Assembly: GCA_963792585.1 (NCBI GenBank)
Contig: CAWBWI010000003.1
Location: forward strand, 736,001-800,000
Length of the DNA stretch: 64,000 bases
Origin: Candidatus Eiseniibacteriota bacterium
GTDB taxonomy: Bacteria; Eisenbacteria; RBG-16-71-46; CAIMUX01; VGJL01
Reading direction: 5' to 3'
Made by a program: the position numbers and the translations under genes. Below are positions 1-64,000 of this stretch, one piece after another. Position 1 is the first letter of the stretch. Each line of letters starts with the position of its first letter. Below the pieces are notes generated by a model. That model had not been told where the DNA came from, did no database searches, and saw nothing but the letters and a program-made list of their open reading frames with translations.

Positions 1-783
1 GTCGGTCGTGACGTAGAGCAGCGCCGCCCCTTGGCCGAGGAGCGCGATGCCTCCATAGCTGAACAGCTCCCGGCGGATCGGGGCGTCGCCGAGCCCGGGG
101 CGGGGGATCGCCGGGCCCACCACTCTCGCCCGCTGCGCCAGCACCATCAGCGTCACGAGTGAAAGAACCATGATCAAGTTGACGATCCATCCGTAGAGGG
201 TGAGGGTCGGCGTCAGGTAGTGGAAGCCGATCAGGATCAGCGGGATGCGGATCAGCTGCGTCAAACCGCGCAGGGCCGACAAAGCGGAGGTCTCCCCCGT
301 GGAGTAGGTCGGGACCTCGAGGATCGCGCCGGCGTCGCTCAGCCAGGTCGCGATCATGAGGAGCACCACGCCGCGCGATGCGTCGGGGATCATCTCCGCG
401 GGCAGATGGACGAACCTGCAGATCGGCCCGGCGAGAAAGATCCCGACCGCGAGGATCGGGATGCGAAGGATGATCCCCCACCAGAAGCCGGCCTGGTAGT
501 GGCGTCGCGCTTCGTCGAGCCGCCCGGTGTGGACGCGAATCGTGACGTGGCGGCGCATGGCCGACCCGAGTCCTCCCCGGAGGAGCACGAGGTACTCGAA
601 GACGGAGTTGACGGTGGCCATGATCCCGTACAGCTCGCGTCCGAGACCGTGAAGGATGAAGGGGGTGAGCGAGATCGCTACGATGAAGCTCGAGGCGCGG
701 GCGATCGCGGCCATCGCGGCATTCCGAATCGCGACGGGAGCCATCCCGCGGCGGCGCTTCGAGTTCGGGTCGGTCGCAAACAT
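1..783 (-). CDS. Wzx-like oligosaccharide flippase / polysaccharide export protein (3' end outside window)
   Basis: Own translation from the ATG at 783 gives MFATDP...SSFIVAISLTPFILHGLGRELYGIMATVNSVFEYL..., with many TM segments and the flippase-like 'LG.E.YG' N-terminus. It is absent from the ORF track because it runs off the edge. Confidence 0.8.
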   Translation of the reverse strand, partial: MFATDPNSKRRRGMAPVAIRNAAMAAIARASSFIVAISLTPFILHGLGRELYGIMATVNSVFEYLVLLRGGLGSAMRRHVTIRVHTGRLDEARRHYQAGFWWGIILRIPILAVGIFLAGPICRFVHLPAEMIPDASRGVVLLMIATWLSDAGAILEVPTYSTGETSALSALRGLTQLIRIPLILIGFHYLTPTLTLYGWIVNLIMVLSLVTLMVLAQRARVVGPAIPRPGLGDAPIRRELFSYGGIALLGQGAALLYVTTD

Positions 784-1022
784 CGATGCAGACTCTATCC
801 GTTCCGGACTCCGCCCGCCAAAGTGAATTCGGGATACGGGGCGGGTCGAGGACATCGTGTGAGCAGGATGCGGGCGGGGACGCGGTCCCGATGGAAGACG
901 GTTGCGATCCGACTGCGGGCCTCCGGCGGCTCGCATCCGACGGTGGGCCGGTTGCGCAACGGTCGCCGGATCGGGTCTAATCCTCCGGTTACCAGGAGGC
1001 CACGCGCACAGAGGAGGAGTCG

Positions 1023-2006
1023 ATGAGAAAAGCCGCCCGCCGACTCGCCGGCGCCCTCGCGCGGCAACTCGTTGGCGCCGAAGGACTGGCCCGCTTGGCC
1101 CGCTCGCGCGGCTATCGCGGTCTCGCGCTCAACTACCACGTCATGCATGCATCGTCCATGGAGACGCACCTCGACATCCTCGAGTCCCTCTTCGTCATCG
1201 TGAGCGTGGACGAACTGCTCGTCCGCGCGCGCGCTCCACGACAGGCAGGGGGCCGGATGCCGATCGCGCTCACGTTCGACGACGGGAAGCGGAGCAACCT
1301 GACCGAGGTCCTTCCCGTTCTCGAACGACGGGGCCGGCACGCGACCTTCTTCATCACCTCCGAGCCGAGCCGCACGGGCGGACTCCACTGGTTCGACCTT
1401 GCGCGACGGATTGAGAAAGCCCGGCGCGATCGCGAGTCTGCGGGCGCCGATCTCGCGCGATTCAACGTGCGGCGCGCCCTGAAGCGGACCGACGCCGCGC
1501 ATCGCAACGAGATGCTCGCGTCCATGGCCGCAGAACTCGGCATCGACGCCGTCCCGCGCGACGATGACGAGCGTCCTCTCTCGTCCGCGGAGGTGGCCGA
1601 GGTCGCGCGGCGCGGATTCACCGTCGGCTCGCACTCCGCGACCCATCCAATCCTGACCGAGGAGTCCGAGGAGCATGTGCGCACGGAAATCGAGCAATCG
1701 CGCCGCACGATTGGAGAGTGGATCGGCGCTCCCGTCCGTCACTTCGCCTATCCGAACGGCAACGCTTCCGACCTCACGGAGGCGATCACGCGAGGGGCCG
1801 GTTACGAGGCGGCGTGGACGACGCTCCAACTCTGGGTCGCCGCCGGGGAAAACGAGCACCGCCTTCCCCGCGTGCAGATCTTCGAGCGGTACGACAGGGG
1901 AGAGATCGCCCTGAAGGCAGTGTTGTCAACGATGCGCGTCCTGCCGAACGCCGACGGCACTGGGTACGCATATCGTGATGCCGGGCGCGGGCGGACGGCC
2001 TGGTAA
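1023..2006 (+). CDS. Polysaccharide deacetylase (CE4/NodB)
   Basis: Motifs LNYH, LTFDDG, GSHSATHP and FAYPNG; GAGGAG RBS. Confidence 0.9.
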   Translation: MRKAARRLAGALARQLVGAEGLARLARSRGYRGLALNYHVMHASSMETHLDILESLFVIVSVDELLVRARAPRQAGGRMPIALTFDDGKRSNLTEVLPVLERRGRHATFFITSEPSRTGGLHWFDLARRIEKARRDRESAGADLARFNVRRALKRTDAAHRNEMLASMAAELGIDAVPRDDDERPLSSAEVAEVARRGFTVGSHSATHPILTEESEEHVRTEIEQSRRTIGEWIGAPVRHFAYPNGNASDLTEAITRGAGYEAAWTTLQLWVAAGENEHRLPRVQIFERYDRGEIALKAVLSTMRVLPNADGTGYAYRDAGRGRTAW

Positions 2007-2013
2007 CGATTTC

Positions 2014-3129
2014 ATGATAGGATCTCCCGAGATGAACGCTGCGGCGCACATGCGAGAGGATCCCCTCTTCGAGGGGCTCGGGATCGCCGTGGTGGGCAAC
2101 TTCGCCCCCCGCGGCAGCGGCATCTTTTATCAGCAGGAAGTGCTCGTCGACAACTTCGTCGCGGAGGGTGCGACCTGCGTGCCGGTGACCTACCAGCAGA
2201 ACCGTTTCCTTCGGCCGATCGCCACCGGCTTGGAACTCCTGCGGCATCGAAGTCGCTACCGGGTCCTCTGCTGTCAAGGTTTCTCGAACTGGAACTGGAT
2301 CAACAGCGCGGTCGCGATCCTCACCGCGAAGCTCCTGCGCAAGCCGATCACGATGGTCTATCGCGGCGGGGGATTCGCAGCCTTCGCCTCGCGGGCTCCC
2401 TGGGCCGTCCTGCCGCTCCTGCGCCGCGTGGATCAGTTGATCGTGCCGTCGGGCTACCTCCACAGGGAGTTCGACAAGCACGGCCTGCGTCATCGGATCA
2501 TACCGAACGTCATCGAGCTCGACGGCTGGCCATACCGGCGTCGCGAGCGGCTCGCGCCGAAGCTCCTGTGGGTCCGCCATATCCGCCCCGGATACAATCC
2601 GTGGATGGCCGTCGAGGTCCTCGAGCGCGTCCGGCGGCGCTTCCCCGAGGCGACCTTGACGATGGCGGGCGACGGCAGCATGGAGGAGGAGATGCGCCGC
2701 CGCCTTCACGATGAGAACGTGCAGGGCGTCGAAATGGTCGGCCATCTTCCCCTCGTGCAGCTCCGCGAACGCCTCGCCGCCGGGGAGATCTTCATCAACA
2801 CGACCAATGTGGACAACCAGCCCCGCTCCGTCATGGAGGCGATGGCGTGCGGCCTGCCGGTCGTCTCGACGAACGTCGGTGGTGTTCCCTTCCTGATCGA
2901 CGATCGGGTCCACGGAATCCTCGTCCCGCCCCGCGATCCCGATGCGATGGCCGCCGCGGTGCTGGAGCTGCTCGATACCCCGGCGCTCGCGTTGAAGCTC
3001 GCCGACGCCGCGATCGAACTCGTCCGCTCCTTCTCCTGGGAGTCGAGCCGCCATCTCTGGCGGCAGGTCTTCGGGGACGCAGGAGTCCTGCCGGCTCGAG
3101 ATCCAGCGAGGGCGCGGCGTGCAAACTGA
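2014..3129 (+). CDS. Glycosyltransferase family 4
   Basis: IIPN motif and DNQPRSVMEAMACGLPVVSTNVGG GT-B signature. Start codon uncertain (1975-2050). Confidence 0.9.
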   Translation: MIGSPEMNAAAHMREDPLFEGLGIAVVGNFAPRGSGIFYQQEVLVDNFVAEGATCVPVTYQQNRFLRPIATGLELLRHRSRYRVLCCQGFSNWNWINSAVAILTAKLLRKPITMVYRGGGFAAFASRAPWAVLPLLRRVDQLIVPSGYLHREFDKHGLRHRIIPNVIELDGWPYRRRERLAPKLLWVRHIRPGYNPWMAVEVLERVRRRFPEATLTMAGDGSMEEEMRRRLHDENVQGVEMVGHLPLVQLRERLAAGEIFINTTNVDNQPRSVMEAMACGLPVVSTNVGGVPFLIDDRVHGILVPPRDPDAMAAAVLELLDTPALALKLADAAIELVRSFSWESSRHLWRQVFGDAGVLPARDPARARRAN

Positions 3130-3991
3130 ACCCAGACAGGTCCTGCTGAACTGCCTTGCCGGCACTCCGGCGTTCCGCCTGCTGCGGCGCGTGCGCGACG
3201 CGCGCAGAAGGCCGAACTACGAGGCGATCGTGCGCTACATGCTCGACCGGTTGCGGGTTCGGCGCGCATTCATCGGCGATGAGCGCATTGCCGGCGCGAC
3301 GATGCTCGAGATCGGATCCGGGAAGGAGTTCGGGCTCGCCCTCCTCCTGCTCGGGATCGGGGCGCGCCGCGTGGTGAATATCGAGATCGATCCGTACGGA
3401 TTCCTGAGGAACGCGGCCCTGTATCGGCTCCTGGTCGAGAAGGCGGCATCCGAGGGTGTGCCGCTCACCTGGCCGCCCGATGGCCTCCTCCTCGAGGGCG
3501 ATCGCGTCCAACCCGATCCGAAGCGGATCACCCTCTACCTCGGACGCTCTGCCGCGTCGATCCCCGAGAACGACGGGGCGTTCGACGTGACCTTCAGCGT
3601 CTCGGTGCTCCAGCATGTTCGCCGCAGCGAGGTGGCCCCCCTGGCGCGGGAACTCTTCCGCCTGACGCGACCCGGCGGGAAGGGGTACCACCGGATCGAC
3701 CTGGTCGATCTCTACCACAAACGGACCGAGCCGTTCCGCCACCTCTGCTACGCGCCCGAGCAGTACGAGCGGATGTACAGCCGCCGCGGGACCTACTCCA
3801 ACCGTTTCCGCACGGACGATTTCGAGAGGATCTTCCGAGAGGCCGGGTTCCGCGAGATCGACTTCGAGGACGTGCGCAAGGAGGACGCGGAGCGTTTCGC
3901 CCGCTGGCGGCCCTCATTCCACGAGGAATTCCGCAACAAGGATCCGGAGATCCTGAGGACGACGATCTGCATGCTCGTCGCGACCCGCTGA
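3119..3991 (+). CDS. Class I SAM-dependent methyltransferase
   Basis: MLEIGSG motif I, FDVTFSVSVLQH and LTRPGG. Confidence 0.85.
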   Translation: MQTEPRQVLLNCLAGTPAFRLLRRVRDARRRPNYEAIVRYMLDRLRVRRAFIGDERIAGATMLEIGSGKEFGLALLLLGIGARRVVNIEIDPYGFLRNAALYRLLVEKAASEGVPLTWPPDGLLLEGDRVQPDPKRITLYLGRSAASIPENDGAFDVTFSVSVLQHVRRSEVAPLARELFRLTRPGGKGYHRIDLVDLYHKRTEPFRHLCYAPEQYERMYSRRGTYSNRFRTDDFERIFREAGFREIDFEDVRKEDAERFARWRPSFHEEFRNKDPEILRTTICMLVATR

Positions 3992-3992
3992 G

Positions 3993-5159
3993 ATGAGCGA
4001 GATCTCCTGGCACCAGACGACGGCATCGGTCCTCCGGCTGCGCGCCGACTGGGATCGATGGTTGGACGCATGGGACGTCGTCTGCTCGTTCCTTCGATGG
4101 GACTGGATCCGGACGTGGCTGCGGGTCTACGCGAAGAATGCGCAGTTGCTCGTGGGCGTCGTTACGGAGGAAGGGGTCGTGATCGGCATCGCCCCCCTCG
4201 TGATCGCCCGCGAGCGGACCTTCCCCGGCGGACCGGTGGTTCGGTGCGTCCGCATGATCGGTGACGGGCCGCTTTGCCCGGATCATCTGGTCTTTCCGGT
4301 GGCGGCGGGACGGGGGGATCTCTTCGCCCACGCGCTCGTCGATGGGCTGCTCGCGCGTCAGGCAGAGTGGGACCGGATCGAGATCCGCGATCTCCTGCAA
4401 GAGCATCCCGTGTGGCAAGCGGTGGCGGCCGCCCTCCGAGCATCCGGGGTCCATCCGGTCGTCCGAACCAGGACCCACTGCCCCTACATCCCGCTGCCCG
4501 ATTCCTTCGACGCGTATCTCGAGACGCTCGGAACCAAGACGCGGAAGATGCTCCGCTATGGGTTGAAGCGTCTCGATCGGGAGTTGAACGTTCGGATCAT
4601 CGAGCCGACGTCCGTAGACGAGGTGGACCGCCTGGTGGCGCGCCTCGAGGTGCTCCACGGACGCGCGTGGAAGGCTCGCGGACGCCCCGGCGTCTTCGAA
4701 GACGAGGCATTCCGTCTTTTCCACCGCCTGCATGCCCGGCGCGCCTACCGGAGCGGCCGGCTGTGGCTCACGGCGATGAGCACTTCTGATCGCGAGATCG
4801 CGGTCCTGCTCGGTTTCGTGAGTCCGCGGGGGTTGCACTATTATCAGCTAGGTCACGACCCGGAGATGAGGGCGTACTCGGTTGGGACGATGATGGTTGC
4901 CTCGGTGATCGCCCGCGGGATCGCCCGCGGCCTTCCGGAGATGGATTTTCTGCGTGGGCAGGGCGCCTACAAGATGCACCTCACCCGCCACGAGAGGCGG
5001 GGCCATGACCTGATCGTCCACAGCGGGTCGACCGCGAATCGGGCGGCGAACGCCGTTCACGACCTTCGTGGCGGGGTCCGCACGGTGCTCAGGAAGACGA
5101 TCGGCAAGGATCGCGCACAGCGCCTGAAGCGCTGGATCGGCATCGATGAGAACAGGTAG
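3993..5159 (+). CDS. GNAT-family acetyltransferase (CelD/BcsL-like)
   Basis: GIAPL, CPYIPLPDSFDAYL, YYQLG and MDFLRG...YK motifs; polysaccharide operon context. Confidence 0.85.
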   Translation: MSEISWHQTTASVLRLRADWDRWLDAWDVVCSFLRWDWIRTWLRVYAKNAQLLVGVVTEEGVVIGIAPLVIARERTFPGGPVVRCVRMIGDGPLCPDHLVFPVAAGRGDLFAHALVDGLLARQAEWDRIEIRDLLQEHPVWQAVAAALRASGVHPVVRTRTHCPYIPLPDSFDAYLETLGTKTRKMLRYGLKRLDRELNVRIIEPTSVDEVDRLVARLEVLHGRAWKARGRPGVFEDEAFRLFHRLHARRAYRSGRLWLTAMSTSDREIAVLLGFVSPRGLHYYQLGHDPEMRAYSVGTMMVASVIARGIARGLPEMDFLRGQGAYKMHLTRHERRGHDLIVHSGSTANRAANAVHDLRGGVRTVLRKTIGKDRAQRLKRWIGIDENR

Positions 5160-6312
5160 GGACGCCATGGCTGCCGATCCGGTGCGCGCGCTGCTCCTCA
5201 TCGACACCCTGGGGCGGGCCGGAGCGGAGCGTCAGGCCCAGTTGCTCGCGCTCAACATGCCGCGGGATCGCGTCTCCTTCTGGGTCGGTTGCTTCCGAGC
5301 GCCCGAGGAATCGGAGCGCGCGTTCGCGGACCGGGGAATTCCCCTCCTCCGTCTATCGAACCGCCCGCGTAGGCTGTGGCCGCTCGTTCTGATGCCGCGG
5401 ATCGCCTCGTTCGTCGGAAGACATCGGATCCAGGTCATTCAGGGGTTTCTCCCGACGTTCGACGTTCTGGTGCCGCTGGCTCGGCTGTGGGCGCCGGCGG
5501 TGCGGGTCAGCGTGAGCCGCCGGAATGTCGACGATCAGCTCTCCCCGAGGATCCTGCGCGACGTGCGATTCGCCGGGCGTCTCGCCCACGCGATCGTCGC
5601 GAATTCGGAAGCGGTCGCCGTCAGCGTCCGCAGATTCGAGGGAGATCCCGGGAACAAACTCCGCGTCATCCCCAACGGGGTCGTCATCCCCGAGCCGATC
5701 ACGCCCGCGGAGCGGGAGAATGCCCGCCGTCGATTTGGCCTGAAGCCCGGGGAACTCGCGATCTGCTATCTTTCGCACTTCCGCGACGGCAAGGGACATC
5801 GGTATCTTCCCGAGTTCGCGGAGCGCGTCCTGCGCGAGGTCCCGCATGCCCGATTCCTCCTCGCGGGGGATATGAAGAACAACCGGGTCTATCGCAGGAA
5901 CGCCGAAAGTTTCCGGTCGTCCGTCGCCGCGATGGGACTGGAACAGTACTTCTACAGCCTCGGCATCATCGACGAAAGTCGTGATCTCCTGGCGGCGACC
6001 GATGTATCGTTGAACCTTTCCGACGTGGAAGGAATGAGCAACTCCTTGATGGAGTCGATGGCGCTCGGGGTGCCCGTCGTGGCGACCGATGCGGGAGGGG
6101 CGCGCGAGATGATCACAGACGGGATCGAAGGGGCGGTCGTTCCGCGGGGCGAGATCGCCGCCGCGGCGTCGCGCTTGATCGCCCTCGCAAGCGATCCCGG
6201 CGCCCGCGCCCGCGCGGGCGAAGCCGGCCGCGCGCGGATCGCCCGCGATTTCTCGATCGAGCGGATGGTCGACGCCTACGCGCGGCTCTACGAGGAGTTG
6301 GCGGGGCGGTGA
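5146..6312 (+). CDS. Glycosyltransferase family 4
   Basis: GAERQ, VIPNGV and EGMSNSLMESMALGVPVVATDAGG. Confidence 0.9.
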   Translation: MRTGRDAMAADPVRALLLIDTLGRAGAERQAQLLALNMPRDRVSFWVGCFRAPEESERAFADRGIPLLRLSNRPRRLWPLVLMPRIASFVGRHRIQVIQGFLPTFDVLVPLARLWAPAVRVSVSRRNVDDQLSPRILRDVRFAGRLAHAIVANSEAVAVSVRRFEGDPGNKLRVIPNGVVIPEPITPAERENARRRFGLKPGELAICYLSHFRDGKGHRYLPEFAERVLREVPHARFLLAGDMKNNRVYRRNAESFRSSVAAMGLEQYFYSLGIIDESRDLLAATDVSLNLSDVEGMSNSLMESMALGVPVVATDAGGAREMITDGIEGAVVPRGEIAAAASRLIALASDPGARARAGEAGRARIARDFSIERMVDAYARLYEELAGR

Positions 6313-7406
6313 GCCGGACGATACGACAGGCCGCCCGCTGGATCGCGGCGGGAACAGCCGGGGGTCTCGGTATCGTCGCCGGGCACGGCCGGAAGCGCAG
6401 GCTCGGTGGGCGTTGGGGGGTCATCCTCCGCTACCACCGAGTGATCCCTCCGGAGGAGCCGCTCGCCCCGTACCGGATGGGAATCGGGGCCGACCTCTTC
6501 GCCTCGCAGATGGCCTGGCTCGCCGAGAGCGGCCGCGTCGTCTCCCTCGATGAGTTCCTCCATTGGAAGGGCTCGGAGAAGACGCCTCCGCAGGATCTCT
6601 TCGTCCTGACCTTCGACGACGGCTATCGCGACAATCTGACCCACGCCGCGCCGATCCTGAAGGGGTTCGGCATGCCGGCGACCTTCTACATCACCGCGGC
6701 CTGCCTGACCGAGCGGATGCCCTTCTGGCCCGAAGTGCTCTCCCAGATCGTCCGCCTCACGTCGGCGCGCTCGCGGGCCGCTACGATCGACGGACTCGGG
6801 ACGGTGTTGCACCTCGACACGCCCGAGGTCCGCACGAAGACATGTCTCATGTTGATCGACTGGCTGCGCAAGCTGCCGTCCGAGAGGATCTCCGAGGAAC
6901 TGGGAAGGATCGCGGAGATCCTGCAGGTGGATCCGGACCGGGCGCGGAAAGCCACGCCGCCGGTTCTCTCGGCGGAAGACTTGCGTGCGCTCACGGCGGA
7001 TGGTCACACGATCGGTTCACACACGGTGACCCACCCCTACCTCGCGGCGGAGACGGTCGAGGTCCAGCGCGTGGAGATCGAGGACTCGCGCCGCATTCTC
7101 GAGGAGGCCGTGCGCGGATCCGTCCTCGATTTCTGCTACCCGGGCGGAGGTTATACGGCGACGACGCGCGGTCTCGTCGCGGCGGCGGGGTACCGATCCG
7201 CGACGACCTCCGATCTGGGTATCGCGGGACCGGGGGACGATCCCCTCCGCCTGCCGCGCGTGGGCGTCGGCGAGGGACTCACGCGCGGCCCTTCCGGAAG
7301 CTTCTCGCCCGCCCTGATGCGGGCGGAAACCTCCGGATTCTTCGCGGACCTCTATCGCAGTCGGCGCGCGCGCCGCGCGAAGGGATCGCTTACTTCCGCA
7401 CCGTGA
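6309..7406 (+). CDS. Polysaccharide deacetylase (CE4/NodB)
   Basis: LRYHRV, LTFDDGYRDN, GSHTVTHP and FCYPGG. Confidence 0.9.
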   Translation: MSRTIRQAARWIAAGTAGGLGIVAGHGRKRRLGGRWGVILRYHRVIPPEEPLAPYRMGIGADLFASQMAWLAESGRVVSLDEFLHWKGSEKTPPQDLFVLTFDDGYRDNLTHAAPILKGFGMPATFYITAACLTERMPFWPEVLSQIVRLTSARSRAATIDGLGTVLHLDTPEVRTKTCLMLIDWLRKLPSERISEELGRIAEILQVDPDRARKATPPVLSAEDLRALTADGHTIGSHTVTHPYLAAETVEVQRVEIEDSRRILEEAVRGSVLDFCYPGGGYTATTRGLVAAAGYRSATTSDLGIAGPGDDPLRLPRVGVGEGLTRGPSGSFSPALMRAETSGFFADLYRSRRARRAKGSLTSAP

Positions 7407-10400
7407 TCTTGCGCGTGTAAGCGCGCTCCTCGATTTCCACCCTCAGCAGGTAGATACCGGAAGCGGCCGCCGGGCCGTCCCACGCGTAGCTGTGAGGACC
7501 CGCGTCCTCGTCACCTTGGTGCAGAACGCGGAGGATCCTTCCCGACAGATCGTAGACCGTGACGCGAACCGATCCCGATCGGGCGAGCGTGAGGGGCAGC
7601 TCAAAACGCCCGCCCGACGGGTTCGGGAACGGCTCCCCGATCGCCGTCGGAGACGGCACGACCGGGTTCAAGGACCAGCTGACGGAGATCGGGTCGAAAC
7701 GCCGCTCGTATCCGCGCGGAGAGACCGCGACGATCCGGTAGAGATACTCGCCGGGGGGGAGGGCCTCCTCGAAGAGGAACGGCCCCGTTCCGTCGAGCAA
7801 TTCCGTCGTCCGCGGAGCCCATGTCACCCCTCGGTCATCCGAGCGCTCGACCGCGAATCCGGAGAAGCGATCGACGGAGGAGGCCGACCAGCGCAGACGC
7901 AGAGTGCGCGCGCCGCTCGCGAGCGCCGAGTCGAACGCGGCGGTCGAGACGACCATCTCCGTGACGACCGGCAGGAAGGCGTCGAGGGCGACGCTCGCCT
8001 GCGCCTCGGGGCTGGGCGTCGAGAGATTTCCGGCGGCGTCGCGCGCGGCGATCGCATAGGCATAGATGAGGTCCGGCTCGACCGATCGGTCGACGTAGGA
8101 AGTCGCCCGGAGTCCAGCCATCTCGATCCGATCCCCGCTGCCGACCTCGCGACGGTAGAGGACGTACTCGACGACGTCCGGATCGATCGACGCGTCCCAG
8201 GCCACCTCGATTCGATCCTCGACGCCGGCGGCGATGGGCCGCGAGAGAATCGAGGGCGGACTCGTGTCATCCTGCAGCGGGGTGTGGGCCCACCCGTCCA
8301 CGGAGATCGGCGAGAGATTGCCCGCCTCGTCGCGCGCGCGCGCAGCGAAGTGATAGTCCGTGTCTGGTGTCAGGCCGGTGATGGTGAGGAATTCCACGGT
8401 TCCCGGCAGGCCCGGCGTAAACGGGACATCGACCGGGATCGCGGCGTCCCAGCCCGCCAGGTCGATCGCAGCGGACGACCGGCGGACGTCGTAGCTCGTC
8501 GCCCGTCCCTGGTCGCCATCGTCGCCGACTGCGGTCCAGGTGAGACGGATGGACGTCGGCGACAACGCCGCCGCCGCGAGATCGTCCACGGGCGCCGGCG
8601 GCACCTGATCCGAGGGCGGTTCCGGGATCGTGTCGGTCTCGGCCCAAACGACGTTCGAGACCGCGGAGAGGTTACCGGCCGCATCGCGCGCCCGCACCGC
8701 GAAGGCCAGACGCGTTCCCGGTTGCAGTCCGGTCACACGCGTCGACTCGGCCTCGCCGGGAGCGGTGGGACTCGGCAGACCATCGATCGCCGCGGCCTGG
8801 TTCCAGTTTGCCTCGTCGATCGTCTCGCCCGAGACGCGCAGATCGTAGGCGGCGCAGCGGCCGCGATCGTCCGCGGGCGCCGTCCATCGCAGGGTGACCG
8901 AGGTCGTGTCGGCTCCGGCGTCCGCGAGGTCCGTGACCTGCGCCGGCGCAACCGTGTCCGGCAGCTCGGGAGTGACCACGGACAGGGAAACGGAGATCGG
9001 GCCCGCATTGCCCGCGGCGTCGATCGCGCGCAGCGCGAAGTAGTACTCGGTCTCGGGATCGAGGCCGTCCACCTGCAACGATTCTTCCGTACCGACGATG
9101 GCGCACGGCTTGATGGGGAGGACCGGCACCGCATCGTCCCACTTGCCCGCGGTGATCTGTCCATCGGATCGACGCACGTCGTAGTGGTCCGCGGTCCCTT
9201 CAAGCCCGTCGCCCCCCGGAGCGATCCACCGAATCAAGGCGGTGGTCGGTCGCGCGGAGACGAGCGCGAGGTCCCGGATCTCGCCCGGCGCAATCGCGTC
9301 GGGAAGTCCGTCCTGCGGCTGGGTCGCCTGCTCGGCGACGTTCGAGGTCTCCGACCATTGACCTCTCGCGTCGCGGGCCCTCATCGCGAAGTAGTAGCGG
9401 GTGTCCGATGCCAGGCCTGTGACGACGGCCTGCTGCAGCGTCCCGGGCGCCTCGGGATCCGGCGGCGCGATCGCGTGGCCGGCGTCCCAACCATCCCCGT
9501 CGAGGGGCACGAGCGCGAAGCGAATCTCGTATCGATCGACCTCGGGCGCATCGACGCAATCGGCGGGAATGCTGTCCGCCGGCGCGTGCCAGCGGAGCGT
9601 GACACTGCTTTGCGTCGGGTTGATCGCCGCCAGATCGAGGATTCGATGCGGAGCCAGCGTGTCGGGCGCCGACGTCGTGGCGACCTGCAGGACCGAACCC
9701 AGCGGCGCGAAATTCCCCTCGGCGTCGCGCGCGCGCAGCGCGAATGCATACGATGTCGCGGGCTCGAGTTCGATCACCGTGAGCGCCTGCGCGCCGCCCG
9801 GAGGCCCCGGCGCGGGAGGATTCGGGATCAGCGTCGCCGACTCCCACGTCGTCTCATCGAGCGGGCCCTCGCTCATGCGCCCCTCGTAGGAGGCGACGGG
9901 ATCGCCGTCGTCGTCGGCGGGCGCGGTCCACGCGAGGCCGATCTGCCGATGTGCGATCGATGCCGCCGAGAGGTCGGTCACGGGAAGCGGGGGCGTTCCA
10001 TCGGCGGGACGCGCCGTCATCGCCGATCCCGGATTGGAGAGGCCGCTCCTGTTTCCATCGTCATCCAGAACATCGAGGGCGAAGAAGTACTGCGTCCCGG
10101 GCAGGAGTCCGGAGACGACGAAGGTCTCGCCCGCGCCGGAAACTTCGGGGGTTGGCTCCTCGGTCGCCTGCGTGGCGGTTTGCCACGTCTCTTCGGTGAT
10201 CTCGACCGTCGAAAAACGGACATCATAGACTGCGGCGCGACCCGCGGTGCTGTCATCCCCCGTGGCGGTCCAGACCAGGGTGACGGAGTTGGTCGTGGGG
10301 AGCGTCGCCTGGAGATCGTGCACCCGCGCGGGGGACCACGCATCGGGCGCGCGCGGCGTGCGTCCCGAAGGCGAGTTGGAGACGCCGCTCGAGTTGGGGA

Positions 10401-11595
10401 CCTCATCCGCGACCTTCAACGCGAAGTAGTAGAGGGTTCCGGCCGATAGCCCGGTGATCGTGAAAGACTCGGCCTGCCCGGCCGGCTTCGGGAGGGGCTC
10501 TCCTTCGACCTGCGTCGCGGAAGCCCAATTGGTACCGGTGATCGGCGTACCTGCGTAGCGCAGATCGTACGATGCCGCCTGGCCCGTGGTGCCGTCGTCT
10601 CCCACGGCGAACCAAGCGATTGTGACCGACTGCTGCGTCGCGGATGTGAATGAGAGCGTATTCACAGTCGAGGGCGGCGTCGTGTCCCCTGAAGGGGTCA
10701 CCGCGGAGGCTACGTTCGAAAGAGCGCTCCAGTTCGGGATTTCATCGGCAACCTTGATCGCGAAGTAGTACCGGGTCGCGGGGGCGAGGCCCGTCACGGT
10801 GAACGACTCGACCAGTCCTGCAGTCTTCGGGGAGGGTTCTCCCGAGACCGGCGTTGCGGAAGTCCAGTTGGACGCATCGATCGGCCAGGTTGCGTACCGC
10901 AGGTCATAGGTCGTCGCTCGGCCCGACTGCCCATCATCCCCGACGGCCGTCCACGCGAGACCAACCGACGTGGGCGTGGTCGATGCAATGCTCAGGTCCG
11001 TGACACTCGCCGGAGGTGTGGTGTCCCCCGGCGCCGCAGTCGTCCCGCTCGCGATGTTGGAGAGTCCGCTCCAGTTCGGCCCTTCGTCCGCGACCTTCAT
11101 CCCGAAGTAGTAAAGGGTCCCGGGACTCAAGCCGGTCACCGCAAAGGTCTCGATCTGGCCCGCGACTTTCGGCGCGGGCTCTCCGATGACCTGGATCGCG
11201 CTTCCCCAGTTCGATCCGGTGATCGGCGATGTCGAATAGCGGATGTCGTACGTAGACGCCTGGCCGTTCTGGCCGTCATCTCCAACCGCCGTCCATCGGA
11301 GGGTCGCCGAGGACTCCGTCGTCGCGTTGACGGTGAGCGTGGACACGTTGGCGGGCGGCGTGATGTCCCCGATTTCTCCCGTCGGGAAGATGTAGATCGG
11401 CGAGGCCGCCGGGGCGGTGAACACGAGTTCTTCCGCCAGTCCGGGAACGAGGCCGGTCACGACGGTCTTGTCCCCCTGCCGGACGTCGTAGGTCCTCTCA
11501 GGGGCGAGTCCGAAGACGTAGTGGTGGACCGCGGCGGAACTGGGGGCGGCGAGAAGTGAGAAAACCAGCACACTCCAGGCCACGGGGTGCTTCAT
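7390..11595 (-). CDS. Large secreted fibronectin type III repeat protein with T9SS/FlgD-like C-terminal domain
   Basis: GGAGG RBS, signal peptide MKHPVAWSVLVFSLLAAPSSA, about ten FN3 repeats (D..PP..V.DL...WTA.GDD...Y.F), and C-terminal PFPNPS...VYDLSGR...SGIYLLR. Confidence 0.9.
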   Translation of the reverse strand: MKHPVAWSVLVFSLLAAPSSAAVHHYVFGLAPERTYDVRQGDKTVVTGLVPGLAEELVFTAPAASPIYIFPTGEIGDITPPANVSTLTVNATTESSATLRWTAVGDDGQNGQASTYDIRYSTSPITGSNWGSAIQVIGEPAPKVAGQIETFAVTGLSPGTLYYFGMKVADEGPNWSGLSNIASGTTAAPGDTTPPASVTDLSIASTTPTSVGLAWTAVGDDGQSGRATTYDLRYATWPIDASNWTSATPVSGEPSPKTAGLVESFTVTGLAPATRYYFAIKVADEIPNWSALSNVASAVTPSGDTTPPSTVNTLSFTSATQQSVTIAWFAVGDDGTTGQAASYDLRYAGTPITGTNWASATQVEGEPLPKPAGQAESFTITGLSAGTLYYFALKVADEVPNSSGVSNSPSGRTPRAPDAWSPARVHDLQATLPTTNSVTLVWTATGDDSTAGRAAVYDVRFSTVEITEETWQTATQATEEPTPEVSGAGETFVVSGLLPGTQYFFALDVLDDDGNRSGLSNPGSAMTARPADGTPPLPVTDLSAASIAHRQIGLAWTAPADDDGDPVASYEGRMSEGPLDETTWESATLIPNPPAPGPPGGAQALTVIELEPATSYAFALRARDAEGNFAPLGSVLQVATTSAPDTLAPHRILDLAAINPTQSSVTLRWHAPADSIPADCVDAPEVDRYEIRFALVPLDGDGWDAGHAIAPPDPEAPGTLQQAVVTGLASDTRYYFAMRARDARGQWSETSNVAEQATQPQDGLPDAIAPGEIRDLALVSARPTTALIRWIAPGGDGLEGTADHYDVRRSDGQITAGKWDDAVPVLPIKPCAIVGTEESLQVDGLDPETEYYFALRAIDAAGNAGPISVSLSVVTPELPDTVAPAQVTDLADAGADTTSVTLRWTAPADDRGRCAAYDLRVSGETIDEANWNQAAAIDGLPSPTAPGEAESTRVTGLQPGTRLAFAVRARDAAGNLSAVSNVVWAETDTIPEPPSDQVPPAPVDDLAAAALSPTSIRLTWTAVGDDGDQGRATSYDVRRSSAAIDLAGWDAAIPVDVPFTPGLPGTVEFLTITGLTPDTDYHFAARARDEAGNLSPISVDGWAHTPLQDDTSPPSILSRPIAAGVEDRIEVAWDASIDPDVVEYVLYRREVGSGDRIEMAGLRATSYVDRSVEPDLIYAYAIAARDAAGNLSTPSPEAQASVALDAFLPVVTEMVVSTAAFDSALASGARTLRLRWSASSVDRFSGFAVERSDDRGVTWAPRTTELLDGTGPFLFEEALPPGEYLYRIVAVSPRGYERRFDPISVSWSLNPVVPSPTAIGEPFPNPSGGRFELPLTLARSGSVRVTVYDLSGRILRVLHQGDEDAGPHSYAWDGPAAASGIYLLRVEIEERAYTRKITVRK

Positions 11596-11658
11596 GCATG
11601 TCCTCCGGTGATGGGCTCTGGTTTCGGCCCTCAGGGCCGACGGCGCACCCCAGTCATC

Positions 11659-11674
11659 GGCAAGATGGAAGCCA
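11659..11674 (-). promoter_or_regulatory. Putative sigma54 (-24/-12) promoter of the FN3 gene
   Basis: Minus strand reads TGGCTTCCATCTTGCC (GG-N10-GC) about 65 nt before the ATG, with an AT-rich IHF-like stretch just upstream (11711-11735). Confidence 0.55.
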
Positions 11675-11877
11675 TGGAGTACGGGGATTTGGGGGGTGGG
11701 AAAATCGCCCAATTACTTGCGAAACAATGAGTTAGAACCGTCAGAATTCGACTGGAATCGGAGGTTTGGGTGCTGGCAGGCGGCCGGCATCGCATCCTGC
11801 GAGGTTTTCCGGGCAAGTCGCACGATGGTTGCCGACAATAGGGGGAGCGGGGGAGCGCACGCCGGCCGCCGGCCGGG

Positions 11878-11906
11878 TTGACGGCCCAACCCTCGAATGT
11901 TAGGCT
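11878..11906 (+). promoter_or_regulatory. Putative sigma70 promoter of the dac-dac-thyX operon
   Basis: TTGACG-17nt-TAGGCT with an extended TG. Confidence 0.55.
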
Positions 11907-11997
11907 GCCCGGGCCAAGGGAGTATCGCCTAACTCATTGAGTTTCAAGGATTGAGACGGATTCGGATCGCCGTACGGGTGGACCGGTCCAGAGGGAG

Positions 11998-13176
11998 GTG
12001 GCGTTGATCGGTGTTGGGGGACGCACGCACCCGTTTCTGAAGTTCATCGCCGCCGCAGCACTGATTCTGGCCCTCTTTCCGAACGCCGGTCTGGCCTGGC
12101 AAATCGAGACCGCACCCATCAAGGCCGTCTCGGCCATCCTCATCGAACCCTCGACCGGACAGGTTCTCTACGAGCAGAACGCCGACGTTCCGCGGGCTCC
12201 GGCCAGCATCGCAAAGACGATGCTCGAGCTGGTCGTCCTCGAGAAGGTCCAGTCCGGAGAACTGAAGATCGACGAACCGATCACCGCCTCCGCCTGGGCG
12301 AGCAAGATCGGCGGGTCGCAAGTCTATCTCAAAGAGGGAGAGGTCTTTCCCCTCGAAGACTTGATGAAGGCGATCGTGATCCATTCGGCAAACGACGCCT
12401 GTGTGGCGGTCGCCGAGCACATCGCCGGTTCCGCGGACGGCTTCGTCGACCTGATGAACATCCGCGCCCGCGAGCTGGGGCTGACAAACACGCGCTTCAT
12501 CAACGTTCACGGTCTCGACGACGAGCCCGGACAGGGGAACGTCACCACCGCACGGGACATTGCGAAGATCGCGCAGCACCTGGTCACGATGCCGCATGTG
12601 CTCGAGTGGTCGAGCATCGAGGAGGCGCCGTTTCGCGACGGGGCGTTCCTCCTGCAAAACACGAACAAGTTGCTTGGTCGCTTCCCCGGTTTGGACGGGC
12701 TCAAAACTGGCTACACCCACAAGGCGGGCTTCTGTCTCTGCGCAACGGGTGAGCGCAAGGGGCTTCGCCTGATCTCGGTCGTCCTCGGGGCCGAGTCGAA
12801 CAGGGCGCGGGTCGACGAGTCAGCGCGGCTGCTGGGCGCCGGCTTCGCGCAGCTCTCGTTGAGTCCCCTCTATGCCGCCGGCGATCCGATCCCCGGCGGC
12901 GTGCCGATCGCGCGCGGACGCCAGGCGCGGGTCGACGGGGTCGCGGGTGCGCAGCTGGCGGTGATTCTGCCCCGGCGCGCCGAGGTTCCAAAGGCCGTCC
13001 TCATTCCGAAGAAGGGGCTACAAGCCCCCATCAAGAAGGGGGACACAGTGGGCAGTGTGGAAGTCACGCTCGAAAACGGCGAGACGGTTCGCGCGCCGGT
13101 CCTGGCGGCGGGCGACATGAAGCGCGAGACGATCTTCCAGTCGATTGCGCGCGCATTCGGCGGAGGTCGTTCGTGA
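11998..13176 (+). CDS. D-alanyl-D-alanine carboxypeptidase (peptidase S11)
   Basis: PASIAK (SxxK), SAN and KTG motifs; PBP5 C-terminal domain. Confidence 0.93.
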   Translation: MALIGVGGRTHPFLKFIAAAALILALFPNAGLAWQIETAPIKAVSAILIEPSTGQVLYEQNADVPRAPASIAKTMLELVVLEKVQSGELKIDEPITASAWASKIGGSQVYLKEGEVFPLEDLMKAIVIHSANDACVAVAEHIAGSADGFVDLMNIRARELGLTNTRFINVHGLDDEPGQGNVTTARDIAKIAQHLVTMPHVLEWSSIEEAPFRDGAFLLQNTNKLLGRFPGLDGLKTGYTHKAGFCLCATGERKGLRLISVVLGAESNRARVDESARLLGAGFAQLSLSPLYAAGDPIPGGVPIARGRQARVDGVAGAQLAVILPRRAEVPKAVLIPKKGLQAPIKKGDTVGSVEVTLENGETVRAPVLAAGDMKRETIFQSIARAFGGGRS

Positions 13177-14375
13177 CGGCCCGGCGCTTCTTCCTGCGCC
13201 TCGCCCCGTTTCTCTTCGCCTTCATCGCCCTGGCGCTCGTCGCGCAAGACGCGGACGCCGCCCGAAAGCGGCGCCCGGTGCGCCGTCGCACGGCCAAGCG
13301 GAGCGTGGTCCGCTACACCGGCCCGAGCTACCAGTCCGCCCTGGTGATCGATGCGGTGAGCGGACAGGTCCTCTTCCAGAAGGACCCCCACGCGCCAAGG
13401 GCGCCGGCGAGCCTCGCGAAGATGATGCTCGAACTGCTCACGCTCGAGGCGATCCGCGCGGGCGATCTGTCCCTCTACGATTCGTTTGTCGTGCCCGCGG
13501 AGGTGAAGGCGATCCGGGGAAGCCGGGTCCGTCTTCGGGTGGGCGAGATGGTGACCGTCCGCGATCTGCTCGAGGCAACGGCGATCGCCTCCGCGAACGA
13601 CGCAGCGACCGCGCTCGCGATCAAGCTGGCCGGGTCGACCGAGGCCTGCGTCGCGCGGATGAACCGGCGCGCCCGCGAGCTCGGGATGGTCGAGACCGTC
13701 TACCACAACGTCCACGGGCTCGATCGCAGCGACGAGCCGGGCAACATCACCACCGCGTGGGATCTCTCGATCCTCGCGCGCCAGCTGATCTCGATGCCCG
13801 AGGCGCTCGAAATCTCGAGCACGGTCCAGACGACGATCCGCGGCGGCAAACAGGCGATCCACACGACGAACCGACTGCTCACGCAATGCCGGGGAGTCGA
13901 CGGTCTCAAGACCGGCTATACGGGCCGGGCGGGCTACTGCCTCGTGTCGACGGCCGAGCGGGAGGGGATGCGGGTCGTCTCCGTGTGTCTCGGCGCGCGC
14001 TCGAACCGCGGTCGCTTCACCGATTCGGCCGCGCTGATCGAGAAGGCATTCCAGCAGTGGGAGCGGGTACGGGTCGTCTCCAAGGGGCAGGACCTCGGAG
14101 AGGACCTCGAGGTCCGCAAGGGACGAGTCGATTCCGTTCGCCTCGTAGCGGGCTCCGACATCGATCTCATCGTGGACTCGCGAAGCAAGCCCGAGATCCG
14201 GCTCGCCGTGACGGCGCCTGGAAGCACCCGCGCGCCGGTTGCGGCAGGATGGACCCTCGGGAGCTTCCAGGTGATGCTGGGCGACAGCGTTGCTGCCGAA
14301 GGACCCGCCGTCGCGCGGGAAAAGGTCTCGCGCGCGGGCCTGTTCGATTCGATTCAAGACCTCCTGAAGCCCTAG
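13173..14375 (+). CDS. D-alanyl-D-alanine carboxypeptidase (peptidase S11), paralog
   Basis: PASLAK, SAN and KTG motifs; GTGA overlap with the upstream paralog. Confidence 0.93.
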   Translation: MTARRFFLRLAPFLFAFIALALVAQDADAARKRRPVRRRTAKRSVVRYTGPSYQSALVIDAVSGQVLFQKDPHAPRAPASLAKMMLELLTLEAIRAGDLSLYDSFVVPAEVKAIRGSRVRLRVGEMVTVRDLLEATAIASANDAATALAIKLAGSTEACVARMNRRARELGMVETVYHNVHGLDRSDEPGNITTAWDLSILARQLISMPEALEISSTVQTTIRGGKQAIHTTNRLLTQCRGVDGLKTGYTGRAGYCLVSTAEREGMRVVSVCLGARSNRGRFTDSAALIEKAFQQWERVRVVSKGQDLGEDLEVRKGRVDSVRLVAGSDIDLIVDSRSKPEIRLAVTAPGSTRAPVAAGWTLGSFQVMLGDSVAAEGPAVAREKVSRAGLFDSIQDLLKP

Positions 14376-14391
14376 CGGAGGGACTCTCGCC

Positions 14392-15927
14392 ATGGATGTC
14401 CGCCTGGCGGGACACAATCTCGATCGCGACCTGATCCTCAGCATCCGGTCCGCGTTGGAGCGGACCGCCCGTCTGCCGGCGGGTCTGTCGCCGGAGGTGG
14501 ATGCGGCGCGCGCGGAGGCAGCCGCGCTTCTCGAGCGAGACAACTGGACCCCCGAGACGCTGTCGGCCGCGTATGCCCGCATCAGCCGCGATCCGCGTCC
14601 CGTGACCGATCTGCGCGGAGTCGCGCGCGAAGAGGTCGACGCCGCCCGCAAATCGAACGAGACGATCATCTTCGGGCTTGGCCATGCATCGGTTGCGGAG
14701 CATGCGGTTTTCAATCTCGACATCCTCGGCGTATCGCGTCTGGCGATCGAGGAGATCGAGCGGATGCGCCTCTGTTCCTACACCGAGAAATCCCAGCGCT
14801 ACATCCTGCTCGACGAGGACTTCGTCGTGCCCGAGGAGATCGTGGCGGCGGGAATGGGGGATGATTTCCGCGTCCTGCTGCGCGAGCAGAACGCCTTCTA
14901 CCGACAAGCGTATGAGAGACTCCTGCCCTGGGTCATCGAGTCGAATCCTGAACTCGCGGCCTCGAAGAAGAACCATCGCACTCTGGAGGGCTTCGCGAAG
15001 GAAGACGCCCGCTATGGGCTGTCTTTGGCGACGACAGTCCAGTTGGGCGAGACGATCAATGCGCGCAACGTGGAAGCCCTGATCGCGCGGACTGCCGGAC
15101 ATCCGCTCGCAGAGCTACGTGCATTCTCGAAGAAGCTGTACGACGCCGTTTCGGGGATCGCGCCTTCCGTGATCAAGTACACCGAGCCGTCCGACGCGCG
15201 CGTGAGGACCCCGGAAGACCTGCGGGAATCGACCGCGAGCGCCCTTGAAGGGGTCTCCGCGGGACCCGTCGAGGAAGCGGTGGCGCTCGACATCCCCGAG
15301 CACGCGGAGACGCGGATCGTCGCGGCGATCCTGCACACGTACGGACGGGTCGACGCGCGAACGTGTTTCGCGAGGGCGGAGACGATGGGCGCGAGCGGAC
15401 GGGCGACGATTCTGCGAACCGCGCTCCGCCGTCTCGGTCCCCACGATCCGGTCCTGCGTGAATTCGAGCACGCCCATGCGACCTTCGAAGTCGTCTGTTC
15501 GGCCGCCTGCTTCGGGCAATTGAAACGCCACCGCATGGCGACGCTCACCACGCAGGGGTACGACCCGAAGCTCGGCGTGACGATTCCGCCATCGTTCGCG
15601 TCGACGGGCCTCCTGGAGCCGTTCGACGCGCTTCGCGAGAAGACCGAGGCGCTCCACGCCCGCGCTGCGACGGCGGCCACGCCCGGGGCGGCGGCCTACA
15701 TCCTGTTGAATGCCCATCGCCGCCGCGCGTTGTGGGGGATGAACGCACGAGAGCTCTACCACGTGGCGCGCCTGCGCTTGGACGCGCACGCGCAATGGGA
15801 CATCCGCAATCTGAGCGGGCGGGTGATCGATCTCGCGCGCGAGCGGATGCCTGGGATTCTCCTCCTCGCCTGCGGAAAGGATCGATTCACGGCGCGCAAG
15901 GCCGAGGTCTTCGGTCCCGAGGCCTGA
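14392..15927 (+). CDS. thyX: FAD-dependent thymidylate synthase, tandem two-domain form
   Basis: First half has GHASVAEH and SYTEKSQRY. Second half has REFEH, QLKRHR, NARELYH and AQWDIR. Confidence 0.85.
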   Translation: MDVRLAGHNLDRDLILSIRSALERTARLPAGLSPEVDAARAEAAALLERDNWTPETLSAAYARISRDPRPVTDLRGVAREEVDAARKSNETIIFGLGHASVAEHAVFNLDILGVSRLAIEEIERMRLCSYTEKSQRYILLDEDFVVPEEIVAAGMGDDFRVLLREQNAFYRQAYERLLPWVIESNPELAASKKNHRTLEGFAKEDARYGLSLATTVQLGETINARNVEALIARTAGHPLAELRAFSKKLYDAVSGIAPSVIKYTEPSDARVRTPEDLRESTASALEGVSAGPVEEAVALDIPEHAETRIVAAILHTYGRVDARTCFARAETMGASGRATILRTALRRLGPHDPVLREFEHAHATFEVVCSAACFGQLKRHRMATLTTQGYDPKLGVTIPPSFASTGLLEPFDALREKTEALHARAATAATPGAAAYILLNAHRRRALWGMNARELYHVARLRLDAHAQWDIRNLSGRVIDLARERMPGILLLACGKDRFTARKAEVFGPEA

Positions 15928-15931
15928 TGGC

Positions 15932-16288
15932 GTGAGCCGGTCCGCCGCCTACTTCGATGCGATTCAGGCGCACTGCCTGGCAAAGCCTGGTGCGGTCCTC
16001 GATCACCCTTGGGGCGAGTTCGCTTTCAAGGTCGGCGGGAAGATGTTCGTCGTCACCGGTAGCGGATCGCCGTTGCGGCTCACCGTGAAGGCGAGGCTGG
16101 AGGATCAGGCCGCCCTCTGCACCCATCCGGCGATCGAGCGCGCTTCCTACGTGGGCCGTTTCGGCTGGGTCACGGTGACCGTGCGGAACAAGGAGACGCT
16201 GAAGCTCGCGCTGGATCTCGTGGACGCGAGCTATCTCCTGGTGGCGCCGCGCGGGAGGAGGAAGGGCGCGAAGACGCGGCGGCGGTAG
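15932..16288 (+). CDS. MmcQ/YjbR family protein
   Basis: C...PGA..DHPWGE..FKVGGKMF, YVGRFGWV and VDASYLLV. Confidence 0.85.
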   Translation: MSRSAAYFDAIQAHCLAKPGAVLDHPWGEFAFKVGGKMFVVTGSGSPLRLTVKARLEDQAALCTHPAIERASYVGRFGWVTVTVRNKETLKLALDLVDASYLLVAPRGRRKGAKTRRR

Positions 16289-16307
16289 GTTTCGGGTGCC
16301 GAGCCGC

Positions 16308-17870
16308 TCAATCCAGCAGCACGACCTTTGCCGAAGCGGCGCCGGCCGCCTCCGGCCGCACGAAGTAGACGCCGCGCGGTAGGGCGCGGCCGGCCGCATC
16401 GTTGCCGTCCCATCGGAACTCGATCACATCGCGCGTCCCGTCGCCGATCGGATCGAGGCGCTTGATCCTCTGGCCTCCCGCGGCATACAGCTCGAGCGCG
16501 CTCGCGCCGCGGTCCGCGCGCGCACGCGTCCAGACGATCCGCGCGCCGCGTCCTCCGAAAGATGGCAGCACACGGAGCGCGTCTTCGACCGGTGCAGATT
16601 CGCCACCAATCCCGCCACTCGCCTCTTGCTTGAAGCGGCCGATCAGGAGTCCGCCGTTGATCTCCGAGGCGATGAAGATCCCCGAGGGGAAGAAGGGGTC
16701 CATGAAGCAGATCCCGTAGCACGTGCCCGTCGGCCCGTCGGTCGGATCACAGCATGGATCCGCAGGGCGGCTTCCCCAGCGGGTCGGGTGCTCGTACTTG
16801 CCCACCCACTCGGGGTGATAGGGATCGGTAAGGTCGTAGACCTGGATCCCCTTATTGAACCAGGCGCAGTAGCCGAAACGCCCGTTGACGTAGATGTTGT
16901 GGATGCTGTGACAGGTCTCATCGGCCCAGATCTCCGAGATCTGCGTCGGAAACTGGAGGTTCGCGATGTTCCAGATCCGGACGTGGCCGTCCTGCTTCTC
17001 GTCGCAGGTCGTCAGGAAGCGGGGATCGTCCAGGGGCCAGGCGGAGTGGGCGTGCAACTCCGGCCCGTTGTGGTGGAAGCTGGAGATCATCGCCGGCCGC
17101 ACGCCATCGCCGCAAGGTCCGGGGTCAGTAGGGCAGAGGGGGTCTCCATCTAGGATGTCCCATCGAGGCGGAAGCGTCTCTCCGAAGCGCGAGCGGGAGA
17201 CGTACATGATCCCGCCCCGCACGAAGACATCGTGGGCGTAACCGCTCGCCCCCGGTATGGGTCGCGTGTGCTCATGGCATAGCCAGCGGGGACGGATTGG
17301 ATCCGTTGCGATATCGTACATGTGGATCCCGCCACCGCAGGCGATGCCGGTCACGTACAGGATGCCGCGTTCATCGATGAAGAGGGTCTCGATCTCCGCG
17401 TCGTCGACGTTCGTGCATGGATGGTTGCACGAGCATGCGCAGAACTCGCTACGAGGAATCTCCCCGCGTACCACGGCGTGATATGGATCAGTCAGGTCGA
17501 TGATCTTGATCGGCCCGTGGCGCCCGGCCGCGTAGCAATAGACTCCCCGGACGGCGACGTCGACATAGGGATTCACATCGTTGACAAGAACGCGCGGAAT
17601 CGTCGATGCCCGCATGGGGTGGGAAGGATCGGCCAGATCGATCACATAGACCGAGTCGGCGCCCAGGATCGCGAATTCATGGCCGGTCGGATCGACGTAG
17701 GCGGCGCAGTCCCAGATCCCCACCCCCGGAGGGGAGTTCACAGGGTAGGCGCCCAGGATCGTCACGAAGAGGCTCTCCGCCCCAGCAGGATTCCACGGAG
17801 CGGCGCCCGCGGGAGACGCCACGAGTGTGAGGATCCATAGGCCCGCGGCTCGGAGCAGCTTGGATTTCAT
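16308..17870 (-). CDS. Secreted LVIVD-repeat / choice-of-anchor B-like protein with FlgD-Ig tail
   Basis: Signal peptide; YAHD, HAHSAW, TCDE and SIHNIYV motifs; repeated D.TDP..P; C-terminal WDGNDAAGRALPRGVYFVR. Confidence 0.8.
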   Translation of the reverse strand: MKSKLLRAAGLWILTLVASPAGAAPWNPAGAESLFVTILGAYPVNSPPGVGIWDCAAYVDPTGHEFAILGADSVYVIDLADPSHPMRASTIPRVLVNDVNPYVDVAVRGVYCYAAGRHGPIKIIDLTDPYHAVVRGEIPRSEFCACSCNHPCTNVDDAEIETLFIDERGILYVTGIACGGGIHMYDIATDPIRPRWLCHEHTRPIPGASGYAHDVFVRGGIMYVSRSRFGETLPPRWDILDGDPLCPTDPGPCGDGVRPAMISSFHHNGPELHAHSAWPLDDPRFLTTCDEKQDGHVRIWNIANLQFPTQISEIWADETCHSIHNIYVNGRFGYCAWFNKGIQVYDLTDPYHPEWVGKYEHPTRWGSRPADPCCDPTDGPTGTCYGICFMDPFFPSGIFIASEINGGLLIGRFKQEASGGIGGESAPVEDALRVLPSFGGRGARIVWTRARADRGASALELYAAGGQRIKRLDPIGDGTRDVIEFRWDGNDAAGRALPRGVYFVRPEAAGAASAKVVLLD

Positions 17871-17942
17871 ACGTCCACCTCTGCCCCTCATGATCGACCG
17901 CTCCGGCATCGGAACGAATCGGATTCTCGTTGGACCCGACCG

Positions 17943-18512
17943 CTATCGGATCAGTTTCACCCACGCCTTGAACGGATCGGTCGCGCAGTACTCGAGCATC
18001 TCGAAGACGACGGTCTCCACGCTGGTGATCTTCGCCCCCTCGGTCCCCATCCTCTGCAGGGCGATGTCGCGGTTGACGGGGGAGCGGGAGGAAACGGCGT
18101 CGGCGGCGATCTCGACGTGGAATCCCGCTTCGAGCAAGTGGAGGGCGGTCTGATGGACGCACACGTGCGTCTCGATTCCGCAGAGGATGACCTGCCGCCG
18201 TCCAAGTTCCTCGATCATGTTGCGGAACGGGTCGTCCAGCATGCAGGAGAACGACATCTTCTCGTAAGGCGAGAAGGGATGGACTCTCCCCTTCGTCGGC
18301 TCCGCTTCGGCCACGGCTTCTTGAATCCTCGGATCGGTCTCGCCGAGTCCCTTGCGGTACTGCTCGGTGACCAGGACCGGCGCCCCGACCAGCCGGAAGC
18401 CCCTCACCAATCGGCAGATCTGCCCGACTACGGCCTCCGCTTCGAAGATGGAGGGGAGGAGCCGGGTCTGAACGTCCACCACCACCAGAACGGCCTTCTC
18501 CTTGTGCAACAT
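17943..18512 (-). CDS. Isochorismatase-family cysteine hydrolase
   Basis: VVDVQ, TEQY..GLG.T, KMSFSC and GIETHVCV.QT. Confidence 0.92.
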   Translation of the reverse strand: MLHKEKAVLVVVDVQTRLLPSIFEAEAVVGQICRLVRGFRLVGAPVLVTEQYRKGLGETDPRIQEAVAEAEPTKGRVHPFSPYEKMSFSCMLDDPFRNMIEELGRRQVILCGIETHVCVHQTALHLLEAGFHVEIAADAVSSRSPVNRDIALQRMGTEGAKITSVETVVFEMLEYCATDPFKAWVKLIR

Positions 18513-18657
18513 CGGTGCCCTCCTGAACGGCCAAGGATACCATGTCCCCCTGGTCCGCCGCCTTCCGGTTGGGGTATGCTCCCAAGTAACTTCAGAATCA
18601 GACGGGGGCGGCAAGCCCGCCCGATCACCACGGTACATGTGGAAAGGAGACCGAAGG

Positions 18658-19173
18658 ATGAGTGTCCGTCCTGGCCAGATGGCACCCGATTTCAAGATGC
18701 AGGCGCTCGTAGGGACCGAGTTCAAGGACATTTCCCTGGCCGACTATCGCGGCAAGTGGGTCGTCCTGTTCTTCTACCCGCTCGACTTCACGTTCGTCTG
18801 CCCGACCGAAGTCACCGAGATCAGCCGCCGCCACAACGAGTTCACCGCGATGAACGCGGTCGTCCTCGGCGGAAGCACGGACAGCGTCTACTCGCACAAG
18901 GCCTGGACGAAGGAGATCGGACCGATCAACTACCCGCTCTTCGCCGACCTGACCCGCGATACCTGCCGCCGCTACGGCGTTCTGGTCGAGGAGAAGGGGA
19001 CCGCGTTGCGCGGCACGTTCATCATCGATCCGGAAGGCAAGCTCCGGTGGTCCTGCATCCACGACACCGGCATCGGCCGCAGTGTCGATGAGATCATCCG
19101 TGCGCTGCAGGCGTTGCAGACGGGCGAGCTCTGTCCGGTGAACTGGAAGCCGGGGGAGAAGACGCTCTCGTAG
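18658..19173 (+). CDS. ahpC: 2-Cys peroxiredoxin
   Basis: FFYPLDFTFVCPTE and ELCPVNW; AAGGAG RBS. Confidence 0.93.
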   Translation: MSVRPGQMAPDFKMQALVGTEFKDISLADYRGKWVVLFFYPLDFTFVCPTEVTEISRRHNEFTAMNAVVLGGSTDSVYSHKAWTKEIGPINYPLFADLTRDTCRRYGVLVEEKGTALRGTFIIDPEGKLRWSCIHDTGIGRSVDEIIRALQALQTGELCPVNWKPGEKTLS

Positions 19174-19307
19174 GTTCCGGGGAGACCCGTGAGACCGCGG
19201 ATTTTGGTGCCTTCTGCGGGAAGATCGACATCAAGCGAAGCTCGGCATCGAATCAAGATCGGCATCGGACCGAGATCGACATCGAACCGACATCGAGACC
19301 AAGCAAA

Positions 19308-19338
19308 GAGAGGGAGCCCCGGATCGGGACTCCCTCTC
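19308..19338 (-). terminator. Rho-independent terminator of the RRM gene
   Basis: GAGAGGGAG...CTCCCTCTC stem followed by TTTGCTT on the minus strand. Confidence 0.6.
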
Positions 19339-19365
19339 GCGCATTCAGCGCTGCGTGTCGGGTTC

Positions 19366-19695
19366 TTAGAACCTGCGACCGCCGCCGCCGCCGCCGCGGT
19401 TGCCACCGCCGCCGCCACCGTAGCCACCGCCGCCGCCCGTGCGGTTCTCTTGCGGCTTGGCCTCGTTGACGATCAGGGTACGGCCGTTCATCTGCGAGTT
19501 GTTCAGCGAGGAGATCGCGCTCTGCGCCTCGGCCGCCGAGCTCATCTCGACGAAGCCGAATCCGCGCGACTGACCGGTGAACTTGTCGGTGATGACGCGC
19601 GCCGACTCAACCGTACCGTGCGCCGCGAACATCTCGGCGAGATCCTGCTCGGTAACGGAATACGGCAACCCACCCACGTAGATCTTCGAACCCAT
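19366..19695 (-). CDS. RRM RNA-binding protein with glycine-rich tail
   Basis: IYVGGL (RNP2), SRGFGFVEM (RNP1) and VNEAKP; AAGGAGG RBS. Confidence 0.95.
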   Translation of the reverse strand: MGSKIYVGGLPYSVTEQDLAEMFAAHGTVESARVITDKFTGQSRGFGFVEMSSAAEAQSAISSLNNSQMNGRTLIVNEAKPQENRTGGGGGYGGGGGGNRGGGGGGRRF

Positions 19696-20566
19696 CGGGT
19701 TCCTCCTTGGATAGGACATTGTCTTGGACGCTGGGAAGGAAGAAGGGAGAATGGGCCGAAGGCGCGATAACAAGGCGACTTGGGTCAGTTTCCGATCCGG
19801 ATCCCGGGACAAAACAATATCGGACATTGGGTCGATGTGACGGTCTTCGGGGTCCGACCCAGACCACGAAGCTGCTCCAACCTAGCAATCAAGTTGAAAA
19901 AGCGCAAGGGGAGAGATCGTCGCGCCCGCCGTTGATGTCCTAAGTCGTAATCCTTGTGGCTGTTAGAGGATCTGTGCGATTCGTGGATGCACCTGGGGAT
20001 CGCCGAGAGCCCAGGATTCATATGTGTTAATGGTCAGGGAAGGATCGTCTCATCTGGATCGCCGTGGGCCCACTGGTGCTCAGGATCGAGATCTACCCGG
20101 CTCGAGGGGGACATTCTAGGTTCGGTAGATCGAAGGAATGGGGCGCGCGGCGCGCGCCCTCCTGGCCCCGCGCTGGCGCGCGGTGGATTCGGTTGCCGGC
20201 CGTCGCGGCTGGATGGGCCGGAGATCGGCTCCGTGAGGGGCGAGTGCACCTGTGCTACGCAGGAGCCCGCAAAGCTACCGGTGGCGCGAGGAGCGCCATG
20301 ATGGGCGTCGCTGCGTTCCGGGCGTGGAGGGGTCTGATGCACATCGGCCCGAAGAGACCCGCGAAGCGCCCGCGGGAACGCTGAGTCGACGGGACGATGG
20401 ATTCTCATGCTGTCCCCGCTGCTGGGGATTCCGTCGGAAGGCGTTTCCTCGCAGCAGCGCGTGTTCTCGCCCGCAATCGCGGTCGCCGCTTCTCCGCGAA
20501 AAAGTGTCGGGTCATGGAACTTTTCTCTTGCGCGACCGTACATTTGTATGGTATTCATAGAAACCC

Positions 20567-23101
20567 ATGTCAATCGATGGAAGCACATCGCCGGGCGAGG
20601 AGCAGTCGCGCGGCGCGGAGGAGTCACGGGGAGCGACGGACTCGCGTGACCCGGTGGAATCGCGTGGCGAGGAAGACTCGCGCGATGCGGTCGAAGCGCG
20701 TGGTGGGGAGGACGGGATCGATATGAGGGAGTCGCTTGGCGACGTCGACCCTCTCGAAGCGGCAGAGGTGCGTGCCTGGGAGGACTGGCTCGACTCGCTG
20801 GAATCGGGCGACGGGACGAGATCGCGCGACGAACGGAAGTCCCGGGCCGGCAAACGATCGGGCGACGCGAAGCGGTCGTCGACGGCGAAGGGATCGCGTG
20901 CGGGCAACAGATCGACGGACATGAAGCGATCGCACGATGAGAAACACCCGCGCGGCGCCAGGAAGTCCCGGCGCGCGGACCGCAAGAACCCGGCGGCCTC
21001 TTCCACCGGTACCGAGCCTCGTCAGCGTCTTGGCACGCCGCTGACCGAGCTCGGTCTCCTCGCCGAAGAGACGCTCGCCCTGGCGATCGCCACGCGGGCG
21101 ACCGAAGCGCAACTCCTGCGCGCCCAGGCCTCCCTCCTGGCCTGGCTCGCCGAAGGCAATCGGGTCGAACAATGCGGCTTCGCATCCCTGAGCAGCCTCG
21201 CCCTCGAGGTGGTGGGAATCCGCCCGCGCACGGTGCGCGAGCGCCTCGCGCTGCACCGCATCTTCCTGCGCCATCCGGCGATGGAGCGCGCGTTCCTGGC
21301 CGGGAAGATGACGGCCTGTCAGGCGCTCGCCGTCGCGCCCTTCCTGGCGGAATGGGAGGCCGCCATGGCCGAGGCGGCCGCATCAGCGGCTTCGGCCGCG
21401 GACGCGACCGGGGCGGCTGCTTCGGATACGGACGCGACCGGGGCAACGAGCCCTGCCCCGGAGGGGACACGCCCCCATCCCCACCCCCATCCTGACCCCG
21501 ACTTCGACTGGGCATCGGCAACCTCCCGCCTCTCCGTCCGGGAACTGCGGTTCCAGGCGCGCCAGGTCCTGAAGGAGACGTCGGAACGCGATCAGGCCCG
21601 CCACCGGGAGGAACACCCGGATGAGCCCGAGGGGCGCACGATCTCCTTCACGGCGCCCGCGGGCTTCCAGGTGGTCTTCGAACAGATGATGGAGCTCGCG
21701 CGCAAGGTGCTCGGGCGCGATGCTCCGATCTACGAGTGCTTCGAGGCCATGCTGCTGGAGACCGACTGGCTGGGGATCGGTCCGCAACAGGAGCCGCTGC
21801 GGTATCCCGAGCGGCGGTCGATTCCGATCATTCCCCGGGACAACGTCCCGCACCGGGAGGAAGCGATCGCCCATGCCCGGGAGACGCTCACCCAGGTGCG
21901 GGCCTACATCAAGGACGTGGCCGATCTGATCGAGCCTCACGAGCCGAAGTCCCCCCACGATGCGCTCTCCTCGCTCCGGCAGATCCACCTCCTGCGGGCC
22001 CCGCAGAAGGTCCTCTTCGCCCGCCTGCTGCGGGATCTGAGGCGCACCCAGGCGATGGACCTGCTCGGCTACCGCTCGATGGCCGAGCTGGTGGAGGACC
22101 GCCTGCGCCTCTCCGAGCGCTCGGCGCGTAACCGGGTGGCCGAGTCGCTGCTCTTCGAGAGCGACGAGGAGATTGCCAGAGCATTCGCGGCGGGGGAGAT
22201 CTCGATCATGCAGGCGCACCTGATCCGACGGCTGTCCTCCTCGTTCTCCCGCCGGCCGTTCGTCGCGCGGGCGCGGGAGGTGACCTGGCGGCAGTTCCAG
22301 CGCGAGTCCCGGTTGCTGGAGCTGCTGAGGAAATGCGATCTGGGGCGCGTGGCGGACAAACCGTTCCCGCAGGCGCGGGTGGAGGAGGCGTTGATCGCGG
22401 CCCTGGGAGGGGACCGGGAATCGATCGAGATCGCGCTCTTCCAGCACGGGATCCCGCCGCTGCCGCCGGATGGATCCGGCGATCCTGCCGAGAATCCGAT
22501 CCTCATGGATCGGTTGGAGATGCTGGTGCATCTGCTGGCGTTGCGGCAGTGGGACGACGTGCCGGCGACGGGAGATGCGGACCGGCAAACGTCCGCCGCT
22601 GCGAGGCGGGAGGTGACGGTCCGTTTCTGGGCGCCATTGACGGTTGCGGGAGATTTATCGAACGTAATGAACCGATATCGGAAACAGGAGCGGCCGTGGA
22701 TCCCGATGTGGGCTGCGATGACGGTGTTGTTCGCGCAGGTGACGGAGATCTGGGAGCAGCAGGACCCGGAGCGGCGTCCGGTGCGCTCGAAGATCCTGAA
22801 GCGGGACCACTATCGCTGTGTGATCCCGGGTTGCACGAGTCGCAGTCATCTGGAGACGAGCCACAACCGTCCCCGCTCGCAGGGGGGGACGAACGATGCG
22901 GAGAATCTCTCGGTGGTCTGTCATACGCACCATCACCGGGGGATCCATGCGGGGTACGTGGCGATCGGCGGGCGCGCGCCTTACGCGCTGCGGTTCGTGC
23001 TGGGTCTACGGCGGGAGGGTCCGCCTCTGTTGATCTACAAGGGCAACAGGCTGGTGAAGGGGCCGTTCGATGCGGCGCCGCGGGAGGGTGCTGAGGAATA
23101 G
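20567..23101 (+). CDS. DUF222-like repeat protein with C-terminal HNH endonuclease
   Basis: C-terminal RDHYRCVIPGC...H..PRSQGGTND.ENL.VVCHTHH..GIH and two internal DUF222-like helical repeats. Start uncertain because the N-terminus is low complexity. Confidence 0.8.
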   Translation: MSIDGSTSPGEEQSRGAEESRGATDSRDPVESRGEEDSRDAVEARGGEDGIDMRESLGDVDPLEAAEVRAWEDWLDSLESGDGTRSRDERKSRAGKRSGDAKRSSTAKGSRAGNRSTDMKRSHDEKHPRGARKSRRADRKNPAASSTGTEPRQRLGTPLTELGLLAEETLALAIATRATEAQLLRAQASLLAWLAEGNRVEQCGFASLSSLALEVVGIRPRTVRERLALHRIFLRHPAMERAFLAGKMTACQALAVAPFLAEWEAAMAEAAASAASAADATGAAASDTDATGATSPAPEGTRPHPHPHPDPDFDWASATSRLSVRELRFQARQVLKETSERDQARHREEHPDEPEGRTISFTAPAGFQVVFEQMMELARKVLGRDAPIYECFEAMLLETDWLGIGPQQEPLRYPERRSIPIIPRDNVPHREEAIAHARETLTQVRAYIKDVADLIEPHEPKSPHDALSSLRQIHLLRAPQKVLFARLLRDLRRTQAMDLLGYRSMAELVEDRLRLSERSARNRVAESLLFESDEEIARAFAAGEISIMQAHLIRRLSSSFSRRPFVARAREVTWRQFQRESRLLELLRKCDLGRVADKPFPQARVEEALIAALGGDRESIEIALFQHGIPPLPPDGSGDPAENPILMDRLEMLVHLLALRQWDDVPATGDADRQTSAAARREVTVRFWAPLTVAGDLSNVMNRYRKQERPWIPMWAAMTVLFAQVTEIWEQQDPERRPVRSKILKRDHYRCVIPGCTSRSHLETSHNRPRSQGGTNDAENLSVVCHTHHHRGIHAGYVAIGGRAPYALRFVLGLRREGPPLLIYKGNRLVKGPFDAAPREGAEE

Positions 23102-23326
23102 CGGGCGGGCCGCAAGAAAGTGGGCGGCGAACGTCGACAGAAACGCGATGGCGGGGAGACGGTCGACGCTTCCCGCCTGGTCGCGCTCGCGACTGCGTGT
23201 CCGGCTGCGTCGACTCCGTCGACGCCTCGATCGTCAGCCCTGCGGCCGTCGACATCGAATCCAGGGGCGGCGAACCGCTCCTAGGCTAGGCGCGTGTGTC
23301 CTCACAGAATGCGCGCGAGAGAGACG

Positions 23327-23788
23327 TTATTCAAACCGCCGCAGTCTCGCTGCCTCGCGAGGGGGCAACCCATCCAGCTCCAGCCACACGTAGCCTGCGG
23401 TCGGGATCGAGACCGCGCCGGAAACGCCTGGATCGAGCAGACGCGCGGCGAGTTCGCCCAGGTCGGGCATATGGCCGACGGCGATCAAGCAATCAGTCTT
23501 CTCCTCTGCCAGGGCAGCGAGGATCTGCGCCGTGTTCTTGTCACCGCGCAGTGACTCGATGGCCTTGGGGGGATCGACGGAAAGCTCGCGCGCGAGGATT
23601 CGGGCCGTCTCGAACGCCCGCACCTTCGGGCTCGCGACGATCCGGGGGTGGGGAAGGCTCAGATCGGCGAGGGTCCTGCCTGTTCGCGCCGCAGCTTGCT
23701 CACCCGCCGGCGTGAGGCACCGTTCCGCGTCAGTTTGCATGGCGCCGGCCGACGCGGCCTCGGCATGGCGAACGAGGATCAGGTCCAA
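23327..23788 (-). CDS. sixA: Phosphohistidine phosphatase SixA family
   Basis: LVRHAEA, SPKVRAFETA and VGHMPDL; TTG start. Confidence 0.85.
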   Translation of the reverse strand: MDLILVRHAEAASAGAMQTDAERCLTPAGEQAAARTGRTLADLSLPHPRIVASPKVRAFETARILARELSVDPPKAIESLRGDKNTAQILAALAEEKTDCLIAVGHMPDLGELAARLLDPGVSGAVSIPTAGYVWLELDGLPPREAARLRRFE

Positions 23789-25023
23789 GCTTGCGGCGCG
23801 ACCTTCTTGGGCGGCTCCGGGAAGGCCGTCCAGTAACGCTCCAAGATTCTCAGGAAGATCTCCGTGCCGATCTGCATCGCGTTCTCGTCGAAGTCGAAGT
23901 GGGGGCTGTGGTGCGCGTGAGATAGCCCCCGTCCTTCATCGCCCGCGCCCAGGAAGAAGAAGGCCCCGGGCACCTCGCGGAGGAAGTAGCTCATGTCCTC
24001 GCCGCCCATGGAGAGGAAGTTGCGAACGACGTTCTGCGGGCCGACGACCTCGGCCGCGATTCCTGCGACGAACTCGGCCATGGCGGGATCGTTCACCGTT
24101 GGGGGATAGTGATCGATCAAGCTGAACTCGCAGGTCGCCCCGAACGTGGCGCAGATCCCATCGGCCACCTCGCGCACACGACGAATCACGACCGCGCGCA
24201 CCTCGGGCTTGAAGGTGCGGATCGTTCCTCGCAGCTGTGCCGACTCGGCGAGTATGTTGAAGTTGCTTCCCGAGCTGAACATCCCGACGGAAACGACGGC
24301 GGTCTCGATCGGATCGGTGCTGCGCGCGACGACCGTCTGTAAGGCGACAACGATATGGCTCGCCACGACGACCGCGTCGATCGCCGTATGCGGGTAGGCG
24401 CCATGGCCGCCCTTCCCCCGGACGGTCAGCTCGAATTCGTCAGGCCCCGCCATCATCGGTCCCGACGCGATCAGGATCTTCCCCGTCGGCGCCGGGCTCC
24501 AGAGGTGGAGCCCAAAGGCCGCCTCGATCGGGGGATCGTTCAGGATCCCTTCCTGGATCATCGGGAGCGCGCCGCCCGGCCCTTCTTCCGCGGGCTGGAA
24601 TACGAAACGCACGCTGCCGGTAGGCGCGACGGCGCGCGCAAGGTGCGCCGTCTGGAGCAGGATCGACATGTGACCGTCGTGGCCGCAGGCGTGCATCGCC
24701 CCGGGGTTCTTCGACGCGTAGGGAGCGGGGTTCTCCTCATGGAGTGGAAGAGCATCCATGTCCGCGCGCATCATGATCGCCCGGCCGGATTCTGCGGATC
24801 CGCGCAGGAGGGCGCTTACACCGGTCTTGGCGATGCCCGTACGCAGTTCCGGATAATCCGGCCGTAAGAGTTCCGCGACGCGCGCCGCCGTACGTTCCTC
24901 CCGGAAGCCGGTCTCAGGGTTCTCATGAAACTCCCGGCGGATGCGCACCATCGGCTCCATTGCCGCGCGCACCTGGGCGCGTATCAGCATCGCGGCCGTC
25001 GGATCGACCCCCTTCGTCGTCAT
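23779..25023 (-). CDS. M20D amidohydrolase
   Basis: HENPE, RADMDALP, MHACGHDGH, FQPAEE, GHG, EDMS and HHSPHFDFDE. Confidence 0.95.
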   Translation of the reverse strand: MTTKGVDPTAAMLIRAQVRAAMEPMVRIRREFHENPETGFREERTAARVAELLRPDYPELRTGIAKTGVSALLRGSAESGRAIMMRADMDALPLHEENPAPYASKNPGAMHACGHDGHMSILLQTAHLARAVAPTGSVRFVFQPAEEGPGGALPMIQEGILNDPPIEAAFGLHLWSPAPTGKILIASGPMMAGPDEFELTVRGKGGHGAYPHTAIDAVVVASHIVVALQTVVARSTDPIETAVVSVGMFSSGSNFNILAESAQLRGTIRTFKPEVRAVVIRRVREVADGICATFGATCEFSLIDHYPPTVNDPAMAEFVAGIAAEVVGPQNVVRNFLSMGGEDMSYFLREVPGAFFFLGAGDEGRGLSHAHHSPHFDFDENAMQIGTEIFLRILERYWTAFPEPPKKVAPQAWT

Positions 25024-25454
25024 ACCTCGCCCTCTTCCTCCTCCGCCTGCAGTTCTCGAATCGGACGGCGCCCCGAGAATCCGGATTCGATCTCATGCCA
25101 GAACGAAATCCGCTTCTCGCCGAGCTTCCAGCACAGGAACACGAGACGGTTCTTCTTGCGGCCGTAGAAGTCGACGAGTCCTTCGTTCAAGTCCTTCAGG
25201 ACACAACCGATTTTCTGCAACTCCTCGAGCCGTCCGTTGTATTCGGCGACGAGCGCCTGCAGATGCTGTCGGCGCGTCCCGAACTCGACGTGCTCCGGAC
25301 TGGCCGGGTTCTCGCCCCCGATCAGCGCCAGGACGCCGATCCGATCCTGGAGCTGGATGAGCTCGAGCGCCTTGCTGCGGATCTCGACGACCGCCTCGGT
25401 GACGACGGGCAAGACCCGGTTCGCTTCCTTCACGGTGAATACCTTGACGGCCAT
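25020..25454 (-). CDS. DUF2203 family protein
   Basis: FTVKEAN, KDLNEGLVDF, LCWKLGE...WH...GFSGRRPI. Confidence 0.9.
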   Translation of the reverse strand: MAVKVFTVKEANRVLPVVTEAVVEIRSKALELIQLQDRIGVLALIGGENPASPEHVEFGTRRQHLQALVAEYNGRLEELQKIGCVLKDLNEGLVDFYGRKKNRLVFLCWKLGEKRISFWHEIESGFSGRRPIRELQAEEEEGEV

Positions 25455-25515
25455 GCGACCTCCTCCCGGCGCCCCCCGGGACCGAGCATTCTACCAGAGA
25501 GGTCGCCGGACGATG

Positions 25516-27249
25516 TCAGCGGATACCGGCGACGAACGCGGCGATCGCTTCGCTCACCTCGGGGTCCACGTGGCCGGGGGCGAGGAGGCTCGTCGGCCCC
25601 GGCCGGCCCGCGATCGGAATGAAGTAGTGGCTCAGACCGGGGAATTCCCGGATGGTGACATTCTTCTTTCCCGCCTGCTCCGCGCTCGCCCTCCAGAGAT
25701 CGAGGTCGGCGGGGCCGGACAGGTGATCCTTACCGCCCTGGAGGATCAGGACGGGCCCGCGGAATGCGAGAAAGTCGGCGACGCGGTCCCTGTTCCGGTA
25801 GTCGCGCAGGTAGAGCCCCGTCATGCCGGTCACGCGGGATCGATCGGGGAGGGTGCCTGCCTGCACGCTGTCGACCTGGGACAGGACCCGCGCGTAGGTG
25901 GCCTCATCGTCGGGAGAGAGAGTCCCTTCCTCCCGCGCAAGGTCGCGAAGCCGGATGAAGCGATCTCGGGTGATTTCGTCCAGCGGGCGCAACGAGCCGG
26001 CCAGGATCACAAGGCCCGCCACCCGGCGATTCGCGCGCGCGATCGACGCGGCGAGGCTCCCGCCGAGGTCGTGCCCCACGATCACGATCCTCTCCGCGTT
26101 CACCTCGGTCTGCGACCGGAGAAAGTCGAGGGCGGCGAGCGCGTCGTCGATGACCTCCTCCTGCACCGTCATGGTCGTTGGATCGATGGTCGCCGGCGCG
26201 GCGAGAGTTCGCTTGTCGTAGCGCAGGCTGGCGATGCCGTTGACCGCGAGGGCGTGCGCGAGTTCGAGGAACGGCTGATTCGGGCCGATCGTCTCGTCGC
26301 GGTCGAGCGGTCCGGCCGCGTGGACGAGGAGCACGGTCCGGTACGGAATCGGCTGCCCGCCGCGCGGCAGGGTCAGGATCCCGTCGAGCTCCGTCTTCTT
26401 CGAGACGAATCGGACATTCCGCTCCACGAAGAGCATTCTCGTCGGCATGGACGGCTCGGTGCGAATCGCTGCGTCTCTGGCGCGGTCCGCCGCGCGATCG
26501 GCCGCTTGCGCGGAGGATGGCGCCTCCGACGGTTCAGGGATTCGCTCGTAACGGAGCGACTGCGTGGGGACGTCCACCGAGGCGAGACGCCCGGCGGAAT
26601 CGAACCGGAGGGTCTCGATGATCGCGCCGATGCGGAGTTCGACCGTCCGAGAACCGTCGGCCGCGGGCGTCATGGGTACGACGGCGGCGGGGACGATCGA
26701 TCCCACCTGCGGCACGACGACCCGAAGGGTCTCCGGACGGAATCCGCTCTGGGCAATTCGGCAGCCGAGGATCGCGAGATGATTGACCAACAGGTTGTCG
26801 AGAATGAACAGGTCCCCAGTCTCGACAAAGGATTTGTTGAAATTCCCCTGGGGGGACGCGATCGCGATGGTGAGCGAGTCTCCCTGACGAGTTGCCCGAA
26901 TCGTCTGGTCCTGACCGCCGATCCGCGCCTGCAGCGTGTAGCGGCCCAGCGAGTAATTGCGCGCGTCGAACTCGAGCGTCTGCGTGAGGGCGTAGGCCCG
27001 CCCGGGAAGCTGTCCCGTCGCCTCGGCGTTGACGCGCATCCATATGCCCGGCGACTCGGTCGCCCAGCGAATCGTCTCCTCTCCGGCCGGGTTCCCCAGT
27101 CGCACGAGGCGATAGCCGGCTTGTCCTTCCGCGGTCTCGAAGGTCCCGCAGCCCGCCGCCTCGATGACCCCTGGCAGACCCAAGGCGACTCCGAGGGCTA
27201 CCGACACGACGATCCTCCGGCGACCGATCCGCCCTGTCCAATCCGCCAT
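25516..27249 (-). CDS. Secreted alpha/beta hydrolase with N-terminal beta-rich domain (nucleophile site is Asp)
   Basis: GP.DRDETIGPN.PF..LA, LRYDKR, GHDLGG, LILQGGKD and FPGLSHYF. Confidence 0.85.
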   Translation of the reverse strand: MADWTGRIGRRRIVVSVALGVALGLPGVIEAAGCGTFETAEGQAGYRLVRLGNPAGEETIRWATESPGIWMRVNAEATGQLPGRAYALTQTLEFDARNYSLGRYTLQARIGGQDQTIRATRQGDSLTIAIASPQGNFNKSFVETGDLFILDNLLVNHLAILGCRIAQSGFRPETLRVVVPQVGSIVPAAVVPMTPAADGSRTVELRIGAIIETLRFDSAGRLASVDVPTQSLRYERIPEPSEAPSSAQAADRAADRARDAAIRTEPSMPTRMLFVERNVRFVSKKTELDGILTLPRGGQPIPYRTVLLVHAAGPLDRDETIGPNQPFLELAHALAVNGIASLRYDKRTLAAPATIDPTTMTVQEEVIDDALAALDFLRSQTEVNAERIVIVGHDLGGSLAASIARANRRVAGLVILAGSLRPLDEITRDRFIRLRDLAREEGTLSPDDEATYARVLSQVDSVQAGTLPDRSRVTGMTGLYLRDYRNRDRVADFLAFRGPVLILQGGKDHLSGPADLDLWRASAEQAGKKNVTIREFPGLSHYFIPIAGRPGPTSLLAPGHVDPEVSEAIAAFVAGIR

Positions 27250-27363
27250 CGCTCGATCCTCCTGCGGTTTGGCTCCGACCCCGGGTGAGCCAAACTAGGC
27301 GTTCCCGAAAGAGGTCCTGAGCGATATCCTAAGCGGGAACCCGACACCTTGCGAGGAGCACGA

Positions 27364-28212
27364 ATGCCGAAAAAGAAGAACGATCCGCACCGCATCCCGC
27401 CCCTATCCGACGAGATGCTCGACCGGATCGATCTCGCCTGGGACGCCCTGGAGCGAGGGGACATCGAGACCGCCGGCCAGGCGGCCGAGGAACTGATGGA
27501 AGAGACCGAGGGGCATCCCGAGGTTCGCTTCCTGCTCGGCGCCGCCTTCCTGGAGAGCGGCTTCCCCCACGAGGCCATCGAGCAGCTCGAGGTCTCCGAC
27601 GGAAAGGTCGACAGCCCGAACGTCCACAACTACTACCTGGCTTCGTCCATGCACGAATTGTCCCGATTCGAGGAGGCCGAAGGCCTCTTTCGTCGGGTTC
27701 TGGAGATCGAGGAAGATCGAGCCCCGGTCGACTACGGTCTCGCGCAGGTGCTCGAGCACCTCGGCCGTTACGCCGAGGCGGAGGAGTGCTACGAGCGGGC
27801 CCACCGGGACGACGCCGAATCGTATGCGCTCCCGACGAGGATGCAGCGCGAGGCGTTCGAAAGGGTGGTTCAGGAGGCGGCGACGACCCTCTCGCCCGAG
27901 CTGGCGGTCCACCTGAGGAACGTGCCGATCATCGTGCAGGACCTTCCCGAGCGCGAGGTTCTGACCGACGACCAGGGGGACACGATCACCCCGTCGGTGC
28001 TCGGTCTCTTCATCGGGCGCAGCCTGAAGGAGCAGTCGGTCTTCAATCCTCCGGAGGTGCCCCCGACGATCTTCATCTACCAGCGCAACCTCGAGCGGAT
28101 CTGCCAGACGAAGGAAGAGCTGGTGCACGAGATCTACCTGACGCTCTATCACGAGCTCGGGCACTACATCGGATTCGAAGAAGACGAACTCGAGGCCCGC
28201 GGACTGGACTAG
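27364..28212 (+). CDS. TPR-containing zincin-like metallopeptidase (Zincin_1/DUF1025)
   Basis: N-terminal TPR helices, then LGLF.G, I.IYQRNLE and TLYHELGHY (HExxH). Confidence 0.85.
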   Translation: MPKKKNDPHRIPPLSDEMLDRIDLAWDALERGDIETAGQAAEELMEETEGHPEVRFLLGAAFLESGFPHEAIEQLEVSDGKVDSPNVHNYYLASSMHELSRFEEAEGLFRRVLEIEEDRAPVDYGLAQVLEHLGRYAEAEECYERAHRDDAESYALPTRMQREAFERVVQEAATTLSPELAVHLRNVPIIVQDLPEREVLTDDQGDTITPSVLGLFIGRSLKEQSVFNPPEVPPTIFIYQRNLERICQTKEELVHEIYLTLYHELGHYIGFEEDELEARGLD

Positions 28213-28275
28213 CCGCACGGGCCCCGATCGAAGACGAACGCTGCGGGCACGGCCAACGCCGGTGCCCGCTTCTTC

Positions 28276-28788
28276 TTACATCGGCGAGAAGCCGCGGTCG
28301 GAGAAGTAAGCGTCGCGCAGTTCCTTCTCGATCTCGAGGAACTGCCGGTGATGCCCCTCTTCCCAAGCGACGAGGTGCTGGAAGACGGCCCGAGTCTCCG
28401 GATCGTCCGACTGGGTCGAGACCTGCTTGTAGAAGTCGACCGCTTTGGCCTCGAGGTCGACGGCGATCGCGACAACGGCCATCTCGAAGTCGCCCCGGCG
28501 CAGCGAGCGGCGGAAGGCATCATCGATGATGAACTCCTCGACGTGCTCCTGCTCTTTCGGCTTCAGCTCCGTCTTGGCCCACTCGCCGGACTGGACGAGC
28601 GAGGCGTAGTGGGTCTCGAGGTACGTCTTGTGACGGCGCTCCTCGTCGGCGAGCATCTCGAACATCCGCCTCGCGTCGGGATCCTCCGCCTTCTTCGCGG
28701 CCGTCGAGTAGAGTTCGAGCCCCTTGATCTCGGTGATGATCGCAGTGCGCACCGCGTCGATCGCGCTCTGCAGCTGTTCCTTCCTCAT
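28276..28788 (-). CDS. Ferritin-like / rubrerythrin-domain protein
   Basis: Two E...Y / EE.xH diiron halves (EERRH, EEGHH); AAGGAGG RBS. Confidence 0.88.
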   Translation of the reverse strand: MRKEQLQSAIDAVRTAIITEIKGLELYSTAAKKAEDPDARRMFEMLADEERRHKTYLETHYASLVQSGEWAKTELKPKEQEHVEEFIIDDAFRRSLRRGDFEMAVVAIAVDLEAKAVDFYKQVSTQSDDPETRAVFQHLVAWEEGHHRQFLEIEKELRDAYFSDRGFSPM

Positions 28789-28868
28789 CGCGCCTCCTTT
28801 GGGGGACTGACGTTCGACCGCTCTGAGGTTAGCCGATGGGGGGTGGATGTTCCAGCGGGATAACGGGC

Positions 28869-29774
28869 CTATTCGCAATCGGTTGCGCCGAGCCATGCGG
28901 CGCCCAGAACGCCCGCGGAATCGCCCAGCGCGTGCCGGCGGACCAGGGTCCGGACCTCGTCGTTGAAGAGATGCGGACGCATGAGCGCGGCGGCGTCCTC
29001 GGCGAGGCGTGGCGCCTTCGAGACGCCCCCTCCAAGAACGATCACGTCGGGATCGAGCAGGTTCACCACCTGAGATAGGGCAAAGCCGAAGCGCAAACGG
29101 TAGGCCTCGACCGCCTCACGGGCGACCGCCTCCCCGGCGGCCGCTCGCGCCCAGATCTCCTCGCAGGGGATGTCCGCGCCGCCCACCGATGCATACTGTC
29201 GTGCCATCCCGGGTCCGCTCAGGAAGGTCTCGACGCACCCGTTTCGCCCGCAGTAGCAGGAAGGCCCCGATCGGTCGAGGATCATGTGTCCCCACTCGCC
29301 CGCGATCCCCTGCGCGCCGGACCAGATCTTCCCGTCGAAGACGATCCCGCCGCCGACTCCGGTGCCGAGGATCACGCCGAAGATGCACCGCGCCCCCTTG
29401 CCGGCACCGTGCAACGCCTCCGCGAGGGCGAAGCAGTTTGCGTCGTTCTCGATTCGGATCGGCCGGCCGATCGCGCGCGTGAGATCTTCGCCTAGGGGCC
29501 TGCCGATCAACTCGACGGTGTTCGCGTTCTTCACCCGCCCGTGTGTCGTCGAGAGGATCCCGGGAATGCCGATGCCGAGGCTCGCCGAGGAATCGGCGGC
29601 CGCCGCCATGCACTCTCTTGCGAGCGTGGCGATCGCATCCAGGATCGCCTCGTAGCCAAGACCGCGCGGGGTCGCCACCCGCTTGCGAAAGAGCGGCTCG
29701 GTCGGGTGGTCCGCCAGGACGACTCCCTCGATCTTCGTTCCGCCCAGGTCGATTCCGATGCAGGGACGGGTCAC
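28869..29774 (-). CDS. ROK family sugar kinase (fructokinase/Mak-like)
   Basis: GIDLGGTK, ENDANCFALAE, LGTGVGGG, GEWGH and CYCG..GCVE; GTG start overlaps the upstream stop. Confidence 0.92.
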   Translation of the reverse strand: MTRPCIGIDLGGTKIEGVVLADHPTEPLFRKRVATPRGLGYEAILDAIATLARECMAAAADSSASLGIGIPGILSTTHGRVKNANTVELIGRPLGEDLTRAIGRPIRIENDANCFALAEALHGAGKGARCIFGVILGTGVGGGIVFDGKIWSGAQGIAGEWGHMILDRSGPSCYCGRNGCVETFLSGPGMARQYASVGGADIPCEEIWARAAAGEAVAREAVEAYRLRFGFALSQVVNLLDPDVIVLGGGVSKAPRLAEDAAALMRPHLFNDEVRTLVRRHALGDSAGVLGAAWLGATDCE

Positions 29775-32437
29775 CGCGACCTCCGGGTGTGCGGTTGCGG
29801 CCTTCGACCTCCCTGCGGCTTCCAGTCGGGTTGGCGGGGAGGCTCGGGAGATCCGCCGAAGATCCCGAACCGCGCCTCGGCGCGCAAGCGCTGCAAGCCT
29901 TCTTCCGCCGCGCAGAGGCCGTTCCAGACGTCGCGATAGACCTGCAGGAGTTCCGTGCTCTCGTCCGCATCCTGCTCGAGCAACTCGAGGCGGAAGTGGG
30001 CGACGCCGAGACGCCTCAAGTCGGGGAGGAGGTGCAGCACGCTCTGGGCGCGCGCACCGAAAACAGTGTTGCGGCATCCGACGTCGGCGATGACCGCGTG
30101 CTCCTGCCCCGTCCGGTCCCGCAGGCGGATCGCATGGAGATCGCACGGCCGCCCGCACGTCCGCCAATCGGCGCCATCGCTCAGGAAGGCGGCGAAGACG
30201 CAATGCTCCGTATGGAAGACCGGGAGATGGTGGTGGAGCGGCACCTCGATCCGCGCCGCGGGCGTCGATCCGATCAGCCCGAGGAGCTGCTCTCCGTTCA
30301 GGTCGAGACCCGGGCTCACGCGCGCGCAACCGGCATCGAGGAGGACGGCGACCGAGTTCGGATTGACCGCGTTGAGCGACACGTCCGCGACCAGTGCGGG
30401 GGCATCGGCGATCGCTCCAAGGTGCTCGAGCGACGCGAGGTTGCGCACGAGGATCGCGTCGGGCTTGCGCGCGAGGAAGAAGTCCCAGATCCGCTCTTCG
30501 CCCGGTTTCTGGACGCGGGGAAGGGCGAGTGTCAGTTCCGCTCCGGCCTCGCGCACCGCCTCGGCGGCCGCGCGCAGGCCGACCAGATCGAGAAAGTCCA
30601 GGACGATGCGCTTCGCGTCCGCCAGAAGCGCCGCCTCGACCTGCTCGCGTGTTCGACAGAGGACGAGGAACGGATCGGTCGTGGGCGCGTCCGCGCCGCG
30701 GGCCCGGTCGATCCCGCCGACGGTCTCGGCGCGTTCCACCGCATCGCGCACAGGGGAGGGGATCGTCCAGAGGATCGCCTCCGCGTCGGCGGGGGGAGGC
30801 GCCCCCGCGGTCTCGCGCGTCGCCTCCATCCGATCCGCCCGCACGCTCTCCAGCGCCTCGACCGCCGCGCGCCGCATCCGGTTCAGTTCGCTCACCGGCA
30901 CGGCCAGTTCCCCGACGATTTCCACAAGCATTCGTTCGCACCGATAACGGGTCGCGCCGAGGCGTCCGAGATGCTCGCGCAGGACCGTCTCGTCGAGCGG
31001 GTGGACGATCGCCTCCTCGAGCGGACTCTCGGAGGCCGTCTCGACGGTCCGCCCTTCCGGGTCTCGGTAGGTCGCGCGGAGTTGCTCGCCCTCGGCGCCG
31101 CGCACCTCGATCTCGAGGGGAATCCGCTTGCGCTCGTTCGGGTCGCCGATCTGCCGCAGCAGGTTGGCCTGCAACAGGTGATCGTGCGTCAGGAAGACTT
31201 CGGAGCCGAGCCGGATCATCTGAGGATCGGGCCCCATCGAACGGCCGAACTGCACCCGGAAACGTCCGCCCGCGGCGGCATCGACGCCGAAAATCTTACC
31301 GCCCGTTTCGTTCTCCTCGAGCGGACCGAAGGCGATCAGCAGGCCGTCGCCCGGGCTGACCGAGGGTGCGCCCGGATCGGGGGCGATCTCGATCCACCCC
31401 CGCGCGAATGCAGAAACCGTTCCGACCCGCACGCCGCGATGCGAGCGGATGAAGCCGTCGACCAGAACCTGATGGTTGACCCCGCCGAGGAATCCCTCCG
31501 CGTTGCCGCGCGAGAAGACGCGCCGCGCCCTCTCAGCCTTCCGCTCGATCGTCACGTCCGCGGCGGCCGCCGCCCGCGCCATCGCGGAGGCGCTTCGGCC
31601 CGCCTCTTCCGCCTGCTTCTGTTCCCACGCCCGATCGACGGCCTCTCGATAGAGGGCCGTCGCGACCGAGACATACTCGGTCGACTTCATCCGTCCCTCG
31701 ATCTTGAGCCCGTGGATTCCCGCCGCCAGCAGTTCCGGAATCCGCCGGTACCCCTCGAGGTCCCGCGGGGAGAGCAGGAACGCGCGATCGCCGAGGTCGT
31801 GCTTCGCCCCGTCGACGATCAAGTCGTACGGTAGGCGGCAGGCCTGTGCGCACTGCCCGCGGTTCGCGGAGCGTCCACCCCACGCCTCGCTCGACAGGCA
31901 CTGCCCGGAATAGGAGACGCACAGCGCGCCGTGGACGAAGACCTCCAGTTCGATCGGCGAACCGGCCGCGAGGCGGCCGATCTCGGGCAGGGTCAACTCC
32001 CGTGCGAGGATCACCCGACGGATCCCGAAGCGCTCGAGGAATGCGATTCCCTCGAGGCTCGAGATCGTCATCTGGGTCGAGGCGTGGAGTTCGAGGTCGG
32101 GCGCATGTTCCTTGATCCAGCGGGCCATCCCCAGGTCCTGGACGATCACGGCGTCGGGCCGCGCGGCCGCGATCCTCAGGAGCATCTTTCGGGCCGCTGC
32201 CTGCTCCTCCGCGAAGAGGAGGGTGTTGAACGCGATGTAGGCCTTCACACCGTCCCGGTGAAGTTCGGCGACCACCTCGGGCAGAGTCTCGGCCGTGAAA
32301 TTGCGCGCTCGCACGCGGGCGTTGTAATCCTGAAGGCCGAAGTAGACGGCGTCCGCGCCGGCGCGGACGGCCGCTCGAAGGGCGTCGATATCGCCGGCTG
32401 GGGAGAGGATCTCTGGTTTTCCAAGGAAATTGCACAT
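29771..32437 (-). CDS. U32-family Fe-S protein, long form (RlhA-like RNA hydroxylation protein)
   Basis: PEILSPAG, GADAVY, HASTQ, HGALCVSYSGQC, NRGQCAQAC, KIEGRMKS and C-terminal EHCVF...CGRPC...CRNT. Confidence 0.9.
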   Translation of the reverse strand: MCNFLGKPEILSPAGDIDALRAAVRAGADAVYFGLQDYNARVRARNFTAETLPEVVAELHRDGVKAYIAFNTLLFAEEQAAARKMLLRIAAARPDAVIVQDLGMARWIKEHAPDLELHASTQMTISSLEGIAFLERFGIRRVILARELTLPEIGRLAAGSPIELEVFVHGALCVSYSGQCLSSEAWGGRSANRGQCAQACRLPYDLIVDGAKHDLGDRAFLLSPRDLEGYRRIPELLAAGIHGLKIEGRMKSTEYVSVATALYREAVDRAWEQKQAEEAGRSASAMARAAAAADVTIERKAERARRVFSRGNAEGFLGGVNHQVLVDGFIRSHRGVRVGTVSAFARGWIEIAPDPGAPSVSPGDGLLIAFGPLEENETGGKIFGVDAAAGGRFRVQFGRSMGPDPQMIRLGSEVFLTHDHLLQANLLRQIGDPNERKRIPLEIEVRGAEGEQLRATYRDPEGRTVETASESPLEEAIVHPLDETVLREHLGRLGATRYRCERMLVEIVGELAVPVSELNRMRRAAVEALESVRADRMEATRETAGAPPPADAEAILWTIPSPVRDAVERAETVGGIDRARGADAPTTDPFLVLCRTREQVEAALLADAKRIVLDFLDLVGLRAAAEAVREAGAELTLALPRVQKPGEERIWDFFLARKPDAILVRNLASLEHLGAIADAPALVADVSLNAVNPNSVAVLLDAGCARVSPGLDLNGEQLLGLIGSTPAARIEVPLHHHLPVFHTEHCVFAAFLSDGADWRTCGRPCDLHAIRLRDRTGQEHAVIADVGCRNTVFGARAQSVLHLLPDLRRLGVAHFRLELLEQDADESTELLQVYRDVWNGLCAAEEGLQRLRAEARFGIFGGSPEPPRQPDWKPQGGRRPQPHTRRSR

Positions 32438-32645
32438 TGCCCCACTATAGACTGCGGCGGCCCCGGCGCGGCCCCCTGTTGCGCCCCCACGGCGGCGTGG
32501 TATCGTCTCCGTGCCGGAGTCGCCTATGGGCGCTTCGGTTGCGGGTCCGGTGGCCGCCCGGCCGTCGGTGAAAAGAGCCCGATTCCCGCAGGCGGTGTCC
32601 TGGGAGCAACGTCCGTCCGAGTCGAACGGATGGTTGGAAAGGGAG

Positions 32646-32858
32646 ATGCCGAAGCTGCCGAACAAGGGGGGCGCCGATCGTCACGGCAAGAAGCCCCACG
32701 CACGCCCCGACCGGATCATCGAGAAACGCGCGAAATGGGAAGACTACCTGGACCCCGACGAGGATCCTGGTCTTCTCGATGATGAGGAACTGCTGAAGGC
32801 CGCCGATGCGGCGGAAAAGGGAGAAGAGGAGGAGGAGTCGCAGTCCACGGAGGGCTGA
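32646..32858 (+). CDS. Small hypothetical protein (basic N-terminus, acidic C-terminus)
   Basis: AAAAGGGAG before the ATG; 70 aa in an otherwise empty intergenic gap; normal codon usage. Confidence 0.55.
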   Translation: MPKLPNKGGADRHGKKPHARPDRIIEKRAKWEDYLDPDEDPGLLDDEELLKAADAAEKGEEEEESQSTEG

Positions 32859-32895
32859 GTCGAGAAATGGCAAGGTCGAAAGATGGAGCCGGCCC

Positions 32896-35145
32896 TTACT
32901 GAAATCTCCTCAGATTTTTCCCCAGGACGGCTTCGATCCGCGAGACCGGCCATCCCGCACGCCGAAGCCCCGCGATGAAGCGGAGGCTCTCGGAATCCGG
33001 CACGCCCGTTTCGAGTCCCGCGGCAATATCGAGATGCACCCCCTTTTCGCCCCAGCGAGCGAAGGCCTGGCGCACGATCATCGAGTCACCCACACCCTCG
33101 ACAGGGAGGATCAGGAGGATCCGTTCGTCCATGGGCGGCGGTGGTGTCGTCGGCAGCGCCCCGGTCGAACGTTCCCAGCGCAGCAGGACTTTGAGGTCGG
33201 GGTGCTTCTCGAGGACGCTCCTCCAATCGTCGGCGCTCGAGATGATCAACGGGCAGCCGCCACGTGCGAGGGCATCGCAAACCGCCGCCGTGGGTGCCGG
33301 AGCTCCCGTCGTCCAGAGCGCTCCCGCCAGTCCGGCGGCGCAGAGCGCGCGCGTCGCCTCGAATCCCGCGCGATCGAGCGATGCGGTCGTCGCCACCGGC
33401 AGGAGGGCGACCTGCATTTCCTCCCACGCCTCGCCCACCTCGGCGAACTTCCGCGCCATCCGGAGCCACTTGCGGTCGGTGGTCCTATCGATCAATCCAC
33501 CCAGACGCGGCAGCATCGCATCGGCTCCGCCGCGACCGGTGTCGATCTGGACAAGCCTCCCCGCGATCCGATCATCTCCGCCGAGGACCGGTCGCGTGGG
33601 ATCGCCGATCCGCACCGCGTCGAGCGGGGAGAAGGCGACCTGCAGCCCCTGCGCGCGCAGCCCGCGCTCCGCGGCGAGACCGTCGCGCAACTCGCCGGGT
33701 GAATCGACGATCGTCACGAGGAAGGAGAGGAGTTCCCGGCCGACCGGCCCGAGCACTTCCGGTCGCACGTAGCGGGCGCGGTCCTCGATGTCGTGGTAGC
33801 GGCGATGGTCGCCGCGGCTCCATGCGGTCATGACCGGAACGCCCTTCTCCTCGAAGGGGAAGTAGTCGCTCCCCTCGCCGTGCAACTGCCCCTCCTCGAG
33901 AAGCGCGGTGCGCGCCGAGTCTAGACCCGCGCGCCACGCGAAGTAGGGTGCGCCGATCCGCGCGCCCCCCGCGACGCCGAAACCGCCGTCGCCGTGTCCC
34001 GCCATGTCGAGGTTGAGCATGAGGACGACCCGCTCGAGCGGAATCGGGGGATCGGCCGCCATCTGCCGGGATCCGAGCAGCCCCAACTCCTCGCCGCCGA
34101 AGGTCACGAAGAAGACCGTTCTTCGCGGCCGCCACCCCGAGGCCATCGCCGCGCGCGCCGCCTCGATGACGACGGACGTTCCCGAGGCGTTGTCATTCGC
34201 GCCGGGATAGACGAGCCCGCGCGCATCGACGCCGACGCCGTCGTGGTGGGCTCCGAAGATCACCACCTCGCTGTCGAGGCGCGGATCCGATCCCCGGATC
34301 ATGCCGAGCACGTTGCGACCCGTCCCCTGCGCCTTTCCCTTGGTCGCGACCTCGAAGCGCAGTCGTTTTCCGGACGCGAGGGGGAACGCCCCCTCCTTCA
34401 GCTTGTCCTGCATCTCTTCGAGGGTCCAACCGGTCTCGCGCAACAGCAGGCGCACGACCCGCTCGCTGATGTAGCCGCCGGGGACATCGGGGCGGTATGC
34501 CTCGGGCATCAAGGCGGCGCCGGCGACCGCATCGCGTCCCTGGTAGTACAGGACCGCGGCGGCGCCGTGCGCGCAGGCCGCGGGAAAGGTATGCGTACGC
34601 CGGTACTCGATCTCCCAGTCCTTGCCGTCTTCGGGCTTGCCGCGCACGACGATCGCGATCTTGCCCCGAAGATCGCACCCCTCGTAGTCGTTGCGACCCT
34701 TGGCGGGCGCGTCGATCCCATACCCGATGAAGACCGCCTCCGCCGTGATCTTCCCGGAGGCCGGCGTGAGGAGCAGGGTGTAGTCGTCCCCCTCGACGAG
34801 GGAGAGCTTCCCGAAGGGTCCGTCGAGGATCTCGAGGGCGGCCTTCTTCGGCTCGTATCCGATCACCGGGAACGACTGGAAGAAGGTGCCGTCGGAGCCG
34901 CCGGGTCGCAATCCCGACGCGGCGAACTGCGACGCGACCCATGCCTCGGCCGCCGTGCCGGTCGCCGTTCCGCTACGCCGTCCCGCGAGGGCCGGGGAGG
35001 CGAGCGTGGAGTCGACGCGCCATGCGCGCATCCCATCGAAGAGTTCGCCCGGCGAGGCGGCGATGGCCGCTCTCGGCCCGGCCGCGAGCCCGCTTATACA
35101 GAACCAGATAAGCAAGGCCGCCGGCAAACCATGCGCGCGCCTCAC
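32896..35145 (-). CDS. Secreted M28 aminopeptidase with PA domain and C-terminal extension
   Basis: AGR.SGT, FIGYGI, GAHHDG, PGANDNASG, FGGEELGLLGS, LNLDM, SDYFPF and YH..ED. Confidence 0.88.
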   Translation of the reverse strand: MRRAHGLPAALLIWFCISGLAAGPRAAIAASPGELFDGMRAWRVDSTLASPALAGRRSGTATGTAAEAWVASQFAASGLRPGGSDGTFFQSFPVIGYEPKKAALEILDGPFGKLSLVEGDDYTLLLTPASGKITAEAVFIGYGIDAPAKGRNDYEGCDLRGKIAIVVRGKPEDGKDWEIEYRRTHTFPAACAHGAAAVLYYQGRDAVAGAALMPEAYRPDVPGGYISERVVRLLLRETGWTLEEMQDKLKEGAFPLASGKRLRFEVATKGKAQGTGRNVLGMIRGSDPRLDSEVVIFGAHHDGVGVDARGLVYPGANDNASGTSVVIEAARAAMASGWRPRRTVFFVTFGGEELGLLGSRQMAADPPIPLERVVLMLNLDMAGHGDGGFGVAGGARIGAPYFAWRAGLDSARTALLEEGQLHGEGSDYFPFEEKGVPVMTAWSRGDHRRYHDIEDRARYVRPEVLGPVGRELLSFLVTIVDSPGELRDGLAAERGLRAQGLQVAFSPLDAVRIGDPTRPVLGGDDRIAGRLVQIDTGRGGADAMLPRLGGLIDRTTDRKWLRMARKFAEVGEAWEEMQVALLPVATTASLDRAGFEATRALCAAGLAGALWTTGAPAPTAAVCDALARGGCPLIISSADDWRSVLEKHPDLKVLLRWERSTGALPTTPPPPMDERILLILPVEGVGDSMIVRQAFARWGEKGVHLDIAAGLETGVPDSESLRFIAGLRRAGWPVSRIEAVLGKNLRRFQ

Positions 35146-35978
35146 GGGGTGTCTTTCGCCGCGTAGAGGAGCTGCAGCATGAAGAAGAAGCGCTGGATGA
35201 ATGTGGCGGCGTCCGGCGCGTGCAGGACGCAAGCGTTCGCGGTCGTCCGCTCGATCCCTTCCAGACCATCGATCGCCTCGGTAGCCTCGACCGAGGAGAT
35301 GTCCATCTCCAGGCGCAGCGGCGGCGATGGCCGAAAAGGCGCGGAAGCCCTCCCGGCCACAGCGGCGGCCGTCGCATCGCGCGCGGCGGCGTGAATCTGC
35401 GCGCGCACCAGGCCGATCGGCTCGAGCAGCGCCGCCTGATAGGCGAACCCGCGCTTGGTCGATACGAACGCGCACTGGGGGATCGCGGGCCGGATTTCGT
35501 CCCACAACTCCGCCTGCCCGGTGACCAGACCGACCGGCACGCCGTGAACGCCCGCCTGGAGCGCGGCAATCGTCGTCTCGTTGCACGGCATCCCGTTCAG
35601 CCGCATCTCGCGGATCCGACCGGTGAAGGCATGCGAGAGGACGCCGTGGCGCACGCTCGGTCCGGGGTGGTAGCCGATCAACATGACGAGAGCGAAGGTG
35701 GCGTCGATCCCCATCAGCATGTCGATCCGCGGATCCCAACCGCTGATCAACCGTGCGGCCGGGTGGAGACCTTCCCAGAGGATGTTGCGCGCGCGCCCGT
35801 GGGCGTCGCGCACGATCACCTCGCGCGCTCCCGCCTCGACGGCGCCCGCGACCGCGGCATTCACGTCCTCGGTCATCCAGACGCGCGCCCGAGCATGATC
35901 CGGCCCGTCCGTGCGCGCCTGGTCCCAGGTCGCAACGCCGCTGATCCCTTCGATGTCGGCCGAAATATAGACGCGCAT
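35142..35978 (-). CDS. M55 D-aminopeptidase (DppA family)
   Basis: YISADIEGISG, DAHG, GYH and GVLSHAF. Confidence 0.9.
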   Translation of the reverse strand: MRVYISADIEGISGVATWDQARTDGPDHARARVWMTEDVNAAVAGAVEAGAREVIVRDAHGRARNILWEGLHPAARLISGWDPRIDMLMGIDATFALVMLIGYHPGPSVRHGVLSHAFTGRIREMRLNGMPCNETTIAALQAGVHGVPVGLVTGQAELWDEIRPAIPQCAFVSTKRGFAYQAALLEPIGLVRAQIHAAARDATAAAVAGRASAPFRPSPPLRLEMDISSVEATEAIDGLEGIERTTANACVLHAPDAATFIQRFFFMLQLLYAAKDTP

Positions 35979-36013
35979 CAGGACCTCCGACCGAGCGACC
36001 CGGGTAGGGCCGT

Positions 36014-36964
36014 CTAGAATGTCGCTTCGACGCTTAAACGGTGCACGGACGGCAGGCTTCGATTCTCCGTGTAGCTGTAGTCCGCCTGGAGTCGGACGTC
36101 GGTTCCTGTGGGGATCCGCACGCCGCCCCCGACGCCGAAACGCTCCATGTCGTAGCGGAAGTACCATCCGCCGCGGACGAACGCATACCCGCCGACACCG
36201 TACTCCATGCCGAAGTTGGCCCGCTCCGCGTTGTCGGGTGGATGCTGGAACTCGCCGCTGGCCACCATGCGGTGCCCGTGGCTGTTCAGCAGGTCCATCG
36301 CCATCCCGACGCGGAAGATCGTCGGCATCTTCACGGTATCCTCGATGAAGACCATGTCGGAGCCGATCGACTGGATCGCCATCCCGATCTTGAGAGACCG
36401 GTACCCGGTGTCGTACAAGGTTCCGAAGTCGAATATGGTCCCCTCGGCGGTCCAGGTCGCGAGCGTGGATTGCACGTAGTGGATGGTGATGCCGGTCGAA
36501 AACTTGTCGGTCAGGAGCCGGGAGTAGGTGAGCCCGAGCGTGAGGTCGCCGGCGTCGTAGCTCGTGCCGTCGCCGTCGGGTCGGAAGACCGTGCGGACCT
36601 TCTGCTCCTTCATACCGACGCTTCGCGCCTGCACGGCGAAGGTGCCCGGCGCGAAGGGAATGTTGAAGACGTAGGCGGCGTGCACCAGCTGGACATCCGC
36701 GAACCAGTCGACGGTGTCGAAGACGAGCGCCCGATCCGTCAGGCGCGCGACCCCCGCGGGGTTCCAGTAGACGGCGGACGGATCATCCGCGACGGCGACG
36801 AACGCGGAACCCATCGCCGTGGCGCGTGCGCCGATCCCGATCTTGAGGAACTGTGCCCCGATCGTCCCGACCTTCTCGAACTCGCGCGCCCCGTGCGCGG
36901 CGTCCGCGGTCAGGAACAGAAGAGCCGCCAATCCGACGGCCGCGAAACCCCTACCCCTCACCAT
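36014..36964 (-). CDS. PorV/PorQ family outer-membrane beta-barrel
   Basis: AQFLKIGIGARATAMG.AFVAVADD.SA.YWNPAG; C-terminal Phe. Confidence 0.9.
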   Translation of the reverse strand: MVRGRGFAAVGLAALLFLTADAAHGAREFEKVGTIGAQFLKIGIGARATAMGSAFVAVADDPSAVYWNPAGVARLTDRALVFDTVDWFADVQLVHAAYVFNIPFAPGTFAVQARSVGMKEQKVRTVFRPDGDGTSYDAGDLTLGLTYSRLLTDKFSTGITIHYVQSTLATWTAEGTIFDFGTLYDTGYRSLKIGMAIQSIGSDMVFIEDTVKMPTIFRVGMAMDLLNSHGHRMVASGEFQHPPDNAERANFGMEYGVGGYAFVRGGWYFRYDMERFGVGGGVRIPTGTDVRLQADYSYTENRSLPSVHRLSVEATF

Positions 36965-37093
36965 CGACCCTCCCCTATTCCCAGCACGGGGAGGATACCA
37001 CAGGGGGCGGGCGTTCCGCGGAAGGCGAACGGGGGTTTTGGCGCGAGGGCGTCGCCGGGGCCGGGTGCGTGGACGTTCGCGAGCCGAGGTCAC

Positions 37094-38167
37094 TCAGCCG
37101 GAAGTGAAGTGGTCCCAACCACGCGCGCCGGCAGCATGGCGGCGCCCCTGGCGGTCTTCGAGCAGGACCTGACCCGGCGCGCCCGCGATCACCTCGCCGA
37201 TCGGCCACGCCGCGACATCGGAGACGCCCCGCAACGCCCGCATGGCCCGTTCCGCCCCATCCGCCGCGGCAGTGAAGATGAGCTCGTAGTCGTCGCTCGC
37301 CCCGAGCAGCAGGCCGATCGGGGCCAGTCCGATCTCGGCGGCCGCCGCGGCGAGCGGATCGCCGATCGGCAGCGCCTCCTCGCGCAGGACGATTCCGGCA
37401 GCCTGTCCCTCCACCATGTGGGTCAGATCGCCGGTGAGCCCGTCGCTCACATCGATCATCGCGCTGACCGCCCCGCTCGTTCCCAGCGCGCGGCCCTCCC
37501 GCGCCCGCGCCTGAGGGCGAAGGTAGGCGGCGATCATATCCGCGAATGCCGCCGGCACATCGCCGCCGAATCTCTGCAGGAGGGCGAGCCCCGCCGCCGA
37601 GGATCCCGGCGCGCCCGTCACCCACACGATGTCGCCTGGCCGCGCCGTGTCGCGCCGCACCGCGCCTCCCGCCTCCACCTCGCCAAGCAGGGTGATGTCG
37701 ATGACCAGTCCCTCGGCGATCCCGCTGACGTTCCCGCCGACCAATCGTGCGCCGTGATCGAGGAAGCGCCCACACATTCCCCGGTAGACTTCTTCCAGGT
37801 CTTCCACGGCGACATGCGGTCCGATCGCGAGCGAGACGATCGCTGCGCGCGGCAGCCCGCCCATGGCGCCGATGTCGCTCAGATTGACCGCGGCGCAACG
37901 CGCGCCCAGCTCGCGCGGCGCGATCCACGCAGGGATGAAGTGCCGGCCCGCGACCTGGATGTCGCAGGTGACCAGGATCTGGTGGCCCGGCGTGGGGGAG
38001 AGCGCGGCCGCGTCATCCCCGATCCCGATCGCCACGAAGGGAGGGAATGGACCGTGCCCCTCTTCCACCTCGGCGATGCAATCGCGGAGCCGGCGGATCA
38101 ATCCGAACTCACCGACCGCCGAGACGGGCGTGCCCGCCGGTCCGCGCCAGGCGCCCTCGCCGCTCAC
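37094..38167 (-). CDS. thiL: Thiamine-monophosphate kinase
   Basis: GEFGLI, GIGDDAA, VNLSDIGAMG, DVSDGL and GWDHF. Confidence 0.93.
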   Translation of the reverse strand: MSGEGAWRGPAGTPVSAVGEFGLIRRLRDCIAEVEEGHGPFPPFVAIGIGDDAAALSPTPGHQILVTCDIQVAGRHFIPAWIAPRELGARCAAVNLSDIGAMGGLPRAAIVSLAIGPHVAVEDLEEVYRGMCGRFLDHGARLVGGNVSGIAEGLVIDITLLGEVEAGGAVRRDTARPGDIVWVTGAPGSSAAGLALLQRFGGDVPAAFADMIAAYLRPQARAREGRALGTSGAVSAMIDVSDGLTGDLTHMVEGQAAGIVLREEALPIGDPLAAAAAEIGLAPIGLLLGASDDYELIFTAAADGAERAMRALRGVSDVAAWPIGEVIAGAPGQVLLEDRQGRRHAAGARGWDHFTSG

Positions 38168-38802
38168 ACCACACCCCCGATTCGGGCATCGATACGCCGG
38201 TGCAACGCGCGTGTGGCTTCCTCGGGATCGGGACTCGCGCAGACGGCGGAGATCACGGCGACTCCGTGCGCCCCGGCATCGAGCAGGCCATCCACGTCCG
38301 CTTCCGTGACCCCTCCGATCGCGATCAGGGGAAGAGACACCACTCCCGCAATCGCCGTCACGAGGTTCGCGCCCGCGGCGGGTCCCGCGTCGGGCTTCGT
38401 CCCCGTCGCGTGGATGGGGCCGCAGCCCAGGTAGTCGGCCCCTTCCTCGTACCCGGCGCGCGCCTCCTCGATCGAGCCGGCCGAAGCGCCGATGATCCGG
38501 TGCGGTCCGAGCAGTTGCCGCGCGAGGCGAATGGGAAAGTCATCCCTCCCGAGGTGGACGCCATCGGCGTCGGCGGCGATCGCGACGTCGATCCTGTCAT
38601 TCACGATAAGCGACACGCCGGCCTTCTTGCAGATCGCCCGCACGCGCTTGGCCTCGAGAATCATCTCGGCGGTCGAGCCGCTCTTCCGGCGATACTGGAT
38701 CGTGTCGGCCCCGCCGCGAATCGCCCGCTCCGCAAGCTCGACATGATCGAACCGGGACTGGATCACCGTGTCCGTCAGAATGTGCAAGCGACCGATTCTC
38801 AA
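38164..38802 (-). CDS. thiE: Thiamine-phosphate synthase
   Basis: IQYRRK, IVNDRIDVA, GVHLG.DD, T.TK and AIGG; TTG start after GAGGAGG. Confidence 0.92.
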   Translation of the reverse strand: MRIGRLHILTDTVIQSRFDHVELAERAIRGGADTIQYRRKSGSTAEMILEAKRVRAICKKAGVSLIVNDRIDVAIAADADGVHLGRDDFPIRLARQLLGPHRIIGASAGSIEEARAGYEEGADYLGCGPIHATGTKPDAGPAAGANLVTAIAGVVSLPLIAIGGVTEADVDGLLDAGAHGVAVISAVCASPDPEEATRALHRRIDARIGGVV

Positions 38803-39608
38803 ACCTCCTCCGCCTTCTTCCGCATGAACCAGAAGTGGTCCGTCGGGCCGTTGCCGTGGCCGATCGAGAGACCGTGACGGATCGCCTCGGTCACGTATTG
38901 TTTCGATCGAGAGACGGCGATCTCGAGATCGATCCCGCGGCCGATCCAGGTCGCGAGCGCCGCGGAATAGGTGCAGCCGGTGCCGTGCGTGTTTCTCGTG
39001 TCGATGCGTTCCGCCGGAAACGGCGTGACCCCGCGGGCCGTGACGAGATAGTCGGTGCTCTGCGCCTCCTCCATGTGCCCGCCCTTGATCAGAACCGCGC
39101 GGCAGCCGCTCTCGAGGATCCGCAGGCCCGCCTCCCGCACATCCGCCTCGCCGCGGACCTTCATGCCCGCGAGCAGTTCCGCCTCGTGGCGGTTCGGTGT
39201 GACGAGCAGGGCGAGGGGAAGCAACTGCTCCCGTACGGTCGCAACCGCTTCCTCGTGTAGCAGGGGATAGCCGCTCTTGCTGATCATGACCGGATCGACG
39301 ATCAGGCGCTCGACCTTCCGCTCGCGCAGGTGCCGCGCGACGACCTCCACGATGGCGCTCGATGAGAGCATCCCCGTCTTCACGGCGGCGATCTCGAAGT
39401 CGTCGAAGACCGCGTCGAGCTGCCGGATGATGAGTTCGACGGAAACATCCTCGGCGGCGAGGACCGCCTGTGTGTTCTGGGCCGTGATCGACGTGATCAC
39501 CGAGAGGGCGAAGCCGCCGTTGGCCTGGATCGCCTTGATGTCGGCCTGGATCCCGGCGCCGCCTCCCGAGTCGGATCCCGCGATGGTCAAGATCTGGGGA
39601 ATCGTCAT
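38799..39608 (-). CDS. thiD: HMP/HMP-P kinase
   Basis: [27 protein letters not shown] and THGTGCT. Confidence 0.95.
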
Positions 39609-40636
39609 CCCGCCCTCCCATTGATGGCGTCGATCAGCTCCCGCAGCCGCGCGAAGCTCTTTCGATTGAATCGCATCGAGATCCCGTGAAGCTGCTGGAG
39701 CAGCGGGTCCTCCAGGTCCTCCGGCGTGAGGTCCGACCGCTGGATGCCCCCGTCGCCGACGATGTCCGCGAAGCGGCCGCCCCAATCGGCGAGCTGCTCG
39801 TCGGTCGCGGCGCGGTCGAGACGCATCAGAAGCTTGTCGCCGACATAGCGGGACGAATGATAGTTCGAATAGAAGGTGCGGATCTCCTCGATCGCCCGCT
39901 CCGACTGGCTGACGCGCGTGAGCAGGTGGAAGTCGCTCGGTTCGATCAGGCCCCGCCCCGCGAGCCGCTTGTTGAGGAAGTCGAACCAATCGTCCCAGTA
40001 ACCGCTGCCGGGAGGATCGATGAGGACGACCGGCCGCGGATCGCACTTTCCCGTCTGGAGCAACGTCAGCAGTTCGAAGCACTCGTCCATCGTTCCGAAT
40101 CCACCCGGGAAGAGGACGAAGGCGTCCGATTCCTTGATGAAGACGAGCTTGCGGGTGAAGAAGTACTTGAAGTTGATCAGGCGGTCGGGGCGCCGGATGT
40201 ACGGGTTCGTCTCGGGCTCCATCGCGAGGCGGATCGCGAGGCCGAAGCTGCCGCCGTCGCCGGCGCCGCGGTTGCCCGCCTCCATGATCCCCGGTCCCGC
40301 GCCCGTGATGACCAGCAGCCCCGCGCGGACGATCTGCCCGGCGAGGTTCTCCGCCATCTTGTACTCCTCCGTGTCGGGTGCGATCCGTGCCGAACCGAAG
40401 ATGCTCACCTTGCGGTAGGCGCGGAAGGGGGCGAAGAGGCGGAACGCGTAGCGAAGCTCCTTCAGCGCGCTATTCATGATCTTCAGGTCGCCGCGGGTCG
40501 CGTCGTCCTGGACGAGCTTGAAGGCCGTGGTCGCCATCTCGCGGATCAGGTCAGGGCTGTGGGTCCGTCCCACGCGGGAGATCAGATCGCGGACGACGTC
40601 GTCGATCTCCTCTCCCATCGAGTAATTGAGGGGCAT
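39605..40636 (-). CDS. LOG family nucleotide phosphoribohydrolase (TIGR00730-like, long form)
   Basis: [23 protein letters not shown] and PGGFGTMDE. Confidence 0.9.
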
Positions 40637-40781
40637 GGACACCTCCTGCCGGGGAGTCTACGGGCCGCCCGGAGGGGCTACAAGCGGCCGCGGAGGGGCC
40701 GGTGGCGCGGATGTCCGCACTCCCTGTAAAGTCCCGGCGAACCCAATAGACTCAATGGAAGTGAATCGAGGAGGCCGATCG

Positions 40782-43049
40782 ATGACGAAGCTGACCCTGC
40801 CCGGCTACCCGCGGATCGGACAGGACCGCGAGTTGAAGAAGGCGATCGAGCGAACCTGGAAGGACCCGGGACTCGAGGCCGAGCTGCTCGAGACGGCCCG
40901 GTCGCTGCGCGAGCGCCACTGGCGCCGTCAGGCCGCCTTCGGCGTCGACCCGGTTCCCGTCGGCGACTTCAGCCTCTACGACACCATGCTCGATGCGGTC
41001 GTCCTCTTCGGCTGCGTTCCCGATCGCTATCGCACCCTCGGCGCAGTCGACTCGCTGGCCGTCTACTTCGCCATGGCGCGCGGGACGCAGGATCTGACCG
41101 CCCTGGAGATGACGAAGTGGTTCGACACGAACTATCACTACATCGTCCCCGAGATCGACGGCCGCTTCGCGCTCCATCCCGATCGCCTCATCGCGCACGT
41201 GCGCGAGGCGATCGCCCTCGGGCTCTCGCCCAAGCCGGTCGTGCCGGGCCCTTACACATTCCTGCGGCTCGCGCATCTCTCCGGAGGACTCACGATCGCC
41301 GATGCCCTCGCGCGGATCGCGCCGCTCTACGCCGAGCTGCTCGGCATGCTGGAGAAGGAAGGCGTCGCCTGGGTCGCGCTGGACGAGCCGGCCTTCGTCC
41401 TGGAGGAGGCGCCGCCGCGCGAGGCGGTCCTCGCCGCCTACAAGACCATCGCCGCCGGCCGCAAGGGTCCCAGGATCCTCGTTCAGACCTACTTCGAGGA
41501 TCTCGGCGAGAACCGCGCGCTCGCCCTCAAGCTGCCGGTCGACGGGATCGGGATCGATCTCGTCCGCGCCCCCGCGCAGTGGGATCTGGTGCTGAACGCG
41601 AACGCCGTCCCGGCCGACATGATCGTCGTCGCCGGCGTGGTGAACGGCCGTAACGTCTGGGCGTCGGACCTGAACGAGGTCCTCGAGAAGCTCACCCGCG
41701 CGCGCGCCGTGCTCGGCGATCGCCTCTGGATCGGCCCGAGCTGCAGCCTGCTTCACCTTCCGTACACGATCACCGCCGAGAACGGGATCGACGACGAGCT
41801 GCGCTCGTGGGTCTGCTTCGCCGAGGAGCGTCTCGCCGAGCTGGGCACGCTCAAGCGCGCGCTCGACGGCGGTCGCGATTCGGTCGCGATCGGACTCGAA
41901 ACGAACCGGAACATCGTGACCGAGCGCGCCCGCTCCGTGCGGACGGAGGACCCGAAGGTCCGCAGACGCCTGGCGCAGGTCGACGATTCCTGGGCCAAGC
42001 GGGTCGGATTCGATGAGCGCCGGACCGCGCAGGCTGCCCTCGGACTGCCGCCGCTGCCGACGACCACGATCGGCAGCTTCCCGCAGACCTCCGAGGTTCG
42101 CTCCGCCCGCAATCGGTTCCGCAGCGGCAAGCTCACGCAGGCCGAGTACGAGGTATTCGTCGACGGAAAGACCCGCGAGGTGATCCGGTTGCAGGAAGAG
42201 ATCGGCCTCGACGTCCTCGTGCACGGCGAGTTCGAGCGGGCCGACATGGTCGACTACTTCGCCGAGCAGATGGACGGGATGCGCGTGACGGTGAACGGTT
42301 GGGTCCAGTCGTACGGTACTCGCTGCGTCCGGCCGCCGCTGATCTACGGCGACGTCTCCCGGCCCAAGCCGATGACCGTCCGCGAGAGCCGCTATGCGCA
42401 GTCGCTCACGAAGAAGCCGGTGAAGGGGATGCTGACCGGGCCGGTCACGATCCTCAACTGGTCGTTCGCGCGCGGCGATCTGCCGCGTCCGCAGGTCGCC
42501 GATCAGATCGCGCTCGCGCTGCGCGATGAGACGACCGATCTCGAGGTGGCCGGGATCCGGATCATCCAGATCGACGAGCCGGCCTTCCGCGAGGGAGCGC
42601 CCCTGCGCCGCTCGCTGCGCGCCGAATACCTCAAGTGGGCCGTGCGCGCCTTCCGCCTCTCCTCTTCGGGGGTGAAGCCCGGCACACAAATTCATACCCA
42701 CATGTGCTACAGCGACTTCAATGAGATCATCGACTCGATCGCCGCGATGGACGCCGATGTGATCTCGATCGAGAACTCGAGGAGCGCGGGCGAACTCCTG
42801 CGCGCATTCGACGACTTCAAGTATCCGCGCGGGATCGGGCCGGGCGTCTACGACGTGCACAGCGAGCGCGTCGCCCCCGTCGCCGAGATGGCGGACCTGC
42901 TGCGCCGATCGGGCAGGCTGTTGCCGCACGACCTGCTCTGGGCGAATCCCGACTGCGGCCTCAAGACGCGGCGCGACGAGGAGGCGATTCCGTCGCTGCG
43001 CAATCTCGTCGAGGCGGCGCGTCTGGTGCGTGCGGAGTGGGGAACGTAG
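40782..43049 (+). CDS. metE: Cobalamin-independent methionine synthase
   Basis: GYPRIG..RELK, MTKWFDTNYHY, PTTTIGSFPQT, HTHMCY and NPDCGLKTR. Confidence 0.97.
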   Translation: MTKLTLPGYPRIGQDRELKKAIERTWKDPGLEAELLETARSLRERHWRRQAAFGVDPVPVGDFSLYDTMLDAVVLFGCVPDRYRTLGAVDSLAVYFAMARGTQDLTALEMTKWFDTNYHYIVPEIDGRFALHPDRLIAHVREAIALGLSPKPVVPGPYTFLRLAHLSGGLTIADALARIAPLYAELLGMLEKEGVAWVALDEPAFVLEEAPPREAVLAAYKTIAAGRKGPRILVQTYFEDLGENRALALKLPVDGIGIDLVRAPAQWDLVLNANAVPADMIVVAGVVNGRNVWASDLNEVLEKLTRARAVLGDRLWIGPSCSLLHLPYTITAENGIDDELRSWVCFAEERLAELGTLKRALDGGRDSVAIGLETNRNIVTERARSVRTEDPKVRRRLAQVDDSWAKRVGFDERRTAQAALGLPPLPTTTIGSFPQTSEVRSARNRFRSGKLTQAEYEVFVDGKTREVIRLQEEIGLDVLVHGEFERADMVDYFAEQMDGMRVTVNGWVQSYGTRCVRPPLIYGDVSRPKPMTVRESRYAQSLTKKPVKGMLTGPVTILNWSFARGDLPRPQVADQIALALRDETTDLEVAGIRIIQIDEPAFREGAPLRRSLRAEYLKWAVRAFRLSSSGVKPGTQIHTHMCYSDFNEIIDSIAAMDADVISIENSRSAGELLRAFDDFKYPRGIGPGVYDVHSERVAPVAEMADLLRRSGRLLPHDLLWANPDCGLKTRRDEEAIPSLRNLVEAARLVRAEWGT

Positions 43050-43202
43050 CCGCGTTGTTCCATCACGAAACGCGCTCAGTTCGCATCTGAGACGGTTTGC
43101 GCGACGTACCAGCAGCGCGCCTCGGGCAATCGCCCGGGGCGCGTTTTCGCATACCTTCGTAACCCTTGGAAAGGCCGCGTGATACACGGAGACCCCATCG
43201 CT

Positions 43203-43218
43203 TGGCACGGAGCTTGAT
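43203..43218 (+). promoter_or_regulatory. Putative sigma54-like promoter of the hsp20 pair
   Basis: TGGCACGGAGCTTGAT has a perfect -24 element and a -12 element reading TTGA instead of TTGC. Confidence 0.45.
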
Positions 43219-43285
43219 ATAGACCAGGCCAACAAGAGCACCGCGTGGCCCCGCTCAGAGGGCCGCAGATAGAAGGAGAAAGACC

Positions 43286-43753
43286 ATGGCACTGATTCGG
43301 TGGCAGCCGAGAGGCACGATGAGCCCGAGAGGCTCCTTCCACAATGTGGATCCGTTTGGTCAGGAAATGAACGGTCTGATGGATTGGGCATTCGGTCGCG
43401 GGTGGGCCAATGGACTCGTCGAATCGTCCTGGGTCCCGCCGGTCGACGTCGCGCAAGAGGAAGACAGGTTCCGTATCCACATCGATCTGCCGGGCGTGAA
43501 GCGCGAGGAGATCGAGATCACGGTGGACGGCGACACGCTCACGGTGAAGGGCGAGAAGAAGCGCGAGAGCGAGTCGAAGCAGGATGACACCTATCGCTCC
43601 GAGCGCTACTACGGCAGCTTCTCGCGGAGCCTGACGCTCCCGGCGGCGGTCGACGCGAACAAGATCGAGGCGCGCTACAAGGACGGGGTCCTAGAGATCG
43701 TGATTCCGAAGTCCGAGGAAGCGAAGCCGAAGCAGATCAAGATTCAGGGCTGA
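43286..43753 (+). CDS. Hsp20 / alpha-crystallin small heat-shock protein
   Basis: PPVDV, DLPGV, ERYYGSFSRS, YKDGVL and a C-terminal I-x-I motif. Confidence 0.95.
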   Translation: MALIRWQPRGTMSPRGSFHNVDPFGQEMNGLMDWAFGRGWANGLVESSWVPPVDVAQEEDRFRIHIDLPGVKREEIEITVDGDTLTVKGEKKRESESKQDDTYRSERYYGSFSRSLTLPAAVDANKIEARYKDGVLEIVIPKSEEAKPKQIKIQG

Positions 43754-43868
43754 CAGCAGCTTATCAGCGGGATCCAAGGCATTGCGAGGCAGCCGGCGCG
43801 GATGCGCCGGACGGCACACGGGAAACAGGAACCGGGTTCGCGAAGAACATAGATCTGGAGGATTGACC

Positions 43869-44270
43869 ATGAAGACGATGTGCTGTGACACGCAGGCGAC
43901 CGAGGCAGGGACCCACACGAGCGGGCGCTGCTTCTACCCGAAGACCGATATCGCGGAGTTCGACGATCACTTCACCATCGAGGTCGAGCTGCCCGGTGTG
44001 ACGGCCGACCAGGTCGATCTCCAGGTCGAGGACGACATCCTGCGGTTGACCGCCAAGCGCGGCGCGCCGGAGGCGGAGACGGAAGAGAAGACGGAAGCGA
44101 AGACGAATCACCTCGTGCGCGAACGCCGGCGCGGGACGTACGTGAGGACCTTCCACCTGGGCACCCTCGTCGAGCGCGACGGGATCCAGGGCAATCTGAA
44201 GGACGGCATTCTCACCATCCGCTTGGCGAAGGCGGTCAACGCGCTGCCGAGGAAGATCGCGATTCAGTAG
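43869..44270 (+). CDS. Hsp20 small heat-shock protein
   Basis: PKTDI.E, ELPGV, Y.RTF, LKDGIL and PRKIAI. Confidence 0.92.
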   Translation: MKTMCCDTQATEAGTHTSGRCFYPKTDIAEFDDHFTIEVELPGVTADQVDLQVEDDILRLTAKRGAPEAETEEKTEAKTNHLVRERRRGTYVRTFHLGTLVERDGIQGNLKDGILTIRLAKAVNALPRKIAIQ

Positions 44271-44340
44271 ATTATGTGACGCCTCTGTGGGGTTCGAGGA
44301 CCTGGTTCCTGCGGCCCAATGGAGGCGCACAAACTTCGAG

Positions 44341-44381
44341 GGAGGCGTTCCGGCGACACCGCCGAGGCGCCTCCTTCTCTT
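44341..44381 (+). terminator. Putative terminator after the hsp20 pair
   Basis: GGAGGCG...CGGCG...CGCCG...CGCCTCC stem followed by TTCTCTT. Confidence 0.45.
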
Positions 44382-44447
44382 CGTACAGAAATCGGCTTGA
44401 CGGGGTGTCAAGACCTCTTGGAAGATGCCCGTGAAGGAGGACCTGCC

Positions 44448-44948
44448 ATGAAGAAGAGAGCTGTCGTGCCGGCCGCGGTGATGCTGATTCTCGCCTCGAT
44501 GCTCACTTCGGGCGACGCCCTCGCGAGGGAGCCGCTTGGGTTCAATGGTTGGGGCCCGCGCGTCGGATACCAGTTCGACGACGCGTACGACCAGTTCTAC
44601 TTCGGCGCCCACTTCAGACTGGGCGAGTTCGTGGAGAATCTGGAGTTCCTCCCGAGCATCGACATGGGGTTCGGCGACAACACGACATTGCTCTCGGTCA
44701 ACCCCGACATCGTCTATCACTTCCCTGTCGAAGGAGTCGGCTCCTTCTACGTCGGCGGGATCTTCGCCTTCCAGTACCTCAAGTTCGACTCGAATGTGCC
44801 GGGTGTCGATGACACCGACACGGAGCTGGGGATTCACGCAACCGCCGGGCTCGATTTCGGCGACACTCCAGTCCTGATCGAGACGATGCTCGGCATCGAT
44901 GACACACCAGACGTGAAAATCTGCGTGGGATACACGTTCGAGCACTAG
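44448..44948 (+). CDS. Small outer-membrane beta-barrel protein
   Basis: AAGGAGG RBS, signal peptide, alternating aromatic/Gly strands, and GYTF near the C-terminus. Confidence 0.75.
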   Translation: MKKRAVVPAAVMLILASMLTSGDALAREPLGFNGWGPRVGYQFDDAYDQFYFGAHFRLGEFVENLEFLPSIDMGFGDNTTLLSVNPDIVYHFPVEGVGSFYVGGIFAFQYLKFDSNVPGVDDTDTELGIHATAGLDFGDTPVLIETMLGIDDTPDVKICVGYTFEH

Positions 44949-44950
44949 CC

Positions 44951-45757
44951 GTGACGATTCCATTCGCAGCGGACCATCGCCCGCCTTTGTTCCTTGGGAT
45001 GGTTCACCTGCGACCCCTGCCAGGCAGCCCCCGCTATGGGGGCGAGATCGATTCGGTCCTCGAGGCCGCCGTGGCGGATCTCGAGGTCCTGGCTCAGGGA
45101 GGAGCCGACGGGGCGATCATCGAGAACTTCGGTGACGCCCCGTTTTTTCCCGGCTCCGTTCCCCCCGTGACCGTCGCGGCGATGACCGCCGCCGCCGTCT
45201 TCCTGCGCGCGCATGCCCCCAAGGGGTTCCTTCTCGGCGTGAACGTCCTGCGCAACGACGCAGCCGCGGCCCTCTCGATCGCCGCGGTGGCGGGCGCTTC
45301 CTTCATCCGCGTGAACGTCCACACCGGTGCGGTCGTGGCCGATCAGGGGATCCTGACCGGCCAGGCGCACGAGACGTTGCGGCTGCGCGCAGCGCTCGGC
45401 AAGCCGATCGCGATCCTCGCCGACGTCGCGGTGAAACACGCGAGCCCGCTAGGCACTCGCTCGATCGAAGATGAGGCGCGCGACGCCGTCGAGCGCGGCA
45501 TGGCCGATGCGATCCTCGTCACCGGCGCCCGCACGGGCGAAGCCGTCGATCGCGAGCGGTTGATCGGTGTACGCCGCGCCGTGCCGGGCGTGATGGTCCT
45601 CTGCGCGAGCGGCGTCAATCCCGAGAACGCCAAGGCGATGGAGCCGCACTGCGACGGCTTCGTCGTCGGGACCTGGCTCAAGCGCGATGGGCGCGTGGAG
45701 GAGCCGATCGATCCGACGCGCGTGCGGCAGATGGGCTTCGCGCTCGGGCGGCGTTAG
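44951..45757 (+). CDS. BtpA/SgcQ family protein
   Basis: GMVHL.PLPGSP, IENFGD.PF, GVNVLRND, ADV.VKHA and VTG..TG. Confidence 0.93.
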   Translation: MTIPFAADHRPPLFLGMVHLRPLPGSPRYGGEIDSVLEAAVADLEVLAQGGADGAIIENFGDAPFFPGSVPPVTVAAMTAAAVFLRAHAPKGFLLGVNVLRNDAAAALSIAAVAGASFIRVNVHTGAVVADQGILTGQAHETLRLRAALGKPIAILADVAVKHASPLGTRSIEDEARDAVERGMADAILVTGARTGEAVDRERLIGVRRAVPGVMVLCASGVNPENAKAMEPHCDGFVVGTWLKRDGRVEEPIDPTRVRQMGFALGRR

Positions 45758-46361
45758 CGGGCGCCGGGCGCCCCGGCGATGGTCAGCACCGGGATCCAAC
45801 CACCCACAGCGTCCTGGCTCCCCGCCGGCCACTTCTCATGGAATCCGGGTCTTCCTCGTGACACCCGAGTCGCGTGTCGTGCGGAGGCGGACCCCAACGC
45901 CCGAGCGCCAGCATGCGAACGAGGGATCGAGCACTGCGCGAATCTTGATCTTGAGATAGTCGAGAATCGCCACGCCAGTCGACTGGACCACGCGCCGCAC
46001 GGGCATGACCTCGAACCCGATCCACGGGGTGCGCAAATTCCAGCCGGGGTTGTTTCCCGGTTCGATGAATCGTGACCCCGTTCAAGGACTCGCGCGAACC
46101 GCTGGTATCGTCTGCAACTTCCGCGACCCGGATTGAGGCCTCGCTCAAAGCCCCCCTCAACCCTCCCTCCGCAGGACGGTTTTCTACTCCGATCCTCGTC
46201 TCTCCACAGGCCGTTTCCTCAGATGGGATGGAGTTTTATGTCAGTAGCGCAAATTCCAGCGAGTCAAGATAGGGAGAGCAGGTCGAGGAACCTGGCCGGG
46301 ATCGAGATTCGCCCCGCAGCGTGGCGACCGGGCGAAAAAACAGGTTAGACTCCACGGCGAC

Positions 46362-48668
46362 ATGAGTCTCCATCCTGGAACACGACTTGGGCCCTACGAG
46401 ATCATCGGCCTGCTTGGCGTCGGCGGGATGGGTGAGGTCTACCGCGCTCACGATCCGCGGCTCGGACGCGATGTTGCGGTAAAGGTGCTTCCATCTGCGG
46501 TGGACTCGGATCCCGATCATCTGGCCCGATTCGAGCGAGAGGCGCGGACAGTGGCGGGGCTGAATCACCCCAACATTGTCATGCTCCACTCCATCGAAGA
46601 GCATGGAGGCGTTTGCCTGCTCACCATGGAGCTGGTGGAGGGGCAGAGTCTGGAGCACCTCGTGGCTTCCGGGGGGCTGCCGTTGCGCCGCCTGCTCGAT
46701 CTGGCCATTCCGCTGGCCGACGCGCTGGTCGCGGCGCACGCAAGGGGAGTCATTCACCGTGACCTCAAGCCGGCGAACGTGATGGTGACGCGCGAGGGAC
46801 GGGTGAAGGTTCTGGACTTCGGCCTGGCGAAGCGGGCGCCTGTCGATCCGAATCCGACACAGGCGGCGACGATTGAGACGAGCATGATCGCGTCCGGGAG
46901 TGTGGCGGGGACGGTGCCGTACATGGCGCCTGAGCAGATCCGTGGAGGGGAGGCGGATGCGCGGACAGACATGTTCGCGTTCGGGATCCTCCTGTACGAG
47001 CTGGCCACCGGCAAACAACCATTCACCGGGACGACCTTCGCCGATTTGGCTTCGTCGATTCTCAAGGATACGCCCGAGTCTCTGGCAATCGCGCGCGCCG
47101 ATCTGCCAGTCGATCTGGACCGAATCGTGAGCCGCTGCCTCGAGAAATCCCCGCGCGATCGGTTCCAGACGGCGGTGGACTTGTACAGCGAACTTCGGAT
47201 GCTTCAGCAGACGGTGGAGCAAGGTTCCCCCACACAGCCGCCTGCGCCCGCGAAAGCGGCCGATCCGGTCGTCGCCTCGATCGCGGTGCTCCCATTCCTG
47301 AACCGGAGCCAAAGCGTCGAGGACGAGTACTTCTCGGATGGCCTAGCCGACGAGTTGTTGAATGTTCTGGCGAAGATCCGCGGACTGCGCGTGGCAGCGC
47401 GCACATCGTCGTCCCTGTTCAAGGGGACGACGGATGATCTTGCAACCATCGGCCGGAAGCTGAATGTGGCCACGCTCCTCGAGGGGAGCGTCCGCAAGGC
47501 GGGGAATCGCGTGCGCATCTCCGTGCAGCTTGTGAAGATCTCCGACGGCTACCCCCTTTGGTCGGAGACGTACGACCGCATGCTGGACGACATCTTCGCC
47601 GTGCAGGATGACATCGCGCAGTCGGTCGTGAAGGAGTTGCGTACAACGCTGCTGGGTGAAACGCCCAACTCGGACGCGAATGTGCAGGTGAAGGCGGATG
47701 TCGCGAGAGCGATGAGAGGGAGGGGAGAGAATCCGGAAGCGCAGCGGCTCTACCTTCAGGCGCGCTACTTCATCGATCGAAACACCCCGGAGGACTCCGC
47801 CAAGGGGATCGAGCACATCAAGGAGGCGCTGAAACTGGATCCCGGCTACGCCATCGCTTGGGCGGAGCTTGGGAGTGCCTACGCGAGAGAGGCGGGTAGC
47901 GGCTGGGTCTCGGTGGAGGAGGGATATCGGTCCGCCCGGACTGCGGTAGATCGTGCGCTCCTGCTGGAGCCGGACTTGGCGGAGGGGCACGCGCAACGCG
48001 GCTGGATCTTGGCGACCTACGACTGGGACTGGCGCGGAGCCGATGCGTCGCTTCGTCGAGCGGTGGAGCTGGCGCCGGGAAGCGCTTCGGTGCTGCGTAG
48101 CGCGGGCATACTCGCTTGGTGCTTTGGGCGCATCGATGAAGTGCTTGAACTCCTGCGGCGCGCGGTGGATCTGGATCCGCTGAGCGCCAGGTACTACAAC
48201 AACCTCGGGCATGCGTGCCACGCGGCGGGTCAAGTCGCGGAGGCGGAGGAAGCGTTCCGCACAGCCCTGGAACTCGCGCCGGAGGGGATCGGTTCGCGGG
48301 CGCTCCTTGCAATGCTCTTGGAGGATAGGGGGCGGAGTGAGGAGGCCATGAAAGAAGCGATACAAGAACCGGACGAAGGGTTTCGTCTCCAGGCGCTGGC
48401 GGTTCTCCACCACGCCGCGGGGCGTATGGCGGAATCGGACGAGATGCTCCGAGACCTGACCGCGAAGTACGCGGAGGATTCCGCGTACCAGATCGCTGAG
48501 GTGCACGCAGCGCGAGCAGAAGCGGATCGGGCGTTCGAGTGGCTGGAACGAGCGTATGCCCAGCGTGATGGAGGGCTCACCGACATGAGGGCGAGCCCTC
48601 GCTTTCGTCCGCTTCACGACGATCCGCGGTGGGAAGCACTCCTGAAGAAGATGGGGTTCGACGGGTGA
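46362..48668 (+). CDS. Hanks-type Ser/Thr kinase with TolB-N-like and TPR domains
   Basis: GVGGMGEVY, VAVK, HRDLKPAN, DFG and YMAPE; then SIAVLPF and YFSDGL; C-terminal TPRs. Confidence 0.95.
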   Translation: MSLHPGTRLGPYEIIGLLGVGGMGEVYRAHDPRLGRDVAVKVLPSAVDSDPDHLARFEREARTVAGLNHPNIVMLHSIEEHGGVCLLTMELVEGQSLEHLVASGGLPLRRLLDLAIPLADALVAAHARGVIHRDLKPANVMVTREGRVKVLDFGLAKRAPVDPNPTQAATIETSMIASGSVAGTVPYMAPEQIRGGEADARTDMFAFGILLYELATGKQPFTGTTFADLASSILKDTPESLAIARADLPVDLDRIVSRCLEKSPRDRFQTAVDLYSELRMLQQTVEQGSPTQPPAPAKAADPVVASIAVLPFLNRSQSVEDEYFSDGLADELLNVLAKIRGLRVAARTSSSLFKGTTDDLATIGRKLNVATLLEGSVRKAGNRVRISVQLVKISDGYPLWSETYDRMLDDIFAVQDDIAQSVVKELRTTLLGETPNSDANVQVKADVARAMRGRGENPEAQRLYLQARYFIDRNTPEDSAKGIEHIKEALKLDPGYAIAWAELGSAYAREAGSGWVSVEEGYRSARTAVDRALLLEPDLAEGHAQRGWILATYDWDWRGADASLRRAVELAPGSASVLRSAGILAWCFGRIDEVLELLRRAVDLDPLSARYYNNLGHACHAAGQVAEAEEAFRTALELAPEGIGSRALLAMLLEDRGRSEEAMKEAIQEPDEGFRLQALAVLHHAAGRMAESDEMLRDLTAKYAEDSAYQIAEVHAARAEADRAFEWLERAYAQRDGGLTDMRASPRFRPLHDDPRWEALLKKMGFDG

Positions 48669-48801
48669 GGTCTCGCCCGGCTGTCAAGCAGCGGCCGATC
48701 GGTTGCTCGCCCGAGGCGGGTCCTGTCGGGACGAGCGTCATGCGCGACCCGGGAGGCATCGGAGCTCTACGAGCACCATGTTCGATCACGGCTGAAACGG
48801 T

Positions 48802-50025
48802 CTAGAGCCGCCCCGCCAGCTCCGCCGCCACGTTGCGCGCCCGGTACGGAGCGATTCCCTCTTCCCTCCATGCGATCGGTTGCTCCGGTGCGCGCGCGAT
48901 CGCATCGGCCAGCTCCGCGCCGTCCGTGTAGAACGCGCCTGCCTGCGTCTTCACCAGGAAGTCGCGCAACCCCGCGTCCGCAGCGCCGGTGACGAGGAGC
49001 GGGCGTCGAACGCTCAGCGCCTCGAGAGCCCGATCGGGTAGACGCCCGGCATCTCCAGGTCCAAGGGTGAGAAGCAGGGCCGTCGCCTCCGCCTGCGTCT
49101 GCAGCGAGACGAGCCACGGGACCTCGGGTTCCAGGGTGACGATTGATGTGAGCGATCGCGCGGCGATCGCGGGGCCCAGACGAGGATCGCGCGCGCCGAG
49201 GAAGCGGATCCGGATGCCATCGGGTGCGATCCGACCCGCATCGAGGAGCCGGCGCGCCGCATCGAGGACGAGCAGGGGGTTGCGGCCGTGAACCGCCGTC
49301 GGCCCTGCGTGGACGAGGACGATTCTGGCGGGGTAGAGCGTCGCTGTGGATGCCGGGTCGTTCGACGGAACCGACGCCGCGTCATTGTCGCGGTCGCTCG
49401 TTGGTAGCAGATCCGCCTCGTCGAAGCTCGGCGGCAAATCGTCGTTGATGAGCGGGATCTTCCGCTCCCGCGCGATCGCGCGGGCGACCGCCTGCGCCGA
49501 CTTCGGGGACCGAGGGGCGAGAACCGCATCGTACGAAAGGGACTGCGCGATGGCCCGGGCCGCCCGAAGCGCGGGATCGATCCATCCCGCGCGCGCGTCG
49601 GGGCGACAGCGCAGGCCAAAGATCACCCGTTGCACCGCAGTGCGCGGCTCGGGCGGAGGTTCCAGCGCAATCTCCTCGTCGGTCGGGATCTCGCGGCCGT
49701 AAAGACCCGGCAGCGACTGATCCGCGTTTCCCCGCGGGAGCTTTTTGCGCCAGGAGAGGAGCAGATCGCGGTACTCCGTTTCCTGAAGCCAATAGGAGGC
49801 TCCGGTCGGATCGGCCACCTGACGCAGCGGAATCGGGTAGTCGCGGTGTTCTCGCGACTTGGCGACGGTGACACGGCGTCGCGGGTGCCTGGGAGTCAGG
49901 ACGATCGCCTCCCATCCATACTCAGGGAGGTAACGCGCCAAATGCCAGACGCGCGTGGGATTGGGACCCCGCGTGGGCGGCACGCCAAAGGCGACGAGTA
50001 GGATTCGCTTCGCGGGCGCGTTCAC
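48802..50025 (-). CDS. Divergent GT-B glycosyltransferase-like protein
   Basis: N-terminal PP..G...R..HLARYL..YGWE..VLT, PDARAGWI and LVHAG; donor-binding motif is degenerate. Confidence 0.6.
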   Translation of the reverse strand: MNAPAKRILLVAFGVPPTRGPNPTRVWHLARYLPEYGWEAIVLTPRHPRRRVTVAKSREHRDYPIPLRQVADPTGASYWLQETEYRDLLLSWRKKLPRGNADQSLPGLYGREIPTDEEIALEPPPEPRTAVQRVIFGLRCRPDARAGWIDPALRAARAIAQSLSYDAVLAPRSPKSAQAVARAIARERKIPLINDDLPPSFDEADLLPTSDRDNDAASVPSNDPASTATLYPARIVLVHAGPTAVHGRNPLLVLDAARRLLDAGRIAPDGIRIRFLGARDPRLGPAIAARSLTSIVTLEPEVPWLVSLQTQAEATALLLTLGPGDAGRLPDRALEALSVRRPLLVTGAADAGLRDFLVKTQAGAFYTDGAELADAIARAPEQPIAWREEGIAPYRARNVAAELAGRL

Positions 50026-50063
50026 GTTCGCGAGACTACCATGCGGGTCCGCCGAGGACTAGA

Positions 50064-51092
50064 ATGGGAGACGAGGAGAAAAGGACCATGGCGCTCAGCG
50101 CACGCAAACACCCGGACTATCCATTCCGGGACGAACACCTGGAGGCGACGATCCGTCTCGTCGATACCTTCCATGCCGACCCGCCGCTCTCTCCGATCGA
50201 GCGGGGCGAGGTGCTCGAGTTCGTGCGCATGACGCACCAGTACGCCTTCCTCGAGAGGTTGATTCAGGGAGAAGTGCGCTTCGAGCTGCCCGCCCATTTG
50301 GGTCAGATCAGGCAGACGTATCCGTCGATCGAGAAGCAGGCGGAGGAAGTGGCCGCGGCCGAGCGCAGCTTGCTGGGATTAGGCCTGGAGCCGGCCGAGG
50401 ACCTGCCCGAGGCGCTCGACGATCGCGGGATCAAGGTGCTCCGGCGCGACCGCGGGCCCGAATCGCCGGAGACGTTGACCGGCGGGTTCCACTATCCCGG
50501 CGTGCACGGCCCCGCAATCCTCGTCGGCGCGGTCGAGAAGAGCCGTGACGCCATCTTCATCCTCGCCCACGAATACGGCCACCTCGTGATGGACGTGGAT
50601 CCCTACGAAAGCCGCTTCTGCCGCTGGCGCCTCCACGATCTCGAGAACGCGAATCCCTCGAAGGAAGAACGGCGCGCCGACCGCTTCGCGCGCGCGCTGC
50701 TCCTGCCCGAGAAGACCGTTCGGGAATGTTGCGGGAGCGTCGGCGCGGAAGAGCACTCACCCGAGGCGATCGGGCGGGGGGCGGAGGTCTTCGATGTCTC
50801 GCCCGCGCTTCTCTGGCGGCGGCTCGAGGACTTGAAGCTAACACGGCCGGCGGAAGCCCCGCCCGTGGGCGGCCGCAGGCGCCACAAGGTCGACGAGCTG
50901 CGCCCGACCGACCTGCCCGAGCGCTTCGTGAACCTCGCCCTCGCGGCCTACGCCGGGCGCGTGTTCGAGATGAACGACCTCTCCCGCTTCCTGCGCGTCG
51001 CGCCCGAACGGCTGCAGAACTTCCTCACCTGGTGCCAGGTCCCGCGCGAACTCAAGCGCGAGGACTTCGTGGTGGAGGAGGAGGAAGGGTAG
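50064..51092 (+). CDS. ImmA/IrrE family metallo-endopeptidase (no N-terminal HTH)
   Basis: F.LAHEYGHL, EE.RADRFA.ALLLP and FDVS..L..RL. Confidence 0.88.
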   Translation: MGDEEKRTMALSARKHPDYPFRDEHLEATIRLVDTFHADPPLSPIERGEVLEFVRMTHQYAFLERLIQGEVRFELPAHLGQIRQTYPSIEKQAEEVAAAERSLLGLGLEPAEDLPEALDDRGIKVLRRDRGPESPETLTGGFHYPGVHGPAILVGAVEKSRDAIFILAHEYGHLVMDVDPYESRFCRWRLHDLENANPSKEERRADRFARALLLPEKTVRECCGSVGAEEHSPEAIGRGAEVFDVSPALLWRRLEDLKLTRPAEAPPVGGRRRHKVDELRPTDLPERFVNLALAAYAGRVFEMNDLSRFLRVAPERLQNFLTWCQVPRELKREDFVVEEEEG

Positions 51093-51120
51093 TTTCCTCT
51101 CTCGCGGTCGGCCGTTCTCC

Positions 51121-52101
<981 letters not shown>

Positions 52102-52188
52102 GTGTCACCTCCTTGGGTGAGGATAGGGCGGTTTGGGCGGCTCTCAAAGGCCGGGGCGGGCACGGGGAATCAGGACCTGCCCGGTTTG

Positions 52189-52327
52189 CCGGGCTCGCCT
52201 CCGGGTGTATGCCTTCGCTCGGCGCTGGCTCGCGCGCTAACGGAACGTGTCGCCTTCGGCGCCACGTTCCTGGACCGCGCTCGCGGGCGCGCAGCTCGCT
52301 ACGGCAAACACCCTCCGCTCGCCCGGT
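52189..52327 (+). repeat. Palindromic REP/MITE-like repeat, copy 1
   Basis: Near-identical to the reverse complement of 59366-59505; internal hairpin GGAACGTG...CACGTTCC. Confidence 0.85.
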
Positions 52328-52366
52328 TCCACCGGGGCATGCCTGCGAGGTGGAGAGCCGTAGTCC

Positions 52367-52747
52367 TTAGCGCTCCCTTTTCCTCGCGAATTTCACGCCG
52401 GGAAAGCCCTCGAAGTCCGCATCCTGAGTCCACAAGGTCGCCCTGTATTTCTGGGATGTGGCCAGGACAATGCTGTCGGCCATGGGCAGCTTCCGCGCGA
52501 CGCTCAGTTGGGCGGCGGCCATCGCGATCGAAGAGGACAGGTCGACGACCGTCCCCTGGTGCATCAAGGCGGATGCTTGCAGGGCGCCTGCCTGACCCGC
52601 CTGCTGGAGCACACGTCTGAACACCTCGAAGATGCAGAGCGTGGGCACGATCAACCGGCTCACATCCTGAATCGGCGGAGCGAAGAAGGCACCGTTCTTC
52701 CCGTCCGCGAAGTACTCGAGCCAGCCGGAGGAGTCGACCAGATTCAT
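52367..52747 (-). CDS. vapC: PIN-domain toxin (VapC family)
   Basis: VDSSGWLEY, E, ADS and TQDADF acidic PIN motifs. Confidence 0.92.
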   Translation of the reverse strand: MNLVDSSGWLEYFADGKNGAFFAPPIQDVSRLIVPTLCIFEVFRRVLQQAGQAGALQASALMHQGTVVDLSSSIAMAAAQLSVARKLPMADSIVLATSQKYRATLWTQDADFEGFPGVKFARKRER

Positions 52748-52950
52748 ACCCGGTCGTCTTCGCGATCGACGGTCGTGTCCAGCCCCTTGAGGAAGCCGCG
52801 CATCTCTTTGATCGGACGTACTGGAATCAGCTCGATCCGATCCTCGTAGACCATGGCCTGGATCTTCTGCCCGGGTTTGAGCCTGAGGGCCTCCCGGATC
52901 GCCTTCGGGATGACAACCTGGAACTTCGGCGAGATCGTGACGACGTTCAT
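52744..52950 (-). CDS. AbrB/MazE-type antitoxin
   Basis: ISPKFQVVIPK.IRE.L.LKPGQ; ATGA overlap with vapC. Confidence 0.92.
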   Translation of the reverse strand: MNVVTISPKFQVVIPKAIREALRLKPGQKIQAMVYEDRIELIPVRPIKEMRGFLKGLDTTVDREDDRV

Positions 52951-52956
52951 CTCCTC

Positions 52957-53015
52957 CTCCATCGATACAATAATCGTATGACGTATATCGTATCGATGGA
53001 GTCATCGTATGTCAA
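52957..53015 (-). promoter_or_regulatory. TA promoter with overlapping inverted-repeat operator
   Basis: Minus strand TTGACA-17nt-TACGAT, plus a perfect 12-bp inverted repeat CTCCATCGATAC / GTATCGATGGAG. Confidence 0.75.
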
Positions 53016-53030
53016 ACCACCATCGACCGA

Positions 53031-53618
53031 TCACCGGCGCGGCATTCGCTCGACGGTGATCGTGGATTCGGACGATGGGATGCGGGAGTTGACGCGGATC
53101 TCGGCATCCTCGACCTCCTCGATGCGAAGCGGCAGCGGCCAGCCCCCGCCCGGCGGATACAAAGATCGCGGGAAGGCGACGTACACGCTCGTACCCTTCC
53201 AGTCGGGGTAGTTCTTCTCGCACTCCCATCCCGTCGGGATCTTTGCGGGGGTGCGAACGGTGACAAGGCCGCGGTCGGTCTGTCGACCGACCCAGGATTC
53301 GACGGATTGGTACACCTTTCCGTTGTACTTGAGCCCGATGACGGGATCGATCAAGAGTCCCCCGTCCCGCTCCCATCCAATTCCGACGGGAACCCAGACG
53401 AGACTGTCCTGGGTCAGGGCCACCCTTTCGCAAAGGGTGCAGAGGTCCGGATGATCGCGTAGGTAAGCGATCTCGAGGTACATCCGACCAAACACCGATT
53501 CCGTGAGGACAACTTGGACCCGAACATCGTCGATCTGTTTGATGATCCTCTGGATGTCACGCGCATGACTCGTCGGAGCCGCCAAGCTGACGATGAAGAC
53601 CCACAATACCGGCCGCAT
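53031..53618 (-). CDS. Hypothetical secreted protein (195 aa, CxxC)
   Basis: Signal-like MRPVLWVFIVSLAAPTSHA; its ATG lies 1 nt after the stop of the upstream peptide gene. Confidence 0.65.
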   Translation of the reverse strand: MRPVLWVFIVSLAAPTSHARDIQRIIKQIDDVRVQVVLTESVFGRMYLEIAYLRDHPDLCTLCERVALTQDSLVWVPVGIGWERDGGLLIDPVIGLKYNGKVYQSVESWVGRQTDRGLVTVRTPAKIPTGWECEKNYPDWKGTSVYVAFPRSLYPPGGGWPLPLRIEEVEDAEIRVNSRIPSSESTITVERMPRR

Positions 53619-53619
53619 G

Positions 53620-53853
53620 TCAGTTGCATTGTGGATCGGTCGGGTACTGACCACAGTACTCCGTCTGATCCAACAACTCCGTGAAGCAGAGAAAGATGCA
53701 CTGCCAGGGCAAGTCGCAGTCGCCGTCCAGGAGGTCGGCGCAGTGTGTGGGCAGCGTCCGGGCTTCGACCCTATCGACGGTGAACGTAGAGATGGGCAAT
53801 CCCAGCAACATCAAGACCAGCAGGGCCAGACTCAGTGACCTGACGCGGAGCAT
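53620..53853 (-). CDS. Small secreted six-cysteine peptide (77 aa)
   Basis: GGGAGG RBS, hydrophobic leader ending VEA and a six-Cys mature part; lies directly below a sigma54 promoter. Confidence 0.75.
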   Translation of the reverse strand: MLRVRSLSLALLVLMLLGLPISTFTVDRVEARTLPTHCADLLDGDCDLPWQCIFLCFTELLDQTEYCGQYPTDPQCN

Positions 53854-53917
53854 GGCATGGACCTCCCTTGTGGATTGATGACGACCGTTGGTTTCGTGGG
53901 AGGCACTGGGGTGGGTA

Positions 53918-53933
53918 TGCAATGCCCATGCCA
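53918..53933 (-). promoter_or_regulatory. Sigma54 (-24/-12) promoter
   Basis: Minus strand TGGCATGGGCATTGCA (TGGCA-N6-TTGCA), located immediately after the enhancer-binding protein gene. Confidence 0.85.
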
Positions 53934-54011
53934 ATCGCCAGGCCCTGCGACCCAAGGGGTTATGTGGGAGGGTGAAGTGCGGAGACGTCGCTTTTTCGTC
54001 CAGCGACTGGA

Positions 54012-56315
54012 TCAGCTGTCTAGGCGACCCGCCTTCGGGCGAATCCCAAGCTGCTTCAGGACCCGATAGACGTGCCCTCTGGAGACCCCAAGAACGGTGG
54101 CGACATCTGCTACCCTGCCGTCGCACCTTCGAAGAAGCTCGGAGAGTCTTCTTGGATCCTCGAGAACTAGGGATGGGTCACCGATATCGTCGATCAGGCT
54201 ACATGTTGGCGTCGTCTCTTGTGGTGCCCAGTTGTTGACGATCACACCGTCAGAGGTGAGGGCCGCAAGCCGCAGGATCTCCGACTTGAGTTGGCGCACG
54301 TTGCCCGGCCACTGCGCTCTTTCCATGGCCATGATCGACATCTTGCCCAACCCGGCGAATCCGGGACGGATCGTGCTGCGCGCTTCGTCTGTGAACCGAG
54401 CAATCAACTCCTTGATGTCCGAGCGTCTCTCCCGAAGCGGCGGAAGGACCAGCCGCAGACCGGTCAGTCTAAAGTAGAGGTCCCTGCGGAAGCGGTTGCG
54501 TCGCATTCGCTCCTCGAGATCGACGTGCGTTGCGGCGACGATTCTCACCTGAACCCGCTTGGTCTCGTCGCTTCCCAGCGAGCGAACCTCCCCGGAATCG
54601 AGGAATCGCAGCAAGCGCGCCTGGGAGTCTTCCTTGAGTTCGCCGATTTCATCCAGGAATAGCGTCCCGGCCTCTGCCGCGCGCACGAGACCGGTTCTGC
54701 TCGATACGGCACCGGTGTATGCGCCGCGGGTGTGACCAAAGAGCTCCGCATCCAGTAGGTCATGCGGACAGGTGGCGCAATTGAATGCGACCAGGGGACC
54801 TTGCCCCCAACGCCCCATCCTGTGGATCGCTTGAGCGAGTAGTTCCTTTCCGGTGCCGGTTTCGCCTTGGATCAAGACGGGGATGTTCAGCGAGGAGACT
54901 TGGGAGGCATCGCGCATTACGTCCATGAGCCGCCGGCTGCTGCCGAAGAGGCCATGTCGACGAGCAAGTTCTTGAAGGTGACGTCGGTCGAGGGGGCCGG
55001 ACGAGCCACCCGGAGGAGTGGCCGTGGGGACCGGATGGCTCAGGGGTGTCTCGATGACTCCATCGTCAAGTTCCCCCAGAAGATCCAGAACCCGGTCCCG
55101 TTCAAAGGTCTCGCCAAGCTCCTCGAGAATCGCAAGGGCGGAACGGAGCACCTGCTCTCCGGATTCATCCTTGCCAAGGGACCGTAGCGCCTGCCCCTGA
55201 ACCCGAAGCGCCGTCGCATGCTCGTAGCGATCACCATAGCGCTCTGCGCGCGCGCCGGCATCCTTGGCAAGCTGGAGCGCGTCGCTGACATCACCGAGCG
55301 CGAGAGCGACTTCGGCTTGGCGGCGGAGGACCTCGGGCACGATATCCCCGTCAGGGGCGATCTTGTTGGCAATGTTCAAAGCGCGACGCAATGCTGCGCG
55401 GGCGCGAATATAGTTGTGAGATGCCAGGTGAAGTTCGCCGGTGTATTCGAGAGCGATTGCCGTCCGACGAGGAGACGCCTGGCGCCGGCAAAGCCGGAGT
55501 GACTTGGCGAGATCGAGGCGGGCCTCGTCCGGGCGGTCGAGCCGGACGAGAGCGAGGCCGCGGTCGGCTCGAGCGGTGGCTTCAATCGCGGTGTCCCCAA
55601 TCTCAACGGAGAGGCGGACTGCCTCGCGGAGGGATTCCTCCGCGAACGTCAAGTGGCCGCTCCAAAGCCGTTGAAGGCCGAGGTTCAGCGTGGCCTTGAC
55701 GTACTTCCGCATGGTGCCGAGGCTTCGGTATGTGTCTCTTGCCTGCAAGAGGAGACCATCCGCGCGGGACCAGTGCCCCTCGATGCGGTCGAGGAGGGCG
55801 AGGTCCATTAAAGAGTCGGCTACATCCTCGGTCCATCCGAAGCGAGCGGCCTCATGCGCATTTCGCTCTAGTCGTTGCCTCGCCGATACGAGATCTTTCA
55901 GTCTTGCGCTGCATAGTGCCAGTAGCCCGCGTAGCCTGAGGTCATGAATGTTCTCTACTTGCCGCTCGCAGATCGCGGAGAATCGAGTAAGACATGCTTG
56001 CAGCTCTCCTGCTCCGATTAGCATCTGGGCGTCGACTAGCTGCAATTCGGAGTAGAGGTCACGGGCCGTGGGTTCGGCAACGGTCGAGCGCGCAGCTATT
56101 GCCTCCTCGACGCGCCCTTGTTTGTAGAGGCTAATAACCAAGACGATACTCGCCTCAACACCAACGTCTCCGACCTCGCAGCATGCGTTCCTTGCGTGAT
56201 CCTCCGCGTCTCGAAACGCCCCTGATTGGAGGTACGCTCGAGCCAGGCTCATTGCTCCTGGAACAACGAAGCCGGAGGTGCCTGGTCTCGATGCTGTCGT
56301 GTCTGGACGCTCCAT
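54012..56315 (-). CDS. Sigma54-dependent enhancer-binding protein with TPR-like N-terminal domain
   Basis: GETGTGKE, ELFGH..GAYTGA, LFLDEIGE, RRDLYFRL, WPGNVRQL and a Fis-type HTH. The ~420-aa N-terminus is helical repeats, with no receiver, GAF or PAS motifs recognised. Confidence 0.93.
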   Translation of the reverse strand: MERPDTTASRPGTSGFVVPGAMSLARAYLQSGAFRDAEDHARNACCEVGDVGVEASIVLVISLYKQGRVEEAIAARSTVAEPTARDLYSELQLVDAQMLIGAGELQACLTRFSAICERQVENIHDLRLRGLLALCSARLKDLVSARQRLERNAHEAARFGWTEDVADSLMDLALLDRIEGHWSRADGLLLQARDTYRSLGTMRKYVKATLNLGLQRLWSGHLTFAEESLREAVRLSVEIGDTAIEATARADRGLALVRLDRPDEARLDLAKSLRLCRRQASPRRTAIALEYTGELHLASHNYIRARAALRRALNIANKIAPDGDIVPEVLRRQAEVALALGDVSDALQLAKDAGARAERYGDRYEHATALRVQGQALRSLGKDESGEQVLRSALAILEELGETFERDRVLDLLGELDDGVIETPLSHPVPTATPPGGSSGPLDRRHLQELARRHGLFGSSRRLMDVMRDASQVSSLNIPVLIQGETGTGKELLAQAIHRMGRWGQGPLVAFNCATCPHDLLDAELFGHTRGAYTGAVSSRTGLVRAAEAGTLFLDEIGELKEDSQARLLRFLDSGEVRSLGSDETKRVQVRIVAATHVDLEERMRRNRFRRDLYFRLTGLRLVLPPLRERRSDIKELIARFTDEARSTIRPGFAGLGKMSIMAMERAQWPGNVRQLKSEILRLAALTSDGVIVNNWAPQETTPTCSLIDDIGDPSLVLEDPRRLSELLRRCDGRVADVATVLGVSRGHVYRVLKQLGIRPKAGRLDS

Positions 56316-56351
56316 CCTTACTCGTGCCTATCTAGTTACAGGCCCCTATCC

Positions 56352-56726
56352 TCAAGTGCCGAATCGGCTCACAAACAGGAGGTTTCGAATCCACAAGAAC
56401 GACCACGTCGTAGGAGACGAGCAGACGTCTGCAACCGCGCTTGAACCCGCCTTGGACCACGCGGGCAGTGATGGGTATGAGGATCCACTGTCTGGATCTT
56501 CCAATCGCGTAACGAGACTTGGAGAGGTTCTGGCCACAGTTGGCACCTGTGGTGGCACTAGCTCGTTGGACCATTCATCCCCACCACCATCGGTCTCTTC
56601 TCGCAGGACGGGAGGCGCTTCGCGGCCGAACGTCCATGTCGGCAACGAAGCAACAAGGAACAGGAACAGAATGGCCGGGAGGGCAGCGATCAGGGGGGTA
56701 CGGGCCCTGTCCCGGAGCTTTTTCAT
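56352..56726 (-). CDS. Small exported protein / putative peptide precursor (124 aa)
   Basis: GGAGG RBS; basic plus hydrophobic leader; acidic core EETDGGGDEW; Pro/Ser linker; aromatic C-terminus. Confidence 0.65.
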   Translation of the reverse strand: MKKLRDRARTPLIAALPAILFLFLVASLPTWTFGREAPPVLREETDGGGDEWSNELVPPQVPTVARTSPSLVTRLEDPDSGSSYPSLPAWSKAGSSAVADVCSSPTTWSFLWIRNLLFVSRFGT

Positions 56727-56798
56727 AGGGAGGCAACCTCCGTGCGGCCCTGAACTGGGAGCAGGCCACATGGGAACAACCCCATTTCGACGGAACCA

Positions 56799-56827
56799 AA
56801 CATACTGGACCCCCTTCGCTCTGTCAA
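56799..56827 (-). promoter_or_regulatory. Sigma70 promoter of the precursor-bEBP unit
   Basis: Minus strand TTGACA-17nt-TATGTT. Confidence 0.65.
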
Positions 56828-57073
56828 TTCCCTTAATAGGCAACGGCGACTCGGAGCCGAAGAGACGCCATTATACGGATCGGCATACTCGAGAGGCGGG
56901 CGCATGAGCCGATGCGGGTTCCCGGCAGCGATTGGATAGGCTGTTTCAAGAGATTCAAGAATCTGGTGGTTGGATCATCTGCGACGTTGCCATGGCTTCG
57001 GGTAGGTGGGCCTTCGTAGTGGGGGAGTCCGATTCGTAGTAGCTAATCCGGCAGCGCTGTCTTCGGGTCAGGC

Positions 57074-57224
57074 TCAGGACCTCCTCGCGACCCCCATCCC
57101 CAGGAGCCTCCCCCGCAACTCATCCACCGTCGGCATCGCCCGCACGAAGTCGAGGATGCGGATCCCGGTGGTGACGGCGCGGACGTGGTTATCAGGTTCG
57201 CCCGCCCGGAGATGGTGCTCGAGC
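57074..57224 (-). pseudogene. Degenerate duplicate of the patatin 3' end
   Basis: Aligns codon-for-codon with 58278-58449 including the stop codon, with a 21-nt in-frame deletion. Confidence 0.85.
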
Positions 57225-57452
57225 CGCAGCCGCGACACTTGTCGGATCTACCTCATCGATAACCTCTTCATTGCCATCCAAGAAGCCCTCCCTGGACAGG
57301 AGGATCCCCGAATGGCGAGCGCTATCGATGGTGTTCGGAGTGGCCGGAATCACCGTTCGGGATGGTTCGGAGACCACATAGAGACGAAATCGCCCGGCGG
57401 CCCCCGAAAGCCTCCTAGGGGAGGTCCGAGCCTCTCTTGATGTCCGAAATAC

Positions 57453-57525
57453 TTGACATCGAATCTCGGGTCCCCTACCGTCGCGATGTATGAATTATTT
57501 GTCATAAAGTACGGTATACATGACA
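57453..57525 (+). promoter_or_regulatory. Sigma70 promoter plus palindromic operator
   Basis: TTGACA-17nt-TACCGT, followed by a TGTCAT-N14-ATGACA inverted repeat before the RBS. Confidence 0.55.
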
Positions 57526-57545
57526 CAGAGATAGAGGAGGACGCG

Positions 57546-57959
57546 ATGAACCTGTCGTTTCGGGAGAAGAGCCTCTGGCTGTTGTTCGTCAGCCTGATTG
57601 TGGTTCTCGGTTTCTACTTCGTGAGGGTCCTGCCTTCGAATGCGATGAACGTGAGGCCCGATCAGGTGGCGATGTTCGTGATGGTCACTGTGGCGCTGGT
57701 GATCGTGCAGATCGTCGGACACGTCGTGATCGCAATCGTGGACCGGCGCTCGGAGACGGACGAGCGGGATCGGCTGATCGAGCTGAAAGGCACGCGCAAT
57801 GGAGGTTACGTCCTGGCGACAGGTGTCTTCCTGGCGCTTTGCGCGGCGCTGCTGACGAAGGGCAACTTCGTATTCACGCACGTGCTGCTGGGGTTCTGGG
57901 CGCTGGCGCAGTTAGTGGAGGTGGGGTCCCAACTCCTGCTCCACCGGCGTGGAGCGTGA
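57546..57959 (+). CDS. Four-TM membrane protein (DUF2178-like, XRE-associated)
   Basis: MNLSFREKS.W, DERDRLIE motif and hydrophobic helices; GAGGAGG RBS. Confidence 0.75.
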   Translation: MNLSFREKSLWLLFVSLIVVLGFYFVRVLPSNAMNVRPDQVAMFVMVTVALVIVQIVGHVVIAIVDRRSETDERDRLIELKGTRNGGYVLATGVFLALCAALLTKGNFVFTHVLLGFWALAQLVEVGSQLLLHRRGA

Positions 57960-57962
57960 GGG

Positions 57963-58184
57963 ATGGGCAAGAGCGGCGGTCGCATCACGAACGAAATCCG
58001 GACCCTCCGCTTTCATCAGAGCGAGATGACGCAGCAGGAGCTTGCGGACCGGGTCGGTGTCACACGCCAGACGGTGAACGCGATCGAGGGGAACAAGTAC
58101 TCGCCCTCGCTGGAGGTCGCGTTCCGGATCGCGCGGGTGTTCAGCGTCCCGCTGGAGCGGGTCTTCCAGTACCGGGAGCCATGA
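57963..58184 (+). CDS. XRE-family HTH transcriptional regulator
   Basis: MTQQELADRVGVTRQTVNAIE..KYSPSLEVAF. Confidence 0.95.
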   Translation: MGKSGGRITNEIRTLRFHQSEMTQQELADRVGVTRQTVNAIEGNKYSPSLEVAFRIARVFSVPLERVFQYREP

Positions 58185-58277
58185 CGGATGCCCGGAGCGA
58201 GCGGTTGGTGAGTGTCGCATCGCAAGAGGATGGAACCCCCGGCGGCCAATCCAGCGGTGAGCCGGGGATCGAGGGCA

Positions 58278-59153
58278 TCAGGATTCTCTCGCCAGCCCCA
58301 TCTCCACCAGCCTCTCCCGCAACTCCTCCACCGCAGGCATCGCCTGCGCGAAGATCTCCTCCGCCCGGGCGAAGTCGAGGATGCGGATCCCGGTGGTGAG
58401 GGCGCGGACGTGGATATCGGGCTCGCCCGCCCGGAGATGGTGCGCGAGCGCATCGCGCTGCATCATGTCGAATGCCCCGAGGACCGAGTCGATCACGTTG
58501 GGCAGATCGGTTCGGCCGGGCTCGGGCGCGCGGCCGACGTCGACGGCAATCGTCACGTCGCAACGGCCCTTCAGGTGACTGAAGGGCATCACGTTCACCA
58601 GCCCTCCGTCCACGAGCACCCGGCCATCCAGCGCCAACGGCGGGAACACCGCCGGGATTGAGATGCTGGCCCGGATCGCGGCCATGAGCGGCCCGCGATC
58701 GAGCACGACCTCTTCGCCCGTCCAGAAGTCAGTGGCCACCGCGATGAGGGGAATCTCCAGCTCCTCGAAGCGCTCCTTCGTGATACCGCCGAGCAACTGC
58801 CGGAGGAATCGATCCGGTTTGATCATCCCGCCGTGCTTCAGGTCGGGCACGAGCGGGCCGACCCACTTCAGGAAATCCGTCTGCTTCTTGAGCCGCGCGC
58901 GCCGTCCCTCGGCATGCGATATCAGGTGCCGCTCGACCAGATCGTGGATCTGCCTGCCGCTCATGCCGGAGGCGTAGAGCGCGCCGATCAGGGCGCCCAT
59001 GCTGGTCCCTGCGATCACACATGGCTTGAGGCCAAGTTCGTCAAGCAGCTCGAGCACCAGTACGTGCGCCAGCCCGCGCGCCCCGCCCCCGCCCAAGGCG
59101 AGCCCGATTCGAGGCCTGCCGCCTCCCGGTGCGTCTGGCGGTGTCGTTGACAT
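58278..59153 (-). CDS. Patatin-like phospholipase
   Basis: GGGGARG, GTSMG, ASISIP and DGG. Confidence 0.95.
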   Translation of the reverse strand: MSTTPPDAPGGGRPRIGLALGGGGARGLAHVLVLELLDELGLKPCVIAGTSMGALIGALYASGMSGRQIHDLVERHLISHAEGRRARLKKQTDFLKWVGPLVPDLKHGGMIKPDRFLRQLLGGITKERFEELEIPLIAVATDFWTGEEVVLDRGPLMAAIRASISIPAVFPPLALDGRVLVDGGLVNVMPFSHLKGRCDVTIAVDVGRAPEPGRTDLPNVIDSVLGAFDMMQRDALAHHLRAGEPDIHVRALTTGIRILDFARAEEIFAQAMPAVEELRERLVEMGLARES

Positions 59154-59156
59154 CGG

Positions 59157-59280
59157 CTACGGCCTCATGAGGAGTTTGGTGGTCAACGTCCGTGTCGGCG
59201 TTTCGACACGCACAAAGTAGACGCCGGCCGACCGTCGCCGGCCGCGGTCATCGAACCCGGATCCGGGCGACCATGCGAAT
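59157..59280 (-). pseudogene. Orphan FlgD-Ig/T9SS-like C-terminal remnant
   Basis: Reads ...FAW...DDRGRRRSAGVYFVRVETPTRTLTTKLLMRP* with no credible gene body upstream. Confidence 0.6.
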
Positions 59281-59365
59281 CTCTCCTGGACATTGACACC
59301 GCGATGAGAACTGACGGCGGATCGTCGCGCGATGAGAATACCACACGAAGCTCGATTGCCGGGAG

Positions 59366-59599
59366 ACCGGGCGAGCGGAGGGTGTTTGCCGTAGCGAGCT
59401 GCGCGCCCGCGAGCGCGGTCCAGGAACGTGGCGCCGCAGGCGACACGTTCCGATAGCGCGCGAGCCAGCGCCGAGCGGAGGCAAGCACCCGTAGGCGATG
59501 CCCGGTCGACCGAGTGTGGCGCCGCAGGCGACACGTTCCGATAGCGCGCGAGCCAGCGCCGAGCGCAGGCAAGCACGCGCAGGCGAGGCCCGATCGACC
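59366..59599 (-). repeat. Palindromic REP/MITE-like repeat, copy 2 plus partial tandem copy
   Basis: 59366-59505 is the inverted match to 52189-52327, and 59516-59599 repeats about 59428-59511. Confidence 0.85.
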
Positions 59600-59646
59600 G
59601 GCAGGAGAGAAGGAGTGAAGGTGAGGACGCGCGACCCTCGAGCGGC

Positions 59647-60495
59647 CTACGGCACCCCGGCCCCGGGATCGCTCTGCGCGTCGGCCATCTCGCGCACGCG
59701 GATCCGCAGGAAGGGGATCGACGACTCGCGCTTCACCGGGTCGGGCAGCGGGACGCCGTCGATCGAGGCGACGGGCGCGAGCCCGATGCGACTGCTCGTG
59801 ATGAAAACCTCGGCCGTCCCGCGCACCTCATCCGGCGCGACCGGCCGCTCGGCCACCACGTAGCCCAGGTCCCTCGCCGCCAGCAGGACCGCCTCGCGCA
59901 CCACGCCGGGAAACGCCCCCTCCTCGAGCGACGGCGTCACCACAACGCCCTCGTGGACGAAAAACAGGTTGGCCGTCGCCGCGCCCACCACCCGCCCGAA
60001 CGTGTTGAGCACGAACGACTCGTCGGCGCCCGCGCGGCGCGCCTCGGCGCGCGCCGTCAACGGCTCCAGATAGCTCAGCGTCTTGTGCCGCACCAGCGGC
60101 GAGCGCTCGTTGCGCGGAAACGAGCAGGTCTTGAGACGGAATCCCTGGGTCATCGGTCGCGGGTCGAAGCCGATGAACGGCTCGGGGACGATCAGGACCA
60201 CCGCCGGATTCTTGTCCCCCGCGCGTGCCGCCACCAGGCGCAGGATCAGGTCGGGATCCCCGCTGGCCGTGACGACCTGGCGCAGGGCGGCGCACGTCTG
60301 CCGCTCGTCCCACGGGAAGGGAATGTCGAGCGCCACGGCGGATTGGACCAGCCGCAAGACGTGGGCGCGGGCGAATTCGATCTTCCCCTCGCGAACGCGC
60401 ATCGTCTCGAAGACGCCGTCCCCCCGGAGAAAGCCGTGGGTCAGGAGCGACGTGGAGGCGTCGTCGAGCAGGCGGCCGTTTACGGAGACCTTCAT
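59647..60495 (-). CDS. PLP-dependent aminotransferase class IV (IlvE/PabC-like)
   Basis: RGDGVFETMR, H..RL..SA, HKTLSY, ANLFF, PGVVR and EVFITSS. Confidence 0.9.
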   Translation of the reverse strand: MKVSVNGRLLDDASTSLLTHGFLRGDGVFETMRVREGKIEFARAHVLRLVQSAVALDIPFPWDERQTCAALRQVVTASGDPDLILRLVAARAGDKNPAVVLIVPEPFIGFDPRPMTQGFRLKTCSFPRNERSPLVRHKTLSYLEPLTARAEARRAGADESFVLNTFGRVVGAATANLFFVHEGVVVTPSLEEGAFPGVVREAVLLAARDLGYVVAERPVAPDEVRGTAEVFITSSRIGLAPVASIDGVPLPDPVKRESSIPFLRIRVREMADAQSDPGAGVP

Positions 60496-60502
60496 CGCCG
60501 TT

Positions 60503-61189
60503 TCACCTCTTATCGACGGTGGTGATGTTGGTGGTTCGGTCGCTCGGCATGTGGTTCCGGTCCCCCGCCTTGCCCACGTACGTCTTGCTCGCCGCGTAGA
60601 GGTGCGAGAAGAGGTGCGGGATCTCGCGCTTCGTGACCCAGTTGACGATGAAGCCGGGGATCCACTTCACGCCCGGGTCGGTGTAGACGCAGTACGTGAC
60701 ACGGGACAACGTGTCGGATGCCTCATCGACCGACCAGTACCCGCGGATCTCCCGCACGTTCCCGTAACCGTGGATCTGGTCGAAGTGCATCGTCCGGTTC
60801 GAATGATCGTTGATGACCCGAAGTCTGTACGTCCTATCGGCATAGACGGGGACACCGAGTTCATACCGCGAGATCAACGTGTCGCCGTTCTCGTACTCAC
60901 GCACGATCTTGTTCAGGCCGGGCCAATCGCGGTCCTTCTCGTTCGCCATCGCCTTCCAGATCGCCTCGCCGGGAAGACGAAGCCGGCCCTTCGCGATCAG
61001 ATGCCGCAGACCGGGCCGGTCGGTTCCCTCGATGTGGAGGCTATCGACGACCCAGCCGTGCTCTGCCAACGTTTCATTCGCGTCCCGGGCGTCGTCCTGC
61101 TCGTCGGCGCGCGCTACGATCGGGCGCAGCAGAAGAATGCCGAGCAAGGCCACAGCGAGCGTCAGACGCTGGATCCATGTTCGGTTCAT
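60503..61189 (-). CDS. Secreted SRPBCC/START-like domain protein
   Basis: Signal peptide ending ARA; P..ADR.Y, G.W.V and TDPG..WIP.FIVN. Confidence 0.7.
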   Translation of the reverse strand: MNRTWIQRLTLAVALLGILLLRPIVARADEQDDARDANETLAEHGWVVDSLHIEGTDRPGLRHLIAKGRLRLPGEAIWKAMANEKDRDWPGLNKIVREYENGDTLISRYELGVPVYADRTYRLRVINDHSNRTMHFDQIHGYGNVREIRGYWSVDEASDTLSRVTYCVYTDPGVKWIPGFIVNWVTKREIPHLFSHLYAASKTYVGKAGDRNHMPSDRTTNITTVDKR

Positions 61190-61317
61190 CAGAAGCCACT
61201 CCGTTCCTATGTTCGGTTGGGTGGATTTCCCACCTTCCATTGGTTTCGGATCCTGCTCCTCCATGGGGGAGGCTCAAATAGTAACGTTTAACCGTACCAC
61301 GACCCTCCCGAATCCGG

Positions 61318-62445
61318 CTACGGCACGGGGCCGACCATCCGGAACGCGCGGAGGTGATCGGCCAACATATTGGCCGCCAATCGGTTCCCGGAGACGCTCC
61401 AGTGCGTGTCGTTGGGGATATAGGAGCGCTCGCCCCCTTGCCGCGCTTCCCGGAAGCCGGGAAGGAGATCGAGCATGTCGATCCCGCGCGTTCCGCTGAA
61501 AACACCCAGCCGCCGCTGCGGTCCATCGAAGTCGTAATCGGCGGGATCGAGGTGAAGTCCCTCGAGAACTCCGTTTCGGATCTCCGGGTCCACCTGGAGT
61601 TCGGAGGGGATCAAGAGCAGCGTCCAGGGAACCTCCGCCTGTCGGCAGGTCTGATCGAAGGCCTCCAGGAGCTGCTCGGCCTGGGCCCAGAGTTCTTCCA
61701 TCCGCGGGGAGGGATCGCGCGCGTAGACGGGCAACCGGTTCTTCTCGACCACGCGGTAATAGGTCGAGGGCTTGCCCGGCGGCGCGGCCGATCCCGCGAC
61801 GCGCTTCAGGTTCGCGATCCTCACCTTCGTCACGAAGACACGCTCGCCGAGGGCGAAGAGCTGCGAGCGACGCAGGAGGTCGGTCCAGCGGCTCGCGGAG
61901 CCGGTGAAGTAGACCCCGCCGCCGCGCACCGCGCCGTGCATCGGGATACCGGTGATGTCGTTGCCAATATAGAAACAGAGGACCACCCGGTCGGGGTCGA
62001 CGGCGAGGCCGGCTGTCCGGAGCACGCCGAGGTACTCCGACGGTCCGTAGCCGCCGAGGCCCATCATCGCGACATCCGCGCCGAGTTCGCGCCCCGCGAC
62101 GCGGAGGAAGTTGTCCTCGATTCTCACGGCGCCCAGGACGAACGAGTCGCCGATGCCCACGATCCGTTCGGTCCCATCGGGCCTGGGAACCGGGTGTTCG
62201 CGGTCTCGGAAACCGAAGGCGTTGACGCGGTCCTCCGGGTCGCGATCGTCCTCCCAGAAGGGGCCGGGACGGAGGCGATAGCCGGTCGCGGGGTCTCGCA
62301 GGTAGCGGGAGCGCGGCGGATCGGGCGTGAGGGCGAAGTAGAGCCGGACGACTCCCTCGCTGATCAGAAGGGCCGCGACCAACCCGATCAGGATCACGGG
62401 AATGTCGCGTCGCGGGTCGAATCGGCCCTTCGCGCGTGCAACCAT
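61318..62445 (-). CDS. Membrane-anchored SGNH hydrolase / AlgX-AlgJ-like acetyltransferase
   Basis: N..GFRD, IGDSF, GND and DTHW...GN. Confidence 0.85.
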   Translation of the reverse strand: MVARAKGRFDPRRDIPVILIGLVAALLISEGVVRLYFALTPDPPRSRYLRDPATGYRLRPGPFWEDDRDPEDRVNAFGFRDREHPVPRPDGTERIVGIGDSFVLGAVRIEDNFLRVAGRELGADVAMMGLGGYGPSEYLGVLRTAGLAVDPDRVVLCFYIGNDITGIPMHGAVRGGGVYFTGSASRWTDLLRRSQLFALGERVFVTKVRIANLKRVAGSAAPPGKPSTYYRVVEKNRLPVYARDPSPRMEELWAQAEQLLEAFDQTCRQAEVPWTLLLIPSELQVDPEIRNGVLEGLHLDPADYDFDGPQRRLGVFSGTRGIDMLDLLPGFREARQGGERSYIPNDTHWSVSGNRLAANMLADHLRAFRMVGPVP

Positions 62446-62582
62446 GGGGACCAAGATAGCACCCCGGCCTTGCTCCGTTCGAAATGCGCCGCGTATCCTC
62501 GCCGGGGCTTGGATCCCGAACGAAATCCGGGCGGTAGTGTAGGGTCCCAACCCCAAGCAGGGAAATCGTCCGAAGGAGGTGC

Positions 62583-63830
62583 ATGAAGTCTCGATCCGGT
62601 CCCGCCCGTCGATTCCTGATCGTCTATGCCCAGTCGAGCTTCTGGAGCATGGGGGATGGGATCGGCGCGGGCTCGTTCTGGCGCACGCCGCGCGCGCTGG
62701 CCGACCGCGGGCACGAGGTCCACATCGTGCTCCCCGCGCCGCCCGGGCAGCCGGGAAGCGTGGAAGAGCGCGAGGGGGTGCGTCTCCACCTGTACCCGTC
62801 GAAGACCGACTTCGTCCTGCCGATGGCAATCCTGCCGGTGCGGCTGGCCATGCGGGCCTGGATCTACTCCGCCTATCAGCGGATCGGGACACGAAGCGCG
62901 CTCGAGGTCGCCGGCGAGGTCCGCCCGGAGATCGTCCTGGCCTTCGGCACCTTCGAGGCGCCGGTCGCCCGCAAGGTCGCCCGCGCGCTCGGGGTTCCCA
63001 ACGTGACGCGCCTCTTCGGCAACTCGCTCTCGCTCACCCTGGGCGACCCGCTCCGCTTTCACCTGAACTTCCCGGAGGTGCTGGCCTTCCGTACGCCGTG
63101 CGCCCGCCTGATCCTGACCAACGACGGCGCGGACGGCGAAGCGGTCGCGCGCCGTTGCGGAGTCCCGCCCGAGCGCTTCGTCCACCTGCGCAATGCCCTC
63201 GACTTCGAGACGTTCACGCCGGGGCCTGCCGATCCCGAGATCTTTCGGAAGCTCGATCTGCCGGAGACGGCGCCGCTCTTGATGACGGTGACCCGGCTCG
63301 CCTACGAGAAGAAGCTCGAGCGGTTGATCGAGGCGATGCCCGCGCTGCTCGCCCGTGCGCCGCAGGCGGTCGCGGTCCTCGTCGGCGAAGGGCCGGAGCG
63401 CGCGCACCTGGAAGCGCGCGCCCGCGAGCGGGGCGTCGCGCACGCGGTCAGGATGCCCGGCGCCGTCGCCAATCGCGATCTCCCCGCCTGGTATCGTTCG
63501 GCGGCGATCGTCCTATCGCTTCTCGACCGCACGAACGCCAGCAATCCGGTCTTCGAGGGGATGGCGTGCGAGCGCTGCGTCGTCGCGCTCGATGCGGGGA
63601 CGACGCGCGAACTGGTGCTTGACGACCGTACCGGCGTGCTCGTCGCGCAGGACGATCTGCAGGGACTGGGCGGGACCCTGGCCGATCTCGTGCTCGATCC
63701 CGAGCGGCGGATCCGGCTCGGAAAGGCGGCGCGCACGCACGTCCGCACGCTCCTGCTCGATCCGCCCGCCAGGATGGATCAGGAGATCGCGATCCTCCTT
63801 CAAGTGATCGAGGAAGGGAATCGAGGATGA
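62583..63830 (+). CDS. Glycosyltransferase family 4
   Basis: LADRGHEV, RLAYEK, VGEGPER and SNPVFEGMA; AAGGAGG RBS. Confidence 0.88.
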   Translation: MKSRSGPARRFLIVYAQSSFWSMGDGIGAGSFWRTPRALADRGHEVHIVLPAPPGQPGSVEEREGVRLHLYPSKTDFVLPMAILPVRLAMRAWIYSAYQRIGTRSALEVAGEVRPEIVLAFGTFEAPVARKVARALGVPNVTRLFGNSLSLTLGDPLRFHLNFPEVLAFRTPCARLILTNDGADGEAVARRCGVPPERFVHLRNALDFETFTPGPADPEIFRKLDLPETAPLLMTVTRLAYEKKLERLIEAMPALLARAPQAVAVLVGEGPERAHLEARARERGVAHAVRMPGAVANRDLPAWYRSAAIVLSLLDRTNASNPVFEGMACERCVVALDAGTTRELVLDDRTGVLVAQDDLQGLGGTLADLVLDPERRIRLGKAARTHVRTLLLDPPARMDQEIAILLQVIEEGNRG

Positions 63831-64000
63831 GGGACGCGCGGCCGGCGGCCGCCCACCTCGTGAGCCCGTACCTGTTCGTCACGGGCTCCTGGATCCACGC
63901 GCAGCTTCTGCACAATCCCCGGTACCGGTCGATCGTGATGACACAGGCGACCGAAAACCTGGACGTCTTTCCGTTCGAGCCGGTCTATGACTTCGGGCGC
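63827..64000 (+). CDS. Probable glycosyltransferase, N-terminal fragment (truncated by window edge)
   Basis: ATGA overlap; MRDARPAAAHLVSPYLFVTGSWIHAQL... resembles the start of GT4 proteins. Confidence 0.55.
   Translation, partial: MRDARPAAAHLVSPYLFVTGSWIHAQLLHNPRYRSIVMTQATENLDVFPFEPVYDFGR

Follow-up and report, generated by a model that had tools for sequence, protein, structure and literature searches.

A TPR-sensor sigma54 activator paired with a small, putatively exported precursor-like protein in Eisenbacteria and Krumholzibacteriota

The closest described counterparts of the locus analyzed here are the RRNPP(A) systems of Bacillota (Rap-Phr, NprR-NprX, PlcR-PapR, and AimR-AimP). In the sections of the source drawn on here, Firmicutes are the group for which cytoplasmic receptors of peptide pheromones are described, signaling in Proteobacteria and Actinobacteria typically relies on small molecules, and RRNPP systems carry a five-point signature: a propeptide of 10 to 100 aa, a Sec signal, a receptor of 250 to 500 aa, TPRs, and adjacent genes (PMC10075063). 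Within a 64-kb stretch of DNA from a Candidatus Eiseniibacteriota genome (the window), a small protein with a predicted signal peptide is encoded beside a TPR-containing sigma54 activator. This arrangement resembles the RRNPP(A) systems, as outlined in the cited portions of the sources, in that a putative Sec-type propeptide adjoins a cytoplasmic TPR receptor (PMC10075063) and, for some family members, in the multiple motif copies within the precursor (PMC9765709). In contrast to those systems, the host is an LPS diderm (its genome encodes rpoN, Omp85/BamA-family genes, and LpxA) and the receptor ends in a C-terminal AAA+-HTH sigma54 output. The receptors are also larger (~530 to 1,100 aa; 767 aa here), as are the precursors (90 to 146 aa; 124 aa here, with a family median of 113 aa and 100 aa or fewer in 13/90), which lie 5' of the receptor and carry an internal acidic motif and an aromatic helix. 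Opp was not found in the family of this genome, and no RRNPP model stands among the family matches listed (25 families of 33 and of 28). The original prediction of an RRNPP-like one-component system wired to sigma54 is partly supported: gene adjacency and TPR fold agree with it, and three results run counter to a textbook RRNPP system, namely the sizes, the missing Opp, and the lack of a sigma54 site before the precursor.

Among sigma54 activators, NorR, RtcR, NifA, and PspF share the GAFTGA-type AAA+ domain, the HTH, and an adjacent -24/-12 promoter, and such one-component bEBPs are the best NCBIfam matches, all far under cut-off; the input here differs, being a 22-helix TPR solenoid with a dedicated small protein predicted to be exported. 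MalT and AfsR, which are STAND ATPases and not sigma54 activators, likewise fuse a TPR-like sensor to an ATPase regulator but are without a paired precursor. LGN/Pins and kinesin light chain are the best natural sequence matches among the PDB matches listed; they are eukaryotic scaffolds without transcriptional output or exported precursor, and their TPRs, in the passages cited, hold acidic motifs with Asn and Arg (PMC6214655). Our literature searches, which covered few subscription papers, found no description of the present system.

Gene order, receptor, and promoters of the locus

Inspection of the window found all six parts named in the original prediction (a sigma70-type promoter, a putatively exported protein, the activator, a sigma54 promoter, a putatively secreted six-Cys peptide, and a coupled, putatively secreted protein), on the minus strand and in the stated order (Table 1). 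The core of the candidate circuit is two genes, those for the 124-aa signal-peptide protein and the TPR-AAA+-HTH activator, with 36 nt between them; an identical sequence to the former is present as a called protein in the genome collection. Because three such sigma70-type sites occur in 7 kb against 1.5 expected, the candidate operon promoter is weak evidence by itself; a relative (G016) has TTGACA at a comparable distance 5' of its precursor gene. In two RNA libraries, contigs of a ~90% identical relative cover 28/30 bins, which is no proof of transcription. The system had no match in a plasmid search or, with a single-protein query that detects close relatives only, among viral contigs.

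Table 1. Coordinates of the features of the locus within the window
Feature	Position	Strand	Basis or remark
Candidate sigma70-type promoter of the operon of precursor and receptor, TTGACA-17-TATGTT	56799..56827	-	10/12 match
124-aa precursor-like protein	56352..56726	-	ORF with GGAGG upstream
Candidate signal motif DGGGDEW, precursor residues 46-52	56571..56591	-	Alignment of close precursors
Aromatic, likely amphipathic C-terminal segment of precursor	56355..56408	-	Movable module in family
767-aa TPR-AAA+-HTH sigma54 activator	54012..56315	-	Pfam domains, motifs, model
-24/-12 sigma54 promoter consensus, TGGCA-N6-TTGCA	53918..53933	-	Consensus match; matching site in G016 (L031)
77-aa six-Cys protein, putative signal peptide, local output	53620..53853	-	ORF with GGGAGG upstream
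195-aa partner, putative signal peptide, CxxC, no known family, local output	53031..53618	-	ORF begins 1 nt past six-Cys stop

Pfam matches and motifs agree that the activator is a bEBP with a TPR-like input, an intact AAA+ domain, and an HTH. It matches TPR_12 (1e-11), Sigma54_activat (PF00158; 4e-60), and, under the cut-off, HTH_8 (1e-3), with the TPR region at residues 16 to 420 (~405 aa, 22 helices in the model), AAA+ at 457 to 693, and HTH at 724 to 755. Walker A/B and the GAFTGA-type loop are present (GETGTGKE, GAYTGA, and FLDEIGE). In agreement with the original prediction, no receiver or kinase domain is among its 21 Pfam matches. With an AAA+ domain carrying the loop, a C-terminal HTH, RpoN encoded in the genome, and a -24/-12 target, the protein has the features of a sigma54 bEBP.

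Structure comparison bore out a Rap/NprR-like fold for the modeled TPR domain (pLDDT 97), which aligns with pheromone-bound Rap (Z 28.3, rmsd 4.6, 320 aligned), NprR (Z 25.6), and AimR (Z 22.1); RRNPP chains share 8 to 14% identity with the model, and the fold score is tied with the eukaryotic peptide-binding TPRs of APPBP2 (Z 28.2) and LGN (Z 27.7), with MalT domain III not far off (Z 27.1, rmsd 4.2). No RRNPP entry is among the best 60 listed of 205 and 108 PDB sequence matches; generic TPR repeats dominate the representative-library search, and the receptor matches in the Atlas search are generic TPR clusters. Four residues, N211, R283, D324, and E328, are invariant in 53/53 receptors and, in the model, lie on or start the first helix of their repeats.

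The -24/-12 consensus begins 78 nt past the activator stop and is the sole match in the window, where 0.03 are expected. Such a downstream site accompanies 34/60 GAFTGA-type members, compared with 1/19 members without that loop and 21/600 controls; the predicted conservation of the site is strongly borne out in members with an intact loop. However, two of the three testable closest relatives (G004 and G017) have no such site. No spaced palindrome was common to the 34 promoters (best, 6/34), and no enhancer was identified for the window. Two words are enriched in the promoter regions, GTAACA (12/34 versus 1.9) and TATCAA (14/34 versus 2.5), the latter being part of the IHF consensus.

Downstream of this site, the 77-aa acidic peptide has six invariant Cys and the 195-aa partner an invariant CxxC. 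The original prediction had made them part of the circuit, but the partner was found in 3/206 genomes and the peptide in 3/35, once without the regulator; they are a rare, local output. In the excerpt cited, pediocin PedA/PedC similarly places a disulfide-rich secreted peptide beside a secreted CxxC protein (PMC4919988). The partner here differs in having no thioredoxin match in the Pfam or PDB sequence search, and its mostly beta-strand model is of low confidence (pLDDT 59; best Z 4.9), with no thioredoxin fold among the structural matches listed for it; the peptide differs in being acidic. An Atlas search with the partner gave a best score of 0.82, which is a lead only. The idea that its DGDCD stretch serves as another ligand is weakened by G005, whose peptide has SGDCA.

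Family-wide pairing and acidic motifs

The prediction that TPR-bEBP homologues would be preceded by a small ORF with a signal peptide passed strongly, in keeping with the adjacency of RRNPP genes. Of the Eisenbacteria-type receptor loci for which 450 nt or more of upstream sequence is available, 90/94 have such an ORF, compared with 49/400 controls, which were long ORFs from the own genome; a basic and hydrophobic N terminus was the criterion by which upstream ORFs were selected. In a second phylum, Krumholzibacteriota, a similar ORF lies 5' of 29/30 receptor homologues, giving 119/124 testable loci, and the pairing also persists in clades whose AAA+ domain is dead or absent.

The 124-aa protein comprises a basic/hydrophobic signal (residues ~1 to 34), an acidic motif, a low-complexity linker, and the aromatic C-terminal segment; its hydrophobicity and the patterns in homologues suggest that it is exported. 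In each of nine clade alignments, the acidic motif is the main invariant island of the mature part, and its form is clade specific (GDPD, GTPFEE, GGDEW, or GDADD). Across six close precursors, G47, D50, and E51 of the DGGGDEW region are invariant. GDPD occurs in 39/90 precursors (0.47 when shuffled), and a pattern built on the first 50 loci matched 37/58 later loci (shuffled mean, 2.7; maximum, 9). The same pre-set pattern failed in Krumholzibacteriota (6/30 matches; shuffle maximum, 7), where GD[AGTP]DD, defined after that failure, is found in 26/29 precursors. The motif is tandemly repeated in near-identical form in L012, L014, L015, L018, and L048, and L092 has it three times, with one copy C-terminal; single genomes with several precursor-receptor pairs carry differing motifs, and the present genome has two such pairs. 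The clade alignments have no conserved C-terminal motif, which sets aside a PEP-CTERM-like or arrest-peptide role.

Motif class follows the TPR tree, with 14 changes compared with 47 when shuffled. Motif similarity tracks the TPR domain given AAA+ (partial rho 0.26; 1/500 permutations) but not AAA+ given TPR (partial rho 0.02), and a flanking control window gave 0.07. Since linked genes have a common history, both the tree and the Mantel analysis exaggerate co-evolution.

Candidate mechanism and alternative readings

The case is slightly better than even that the small upstream protein is a signal precursor read by the adjacent TPR activator, which in turn switches a sigma54 promoter. Gene order, domains, family-wide pairing, motif conservation, fold, and loop-linked promoter enrichment are the observed basis; export, processing, import, binding, and the sign of regulation we infer. 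The precursor would be exported and then cleaved to release a short acidic peptide around GGDEW; this peptide would return to the cytoplasm and bind in the groove of the TPR sensor of the adjacent activator, which would likely then switch its AAA+ domain at the downstream promoter. The peptide might travel from cell to cell or might inform the cell about its own envelope. In this lineage, the output would be the six-Cys secreted peptide and its partner, with other outputs in other clades. A sigma54 site precedes 5/69 precursors, which is about background and argues against direct autoinduction.

Return of the peptide would need a route other than that of RRNPP systems. A search of this genome (84% complete) and its family for the domains of the Opp ATPase (oligo_HPY) and permease (BPD_transp_1_N) found neither, with the ATPase domain likewise not found in 4/4 near-complete family genomes, so that re-import could not go through Opp as in RRNPP systems; across the phylum, 77/121 high-quality genomes have the ATPase domain. 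Since Opp was not found, import here would likely use OPT/POT-type permeases, both of which this genome has (OPT in 5/5 and POT in 4/5 close genomes). Neither Opp nor OPT was found in 8/126 genomes at the thresholds used, with the lists compared by hand. Also counting against the precursor reading, a scan of 60 neighbor ORFs found no recurring processing peptidase or transporter.

The missing Opp would be of no consequence if nothing were re-imported and the TPR domain instead bound the motif of unexported or mislocalized cytoplasmic precursor, the activator reporting Sec capacity or membrane state in a manner for which PspA-PspF control is a precedent. Co-transcription without autoinduction fits such export or envelope monitoring, as does possible membrane binding by the aromatic segment, whose hydrophobic moment exceeds shuffled values in 66/90 precursors. 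Different motifs in several pairs per genome, the tandem and C-terminal copies, and AxA-like cleavage sites in 95/119 precursors (no control run) suit released peptides better, and we regard this monitor as unlikely.

Still less probable is a membrane-tethered periplasmic partner whose signal crosses via a transducer or protease cascade, with the TPR domain binding another protein and not the motif. The length of the mature part and its second conserved element suit this reading, as does the precursor tail, which also tracks the TPR domain (partial rho 0.19). Yet the scan of neighbor ORFs found no recurring transducer gene, TM-like hydrophobicity of the C-terminal segment in just 6/90 precursors led us to reject it as a TM anchor, and the invariant Asn and Arg suit an acidic peptide, as in the kinesin light chain TPR complexes of the passages cited (PMC6214655). 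A reading in which the TPR domain responds instead to a small molecule or a protein, the exported protein being a mere co-transcribed passenger, is very improbable: domain III of MalT, a TPR-type sensor of that kind, aligns closely, and TPR_MalT and AfsR models match 23 to 24 of 24 members under their cut-offs, but pairing extends over two phyla, including clades with AAA+ dead or missing, and the motifs are clade specific.

Beyond the precursor-receptor reading itself, we offer only tentatively, as more doubtful than probable, the view that Eisenbacteria and Krumholzibacteriota use a near-universal, multichannel cell-to-cell peptide language. It would employ clade-specific acidic peptides from membrane-associating exported precursors with Opp-free import, as an independently evolved diderm counterpart of RRNPP in which AAA-dead members are decoys or protein-level switches.

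The analysis supplies predictions: for each clade a named ligand of 6 to 8 residues, a set of receptor residues without variation, and a promoter suitable for reconstruction in E. coli. If the precursor-receptor reading is true, peptide-TPR input would be a new bEBP input class, and orthogonal peptide-gated sigma54 switches would have potential use as genetic parts. RRNPP-type signaling logic would then gain a new home in LPS diderms, and the peptide-pheromone design of Gram-positives would reach two phyla of uncultured double-membrane bacteria.

The cassette in its genome

Every element that the original prediction assigned to the cassette was found at its predicted position on the minus strand of the window. 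The -24/-12 consensus occurs only once in the window (0.03 occurrences expected), and the domain-family matches of the 767-aa activator include neither a receiver nor a kinase family. The host genome (G000) encodes rpoN, Omp85-family genes, and LpxA. The protein deposited for the activator of this contig is 709 aa long, with a later start, while homologues favor a length of 767 or 746 aa. For the 124-aa ORF, the only existing record comes from a different assembly source. Several of the ~35 bEBP genes of G000 are broken across frames (on C1, C2, and C4), probably as a result of assembly frameshifts.

Features of the cassette and its surroundings in the window
Feature	Position	Strand	Remarks
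sigma70-type site		minus	promoter candidate ahead of 124-aa ORF
767-aa TPR-AAA+-HTH protein	54012-56315	minus	GAYTGA loop present
77-aa six-Cys ORF		minus	195-aa ORF begins 1 nt later
AbrB/MazE-type antitoxin and PIN-domain pair	52367-52962		own sigma70-type site; 21-nt inverted repeat
Patatin gene 3' end, two copies	57074-57224; 58278-58449		80-92% identity
Inverted repeat arms	52195-52327; 59366-59600		133 nt, 95%, 7 kb apart; tandem copies

The cassette lies between the inverted repeat arms, which could be dispersed repeats or an insertion edge; GC between them drops to 0.59-0.63, compared with ~0.67 outside. Immediately upstream of the cassette, the space between the two patatin 3'-end copies holds an ORF for a membrane protein plus a small HTH gene.

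Pairing of the putative precursor with its receptor

Of the 206 genomes in the phylum, 204 match the TPR part of the receptor (E ≤ 1e-8), although weak matches may be generic TPR proteins, and the family profile matches all 81 genomes of a second phylum, Krumholzibacteriota, at 1e-40. The phylum-wide tallies here and below, for the receptor, the CxxC partner, Opp, and OPT, count one genome flagged as unpublished (G072), on which no claim about sequence depends. We analyzed 95 loci, taken in rank order from 150 listed among 536 places, plus three metagenome loci; 15 duplicates were removed. An ORF was scored as precursor type if it encoded 70 to 175 aa with a basic and hydrophobic N terminus and stopped just before the receptor. 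Such an ORF precedes the receptor at 90/98 loci, compared with 49 of 400 long ORFs of G000. The predicted synteny of small ORF and bEBP is kept in 90 of the 94 loci with at least 450 nt of upstream sequence and in 29 of the 30 best of 178 Krumholzibacteriota places; the exceptions are L023, L043, L061, L071, and L136 (L043 being positive under a looser rule). G000 itself carries a second pair (G000:C1:1415778-1418900, motif GGDPDDYS) and another TPR-bEBP without an upstream small signal-type ORF.

The precursors share a layout of signal, short spacer, acidic motif, low-complexity linker, and aromatic segment. Alignments of nine clades show the motif as the main invariant block in the mature region, and it is present two or three times in several precursors. 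A motif pattern written on the first 50 loci matched 37/58 later loci (shuffled mean, 2.7; maximum, 9). The same pattern failed in Krumholzibacteriota (6/30; shuffled maximum, 7), where a related GD[AGTP]DD, defined after that failure, is present in 26 of 29 precursors. The aromatic segment, which is likely membrane associating, follows the motif in 94 precursors and precedes it in 18 (17 of them from Krumholzibacteriota), indicating a movable element; we know of no RRNPP counterpart. In one Krumholzibacteriota subclade it stands before GDADD and not at the end of the protein (L130-L133, L135, L138-L140, L143, L145, L150-L153, and L155-L157).

Receptor architectures include TPR-AAA-HTH (about 770 to 900 aa) and TPR-GAF-AAA (about 1,050 aa; GAF confirmed in L048), and some members have a degenerate or no AAA+ domain. 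In the ~1,050-aa clade, ppx/gppA lies ahead of the pair in six loci. The GAFTGA-type loop or the entire AAA+ domain is missing in two sets of loci, L035-L039, L041-L043, L045, and L046, and L049, L069, L074, L081, and L108. Because clades lacking the loop or domain keep a strict precursor motif (GTP[FY]EEPE; GDPTADDQPSP), the pair outlasts its sigma54 output.

Promoters and local outputs

Among members with a GAFTGA-type loop, 34/60 have a -24/-12 site in the next 450 nt downstream, as do 1/19 members without the loop and 21/600 control ORFs. The expectation of such a site in homologues held for members with the loop and not for loop-less members, tying the downstream promoter to activator competence. 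Ahead of the precursor, sigma54 sites stay at background (5/69), giving no sign of direct positive feedback. The gene after the -24/-12 site in L048 and L062 encodes a winged-helix plus AAA ATPase. In the ~815-aa GDPD clade, tRNA genes lie downstream of the activator and site (four each in L050, L096, and L107; one partial in L070), possibly a sigma54-linked tRNA cluster or an integration site; cysS is upstream in L050 and L067.

The prediction also made the Cys-rich output part of the circuit, which conservation does not bear out: the CxxC partner was found in 3/206 genomes and the six-Cys peptide in 3/35. Among relatives, G016 carries the entire cassette (receptor TPR, 57%; peptide, 48%; partner, 56%), G004 and G017 have the pair without -24/-12 site or Cys-rich output, and the G015 contig stops 52 nt past the receptor stop codon. 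Three partner homologues sit on contigs whose lengths equal those of three receptor homologues, a coincidence that hints at linkage without proving it. In G005 (L124:1115-1857), peptide and partner occur together, divergent from an ABC-ATPase-like ORF, with neither activator nor sigma54 site in the 3.3-kb locus. They are a local output. Their six cysteines and CxxC are all invariant among homologues, and the partner model is weak and mostly beta. PedC is a helper of a disulfide-rich secreted peptide (PMC4919988), a likeness that is a lead only.

Proposed reading of the peptide

On a quick IQ-TREE tree built from 90 TPR regions, motif classes fall into clusters (14 changes versus 47 shuffled), an outcome that gene linkage alone predicts; paralogues inside one family bear different motifs. 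Across the 53 loci where both domains are present, similarity between motifs tracks TPR identity given AAA+ identity (0.26; 1/500 permutations) and not the reverse (0.02), with 0.19 for the precursor tail and 0.07 for a flanking control window, in a test where two motif anchors were misplaced and related loci lack independence. All 53 receptors share N211, R283, D324, and E328; in the window's clade, a second pair of Asn residues is replaced, and R stands in place of E284, in step with the motif change from GDPD to GGDE[WF].

The first helix of a TPR repeat lines the groove, and the four invariant residues fall on the first helices of their repeats in the predicted structure (pLDDT, 96.9). This model matches pheromone-bound Rap (Z, 28.3; rmsd, 4.6; 320 aligned), tied with degron-bound APPBP2 (28.2) and peptide-bound LGN (27.7), followed by MalT domain III (27.1), NprR (25.6), and AimR (22.1). 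The predicted fold is compatible with peptide binding and by itself no proof of RRNPP descent or function. As for the proposed RRNPP likeness, TPR content and gene adjacency agree with the five-point signature of PMC10075063, while propeptide and receptor both exceed its size limits; the putative Sec signal is a basic, hydrophobic N terminus, itself a selection criterion. For these reasons we do not class the pair as RRNPP, although it likely works in that manner.

We lean toward a reading in which the precursor would be exported, an acidic peptide derived from it would be brought back into the cell, and the TPR domain of the adjacent activator would then read it. Transport is the weak link. 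Searches of G000 and its family turned up neither the ATPase nor the permease domains of Opp, and no Walker-A ORF lies within about 5 kb of either of the two SBP_bac_5 genes of G000; the genome encodes one POT and four OPT permeases, all four full length. Opp or OPT is present in 118/126 genomes compared by hand, and Opp in 16 of the 24 lacking OPT, which shows only that an import route exists, since peptide importers are expected in heterotrophs. An activator that monitors export, reading the precursor without re-import, seems unlikely, and passage of the signal across the membrane via a transducer rather more so. That the small exported protein is merely cotranscribed with its receptor is very improbable.

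The precursor-receptor system is real and conserved, and it is undescribed in the literature searched, which covers few subscription papers. New here are the controlled pairing counts, the second-phylum test, the partial test of TPR versus AAA+, the predicted TPR structure, the outcome for Opp and OPT, and the local nature of the Cys-rich output.
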